IMG/VR virus record: IMGVR_UViG_648276660_000016
Length of the DNA stretch: 5,181 bases
Source: a virus
Lineage: Duplodnaviria; Heunggongvirae; Uroviricota; Caudoviricetes
Strand: one strand, 5' to 3'
Part shown: positions 1 through 5,181 of the stretch, one piece after another
Layout of the letters: each line of letters opens with the position of its first letter
How positions within the stretch are numbered: the first letter of the stretch is position 1
Notes under the pieces: model-generated
What the model was told of the DNA's origin: nothing
Databases searched by the model: none
What the model saw: only the letters and a program-made list of their open reading frames with translations
Translations under genes and position numbers: made by a program

Positions 1-1251
1 GTGCTTACCGATACAAAATTAAAAAACCTCAAGCCGCAGGACAAACTGTACAAGGTCTCCGATCGTGACGGGCTGTATGTAGCTGTGCTTACGTCAGGCA
101 CGGTCTCATTTCGTTATGACTACCGTATCAACGGTCGCCGCGAAACACTGGTAATCGGGCAGTATGGGCGTGACGGTATCAGCCTGGCAGAAGCGCGGGA
201 AGAACTGATTGCTGCAAAGAAGCTGCTTAAAGCAGGCCAGTCACCGGCTGCGGCTAAACGTGACGGTATCAAAAAGATTCGTGGTGCCGAAACGTTTGCG
301 GTACATACCGACAGTTATATGAAACACGTCATCCTGGCTGAAAGTACCCGCGCAATGAAGCAGGCAGTGATCGACCGTGACATACTTCCGGTTCTTGGCA
401 ACAAAATGATGGCTGAAATTACCACATCGATGGTTCGTGATTTGTGTGACCGGATTGTCGAACGCGGTGGCCGGGCAACAGCAGTGCAGGCCAGGGAGAT
501 CATCAGCAGCGTATACCGTCACGCCAATGACCGTGGTCATGGTTTGTTTAATCCTGCGGCTGACATTAAGCCTTCGTCTATCGCCATATTTAAACCACGA
601 GAGCGAACACTGACACCAGAAGAAATTGGCCTGTTCTTCCGCACGTTGGATGCCATTGGTGCTATGGGCACTATGAAAATGGCTTTAAAACTGGTGCTTA
701 TCACTATGGTTCGTAAGGGCGAATTCACCAATGCAACGTGGGATGAAATAGATTTTAAAAAATGGACATGGACAATTCCTTCAGACCGCATGAAGGGAAG
801 CCGGGCGCATGTTATTTACCTGCCTAAACAGGCTCAGGATATATTGGTCGGGTTGCAGATGTGCGCTGGTGGAAGTGAATATCTGGTTCCTGGTCGTTAC
901 AATTTCCGGAAGCCATTATCTAATGCCGCGCTGAACTCTCTGATCGACAGAACGGTGAAAATAATAAATGAAGATGGTGAGCATATTCAGGATTTCACCG
1001 TACACGATATGCGCCGTACAGCCAGTACGTTGTTGCATGAGGCTGGTTATCCTTCAGACTGGATTGAAAAGGCTCTGGCACATGAGCAGAAAGGTGTGCG
1101 CGCCGTATATAACAAAGCGGAATACGCCAGACAGCGCGCCTACATGTTGCAGCAGTGGGCCGATATGATTGATTCCTGGATTAACGGGGAGCATACGGAT
1201 CTGATTCCGTTCTCCCCGTCGAAGTTTGAGAAGTGGATGGCGGGGGAATAA
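1..1251 (+). CDS. int: Phage integrase, tyrosine recombinase of the P4/CP4-57 (IntA-like) type; N-terminus at window edge, possibly 5'-partial
   Basis: 416-codon ORF in frame 1 ending at TAA 1249-1251. N-terminal LTDTKLKNLKP...YRINGRRETLVIGQYG resembles the P4-type integrase arm-binding N-domain. C-terminal catalytic region carries HDMRRT (H-x-x-R box) and a distal YNKAEYARQR tyrosine region. The ORF begins with GTG at base 1, so the true start may lie just upstream of the window. Confidence 0.9.
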   Translation: MLTDTKLKNLKPQDKLYKVSDRDGLYVAVLTSGTVSFRYDYRINGRRETLVIGQYGRDGISLAEAREELIAAKKLLKAGQSPAAAKRDGIKKIRGAETFAVHTDSYMKHVILAESTRAMKQAVIDRDILPVLGNKMMAEITTSMVRDLCDRIVERGGRATAVQAREIISSVYRHANDRGHGLFNPAADIKPSSIAIFKPRERTLTPEEIGLFFRTLDAIGAMGTMKMALKLVLITMVRKGEFTNATWDEIDFKKWTWTIPSDRMKGSRAHVIYLPKQAQDILVGLQMCAGGSEYLVPGRYNFRKPLSNAALNSLIDRTVKIINEDGEHIQDFTVHDMRRTASTLLHEAGYPSDWIEKALAHEQKGVRAVYNKAEYARQRAYMLQQWADMIDSWINGEHTDLIPFSPSKFEKWMAGE

Positions 1252-1254
1252 CGT

Positions 1255-1449
1255 TTAATTATTCTGCTGATTTTCTTCCATCTCGGCTTCTGCTGCCAGT
1301 GATTCAATTTTATCTGTGAATATTGCTGACAGTGTTGCAAATTCAGCATCAGTGACAGCGGGAATTGGAACAAACCTGATCCCGCTGTGTGCAAGCATGT
1401 TTGCAGTTTCAAGGCATTTCCTTAAATCTGATGGTGATGCCCTGTTCAT
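1255..1449 (-). CDS. Small hypothetical protein (64 aa) with acidic C-terminus (…AEAEMEENQQNN)
   Basis: ATG at 1449-1447 overlaps the methyltransferase stop (ATGA overlap, 1446-1449). SD-like GGGAG sits 8 nt upstream on the - strand. Stop is at 1257-1255, 3 bp from the integrase stop. No recognisable domain; could still be a spurious frame. Confidence 0.4.
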   Translation of the reverse strand: MNRASPSDLRKCLETANMLAHSGIRFVPIPAVTDAEFATLSAIFTDKIESLAAEAEMEENQQNN

Positions 1450-2096
1450 GCTGCACGCTCCCGCCCCTGGTTGTCTGTTGGTGACAGCGGAGCATTGCTG
1501 AATGCATTTGTTAATCTGGCAATATCCAACGCGTATCCAGGGTGTAGTTGCACTGCCGGGTCTTCGCACTGATTACCCCAAACATCGAAACCATGAGACG
1601 ACTGGCGGGCGAACAGTTCAATGCGAGAAACATCGCCTAACAATTGCACAAGTTTTTCACGAACGATATCTGGTTTTCTTGAATGCTCAAGCCGCGGTGC
1701 GGTAAATGACTGAACGATCCCTGCATTAATGCGCGTAGGTAGTTTTCCCTTTACTGCAAACAGGCAATCTTCACTATTGGCGCGAGTCATGTGACCCATA
1801 CCCATAACCAGTTTATCTGGTTGTCGACTACCACATTTTATCCACGTGAATCCCTTCATGGTCATCAGACGGAATCCCCAGGCCTCAACAACTTTTAGTG
1901 CTTCGAGTGGTTGTGTTGGCACCCACCACATGGCCAACAGACAGTTTTCATCGGCCAAATCCCACACAGGAAGGCGGCAGATATCCAGCACACTCATAAC
2001 CGGATATTTAAAACCGGCACCGCGATTACCATCTGCGGCTTTGTCCCGGTATACCCAGGGTGGATCTGCATAGATTAGTGTGTATTTCTTAGTCAT
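1446..2096 (-). CDS. MT-A70-family DNA N6-adenine methyltransferase (phage orphan MTase)
   Basis: N-terminal MTKKYTLIYADPPW carries the DPPW catalytic motif (codons at 2066-2055). Later FARQSSHGFDVWGNQ matches the usual C-terminal end of phage MT-A70 enzymes, followed by a ~39-aa extension. ATG 2096-2094 is embedded in the stop region of the upstream ORF (8-nt overlap). An alternative GTG start at 2108 is possible. Confidence 0.85.
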   Translation of the reverse strand: MTKKYTLIYADPPWVYRDKAADGNRGAGFKYPVMSVLDICRLPVWDLADENCLLAMWWVPTQPLEALKVVEAWGFRLMTMKGFTWIKCGSRQPDKLVMGMGHMTRANSEDCLFAVKGKLPTRINAGIVQSFTAPRLEHSRKPDIVREKLVQLLGDVSRIELFARQSSHGFDVWGNQCEDPAVQLHPGYALDIARLTNAFSNAPLSPTDNQGRERAA

Positions 2097-2388
2097 AAAC
2101 CACCCCACAACATCCTATGCCGCTATAGTCGCCACGGCGAAGGCCGTTACCTTTTGTGATACATTGGTCCCTGCGAACCGCGATCCTTGCACGCTCAACA
2201 TCACCAGAAGCAACATCCATACACTGAAGCCAAAGGTGAGCGGCAATGCGGAACTGCCCTTTTTTCTCTCTTTCAATCGCGCGTTTTTCGATCTCTATCG
2301 CCGCAGGAGTAACGGCGACAATCTTTGACGGACTGCGCATTGAAACCTTGTTCATGTGATATTTTTCAAGTCGGCTTAACTTTCTCAC
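2089..2388 (-). CDS. Hypothetical protein (99 aa), charged N-terminal half, Cys-containing C-terminus
   Basis: ORF on the operon strand whose stop TAA (2091-2089) overlaps the methyltransferase start. GTG start at 2388 is preceded by GAGAGGG about 9 nt upstream; an alternative ATG at 2355 lacks an SD. No domain recognised by eye. Confidence 0.5.
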   Translation of the reverse strand: MRKLSRLEKYHMNKVSMRSPSKIVAVTPAAIEIEKRAIEREKKGQFRIAAHLWLQCMDVASGDVERARIAVRRDQCITKGNGLRRGDYSGIGCCGVVYD

Positions 2389-2497
2389 TTAATCCAACCC
2401 TCTCTGAAAATTAATGCCAGCAGATAAAGCCATGCTGAAACAGAGGCCAGGAATAAGTACCATCCTGACCATTTGCTCCAGTGCCTTAGCAGCACAC

Positions 2498-2746
2498 TCA
2501 TGCCGCGTTGCTCACGGGACGATATACACGTTGCTGAACAGGAGGTTTTTTACCCTGGAACTCTGCCGGGCTTGCTGCCTGACGTTCATCAAGCCAACGC
2601 TCAACTTCATCACGGTTCCATGCGCAGCGTTTATCGGTGATATACCAGCGTTTAGGAAATTCCCCTGCGCGCTCCATACGGTCGATAGTGCTCCATGACA
2701 GTGGAACCACCGCCAGGAGTTCCTTCTTACCTAATGCACCTTTCAT
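2498..2746 (-). CDS. AlpA/excisionase-family helix-turn-helix DNA-binding protein (candidate recombination directionality factor or transcriptional regulator)
   Basis: 82-aa ORF with ATG at 2746-2744 and SD GAGAGG 5 nt upstream. LLAVVPLSWSTIDRMERAGEFPKRWYITDKRCAWNRDEVERWLDER fits the AlpA/Xis winged-HTH pattern (S-x-S-T-I-x-R ... FP ... W ... E-W). Followed by a 26-aa low-complexity tail. Confidence 0.75.
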   Translation of the reverse strand: MKGALGKKELLAVVPLSWSTIDRMERAGEFPKRWYITDKRCAWNRDEVERWLDERQAASPAEFQGKKPPVQQRVYRPVSNAA

Positions 2747-2768
2747 AAATACCTCTCTTGGTTGCAGT

Positions 2769-2787
2769 GCGGCGCGCGTGGCGCCGC
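2769..2787. repeat. GC-only inverted repeat GCGGCGC-gcgtg-GCGCCGC (7-bp stem, 5-nt loop) in the annealase/AlpA intergenic spacer
   Basis: Perfect complementarity read directly from the sequence. It lies 8 nt past the annealase stop and about 10 nt before the AlpA-like SD on the - strand transcript. No U-tract follows in either orientation. Confidence 0.5.
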
Positions 2788-2795
2788 GGTGGTGG

Positions 2796-3737
2796 TTACA
2801 TAGATGTTTCGTTTAATTCTTCCCGACGAACGCTGTAAACGTCGGTGGCTTTTGCCAGCAGTTCGTCATCATCTGAAAGTTTTTGTGCAATGTATTTGTA
2901 AGCCTTATCCAGTTCGGAGACAGTGCTGTAATTCATCGCTGCGCTGGTAAAGGCCATCAGCATTTCTTCTGGATCACGGCTGTCCGATTTACGCGTTTGC
3001 TCATCAGGCTTTTTCGCTGGTTTAGCGTTGATCAGACTGTTCATTCCCGCAGCAGTGGTCGTTTGCGGAGTAATGTCTCGCTCAACGCGCGGTGCCGTTT
3101 CCTGTAATTCGTCTGGGGTGTAGACGCCCATGATTACGTCAGGACAGTGCAGGCGAGACCAGCGTTTTGTCGCAAGGTATGCGAGTTGTTGTTTCGGATC
3201 ACTGGCCCAAAGTGTGGAGTTTCTTACCTGTGCTTGAGACAGCATTAACTCAAGCACTCGAGGTTGATCCTCGCCCTTCATGGTTGCCCATACGCGAACA
3301 CCGCAGCCTTCTTCGTCTTTTAGAGTCCAGCCTGGTGCGATATATGGATTGCCGTTTTTGGATGTTTTCTCAACAAACTTACCGATCACGCGTTCCCACG
3401 GCCCGAACCACTCGTAGTTGATGCGATCTTTTGTTGGCGACATCGTTGAGATAACTGCGTTTACTAATTGGGCTTCATAACCTAGCGTGCCGTTCACAAC
3501 ATGGGTTTTCTGAGCCACGGCAAACGGGTTCATTCCCCACTGCGCAGCCTGCATTGCCACGGCCATGCAATCAGCTGGTTTCCCGGCGAGGTGCGCCGGT
3601 ACCGTTACGCGGCTTTGCGCCATTACCTCGGCGAATTTCATCAGTTGGTTCAAGCCGTCTGGGCTGAAAATAGTTGCAGCAGTTCCAGCGATTGCTGTGT
3701 CTACTGGTGCGTTGATGTTTGCGATGTCGTTGCTCAT
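2796..3737 (-). CDS. Red-beta/RecT-family single-strand annealing protein (phage recombinase)
   Basis: Motifs align by eye with lambda Bet: QWGMNPF (Bet QYGLNPW); W-x-S-x-PK...RL...G-V-Y-x-x-D-E (Bet GPWQSHPK...ARLAFGFAGIYDKDE); and ERDITP (identical in Bet). ATG at 3737-3735 overlaps the exonuclease stop (ATGA) and has AGGA about 9 nt upstream. The ORF-track GTG start at 3764 lacks an SD. Confidence 0.85.
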   Translation of the reverse strand: MSNDIANINAPVDTAIAGTAATIFSPDGLNQLMKFAEVMAQSRVTVPAHLAGKPADCMAVAMQAAQWGMNPFAVAQKTHVVNGTLGYEAQLVNAVISTMSPTKDRINYEWFGPWERVIGKFVEKTSKNGNPYIAPGWTLKDEEGCGVRVWATMKGEDQPRVLELMLSQAQVRNSTLWASDPKQQLAYLATKRWSRLHCPDVIMGVYTPDELQETAPRVERDITPQTTTAAGMNSLINAKPAKKPDEQTRKSDSRDPEEMLMAFTSAAMNYSTVSELDKAYKYIAQKLSDDDELLAKATDVYSVRREELNETSM

Positions 3738-4555
3738 ATGTACATATCCTGTTTGCGTGCCCACTCAGGGCGTTTAATGATTTCCACACCGCCCCATTCA
3801 TCATTGATGCGGCATTCGTGATAGGTATTCAGATCCCGGCGGAACAGAGCGTGCCCGGCATCGACATCCTGCGCATCCAGCTCGAACACGCGTACCGGAT
3901 ACCGACCACAATCAATGCTTTCGCTCACGGCAAGAAAGAAAAAACCATGCGGCTGACCAGTAACCCTCATTGCGCCTTCGCGGTACATTGCGTCCTGCAC
4001 GTGGTAGCGGAATTCCTCGATGTGGCGTGCAAAACGGTCCATATCTGCAACCTTTTTCACGTCGACGATCACGTTGTGCTCGTTCAGCCATTTGTCTGGA
4101 CGAATTCGGCACAACTCCCCCGTCTCTTCATCGTTCCAGTACATTGATGCTTCGCAGTAACCAGGTGCTTCCAGCATCCAGCGTGCCGCCGGGTGAGCCA
4201 TTGCGCTATCACGCATCAGCTCCAGTTTCCGCCACTGCTCGGCATCAAGTACCGTAATCCCCATATCCGCCACATCACGAAGAAATTCCTCTTCGTCAGC
4301 TTTACCTTGTTTCGTCCGACGATCGAATTTCGGTGAAACAATGAAGCGTTTGTCGAACTCTCCAGGCTCCAGAAGCAGACAGTGCAATGCGGTTCCCATA
4401 TCCAGTGCAGACTTTTTCTCTTCGTCTTCTGGTGCTGCCTGAACCCATTTAAGAAGCGCCGGATTCTTGGCAACCATGTCCAGTTGCGACTTACTCACGC
4501 CGTCACCGGCGTGGTAGTCTTCGTTGCTGATGTCGAAATAAATTCCCGGTTTCAT
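3734..4555 (-). CDS. Putative PD-(D/E)XK exonuclease, RecE/YqaJ-like short form, partner of the annealase
   Basis: 273-aa ORF immediately upstream of and translationally coupled to the annealase. Contains RIRPD...NVIVDVKKV, consistent with a PD-(D/E)xK nuclease core. SD AGAGGGA lies about 7 nt upstream of ATG 4555-4553. Exact family (RecE C-terminal domain type versus YqaJ type) was not resolved without a profile search. Confidence 0.75.
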   Translation of the reverse strand: MKPGIYFDISNEDYHAGDGVSKSQLDMVAKNPALLKWVQAAPEDEEKKSALDMGTALHCLLLEPGEFDKRFIVSPKFDRRTKQGKADEEEFLRDVADMGITVLDAEQWRKLELMRDSAMAHPAARWMLEAPGYCEASMYWNDEETGELCRIRPDKWLNEHNVIVDVKKVADMDRFARHIEEFRYHVQDAMYREGAMRVTGQPHGFFFLAVSESIDCGRYPVRVFELDAQDVDAGHALFRRDLNTYHECRINDEWGGVEIIKRPEWARKQDMYI

Positions 4556-4851
4556 GCCGCGTCCCTCTGCCCATCAAGCTGATCAGCCAGATCCCAGCGG
4601 GCGATAATTGCCATTGCCTCGCGCCGGTAGGCATCCATTAGTTCTTCGAACTCAGGGCTGTCTTTAGCGGCCTCCAGTACTTCCTGGCGAACGCCTTTAA
4701 CTGTTACAACGTCGAAAGTTGATGCCAGTTGATGAAGCCGGATACTCTCAATCAGTTCAACTTGTCGGTCATATAGCTGTTCTGACAGACGGTAGTCCTT
4801 GTCGAATGCCAGCATGATTTTTTGAAGATTTTTCTGCTGATTAACGTTCAT
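4552..4851 (-). CDS. Hypothetical protein (99 aa), predicted helical; unknown accessory of the recombination module
   Basis: ATG at 4851-4849 is preceded by a strong SD GGGAGGG about 7 nt upstream. Its stop overlaps the exonuclease start (ATGA at 4552-4555). The ORF-track start at 4866 is an ATG lying inside the SD and is less likely. Confidence 0.65.
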   Translation of the reverse strand: MNVNQQKNLQKIMLAFDKDYRLSEQLYDRQVELIESIRLHQLASTFDVVTVKGVRQEVLEAAKDSPEFEELMDAYRREAMAIIARWDLADQLDGQRDAA

Positions 4852-4853
4852 TA

Positions 4854-5006
4854 TCAGCCCTCCCATATCTCGTTATCGTTGGCCACATCGCGAGCTTCTT
4901 TGCTGACGAAAGCCCACTTAATGCCTTCCTGTAAGGTGCGGAACTTCCAGCTCATGAATCCGCATGCAGTAACGCAGTACCAACCGTTGATGATTTTCCA
5001 CTGCAT
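4854..5006 (-). CDS. Small Trp-rich hypothetical protein (50 aa, MQWKIINGWYCVTACGFMSWKFRTLQEGIKWAFVSKEARDVANDNEIWEG); absent from the ORF track
   Basis: Translated by hand from the - strand. ATG at 5006-5004 with SD GAGGT (5019-5015) 8 nt upstream. Stop TGA at 4856-4854 lies 2 nt before the next gene's ATG, and that gene's SD is embedded in this ORF's last codons. It is the first ORF downstream of the predicted promoter. Confidence 0.45.
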   Translation of the reverse strand: MQWKIINGWYCVTACGFMSWKFRTLQEGIKWAFVSKEARDVANDNEIWEG

Positions 5007-5025
5007 AACTTGTTACCTCGGTCTG

Positions 5026-5040
5026 TTACCGTTGAGGTAA
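5026..5040. promoter_or_regulatory. Operator-like inverted repeat, site A: TTACC-gttga-GGTAA
   Basis: Perfect 5-bp arms with a 5-bp spacer. Abuts the -10 hexamer and covers the predicted TSS. Same half-site as site B. An extra TTACC half-site lies at 5013-5017 inside the direct repeat TGTTACC (5011-5017 and 5024-5030). Confidence 0.45.
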
Positions 5041-5068
5041 TAATTATGCGTATATGGTTTGATGTCAA
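5040..5068 (-). promoter_or_regulatory. Putative sigma70 promoter for the leftward operon: -35 TTGACA (5068-5063), 17-bp spacer, -10 AATTAT (5045-5040)
   Basis: Perfect -35 consensus read on the - strand. The -10 matches 4 of 6 positions, including the conserved A at position 2 and T at position 6. Predicted TSS is near 5033, giving a 5' UTR of about 27 nt to the first ATG. Not verified experimentally. Confidence 0.45.
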
Positions 5069-5086
5069 TAGATATGAGTTAAAAAA

Positions 5087-5103
5087 ATTACCCGTTAGGT
5101 AAT
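5087..5103. promoter_or_regulatory. Operator-like inverted repeat, site B: ATTACC-cgtta-GGTAAT
   Basis: Perfect 6-bp arms with a 5-bp spacer, 17 bp overall. Lies about 20 bp upstream of the -35 hexamer. Centre-to-centre distance to site A is 62 bp. Confidence 0.45.
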
Positions 5104-5148
5104 CGAATAGGCAATAAAAAAGCCCCCCCAAAGCGGCGGTTCTTCTTT

Positions 5149-5181
5149 AAAAAAAAATTTTTTTTTTTTTTTTTTTTTTTT
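5149..5181. repeat. Homopolymer tract A9 followed by T24, running to the end of the window
   Basis: Read directly: a at 5149-5157, t at 5158-5181. Preceded by a C7 run at 5123-5129. Nature unknown; see findings. Confidence 0.9.

Follow-up and report, generated by a model that had tools for sequence, protein, structure and literature searches.

The window, by which we mean the whole 5,181-nt stretch of viral DNA analyzed here, carries on its minus strand a run of genes in the order exonuclease, RecT, AlpA/Xis-like protein, 38-aa membrane ORF, PerC-family protein, MT-A70 methyltransferase and Orf63/DUF1382 protein, ending 3 nt from the stop codon of a convergent integrase gene (Table 1). The interval under study, positions 1255-2388, holds the last three of these genes. 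RefSeq names for them (PerC family, MT-A70 family and DUF1382 family) were already in place, and phages phiV10 and TL-2011b annotate the three as adenine methylase, transcriptional activator and DUF1382.

Table 1. Features of the window and the evidence for each
Feature	Position	Strand	Evidence
Tyrosine integrase (P4/CP4-57 type)	1..1251	+	Pfam Arm-DNA-bind_3, Phage_int_M, Phage_integrase; convergent with the operon
DUF1382/lambda Orf63-family protein, 64 aa, acidic (pI 4.5), last operon gene	1255..1449	-	Pfam PF07131
ATGA overlap, methyltransferase stop/DUF1382 start	1446..1449	-	Junction sequence
Orphan MT-A70-family (beta-class, DPPW) N6-adenine methyltransferase (predicted), 216 aa, ATG start	1446..2096	-	Pfam PF05063
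40-aa C-terminal tail after WGNQ	1449..1568	-	Translation
WGNQ motif, residues 173-176, end of Pfam MT-A70 domain	1569..1580	-	Translation; Pfam match stops at residue 176
DPPW catalytic motif IV, residues 11-14	2055..2066	-	Translation
8-nt overlap, PerC TAA stop/methyltransferase ATG (TATGACTAA, ATGACTAA)	2089..2096	-	Junction sequence
PerC-family small protein, 99 aa, GTG start	2089..2388	-	Pfam PerC PF06069
GTGA overlap, 38-aa ORF stop/PerC GTG start	2385..2388	-	Junction sequence
38-aa hydrophobic (membrane) ORF, conserved	2385..2501	-	phrog_17484 'membrane protein', 38/38 positions, E 5e-27
ATGA overlap, AlpA-like stop/38-aa ORF start	2498..2501	-	Junction sequence
AlpA/Xis-like helix-turn-helix protein, 82 aa	2498..2746	-	Pfam PF05930 E 3e-5; phrog_66 'excisionase and transcriptional regulator' E 2e-16
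RecT recombinase	2796-3764	-	Pfam RecT E 2e-44
PD-(D/E)XK exonuclease, RecT partner	3734-4555	-	Pfam DUF3799 E 1e-22

Prophage identity and operon structure

The interval matches E. coli chromosomes at 100% identity and was found in 539 of 5426 complete E. coli genomes (~10%); phiV10 and TL-2011b match it at 98.5-98.8% nucleotide identity across all 1134 bp. The integrase gene forms the prophage end adjoining host guaA, which lies immediately upstream in E. coli YDC107, and the methyltransferase thus sits at the integrase-proximal end of a prophage, as an earlier note on this DNA had stated. We place the interval at the promoter-distal end of an early-left (recombination/excision) operon; the element that carries it is a phiV10/epsilon15-like temperate podophage (Uetakevirus) inserted next to guaA in the E. 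coli chromosome. The exonuclease and RecT genes (2796..4555), whose order is the same in epsilon15 and all relatives examined, are the upstream backbone of this operon and not a restriction enzyme. The 38-aa ORF, where no CDS is annotated in the RefSeq chromosome record of YDC107, occupies the position between AlpA-like gene and PerC in epsilon15-like relatives too, and its pN/pS against diverged relatives is 0.26-0.61. The Salmonella phage epsilon15 itself shares the backbone exo-RecT-gp33 (AlpA-like)-gp32 (38 aa)-gp31 (PerC-like, 99 aa)-...-adenine methylase-int, but has a remnant small ORF (gp30) between the PerC and methyltransferase genes. Its enzyme is 192 aa long with a short tail, and the next gene is one for serotype conversion, DUF1382 being absent.

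Four consecutive overlaps link five genes, from the AlpA/Xis-like gene through DUF1382. No sigma-70 promoter or terminator was predicted on the minus strand between 1200 and 2900, and a search of the same region for internal promoters, terminators, structured RNAs and inverted repeats found none. Because no internal promoter or terminator is predicted, the last five genes, joined as they are by overlaps, would most likely be carried on one transcript after infection or induction.

The 8-nt upstream and ATGA downstream overlaps of the methyltransferase gene are both present as previously described; the dedicated three-gene cassette that had been read from them is not, since they belong to a chain of at least five overlapping genes and are generic for this enzyme family. 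Among 74 species-level loci of the family, the junction overlaps upstream in 40, downstream in 42 and at both ends in 27, and the neighbors at overlapping junctions are of dozens of unrelated kinds. Genes in operons of this type are usually packed in this way. At each junction lie the ribosome-binding site and start codon of the gene that follows, and the junctions serve as points of module exchange; the last methyltransferase codons, for example, include a GGGAG-like ribosome-binding site and the ATG of DUF1382. The junction TATGACTAA also occurs in sister phages, where it starts a 52-aa DUF1317 gene after PerC. A DUF1317-like ORF follows PerC in epsilon15-like relatives and is absent here, and it is because this lineage is without that intervening gene that PerC adjoins the methyltransferase.

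The MT-A70 methyltransferase and its C-terminal tail

The methyltransferase matches Pfam PF05063 over the full profile (E 3e-22, 79.7 bits against a cutoff of 23.9; residues 5-176 to profile positions 1-172 of 172), phrog_359 'DNA methyltransferase' (E 2e-120) and the PADLOC model MTase_II PDLC03262 (E 2e-77). Residues D11, P12, P13 and W14 are invariant in a 19-sequence alignment (A1), their N-terminal position corresponding to the permuted beta order, and the motif aligns to the active-site motif of MTA1 and METTL3. On the strength of the MT-A70 profile and DPPW, the protein is predicted to be a SAM-dependent adenine-N6 enzyme. It has no obvious target-recognition domain within its 216 aa. 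No restriction endonuclease gene was found in the window, where all ORFs fall in other families, and none is annotated within 9 kb at the identical locus of YDC107, which bears out the earlier description of an orphan enzyme; a type II restriction-modification system, suggested by the MTase_II match, was rejected because no paired endonuclease gene is present.

The nearest solved structures are those of the eukaryotic MT-A70 complexes METTL3-METTL14 and Tetrahymena MTA1-MTA9-p1-p2 (E 4e-13 for MTA1 and 5e-6 for METTL3), which share the fold (Foldseek probability 1.00) and the DPPW active site. Those complexes are obligate hetero-oligomers in which nucleic acid is bound by other subunits; the phage protein, by its sequence, has only a catalytic domain (~190 aa) and a tail.

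Selection on the genes of the interval was assessed in two ways. Synonymous and nonsynonymous sites were counted on 80 viral loci, giving 53 nonsynonymous and 63 synonymous variant sites in the methyltransferase gene among near-identical prophages; these loci had been picked by PerC identity, and the PerC counts were hence biased. The biased counts were replaced by pairwise pN/pS against epsilon15-like relatives chosen through the methyltransferase, which are the values given for the small ORFs.

The earlier note had reported a ~39-aa extension past WGNQ, a motif that it took to lie near the C-terminus as a rule. Forty residues do follow WGNQ: first CEDPAVQLHPGYAL, which is shared across the family, then DIARLTNAFSNAPLSPTDNQG, an insert of ~19 aa particular to the subfamily, and lastly RERAA. 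In a survey of 105 tails, however, the median length past WGNQ was 21 aa, with at least 35 aa in 16 and an AA ending in 50. As judged from these comparisons, the tail is a family-wide segment of ~21 aa plus a subfamily insert of ~19 aa; the true extension is therefore ~19 aa relative to the clade median, WGNQ is ordinarily followed by some 21 residues in this clade, and the enzyme is one of a longer subfamily represented in E. coli, Salmonella, Enterobacter and their phages (alignment A1 and tail survey). In an AF2 model the tail is predicted to form a beta-hairpin (residues 182-191) and a helix (192-200) at pLDDT 71-84, with low confidence for 201-216. Tail length showed no correlation with a PerC or DUF1382 neighbor: PerC-adjacent tails are anywhere between 13 and 40 aa long, and where DUF1382 is replaced the tail still measures 40 aa.

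The flanking small proteins

Both small ORFs, previously listed as being of unknown function, fall in named families on HMM and structure search (PerC PF06069 upstream; DUF1382 PF07131, PDB 8DSB, downstream), and both are conserved as coding frames. Against diverged relatives (pS 0.4-1.0) pN/pS is 0.21-0.59 for the 99-aa ORF, with 0.30-0.71 over its first 16 codons, and 0.27-0.50 for the 64-aa ORF, values that mark real genes and not chance ORFs.

RefSeq starts the PerC-family gene at the ATG at 2340, giving only 83 aa. The 99-aa ORF scores 30.1 bits against PF06069 (cutoff 22.6), residues 35-80 aligning to profile positions 5-50 of 90, and phrog_868 matches it across its full length. The match lies above the gathering score over the conserved helical core of the PerC/Pch activators but covers only 46 of the 90 profile positions, and the protein has a conserved N-terminus of its own and a C-terminal GVVYD beta-hairpin. 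The ANR family model NF033650 matches the same residues at 23.6 bits, below its cutoff of 32. Like the PerC/Pch and ANR regulators the protein is small, basic, helical and prophage-encoded; ANR regulators act by binding other proteins, and some PerC-family members (PerC, Pch) activate host virulence genes. Its predicted fold is TPR-like, with no recognizable DNA-binding motif. The gene belongs to the phage backbone, and its product is probably a regulator.

Across 85 methyltransferase loci, a PerC-domain gene lies upstream of the enzyme in 23 and there is none within 3.5 kb in 62; as nearest upstream neighbor PerC-domain ORFs are nonetheless the commonest kind (14 of 79 loci, the next family reaching 6). 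A PerC gene directly upstream of an MT-A70 gene recurs in two unrelated phage backbones. In one of these, a nin-region backbone scanned with an alignment of PerC proteins bearing a winged helix-turn-helix (wHTH-PerC), the wHTH-PerC gene is accompanied by an MT-A70 gene in five of ten cases and lacks one in the other five. A scan of viral contigs with the PerC alignment, meant to show how often a methyltransferase follows, yielded nothing but 99%-identical copies and was uninformative; in its place, divergent PerC homologs were looked up by exact protein match and the wHTH-PerC scan was made. One natural PerC-methyltransferase fusion, P0005, differs from the window junction by a single T missing in a T-run and may be an artifact. 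A literature search on PerC together with prophage methyltransferases returned nothing relevant.

The 64-aa ORF matches all 60 positions of PF07131 (E 6e-30, 103.6 bits, cutoff 27), as well as phrog_292 and, over 61 residues, PDB 8DSB (E 1e-12), the NMR structure of lambda Orf63. Orf63, which is DUF1382, is a dimeric helical protein with a 'pro-lytic' phenotype (PMC10869804). As in lambda, the DUF1382 gene here lies between the recombination genes and int/xis in the early-left operon; its place after exo-RecT-AlpA/Xis-like and before int is the exo-xis segment of that operon, but in lambda no methyltransferase adjoins it. In the close relatives HEMP4, PAS61 and BP9 a Ser/Thr phosphatase gene stands in place of DUF1382, in other relatives DUF1382 lies upstream of the methyltransferase, and in a set of 80 species-level loci it was absent beside the methyltransferase throughout. 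The Orf63-family protein is a mobile 'exo-xis region' gene of lambdoid phages. An Orf63/DUF1382 gene flanks an MT-A70 enzyme, on one side or the other, in three phage lineages.

The methyltransferase slot in sister phages

The shared backbone exo-RecT-AlpA-(38 aa)-PerC ... int has a slot between PerC and int that is filled by methyltransferases of different families. The occupant is an MT-A70 enzyme in L166, L167, L168 and L172-L174, a Dam protein (PF05869) in L165, L170/171, L175 and L177, and a 637-664-aa fusion of a C5 DNA_methylase with Dam in L176 and L178. Each slot methyltransferase gene starts at the same GCGGCATGA junction after the DUF1317 ORF, and PerC is retained whichever family is present. 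The Dam and C5+Dam enzymes resemble the window enzyme in position, in the GCGGCATGA junction and in being orphans without an endonuclease, but are of a different protein family with no sequence homology beyond the shared Rossmann-fold class. Since non-homologous DNA methyltransferases occupy the same slot, a role in modifying phage DNA is favored. No functional study of the phiV10 or epsilon15 methylase was found in the literature.

Comparison with the Stx phage PA8 enzyme

The window enzyme is 83% identical (90% positives) over residues 1-187 to M.EcoPA8orf6770P of the Stx phage PA8. The two share the N-terminus MTKKYTLIYADPPW, an immediately downstream DUF1382 gene and an upstream gene that overlaps the start codon. 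They differ in the tails after residue 187, whose sequences are CGTPSIEMVPGIVKFLEKTNERKNDVDKGITS and CEDPAVQLHPGYALDIARLTNAFSNAPLSPTDNQGRERAA, in the length past WGNQ (40 aa in the window, 32 aa in PA8) and in phage type, PA8 being a Sepvirinae Stx2a phage and the window a podophage. In PA8 the upstream gene encodes PNB-2, a winged-helix protein of 143 aa that has no homology to the PerC-like protein of the window. A PNB-2 HMM had no match in the window, and the PerC-like protein was rejected as a PNB-2 homolog (no BLASTP hit; hhalign probability 1% for A4 vs A3 and 0.3% for A4 vs A5); by BLASTP and hhalign neither small neighbor is homologous to PNB-2.

The PA8 enzyme has almost no DNA methyltransferase activity in vitro (PMC10810198). 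Together with PNB-2 it was reported to use SAM >13-fold better with RNA than with DNA and to prefer 16S rRNA/30S (Gong, Chakraborty & Koudelka, NAR 2023, PMC10810198); the phenotype is lost in a DPPW-to-APPA mutant, the enzyme affects spontaneous induction, and its last 27 aa were linked by the authors to PNB-2 binding (PMC10810198). The rRNA claim in that paper comes from a SAM-consumption assay with no mapped base (PMC10810198), and a follow-up preprint gives four candidate 16S sites. The authors regard the enzyme as peculiar to Stx2 phages and connect its role with Shiga toxin. When the published primers were mapped, the co-expression plasmid p-M.EcoPA8F2 was found to span gp6+gp5+gp4, so that the DUF1382 gene is included in the 'holoenzyme' construct. 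In PMC10810198, M.EcoGV of the O104:H4 outbreak strain C227-11 is described as highly similar to the PA8 enzyme, and over-expressed M.EcoGV is cited there and in PMC6602927 as methylating GATC in DNA. The activities reported for PA8-type enzymes conflict: 16S rRNA with PNB-2 versus GATC in DNA for over-expressed M.EcoGV.

Interpretation

The explanation that we favor, with a confidence somewhat better than even, is that the interval is the end of a phiV10/epsilon15-type early-left operon in which the MT-A70 enzyme occupies the methyltransferase slot as a phage DNA N6-adenine methyltransferase, its neighbors being no obligate partners. The enzyme would modify replicating phage DNA, and host DNA with it, so that progeny would escape host restriction. 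Of the anti-restriction or epigenetic functions previously proposed for it, the anti-restriction one is plausible and is strengthened by the DNA methyltransferases in the same slot of sister phages. The PerC-family and Orf63-family proteins are not obligate partners of the enzyme, because PerC is upstream in only a minority of the loci surveyed and DUF1382 is replaced or absent elsewhere. Several observations count against this explanation. The nearest characterized relative, close as its core is, is almost without DNA activity in vitro (PMC10810198); slot displacement is positional and not biochemical evidence, and genes of differing function may share a slot; in a Dam+ host, methylation of GATC would be largely redundant; the solved MT-A70 enzymes (METTL3-METTL14, MTA1c) work with partner subunits, and a partner is conceivable for this 216-aa protein, which has no obvious target-recognition domain; and a PerC gene directly before MT-A70 recurs in two unrelated backbones.

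A 16S rRNA (30S) methyltransferase like M.EcoPA8orf6770P, possibly acting with a small phage subunit and tuning translation and induction frequency, is an unlikely reading of the window enzyme, although it draws on the high core identity to PA8, on the preference of that enzyme with PNB-2 for 16S rRNA/30S and the candidate sites of the preprint, and on the DUF1382 gene that directly follows both enzymes and was part of the holoenzyme construct. It is opposed by the lack of PNB-2 or a homolog of it here, by the divergence of the tails in the region tied to PNB-2 binding, by the description of the PA8 role as Stx2-phage-specific when the window belongs to a phiV10-type podophage, by the unmapped base behind the SAM-consumption result and by the bona fide DNA methyltransferase families that otherwise fill the slot in this backbone. 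The suggestion that the small neighbors are candidate partners has a published precedent in PNB-2 of the Stx-phage homolog (PMC10810198), but PNB-2 is unlike either of them. Less credence is given to the PerC-domain protein, with its TPR-like fold, as a facultative specificity or activating subunit comparable to PNB-2 or to the non-catalytic eukaryotic partners. PerC is the commonest upstream neighbor and also stands, in the lambdoid nin region, beside methyltransferases only 40-46% identical to this one, there with an N-terminal winged helix and overlapping the methyltransferase start; a TPR-like fold, as predicted, would suit a protein-protein interaction scaffold, the protein bears a weak likeness to ANR regulators, and the nearest solved MT-A70 relatives were all solved as complexes with partners. 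Yet PerC is kept whichever methyltransferase family fills the slot and, in the nin backbone, even where there is no methyltransferase; a DUF1317 gene separates the two in most epsilon15-like relatives; most methyltransferase loci have no PerC nearby; tail length does not track PerC adjacency; and the only PerC-MT-A70 fusions are rare and arise from a 1-nt deletion or an internal deletion.

It is likewise improbable, to a similar degree, that the enzyme is expressed in the lysogen and regulates host or prophage genes epigenetically (lysogenic conversion) instead of acting in lytic growth. Retention of the cassette in about a tenth of complete E. coli genomes, a neighbor from a family with activators of host virulence genes and the effect of the PA8 enzyme on spontaneous induction speak for such a regulator, as does a personal communication, cited in PMC10810198, that the promoter serving PA8 gp6-gp5 is induced as cells near stationary phase. 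Here, however, no promoter-like site was found on the coding strand ahead of either PerC or the methyltransferase gene, an overlapping early-operon chain would normally be silent in a repressed prophage, and nonsynonymous sites are nearly as numerous as synonymous ones in the methyltransferase gene of near-identical prophages. Little weight, finally, is placed on the broader idea that phage MT-A70 enzymes are modular two- or three-subunit enzymes with interchangeable small partners (PNB-2 in Stx phages, PerC-domain proteins in epsilon15-like and some lambdoid phages, possibly Orf63/DUF1382).

The locus is ordinary, already annotated prophage accessory DNA, whose overlaps and tail have mundane explanations; phage DNA is the favored target of the enzyme and ribosomal RNA the main rival. 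If phage MT-A70 enzymes were indeed modular, both PerC-family proteins and lambda Orf63 would exert their effect by way of a methyltransferase, the choice of DNA or rRNA substrate being set by the partner. The exact cassette is present in roughly a tenth of complete E. coli genomes, and a close homolog in Stx phages has been linked to the output of toxin. For these reasons it is of consequence whether enzymes of this kind act on phage DNA, which would bear on restriction evasion and host range, or on ribosomes, which would bear on how induction is controlled. In this phage lineage the comparison speaks for DNA, and the slot swaps provide a simple natural test set.

Gene organization and origin of the interval

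The reading frames, sequence motifs and overlaps described in the earlier note were all found at 1255-2388, and the overlap chain runs on upstream past the 99-aa ORF into a 38-aa ORF and then the AlpA/Xis-like gene (see table). No sigma-70-like promoter or intrinsic terminator was predicted on the coding strand at 1200-2900, no Rfam family was matched, and no inverted repeats were returned by the repeat finder. A GC-rich imperfect palindrome (GCGGCGCGCGTGGCGCCGCGG, 2762-2795), with arms shorter than the repeat finder's seed allows, lies between the RecT and AlpA-like genes, and the epsilon15 annotation carries 'stem-loop; transcriptional pausing' at the corresponding position. Read from its GTG start, the RecT ORF shares 31 nt (3734-3764) with the 3' end of the exonuclease gene upstream; the RefSeq start is later, with a 4-nt overlap. 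The last ~55 bases (5125-5181), which end in an A9 run followed by T24, differ from otherwise matching Escherichia coli YDC107 and look more like an artefact of the contig end, assembly or sequencing than like biology.

Coordinates of the genes and ORFs in the window
Feature	Position	Strand	Remarks
Tyrosine integrase	1-1251	+	minus-strand genes converge on it
DUF1382 ORF, 64 aa	1255-1449	-	acidic, pI 4.5; ATGA overlap with methyltransferase
MT-A70 methyltransferase, 216 aa	1446-2096	-	DPPW at residues 11-14, WGNQ at 173-176, then 40 residues
PerC-family ORF, 99 aa	2089-2388	-	GTG start; stop overlaps methyltransferase ATG by 8 nt (TATGACTAA)
Hydrophobic ORF, 38 aa	2385-2501	-	stop overlaps GTG of 99-aa ORF (GTGA)
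AlpA/Xis-like gene, 82 aa	2498-2746	-	ATGA overlap with 38-aa ORF
RecT	2796-3764	-	upstream of AlpA/Xis-like gene
PD-(D/E)XK exonuclease	3734-4555	-	upstream of RecT

Several E. coli chromosomes match the 1134-bp interval at 100% identity, and 539 of 5426 complete E. coli genomes carry it at ≥95%; its RefSeq annotation reads 'DUF1382 family protein | MT-A70 family methyltransferase | PerC family transcriptional regulator'. In E. coli YDC107 the integrase gene adjoins guaA and the region forms a prophage left arm. Phages phiV10 and TL-2011b match the interval at 98.5-98.8% identity, and Salmonella phage epsilon15 shares the backbone of the window. On account of these matches the interval is a known, published phage region; a literature search found no functional study of it.

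Family assignments and coding frames

The 216-aa protein matches the whole Pfam MT-A70 profile (PF05063, E 3e-22), as well as phrog_359 'DNA methyltransferase' and the PADLOC Type II methyltransferase model PDLC03262. The flanking ORFs, previously described as of unknown function, both fall in named families through their profile matches: the 99-aa protein matches Pfam PerC (30.1 bits, threshold 22.6) and phrog_868 'transcriptional activator' (99/99 positions), and the 64-aa protein gives a full-length DUF1382 match (E 6e-30) and an alignment to PDB 8DSB (E 1e-12). Lambda Orf63 is a DUF1382 protein, according to the paper on its NMR structure, and belongs to the exo-xis region, the genes of which bias the lysis-lysogeny outcome (PMC10869804). 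The 38-aa ORF matches phrog_17484 'membrane protein'. Throughout epsilon15-like phages it is conserved in its place between the AlpA-like and PerC genes, and the RefSeq chromosome record leaves it unannotated.

Coding conservation was measured in diverged epsilon15-like relatives that had been chosen via the methyltransferase and not via the small ORFs, and in which synonymous differences are close to saturation (pS 0.4-1.0). pN/pS was well under 1 for the 99-aa ORF (0.21-0.59), the 38-aa ORF (0.26-0.61) and the DUF1382 ORF (0.27-0.50). The small ORFs are thus conserved as coding frames and, by this measure, are genuine genes. In RefSeq the PerC-family gene begins at the ATG at 2340, giving 83 aa. 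The 16 codons between the GTG at 2388 and this ATG (2341-2388, minus strand) lie inside the phrog_868 match and are conserved under purifying selection (pN/pS 0.30-0.71 for these codons alone), and PerC homologues with 97-99 aa, 62-84% identical, retain the N-terminal KLxRLEKYH segment. The GTG is therefore the likely start, and the RefSeq call is probably too short.

Survey of the methyltransferase slot

Divergent PerC homologues were looked up in their own contigs (L165-L178). Every complete locus had the backbone exo-RecT-AlpA-(38 aa)-PerC ... int, with a methyltransferase gene in the gap: MT-A70 in L166, L167, L168 and L172-L174, Dam (PF05869) in L165, L170/171, L175 and L177, and a C5 DNA_methylase-Dam fusion of 637-664 aa in L176 and L178. 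Slot genes of different families begin at the same junction. This pattern is non-orthologous displacement, and replacement by members of DNA methyltransferase families argues that the job of the slot is DNA modification. The earlier description of the enzyme as an orphan holds, with no restriction endonuclease found nearby in the window or within 9 kb at the identical E. coli YDC107 locus; for its proposed anti-restriction role, slot displacement makes an orphan phage DNA adenine methyltransferase serving restriction escape the best reading. The enzyme would be made from the early operon, and methylation of DNA would let phage progeny escape host restriction.

Gene junctions and neighbours

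The earlier note had read the overlaps as the mark of a dedicated three-gene cassette. Eighty species-level loci with genes for related enzymes were fetched, and among the 74 that were scorable, overlapping junctions were common (40/74 upstream, at -1, -4 or -8; 42/74 downstream; 27/74 on both sides) and the neighbours varied (52 sequence clusters upstream, 62 downstream). Overlap is general packing of such operons and gives no evidence of a dedicated cassette. The DUF1382 gene was found in 0/80 of these loci; relatives from Klebsiella and Citrobacter have it on the upstream side of the enzyme, and in phages HEMP4, PAS61 and BP9 it is swapped for a Ser/Thr phosphatase gene, the methyltransferase stop being the breakpoint.

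In essentially all epsilon15-like relatives the PerC stop overlaps, at TATGACTAA, the start of a 52-aa DUF1317 ORF (ATG ACT AAC ..., MTNPH...), the end of which (...GCGGCATGA) forms the methyltransferase start (2847-2954 in L003; ~2790-2950 in L166, L170, L173, L176 and L177; the junction corresponds to 2089-2096 of the window). This ORF is frame-disrupted in epsilon15 (gp30) and absent from the phiV10 lineage, where the PerC junction leads straight into the methyltransferase (ATG ACT AAG AAA TAC, MTKKY). Because the DUF1317 ORF intervenes in the epsilon15-like relatives, the PerC-methyltransferase overlap is a lineage-specific juxtaposition, and the recurring GC(G/A)GCATGA junctions have the look of sites where modules are exchanged. 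Rare in-frame fusions occur in public assemblies, namely PerC joined to the methyltransferase (P0005, with one T fewer in the T-run than the window junction), an N-terminal PerC fragment joined to the methyltransferase (P0003), and an N-terminal PerC fragment joined to DUF1382 with the methyltransferase deleted (P0237). These are probably mutations or assembly errors; they show that the methyltransferase can be lost.

C-terminal tail of the methyltransferase

Homologues extend a median of 21 aa past WGNQ, with a conserved pattern C-x3-[VI]-x-L-x-PG-x-A and, in 50/105, an ending ...AA. The 40-aa tail in the window keeps both ends of this pattern (CEDPAVQLHPGYAL ... RERAA) around an insert of ~19 aa common to homologues from Salmonella, Enterobacter and Enterobacter phage Tyrion. 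The tail, earlier taken as an unusual extension, thus belongs to a longer subfamily, an outcome that the earlier note itself had listed as counting against its reading. An AlphaFold model with an overall pLDDT of 65, for which the alignment was shallow, gives moderate confidence to a beta-hairpin (182-191) and a helix (192-200) and leaves 201-216 without predicted structure. The last codons (GGG CGG GAG CGT GCA GCA TGA) hold a GGGAG-like ribosome-binding site together with the start codon (ATG) of the next gene, which accounts for much of the conservation at the terminus.

Candidate partners and substrate

That the PerC-domain protein is a partner of the MT-A70 enzyme was judged very unlikely. 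A PerC-domain ORF is the most frequent nearest upstream neighbour (14/79) and lies within 3.5 kb in 23/85 methyltransferase loci, but is absent over that distance from the other 62/85. PerC-domain genes also adjoin methyltransferases 40-46% identical to that of the window in the lambdoid nin-region backbone, where the PerC proteins have an N-terminal winged helix and the gene overlaps the methyltransferase start; in 5/10 viral contigs with this backbone, however, the winged-helix PerC gene is followed by the next backbone gene without a methyltransferase. In favour of partnership, the 99-aa protein also has a sub-threshold match to ANR regulators; against it, PerC is kept in place whichever methyltransferase family occupies the slot. 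The evidence against partnership is the stronger, and PerC is treated here as a backbone regulator since it is kept with any methyltransferase or, in the nin backbone, with none, and is missing from most methyltransferase loci. The nin-region winged-helix PerC protein (~147-155 aa, phrog_1324) is encoded after the replication gene (~3050-4160 in loci L021, L023, L050 and L052; also L179-L188), and downstream of its gene comes either MT-A70 or, immediately, a LexA-like gene and RusA.

An rRNA target in place of DNA is unlikely, though less so. The enzyme of Stx2a phage PA8 (M.EcoPA8orf6770P) is 83% identical to that of the window over residues 1-187, and Gong et al. (PMC10810198) report that it has negligible activity on DNA, that it forms a 1:1 complex with PNB-2 (143 aa), which is encoded by the overlapping gene upstream, that this complex prefers 16S rRNA in 30S subunits, and that the enzyme affects spontaneous induction; a follow-up preprint suggests four sites in 16S rRNA and a role related to Shiga toxin. 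Against this, the two tails diverge beyond residue 187, PNB-2 is missing from the window, and the PerC-like protein is not homologous to it (no BLASTP alignment; hhalign probability 1%). The related M.EcoGV methylated GATC in vivo on over-expression (as cited in PMC10810198). Published primers mapped on the PA8 genome (L004, KP682374) place the insert of p-M.EcoPA8F2, described there as the plasmid for making 'M.EcoPA8orf6770P-PNB-2 holoenzyme', at 2056-3282, which contains gp6 (PNB-2), gp5 (methyltransferase) and gp4 (DUF1382/Orf63 homologue). Because gp4 is amplified along with gp6 and gp5, this third small protein could have been co-expressed in the preparation.

The locus is an ordinary accessory segment of a common prophage and was already annotated, its overlaps and tail have mundane explanations, and the enzyme is a new member of a phage MT-A70 clade that is itself known.

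What the first reader, a model, noticed from the sequence alone, without database searches (positions are those of the whole stretch)
4854..5006. Unlisted 50-aa Trp-rich ORF as first gene of the operon
The ORF is below the length cutoff of the supplied track but has a good SD (GAGGT, 8-nt spacer), is on the operon strand, and ends 2 nt before the next gene with that gene's SD inside its last codons. It has 5 Trp in 50 residues, a C-x3-C pair, and a short hydrophobic stretch (IINGWYCVTACGFMSW). First-position small genes of phage early-left operons are often host-takeover or toxic factors (Kil-like or cIII-like roles), but I see no convincing similarity to a named protein. The competing + strand ORF 4822-5040 has a TTG start and no SD.
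Basis: inference. Interest (0 to 1): 0.6.

Follow-up and report, generated by a model that had tools for sequence, protein, structure and literature searches.

The report
Conserved 50-residue phage early gene
The 50-codon ORF is a real, strongly conserved protein-coding gene, already annotated as hypothetical protein gp39 of phage phiV10, and it is the first gene behind the repressor-controlled early-left promoter of a common enterobacterial prophage; what it does is still unknown.

Summary
The ORF at 4854-5006 (-) exists exactly as described, and comparative data show it is a genuine gene. All 246 related loci keep the frame open at 47-54 aa, across 86 distinct DNA versions. Variation is concentrated at third codon positions, and median dN/dS is 0.15 (0.08 for codons 1-25). 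The GAGGT Shine-Dalgarno is almost universal.

The gene is not new. The protein is 100% identical to phiV10 gp39 (YP_512294.1, noted as similar to epsilon15 gp37). It matches PHROG 898 (unknown function) end to end. RefSeq annotates it as "hypothetical protein" in 558 of 5,426 complete E. coli genomes.

"First gene of the operon" is supported. The gene follows the repressor gene's terminator, the only sigma70-like promoter in the window, and two TTACC-N5-GGTAA operators. The same motif occurs in the repressor/cro intergenic region of phiV10.

The Cys pair and most of the Trp residues are not conserved in distant relatives. The "hydrophobic stretch" is predicted to be beta-strands rather than a membrane helix. 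The predicted fold is three strands plus a helix (pLDDT 73) and matches no characterised family.

Function remains unknown. The best guess is a small soluble early protein that acts by binding a conserved partner. This is an ordinary, already catalogued gene of modest interest.

The parts
4854..5006 (-). 50-aa protein-coding gene (phiV10 gp39 / epsilon15 gp37 family, PHROG 898), stop codon included
   Evidence: ORF. 100% identical to phiV10 YP_512294.1. phrog_898 E=1.9e-38 over 50/50 positions. Frame open in all related loci. Codon-position variation 20/18/38 and median dN/dS 0.15.
5015..5019 (-). Shine-Dalgarno GAGGT, 8 nt before the ATG
   Evidence: Read from the sequence. GAGGT is present in 105 of 109 distinct upstream versions, with a spacer of 8 nt (68) or 4 nt (31).
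5040..5068 (-). sigma70-type promoter TTGACA-17-AATTAT (PL-like)
   Evidence: It is the only promoter-like site in the whole window (1 found against 6.0 expected). It is conserved in type-A relatives.
5026..5040 (.). operator-like palindrome TTACC-N5-GGTAA abutting the -10 hexamer and the transcription start region
   Evidence: Perfect match. There are 2 sites in the window against 0.09 expected, and 0 of 200 shuffles reach 2. The same motif occurs 3 times in the phiV10 repressor/cro intergenic region. It is conserved in relatives.
5088..5102 (.). second operator-like palindrome TTACC-N5-GGTAA, 20 nt upstream of the -35 hexamer
5116..5141 (-). remnant of the repressor gene's rho-independent terminator, with its stem corrupted in this window
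   Evidence: phiV10 annotates a terminator at the homologous place. Relatives read GCCGCCTTATGGCGGCTTTTTT, whereas the window reads CCGCCGCTTTGGGGGGGCTTTTTT.
4849..4864 (-). junction with the next gene: GGGAGGG inside codons 48-50, TGA, 2 nt, then the ATG of the 99-aa gene
   Evidence: Read from the sequence. The next gene starts -11 to +8 nt from the stop in 108 of 109 distinct versions, whatever that gene is.
4552..4851 (-). downstream 99-aa gene (phiV10 gp38, PHROG 856, unknown function), immediately upstream of the exonuclease/RecT pair

Best explanation
Shown: 4854-5006(-) is a genuine protein-coding gene, identical to phiV10 gp39. It is the first cistron of the repressor-controlled early-left (PL-type) operon of a phiV10/epsilon15-like (Uetakevirus) prophage. 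It lies just downstream of the repressor gene's terminator, behind a promoter bracketed by two repressor-type operators. It has its own conserved SD, and its stop abuts or overlaps the start of whatever gene follows. Inferred from this: it is silent in the lysogen, is made immediately on derepression or infection, and is translationally coupled to the next gene. Predicted: a soluble mini-domain of about 50 residues, with three beta-strands (2-6, 9-14, 18-22) packed on one helix (25-49). The sheet is under very strong purifying selection and the C-terminal tail is free to vary. Inferred, not shown: because it is too small to be an enzyme, has no metal site or membrane segment and has no consistent charge, it most likely acts stoichiometrically by binding a conserved partner. 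That partner would be a host protein or a conserved phage early component, not the immunity-specific repressor and not the Rec proteins, since the gene persists unchanged while both of those are swapped. Confidence is about 0.97 that it is a real gene, about 0.85 for the first-cistron and regulatory layout, and about 0.45 for the partner-binding mode of action. The score given is for the statement as a whole.
For: Coding:
- All related loci have an open frame of 47-54 aa, across 86 distinct nucleotide versions and 47 distinct proteins.
- Invariant residues use 3-4 synonymous codons each (G8, V12, T13, A14, G16, L25). Variable sites by codon position are 20/18/38.
- pN/pS is 0.28 overall, 0.10 for codons 1-25 and 0.44 for codons 26-45. 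Median dN/dS is 0.15, 0.08 and 0.21 respectively.
- The other frames give 1.5-1.9, except the wobble-sharing antisense shadow frame at 0.45.
- pS is similar in both halves (0.42 and 0.54), so the N-terminal conservation acts on the protein rather than on the nucleotides.

Identity:
- phrog_898 E=1.9e-38, and phiV10 gp39 is identical.

Regulation:
- One promoter-like site in the window.
- Operators are significant and shared with the phiV10 OR region.
- A terminator is annotated upstream in phiV10.
- The layout is conserved in 155 distinct upstream regions, in two architectural types.
- The repressor has been shown experimentally to shut off lytic transcription in ZX5 (PMC9782041).

Position:
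- The gene always lies 155-230 nt after the repressor gene, across repressors 41-99% identical, while the downstream genes vary.
- The same holds in Serratia and Hafnia relatives.

Coupling and fold:
- The next gene's start lies -11 to +8 nt from the stop in 108 of 109 versions.
- AlphaFold2 on 36 sequences gives pLDDT 72.9 and a beta-beta-beta-alpha topology.
- The protein is not hydrophobic enough for a membrane helix.
- Net charge across the family is -4 to +4.
Against: There is no expression, proteomic or phenotypic evidence for this gene anywhere. The structural model has only moderate confidence, and a shallower alignment gave a different, helical, low-confidence model. The partner-binding mode is an argument by elimination, and no partner has been identified. 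The exposed face of the sheet carries conserved polar and basic residues (K4, T13, S19, K21), which would also suit nucleic-acid binding. In the type-B relatives a hairpin lies between the promoter and the gene, so regulation there may be more complex.
Confidence: 0.6

Rival explanations
1. It is a small nucleic-acid-binding regulator that uses the exposed face of its three-stranded sheet, as AP2 domains and integrase arm-type domains do. It could act, for example, as a second switch regulator or as a modulator of site-specific recombination.
Confidence: 0.15
2. It is the functional analogue of lambda N: an antiterminator made from the first PL cistron that lets early transcription read through downstream terminators.
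For: It has the same position as N, as the first gene after the cI-type repressor's terminator and PL. phiV10 annotates a terminator right after the cro-like gene on the rightward side. Type-B relatives have a GC hairpin followed by CTTTC in the leader before the gene.
Against: There is no arginine-rich motif, and the protein is predicted to be folded rather than disordered. It is half the size of N proteins. It resembles no antiterminator in PHROGs, Pfam or NCBIfam. The scan finds no intrinsic terminator on the operon strand inside the window's operon. No nut-like element was identified.
Confidence: 0.07
3. Its main role is in cis. It is a leader cistron whose translation loads ribosomes onto, or unmasks, the start of the next gene, and the peptide itself is dispensable.
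For: The stop/start junction is kept tight (-11 to +8 nt) in 108 of 109 versions, regardless of which gene follows. The next gene's SD lies inside the last codons. The C-terminal codons are the least constrained.
Against: A pure coupling ORF would not keep its amino-acid sequence. dN/dS is 0.08 over codons 1-25, with abundant synonymous change. Recognisable homologues persist down to 33-45% identity in Serratia and Hafnia. Coupling and a trans-acting protein are not mutually exclusive.
Confidence: 0.08
4. It is a membrane-anchored or lipoprotein factor, for example one that mediates superinfection exclusion. V12-T13-A14-C15 would act as a lipobox and residues 1-14 as a short signal peptide.
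For: VTAC fits the lipobox pattern [LVI][ASTVI][GAS]C, and K4 precedes a partly hydrophobic stretch (read from the sequence). The gene lies next to the immunity region, where exclusion genes often sit.
Against: C15 is Ser in 9 of 36 diverse members, and the -1 position becomes I, V or L in others. The maximum 19-residue Kyte-Doolittle mean is 0.57, far below a membrane segment. The region is predicted as beta-strands of a folded domain. The promoter is operator-flanked, so the gene should be repressed in lysogens.
Confidence: 0.03
5. The minus-strand ORF is not the functional element: either the + strand ORF 4822-5040 is the real gene, or the region is a non-coding RNA or DNA element.
For: The antisense frame stays free of stops within the ORF in 84 of 86 versions, and its pN/pS of 0.45 is below 1.
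Against: That frame shares wobble positions with the sense frame, which makes it a classic shadow ORF. Its length in relatives ranges from 17 to 81+ aa, with TTG starts and unstable ends. It has no SD and no PHROG hit. The sense frame has the lowest pN/pS of all six frames. No Rfam family overlaps the ORF. Synonymous divergence is high (pS 0.42-0.54), so the nucleotides themselves are not conserved.
Confidence: 0.01

Closest known systems
phiV10 gp39 (YP_512294.1) / epsilon15 gp37 (NP_848245) / PHROG 898, hypothetical proteins of Uetakevirus phages
   Same: The amino-acid sequence is identical to phiV10 gp39. It has the same place between the repressor gene and gp38, and it matches the PHROG 898 profile over its full length.
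   Different: Nothing differs; this is the same gene in a prophage copy. The family has no assigned function and no literature.
Small proteins of the lambda/P22 early-left operon (N, cIII, Kil, Gam, P22 Arf)
   Same: It is a short gene transcribed leftward from a repressor-controlled promoter next to the immunity region, upstream of the recombination module. Its position is that of lambda N. These comparisons rest on established knowledge of the lambda and P22 gene maps.
   Different: It shows no sequence, profile or fold similarity to any of them. It has no Arg-rich motif (N). It is predicted to be a beta-sheet plus helix rather than an amphipathic helix (cIII) or a helical dimer (Gam). The Gam-like slot just before the exonuclease is occupied by another gene. 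That gene is phrog_856 here and phrog_1050 'gam-like' in a Hafnia relative.
AP2 / integrase arm-type DNA-binding domains (three-stranded sheet plus helix; Pfam PF13356 Arm-DNA-bind_3)
   Same: The predicted secondary-structure order is the same. There is also a local resemblance between INGWYCVTACGFMSWKFR and RDGLYVAVLTSGTVSFRYD of this prophage's own integrase.

Membership tests
PHROG 898 (phiV10 gp39 / epsilon15 gp37 family) | Full-length match to the family profile | tested here: met
   E=1.9e-38, residues 1-50 on profile positions 1-50 of 50. 100% identical to phiV10 gp39.
Genuine protein-coding gene | Reading frame intact in diverged relatives | tested here: met
   All genuine loci have an open frame of 47-54 aa, across 86 distinct DNA versions. 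The few truncated or fused database entries are singletons or deletions.
Genuine protein-coding gene | Purifying selection on the protein (dN/dS well below 1, third-position bias), better in this frame than in the other five | tested here: met
   Variable sites by codon position are 20/18/38. Median dN/dS is 0.15. The other frames give pN/pS 1.5-1.9, and the shadow frame 0.45.
Genuine protein-coding gene | Direct evidence of translation (ribosome footprints, peptide) | not testable with these tools
   No such data were reachable, and no paper mentions the gene.
First cistron of a repressor-controlled PL-type operon | Promoter with operators that match those of the repressor/cro region, downstream of the repressor gene's terminator | tested here: met
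   Promoter at 5068..5040. Two perfect TTACC-N5-GGTAA sites against 0.09 expected. The same motif occurs 3 times in the phiV10 OR region. A terminator is annotated in phiV10. The layout is conserved. Repressor binding itself was not tested.
Zinc- or metal-binding small protein (CxxxC) | Metal-ligand cysteines conserved across the family | tested here: not met
   Of 36 diverse members, C11 is kept in 27 and C15 in 26, with Ser in 9. Some members have no Cys at all. There are only two candidate ligands per chain.
Membrane protein (single-pass) | Hydrophobic segment of about 19 residues (Kyte-Doolittle mean above about 1.6) | tested here: not met
   The maximum 19-residue mean is 0.57. The segment is predicted as beta-strands.
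Bacterial lipoprotein | Lipobox with an invariant +1 Cys | tested here: not met
   VTAC is present here, but C15 is Ser in 9 of 36 members and the -1 position is non-permissive in others.
Lambda N-type antiterminator | N-terminal arginine-rich motif and nut (boxA/boxB) sites | tested here: not met
   The N-terminal 25 residues carry only K4, K21 and R23 (read from the sequence). There are no antiterminator family hits. nut sites were not searched for systematically.
Integrase arm-type DNA-binding domain (PF13356) | Significant profile similarity to the domain | tested here: not met
   There is no Pfam hit at E<=10 for 14 members. hhalign of the family against a 34-sequence arm-domain profile gives probability 1.5% and P=0.035 over 18 columns.
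AP2-like fold | Structural match clearly above unrelated folds | tested here: inconclusive
Gam / GamL anti-RecBCD proteins | Sequence or profile similarity to Gam-like families | tested here: not met
   The 50-aa protein hits only phrog_898. The gam-like family phrog_1050 is a different gene at a different position in a Hafnia relative.
Trp-codon attenuation leader peptide | Clustered regulatory Trp codons with alternative terminator/antiterminator hairpins, and a peptide sequence that is otherwise unconstrained | tested here: not met
   The Trp codons are dispersed (3, 9, 20, 31, 48) and only W31 is near-invariant. The whole peptide is under purifying selection. No terminator follows the ORF.
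Known RNA family (Rfam) | Match reaching the family threshold | tested here: not met
   There are only two sub-threshold hits, both in the artefactual poly-A/T end at 5105-5181.
Anti-phage defence system component (PADLOC) | Match to a defence-protein model | tested here: not met
   No hits for the 50-aa protein or its neighbours.

The most novel reading that the evidence does not exclude
The gp39 family may be a so far uncharacterised class of immunity-linked early effector. In this reading a 50-residue beta3-alpha protein, made as the very first product after derepression in phiV10/epsilon15-type phages, binds a conserved host or core-phage target. It might, for example, commit the lysis-lysogeny switch or disable a host function. 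That would explain why its sheet is nearly invariant across Escherichia, Salmonella, Klebsiella and Citrobacter phages with different immunity and recombination modules.
Probability: 0.3. Interest if true: 0.5.

Novelty: already known. Interest (0 to 1): 0.25.

Why it matters
A second such gene lies in the same window: the 38-aa membrane protein at 2385-2501.

Biologically, the gene is present in about 10% of complete E. coli genomes. It is the first thing these prophages express on induction, and nothing is known about it. A cheap deletion and overexpression experiment in phiV10 or ZX5, which are both culturable and have a characterised repressor, could assign a function to a widespread family.

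It does not open or answer a long-standing question, and nothing about its sequence or context would surprise a phage specialist.

Tried and rejected
- **Named-family assignment.** Pfam, NCBIfam, PADLOC and a PDB sequence search found nothing, using both the single sequence and the profile, up to E=10. The best PDB sequence hits (mucolipin-2, E 0.31) are chance.
- **Structure.** The first AlphaFold run on 14 close sequences gave pLDDT 54 and an all-helical model, which I discarded. The 36-sequence run gave pLDDT 73.
- **Integrase arm-domain homology.** I noticed this by eye. hhalign finds the same alignment but at probability 1.5-1.8%, with no improvement from a 34-sequence arm-domain profile. 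Rejected as unsupported.
- **Domain fusions.** The 1,929-aa hit is a tandem-repeat artefact. The 92-aa form is a deletion that fuses the ORF to the 38-aa membrane protein. The 93-aa forms are upstream start miscalls through the type-B leader.
- **GamL lead.** The neighbouring 99-aa protein shows no BLASTP similarity to the Hafnia gam-like protein. The local Pfam copy lacks PF28165, so its membership remains untested.
- **Co-variation.** I compared gp39 subtypes with repressor type and with gp38 type by eye on the table. The same gp39 subtype occurs with repressors of 42% and 78% identity and with gp38 of 45-50% and 90-92% identity, so no partner could be inferred.
- **Literature.** Nothing was found under PhiV10p39, YP_512294, epsilon15p37, NP_848245 or phrog_898. 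One search was too broad and returned only irrelevant papers.
- **SD-sequestering hairpin.** TTACCTC...GAGGTAA would occlude the SD, but its left arm lies at or upstream of the predicted transcription start, so it is probably not in the mRNA (inference coordinates).

Full report
**1. What is in the window**

The 5,181-nt window is the left arm of a phiV10/epsilon15-like (Uetakevirus) prophage. A P4-type integrase lies on the + strand (1-1251). The minus strand carries one leftward gene string:
- the 50-aa ORF (4854-5006);
- a 99-aa gene (4552-4851, PHROG 856);
- a PD-(D/E)XK exonuclease (DUF3799, 3734-4555) and RecT (2796-3737);
- an AlpA-type regulator, a 38-aa ORF and a PerC-like activator;
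- an MT-A70 methyltransferase and a DUF1382 protein.

Megablast places the right end of the window at 96-99% identity in phiV10, EC.W1-9, TL-2011b, ZX5 and other E. coli phages.

**2. Checking the observation**

- ORF 4854..5006(-), 50 aa;
- GAGGT at 5019..5015 with an 8-nt spacer;
- TGA at 4856..4854, then 2 nt, then the ATG of the 99-aa gene at 4851..4849, with GGGAGGG inside codons 48-50;
- five Trp, C11-x3-C15, and the stretch IINGWYCVTACGFMSW.

An ORF of this size is not remarkable in itself. The window has 37 ORFs of >=50 aa in six frames, so the question has to be settled by comparison with relatives.

**3. Is it a gene?**

It is, for the following reasons.

(a) It matches PHROG 898 over all 50 residues (E=1.9e-38). 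It is 100% identical to the annotated phiV10 protein gp39, YP_512294.1, whose note reads 'similar to epsilon15p37'. It is also annotated in EC.W1-9, PAT1 and ZX5. RefSeq calls it 'hypothetical protein' in 558 of 5,426 complete E. coli genomes.

(b) I collected about 250 loci from GTDB genomes and IMG/VR. All genuine ones carry an open frame of 47-54 aa, across 86 distinct nucleotide versions and 47 distinct proteins.

(c) Variation is that of a coding sequence. Variable sites by codon position are 20/18/38, and 9/3/19 in codons 1-25. Invariant residues such as G8, V12, T13, A14, G16 and L25 each use three or four synonymous codons.

(d) Nei-Gojobori pN/pS is 0.28 overall, 0.10 for codons 1-25 and 0.44 for codons 26-45. 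Median dN/dS is 0.15, 0.08 and 0.21 respectively. Four of the other five frames give 1.5-1.9.

(e) Synonymous divergence is similar in both halves (pS 0.42 and 0.54). The near-invariance of the N-terminal half is therefore selection on the protein, not on an overlapping RNA or DNA element. No Rfam family overlaps the ORF.

(f) GAGGT precedes the ATG in 105 of 109 distinct upstream versions.

**4. The competing + strand ORF (4822-5040)**

This ORF is in the antisense frame whose wobble positions coincide with those of the sense frame. That explains why it tends to stay open and why its pN/pS is only 0.45. In relatives its length ranges from 17 to more than 81 aa. It almost always starts at TTG and its ends are not conserved. 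It has no PHROG match. It is a shadow ORF.

**5. Is it the first gene of the operon?**

This is supported.
- In phiV10 the gene upstream on the same strand is the two-HTH repressor gp40, followed by an annotated rho-independent terminator. Beyond the repressor, a cro-like gene (gp41, PHROG 35) is divergently transcribed.
- In the window, the only sigma70-like promoter on either strand is TTGACA-17-AATTAT at 5068..5040(-). That is 1 site against 6.0 expected.
- The promoter is bracketed by two perfect TTACC-N5-GGTAA palindromes at 5026-5040 and 5088-5102. The expectation is 0.09, and 0 of 200 shuffles reach two.
- phiV10 has the same two sites plus three more, with 0-2 mismatches, clustered in the repressor/cro intergenic region. 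This is what one expects of OL and OR.
- The repressor, identical in ZX5 and phiV10, has been shown experimentally to abolish lytic transcription (PMC9782041).

Across 155 distinct upstream regions the layout is conserved in two forms:
- Type A, as here: terminator, operator, -35/-10, operator, SD.
- Type B, with repressors about 42% identical as in epsilon15: promoter, operator, a leader of about 50 nt with a GC hairpin, operator, SD.

The scan finds no intrinsic terminator on the operon strand inside the operon.

**6. What the gene is linked to**

In every locus the gene lies 155-230 nt after the repressor gene, although the repressors range from 41 to 99% identity. What follows it varies:
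- the 99-aa gene directly;
- first a 308-355-aa coiled-coil protein (PHROG 1376, unknown function) or a 146-aa protein;
- other recombination modules;
- in one deleted prophage, the methyltransferase.

Distant homologues in Serratia, Hafnia and others (33-54% identity) keep the same place after an HTH repressor, with one or two small genes interposed in two of the loci. Their stop overlaps the start of PHROG 1376, of a gene of about 94 aa, or of an exonuclease fusion.

The next gene's start lies -11 to +8 nt from the stop in 108 of 109 distinct versions. The constant features are therefore the place next to the immunity region and a tight, probably translationally coupled, junction. A particular downstream partner is not one of them. 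gp39 subtypes do not co-vary with repressor type or with gp38 type.

**7. The protein**

The wider family (64 clusters, all Enterobacterales, all 'hypothetical') shows which features matter:
- G8 and T13 are invariant.
- G16, S19, F22, W31, A32, F33 and A38 are at least 90% conserved.
- Y10, K/R21 and K/R36 are conservatively kept.

The cysteines are not conserved. C15 is Ser in 9 of 36 members and C11 is replaced in 9. Of the five Trp, only W31 is near-invariant, and W48 occurs in 2 of 36. The C-x3-C pair and the Trp richness are therefore lineage features, not the functional core.

The stretch at residues 5-20 is not a membrane segment, since the maximum 19-residue Kyte-Doolittle mean is 0.57. 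VTAC resembles a lipobox, but the loss of C15 in relatives rules out a lipoprotein family. Net charge ranges from -4 to +4.

AlphaFold2 on a 36-sequence alignment predicts strands at 2-6, 9-14 and 18-22 and a helix at 25-49 (pLDDT 72.9). A shallower alignment had given an unreliable helical model (pLDDT 54).

Fold searches do not discriminate:
- Foldseek gives a best E of 0.28 in BFVD and 3.5 in the PDB.

**8. A lead that failed**

The strands resemble the hairpin of the P4-type integrase arm domain, including this prophage's own Int. hhalign reproduces that alignment, but at probability 1.8% against the single sequence. Against a 34-sequence arm-domain profile it is 1.5% (P=0.035). Pfam gives no such hit at E<=10. 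Homology is not supported.

**9. How it most likely works**

Shown:
- It is a real gene.
- It is the first cistron behind an operator-flanked promoter.
- It has a conserved SD and a tight junction to the next gene.
- The protein is under strong selection, strongest on the sheet.

Inferred:
- It is repressed in the lysogen and made first on derepression or infection.
- Its translation is coupled to that of the next gene.

By elimination, it is a soluble mini-domain that works by binding something conserved. It has no catalytic size, no metal site, no membrane segment and no consistent charge, and it is independent of immunity type and of the Rec module. I put about 0.45 on a protein partner. 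The other readings are a nucleic-acid-binding regulator (0.15), a mainly cis-acting coupling cistron (0.08), an N-like antiterminator (0.07), a membrane or lipoprotein factor (0.03), and not this frame or not coding (0.01).

**10. Comparison with what is known, and novelty**

The gene is phiV10 gp39 / epsilon15 gp37 / PHROG 898, so the gene itself is already known and catalogued. By position it corresponds to the small early-left genes of lambda and P22 (N, cIII, Kil, Arf), but it resembles none of them. The Gam-like slot before the exonuclease belongs to a different gene. That gene is PHROG 856 here and the 'gam-like' PHROG 1050 in a Hafnia relative, and the two are not detectably related. 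GamL is the phi80-type anti-RecBCD protein (PMC12315714). No paper mentions the gene.

**11. Verdict**

This is an ordinary, already annotated phage gene of unknown function. Interest is 0.25. The most novel reading still open is an uncharacterised immunity-linked early effector family (probability about 0.3).

Noticed in passing
window 5121-5181: The last ~60 nt are a degraded copy of what relatives have here, namely the 3' end of the repressor gene and its terminator stem. The window shows a 24-nt A run, a 9-nt T run and a G7 run, and reads CCGCCGCTTTGGGGGGGC where relatives read GCCGCCTTATGGCGGC. This looks like a low-quality read or contig end, not biology. The sub-threshold Rfam hits (CyaR, CrcZ) fall in this artefact.
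   Followed up: yes
window 5026-5040 and 5088-5102; L001 4100-4162: TTACC-N5-GGTAA palindromes are the likely operators of the two-HTH repressor: two at the leftward promoter and three in the repressor/cro intergenic region of phiV10. The same half-sites are used by relatives whose repressors are only ~42% identical.
   Followed up: partly
window 2385-2501 (-): This is a second small gene below a 50-aa cutoff: a 38-aa ORF (MSVLLRHWSKWSGWYLFLASVSAWLYLLALIFREGWIK) between the PerC-like and AlpA genes. It overlaps the AlpA stop by 4 nt. By position and length it corresponds to phiV10 gp35, which is annotated as a membrane protein with one C-terminal TM helix.
   Followed up: partly
window 2796-4555 (-); L001 1095-2855: The exonuclease (273 aa) and RecT (313 aa) are separate, overlapping genes here and in EC.W1-9 and PAT1. 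The phiV10 RefSeq record annotates a single 586-aa 'RecE-RecT fusion'. Either phiV10 really has a fusion or its record carries a missed stop or frameshift.
   Followed up: no
window 4552-4851 (-); L252 4240-4524: The 99-aa gene (PHROG 856, unknown function) sits just before the exonuclease. In a Hafnia relative that slot holds a 94-aa protein assigned to PHROG 1050 'gam-like host nuclease inhibitor' and Pfam GamL. The two show no BLASTP similarity, so gp38 may be a non-homologous analogue of an anti-RecBCD protein. This is untested.
   Followed up: partly
L193 3159-4193, L120, L130, L147, L151, L248 5150-6196, L252 3249-4229: In many relatives a 308-355-aa coiled-coil protein rich in Glu, Ala, Lys and Arg (PHROG 1376, unknown function) is inserted directly after the 50-aa gene, with its start overlapping that gene's stop. 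It occurs from E. coli to Serratia and Hafnia, so it may be ancestral and lost in the phiV10 lineage.
   Followed up: partly
type-B loci, e.g. L173, L190, L007, L154: about -75 to -50 nt before the ATG: Relatives with epsilon15-type repressors have a GC-rich hairpin followed by CTTTC(C/T) between the leftward promoter and the gene (e.g. CCACCACTTCGTGG, CCACCGCCGGTGG). The stems differ between lineages while pairing is kept. It could be the repressor transcript's terminator, an attenuator or a nut-like element.
   Followed up: no
window 2768-2790: There is a GC-rich inverted repeat (GCGGCGC-CACGC-GCGCCGC on the minus strand) in the short gap between RecT and the AlpA gene. It has no T-run, so it is not a canonical terminator. 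This was read from the sequence and is not among the terminator-like sites listed by the scan.
   Followed up: no
window 1-5181: The whole window has only one sigma70-like promoter match on both strands, against 6.0 +/- 2.6 in shuffles. That is consistent with one long leftward transcription unit from 5040 down to about 1255.
   Followed up: no
L255 4211-4477: One distant relative carries a DNA polymerase III theta-subunit homologue (PF06440) and a 60-aa gene between the repressor and the gp39 homologue. This shows that the repressor-gp39 gap can accept cargo genes.
   Followed up: no

What the first reader, a model, noticed from the sequence alone, without database searches (positions are those of the whole stretch)
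5011..5110. Leftward early promoter bracketed by two near-identical 17-bp palindromic operators (TTACC-N5-GGTAA)
Two sites with the same half-site and the same 5-bp spacer lie within 80 bp: site A at 5026-5040 over the -10/TSS, and site B at 5087-5103 upstream of a perfect TTGACA -35. A third TTACC half-site sits at 5013-5017. The geometry (17 bp, 6-bp arms, 5-bp spacer) is that of lambdoid cI/Cro-type operators, but the sequence differs from the lambda OL/OR operators as I recall them. The 62-bp spacing is close to 6 helical turns, compatible with cooperative binding or looping. This implies a dedicated repressor encoded outside the window, probably just to the right, and defines the immunity specificity of this element.
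Basis: partly seen in the sequence, partly recalled or inferred. Interest (0 to 1): 0.55.

Follow-up and report, generated by a model that had tools for sequence, protein, structure and literature searches.

The report
Known repressor operators flanking prophage early promoter
The two palindromes are real and are the repressor-binding sites bracketing the leftward early promoter of a phiV10/epsilon15-type E. coli prophage, but the matching sites are already annotated in phage epsilon15 and the repressor family has been studied, so this is a correct rediscovery rather than something new.

Summary
TTACC-N5-GGTAA occurs exactly twice in the window, at 5026-5040 and 5088-5102, against 0.09 expected. 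The two sites lie 62 bp apart and flank a minus-strand sigma-70 promoter (TTGACA 5068-5063, 17 nt, AATTAT 5045-5040).

The window is the left arm of a phiV10/epsilon15-like (Uetakevirus) prophage found in about 10% of complete E. coli genomes. In near-identical relatives, a 194-aa repressor gene ends just right of the window. That protein is a full-length homologue of Salmonella phage SPC32H Rep (PDB 5D50, E=4e-42).

Three sites sit between the repressor gene and the gene in the Cro position. There are 8-11 perfect sites per phage genome against about 0.04 expected.

The layout operator / 18 nt / -35 / 17 nt / -10 overlapping the second operator is conserved in seven phages from four host genera. 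Spacing is 62-63 bp; the half-sites are invariant and the 5-bp spacers vary.

The epsilon15 RefSeq record already annotates the orthologous sites as repressor-binding.

The repressor is not lambda-cI-like. The SPC32H homologue is a tetramer inactivated by a LexA-controlled antirepressor. The third half-site is the ribosome-binding site. The last ~55 bases of the window are corrupted. Interest is low.

The parts
5025..5041 (.). Operator A, promoter-proximal. Core TTACC-GTTGA-GGTAA at 5026-5040. It overlaps the last 2 nt of the -10 hexamer and covers the predicted start.
   Evidence: The whole 17-mer, spacer included, is invariant in E. coli and Enterobacter relatives. It is orthologous to the epsilon15 site 32554-32570, annotated 'protein_bind repressor'.
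5087..5103 (.). Operator B, upstream. Perfect 17-bp palindrome ATTACC-CGTTA-GGTAAT, centred about 62 bp upstream of the predicted start.
   Evidence: The arms are invariant while the 5-bp spacer varies freely among relatives. It is orthologous to the epsilon15 site 32616-32632, annotated 'protein_bind repressor'.
5063..5068 (-). -35 hexamer TTGACA of the leftward early promoter.
   Evidence: TTGAC is invariant in all relatives compared.
5040..5045 (-). -10 hexamer AATTAT (GATTAT in epsilon15, SPC32H and the Klebsiella phage), 17 nt after the -35. Its last AT are the first two bases of operator A.
5032..5033 (-). Predicted transcription start, an A 7-8 nt downstream of the -10. This would give a leader of about 27 nt.
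   Evidence: Inferred from promoter geometry. Not measured.
5069..5086 (-). A+T-rich 18-nt stretch between operator B and the -35, beginning with a T5-6 tract on the transcribed strand. It may act as an UP-like or bendable element.
   Evidence: The length is conserved: 18 nt in six phages and 19 nt in the Klebsiella phage. The T tract is present in all. The function is inferred.
5013..5019 (-). Shine-Dalgarno GAGGTAA of the first early-left gene.
   Evidence: the transcribed strand reads CCGAGGTAACAAGTTATG. TTACC is common in the window, 15 times on the + strand. epsilon15, SPC32H and the Klebsiella phage have a full third operator at this point and a leader of about 91 nt.
4854..5006 (-). First gene of the early-left operon, 50 aa, homologue of phiV10 gp39 and epsilon15 gp37. 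Function unknown.
   Evidence: No Pfam match.
1255..4866 (-). Rest of the early-left operon served by this promoter: gp36-like protein, PD-(D/E)XK exonuclease, RecT, AlpA-type excisionase or regulator, PerC-like protein, MT-A70 methyltransferase, DUF1382 protein. It converges on the integrase gene (1-1251, + strand).
5113..5139 (-). Position of the rho-independent terminator of the upstream repressor gene (GCCGCC-TTAT-GGCGGC-T6 in relatives). It is damaged in the window from about 5127 onward.
   Evidence: Annotated in phiV10. Alignment. Folding energy: -21.1 kcal/mol (z -6.5) in phiV10 against -14.8 (z -1.6) in the window.
5127..5181 (.). Corrupted end of the window, made of homopolymer-like sequence. 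Relatives carry the terminator and the 3' end of the repressor gene here.

Best explanation
This region is the leftward early promoter of a phiV10/epsilon15-type (Uetakevirus) prophage, together with its two operators.

Layout. A sigma-70 promoter (TTGACA, 17 nt, AATTAT) drives the minus-strand operon that starts at 5006. Two palindromic sites, ATTACC-N5-GGTAAT, flank it. One is centred on the predicted start. The other is centred about 62 bp upstream, just after the terminator of the repressor gene.

In the lysogen. The prophage repressor binds both sites. Operator A then blocks RNA polymerase at the -10 and start site. This repressor is a 194-aa homologue of SPC32H Rep, encoded immediately right of the window and transcribed in the same direction.

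Looping (inferred, not shown). The SPC32H homologue binds DNA as a tetramer, and the operator spacing is fixed at about six helical turns. I therefore think one tetramer probably bridges A and B, wrapping or looping the promoter.

Derepression (inferred). It most likely follows the SPC32H route, not RecA-stimulated cleavage. The SOS response inactivates LexA, a small antirepressor Ant is made, and Ant takes the Rep tetramer apart.

Shown here: the sites, their statistical excess, conservation of the layout, the adjacent repressor homologue, recurrence of the motif, and the presence of ant with a LexA box in phiV10.

Not shown here: binding, looping and the transcript start.
For: - Site statistics: two perfect sites against 0.09 expected.
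- Identity of the element: the window is a phiV10-like prophage arm. The promoter module is present in 557 of 5426 complete E. coli genomes.
- Repressor: the gene lies adjacent in relatives. It is a full-length homologue of SPC32H Rep, PDB 5D50, E=4e-42.
- Recurrence: three sites lie between the repressor gene and the divergent gene. There are 8, 11 and 10 perfect sites in phiV10, epsilon15 and SPC32H against about 0.04 expected.
- Conserved layout: the same arrangement, with 62-63 bp spacing, occurs in seven phages of E. coli, Salmonella, Enterobacter and Klebsiella.
- Footprint: operator arms 23 of 24 positions invariant, central spacers 2 of 10, -35 hexamer 5 of 6, other positions 16 of 35. 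The same pattern holds within E. coli diversity.
- Second copy of the module: the same arrangement with 62-bp spacing sits upstream of the DUF1064 or Holliday-junction-resolvase gene in six phages.
- Prior annotation: the epsilon15 RefSeq record marks the orthologous sites 'protein_bind, repressor'.
- Recognition motif: NLVNRW in the N-terminal domain is invariant in six repressors.
- Tetramer and Ant mechanism: reported for SPC32H Rep (PMC9638917). Its tetramerisation domain resembles a DNA-looping domain (PMC9986798).
- Induction route: phiV10 Ant is 88% identical to SPC32H Ant, with a LexA box CTGTATAAATACACAG just upstream.
Against: - I have no direct binding, footprint or transcript-start data for this element.
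- The primary papers on epsilon15 and SPC32H were not held. I could not confirm which operator sequences were tested experimentally.
- The window does not contain an intact repressor gene; its right end is corrupted.
- The -10 hexamer is only 4 of 6. One promoter-like hit in this stretch is what chance gives.
- The constant 62-bp spacing could simply reflect a fixed promoter layout rather than looping.
- A secondary source states that only one tetramer is needed for repression, but not which sites it contacts.
Confidence: 0.85

Rival explanations
1. The operators act independently, with no looping. Operator A alone represses by occluding the -10 and the start. Operator B is an auxiliary site that raises local repressor concentration, blocks read-through from the repressor gene, or modulates an UP-like element. 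On this view the 62-bp spacing is only a by-product of a fixed promoter layout.
For: The spacing equals operator + 18 nt + -35 + 17 nt + -10 overlap, so any conserved promoter with flanking sites would show it. The Klebsiella phage tolerates 63 bp. The three sites next to the repressor gene sit 17 and 30-48 bp apart, so repressor evidently also works on closely spaced sites.
Against: The 18-19-nt stretch between operator B and the -35 keeps its length in seven phages while its sequence drifts. The same 62 bp recurs at a second, unrelated promoter in six phages. The homologous repressor is a DNA-binding tetramer with a looping-type tetramerisation domain.
Confidence: 0.35
2. The palindromes are bound mainly by a different phage protein rather than by the Rep homologue. 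The candidate is the small protein encoded in the Cro position (phiV10 gp41 / epsilon15 gp39).
For: In lambdoid phages Cro shares the repressor's operators. A 76-aa gene sits divergent from the repressor gene, next to the three-site cluster.
Against: That protein has no detectable helix-turn-helix or other Pfam domain. The epsilon15 record assigns the sites to the repressor. The putative recognition motif of the Rep N-terminal domain is invariant, in step with the invariant half-site. Shared use by both proteins is not excluded and would not contradict the main explanation.
Confidence: 0.07
3. The palindromes are chance matches, or sites for a host factor unrelated to prophage immunity.
For: None found. 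Only the isolated third half-site behaves like chance.
Against: 0 of 200 shuffles gave two sites. The excess over expectation is 200-300-fold in three phage genomes, with almost all sites intergenic. The arms are invariant across four host genera. The sites travel with the phage, not with the host.
Confidence: 0.02

Closest known systems
Repressor-binding sites of Salmonella phage epsilon15 between genes 37 and 38 (RefSeq NC_004775.2, protein_bind 'repressor' at 32554-32570 and 32616-32632)
   Same: The position is orthologous: repressor gene, then upstream site, -35, -10 and downstream site, then the first early-left gene. The half-sites (ATTACC/GGTAAT), 17-bp length, 62-bp spacing and TTGACA -35 are the same.
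   Different: The central 5-bp spacers and the intervening sequence differ. epsilon15 has a third full site 76 bp further downstream and a leader of about 91 nt, against about 21 nt from operator A to the ATG here. The repressors are only about 42% identical overall.
SPC32H Rep / Ant lysis-lysogeny switch (PDB 5D50, 5D4Z; Kim et al. 2016 PNAS and Kim & Ryu 2013 J Virol, seen here only through citing papers)
   Same: The adjacent repressor is a full-length homologue (E=4e-42). SPC32H carries the same operator module. phiV10-type phages carry an Ant that is 88% identical, with a LexA box upstream.
   Different: The host differs (E. coli rather than Salmonella). Repressor identity is about 42-50%. 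Nothing has been tested for this element.
Lambda OL/PL with cI and Cro
   Same: The logic and gene order match: a repressor gene transcribed leftward, a terminator, then a repressible leftward early promoter driving recombination and excision genes. The sites are 17-bp, roughly symmetric, and recur at a divergent repressor/cro-position region.
   Different: The two sites flank the promoter 62 bp apart instead of three tandem sites over it. The half-site sequence and spacing differ. The repressor has no S24 autocleavage domain and is removed by an antirepressor. Extra sites lie at many other intergenic regions.
Repression by loop-forming tetramers at operators that flank a promoter (gal OE/OI, lac O1/O3; lambda repressor on sites set 5-6 turns apart, Hochschild & Ptashne 1986, from memory)
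   Same: Two operators bracket the promoter at a near-integral number of helical turns (62 bp is about 5.9 turns). The homologous repressor is a tetramer.
   Different: Looping is not demonstrated here. The putative loop would be unusually short.

Membership tests
Uetakevirus (epsilon15/SPC32H/phiV10) Rep operators | 15-17-bp palindrome (A)TTACC-N5-GGTAA(T) | tested here: met
   Both sites are perfect for the 10 specified bases. The same motif is found in epsilon15, SPC32H, phiV10, Tyrion, BUCT554 and the Klebsiella phage BUCT711.
Uetakevirus (epsilon15/SPC32H/phiV10) Rep operators | Orthologous position: after the repressor-gene terminator, flanking the promoter of the first early-left gene | tested here: met
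   Synteny and module alignment.
Uetakevirus (epsilon15/SPC32H/phiV10) Rep operators | Cognate Rep-family repressor encoded by the same element | tested here: inconclusive
   The gene is present immediately to the right in every relative examined and is homologous to PDB 5D50. The window itself ends in corrupted sequence where the gene would begin.
Uetakevirus (epsilon15/SPC32H/phiV10) Rep operators | Motif recurs at the region between the repressor gene and the Cro-position gene, and at other early promoters of the element | tested here: met
   Shown in relatives 95-98% identical to the window. It cannot be shown inside the window, which stops short of those regions.
Uetakevirus (epsilon15/SPC32H/phiV10) Rep operators | Physical binding by Rep and repression of the promoter | not testable with these tools
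   This needs a gel shift, a footprint or a reporter assay. The primary papers were not held.
Lambda-type cI/Cro operators (OL) | Three tandem 17-bp sites, separated by a few bp, overlapping the -35 and -10 | tested here: not met
   There are two sites, 62 bp apart, flanking the promoter. Only one overlaps the -10.
Lambda-type cI/Cro operators (OL) | Repressor with an N-terminal HTH and a C-terminal LexA-like S24 autocleavage domain | tested here: not met
   Pfam finds only HTH-type domains and no Peptidase_S24. The best solved relative is SPC32H Rep.
Promoter repression by DNA looping between flanking operators | Two operators at an integral number of helical turns, with an oligomeric repressor able to bind both | tested here: inconclusive
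   A spacing of 62-63 bp is conserved at two promoters. The tetrameric state is known only for the SPC32H homologue, from the literature.

The most novel reading that the evidence does not exclude
A single Rep tetramer may bridge the two operators, which sit at a strictly conserved spacing of about 62 bp. That would enclose the whole promoter in one of the shortest natural repression loops.

The same loop cassette is reused at a second promoter, and single operators guard most other transcription units of the phage. Rep would then act as a genome-wide silencer, not a two-locus switch.

In the phiV10-type leader there is also a fold-back hairpin that forms only in transcripts starting upstream of the promoter. 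It would hide the ribosome-binding site and AUG of the first early gene from read-through out of the repressor gene.
Probability: 0.3. Interest if true: 0.4.

Novelty: already known. Interest (0 to 1): 0.15.

Why it matters
It confirms that this prophage type, present in roughly one in ten complete E. coli genomes, uses the epsilon15/SPC32H repressor-operator system at its leftward early promoter. That is useful for annotating these prophages: the phiV10 record lists no operators. It also helps in designing reporters or de-repressed derivatives of phiV10-type phages. It changes no current understanding. The only open mechanistic point is whether the conserved six-turn spacing reflects looping by the Rep tetramer.

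Tried and rejected
- Primary literature. I tried to read Kropinski 2007 on epsilon15 (PubMed 17825342 / PMC2698709), Kim 2016 PNAS (PMC4983836) and Kim & Ryu 2013 (PMC3807360). None is held. What I say about Rep's tetramer and Ant rests on citing papers and on memory.
- vB_EcoP_ZX5 paper (PMC9782041). It predicts PL and PR and only speculates that the repressor acts at PL. It defines no operator sequence.
- Rfam. No RNA family matched in the window.
- Terminator scan. It found nothing in 4700-5181. The cause is the corrupted window end, not absence of a terminator.
- Third TTACC at 5013-5017 as an operator remnant. Rejected as a binding site: it has no right half, the pentamer is common in the window, and it is the Shine-Dalgarno complement.
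- Membership in lambda-type OL. Rejected on layout and repressor family.
- Covariation support for the fold-back hairpin. The one informative E. coli variant (GPEC1337) improves one pair and breaks the neighbouring one, so it gives no support either way.

Full report
**What is in the sequence**

TTACCGTTGAGGTAA lies at 5026-5040 and TTACCCGTTAGGTAA at 5088-5102. A search for TTACC-N5-GGTAA allowing one mismatch finds only these two sites in the 5181-base window. The expectation is 0.09, and none of 200 shuffles gave two. The repeat finder reports them as one family with a 62-bp start-to-start spacing.

The promoter scan returns a single site in 4700-5181, on the minus strand: TTGACA at 5068-5063, a 17-nt spacer, and AATTAT at 5045-5040. 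One such hit is no more than chance gives in this stretch, so the promoter call rests on conservation, described below.

With the -10 ending at 5040, the expected start is the A at 5033. Operator A is then centred on +1 and operator B on about -62.

Two details need correcting:
- Only site B is a perfect 17-mer with 6-bp arms. The outermost pair of site A is G/T.
- The third TTACC (5013-5017) has no partner half. TTACC occurs 15 times on the + strand of the window. This copy is simply the complement of the Shine-Dalgarno sequence GAGGTAA, seven bases before the ATG at 5006.

**What the element is**

The window is the left arm of a phiV10/epsilon15-like podovirus prophage (genus Uetakevirus). 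It holds the integrase gene (1-1251, + strand). A converging minus-strand operon follows, ending at the 50-aa gene 4854-5006. That operon encodes a DUF1382 protein, an MT-A70 methyltransferase, a PerC-like protein, an AlpA-type excisionase, RecT, a PD-(D/E)XK exonuclease and two small proteins.

The 123-bp promoter region is found in 557 of 5426 complete E. coli genomes, and 123 records are at least 99% identical.

In phiV10 and in E. coli chromosomes 95-98% identical to the window, the next gene to the right is a 194-aa helix-turn-helix protein on the same strand. A strong rho-independent terminator follows it, and then operator B. So the repressor gene sits upstream of this promoter and is transcribed in the same direction, the order seen for lambda cI and PL.

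The window cannot show this itself. From about 5127 to its end it degenerates into homopolymer-like sequence that does not match any relative. That damage destroys both the terminator stem and the 3' end of the repressor gene. The terminator folds at -21.1 kcal/mol (z -6.5) in phiV10 against -14.8 (z -1.6) in the window.

**The repressor**

The adjacent protein matches the repressor of Salmonella phage SPC32H (PDB 5D50) over its full length, E=4e-42. Pfam finds helix-turn-helix domains and no S24 peptidase domain.

Papers that cite the SPC32H structural work say Rep binds DNA as a tetramer. The paired DNA-binding domains come from different dimers. A tetrameric antirepressor, Ant, breaks the tetramer (PMC9638917). 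The tetramerisation domain resembles the DNA-looping domain of pLS20 Rco and of p53 (PMC9986798).

phiV10 encodes an Ant 88% identical to SPC32H Ant. A canonical LexA box, CTGTATAAATACACAG, lies just upstream of it. The same SOS, then Ant, then Rep route therefore very probably applies to this prophage type.

**Recurrence of the motif**

It does:
- In phiV10 and in E. coli ECCNB12-2, the 154-bp region between the repressor gene and the divergent 76-aa gene holds three sites, with 0, 2 and 1 mismatches.
- Genome-wide, phiV10 has 8 perfect sites, epsilon15 has 11 and SPC32H has 10. About 0.04 are expected in each.
- Almost all of these sites are intergenic. They lie before the terminase genes, before the head genes, between ant and the tail-fibre gene, before the lysis genes, and near the attachment site.

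**Conservation of the layout**

I lined up the region between the repressor stop codon and the first early-left gene in seven sequences: the window, phiV10, Enterobacter phages Tyrion and BUCT554, epsilon15, SPC32H and Klebsiella phage BUCT711.

All share one layout. Operator B comes first, then 18 nt beginning with a T tract, then TTGAC(A/T), then 17 nt, then (A/G)ATTAT, whose last two bases open operator A. The operator spacing is 62 bp in six and 63 bp in the Klebsiella phage.

Conservation across five aligned sequences:

| Element | Invariant positions |
|---|---|
| Operator arms | 23 of 24 |
| Central 5-bp spacers | 2 of 10 |
| -35 hexamer | 5 of 6 |
| Remaining positions | 16 of 35 |

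Divergent E. coli prophages show the same pattern. The spacer of operator B varies freely, whereas operator A is invariant throughout, spacer included.

The same cassette appears a second time in six phages, upstream of the DUF1064 or Holliday-junction-resolvase gene. It runs terminator, operator, 18 nt, TTGA-type -35, 17 nt, then a -10 overlapping a second operator, again with 62-bp spacing.

**How it most likely works**

Shown by comparison:
- This is the leftward early promoter.
- The two palindromes are its operators.
- The cognate protein is the adjacent Rep homologue.

Inferred:
- Rep on operator A occludes the -10 and the start site.
- Because Rep is a tetramer and the six-turn spacing is held fixed at two different promoters in four host genera, one tetramer probably contacts both sites and loops or wraps the promoter.
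- Induction goes through LexA-controlled Ant, not through repressor cleavage.

The looping step is the weakest. A fixed promoter layout alone would also give a constant spacing.

**Comparison with what is known**

The RefSeq record of epsilon15 already carries 'protein_bind, repressor' features at 32554-32570 and 32616-32632. These are the orthologues of sites A and B. It also marks 32479-32494 and four other places. The specificity, the layout and the repressor family are therefore already on record.

What the records and papers I could read lack is the same annotation for phiV10-type E. coli phages. The phiV10 record lists only terminators. The vB_EcoP_ZX5 paper only speculates about repressor action at PL.

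The region is not a lambda-type OL. The site number, arrangement and half-site differ, and the repressor has no autocleavage domain.

All six repressors compared keep the motif NLVNRW, and all the phages keep the same half-site. The operators thus mark a genus-wide specificity rather than one peculiar to this element.

**Verdict**

The feature is already known in kind and, through its orthologues, in detail. Interest is low.

The two points that might repay an experiment are the conserved 62-bp spacing (looping by a Rep tetramer?) and a fold-back hairpin noticed in passing. Transcripts that begin upstream of the promoter pair 5034-5049 with 5003-5019, which covers the ribosome-binding site and the AUG. 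These fold at -17.9 kcal/mol (z -4.5). The predicted native transcript does not fold (-3.8, z 0.3). Similar hairpins form in Tyrion and BUCT554.

Noticed in passing
window 5127-5181: The last ~55 bases are homopolymer-like (GCCCCCCCAAAGCGGCGGTTCTTCTTTA9T24) and match no relative. phiV10 and E. coli chromosomes carry the repressor-gene terminator and the 3' end of the repressor gene here. This looks like a low-quality contig or read end, not biology.
   Followed up: yes
window 5003-5049, minus strand: A 10-nt inverted repeat (5010-5019 / 5034-5043) extends into a hairpin in RNA that starts upstream of the promoter. The hairpin pairs the -10 and operator A left half with the Shine-Dalgarno sequence and AUG of the first gene (-17.9 kcal/mol, z -4.5). 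A transcript starting at 5033 lacks the upstream arm and stays open (-3.8). Similar hairpins form in Tyrion and BUCT554. It could silence translation of read-through from the repressor gene, as IS10 does for outside transcripts. There is no covariation support.
   Followed up: partly
L001 7244-7320 (phiV10 35070-35146), and the same place in epsilon15, SPC32H, Tyrion, BUCT554 and BUCT711: A second copy of the cassette (operator, -35, -10, operator) with the same 62-bp spacing sits after the replication-gene terminator, upstream of the DUF1064 or Holliday-junction-resolvase gene. Here the downstream operator's GAGGTAA doubles as the gene's ribosome-binding site, with the ATG 5-6 nt later.
   Followed up: partly
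L003, L004, L005 (whole genomes of epsilon15, phiV10, SPC32H): There are 8-11 perfect operators per genome against about 0.04 expected. They lie before the terminase, head, tail-fibre/ant and lysis genes and near the attachment site. The repressor may therefore silence most transcription units directly, somewhat like the many repressor sites of mycobacteriophage L5. The epsilon15 record annotates only 7 of them and omits the three next to the repressor gene.
   Followed up: partly
L003 32479-32493, L005 33528-33542, L010 about 4275-4295: epsilon15, SPC32H and the Klebsiella phage have a leader of about 91 nt with a third full operator just before the ribosome-binding site of the first gene. 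phiV10-type phages, including the window, have about 21 nt from operator A to the ATG and no third operator. The Klebsiella copy of the third site has a 4-bp spacer (TTACC-AAAT-GGTAA).
   Followed up: partly
window 5025-5041 compared with 5087-5103; alignment A3: Among E. coli and Enterobacter relatives, the 5-bp spacer of operator B changes freely (six variants in seven sequences). Operator A is identical throughout, spacer included (TCAAC on the transcribed strand). This suggests an extra constraint there, such as the start site or the hairpin.
   Followed up: no
L004 20822-20837 and 20543-20800: phiV10 carries an antirepressor 88% identical to SPC32H Ant, with a perfect LexA box just upstream. 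A one-mismatch Rep operator lies about 40 bp further upstream (20877-20891), so ant may be under both LexA and Rep control.
   Followed up: partly
window 2796-4555 compared with L001 1896-3656: The window and most E. coli relatives have separate exonuclease and RecT genes. The phiV10 RefSeq record annotates a single fused 1761-nt RecE-RecT gene, which may be a frameshift or a sequencing difference in that record.
   Followed up: no
L008 about 4140-4170 (Tyrion): Tyrion has an extra ATTACC half-site 11 bp upstream of operator B (GATTACCTGACAATTACC...), seen as an 11-bp insertion in the alignment.
   Followed up: no
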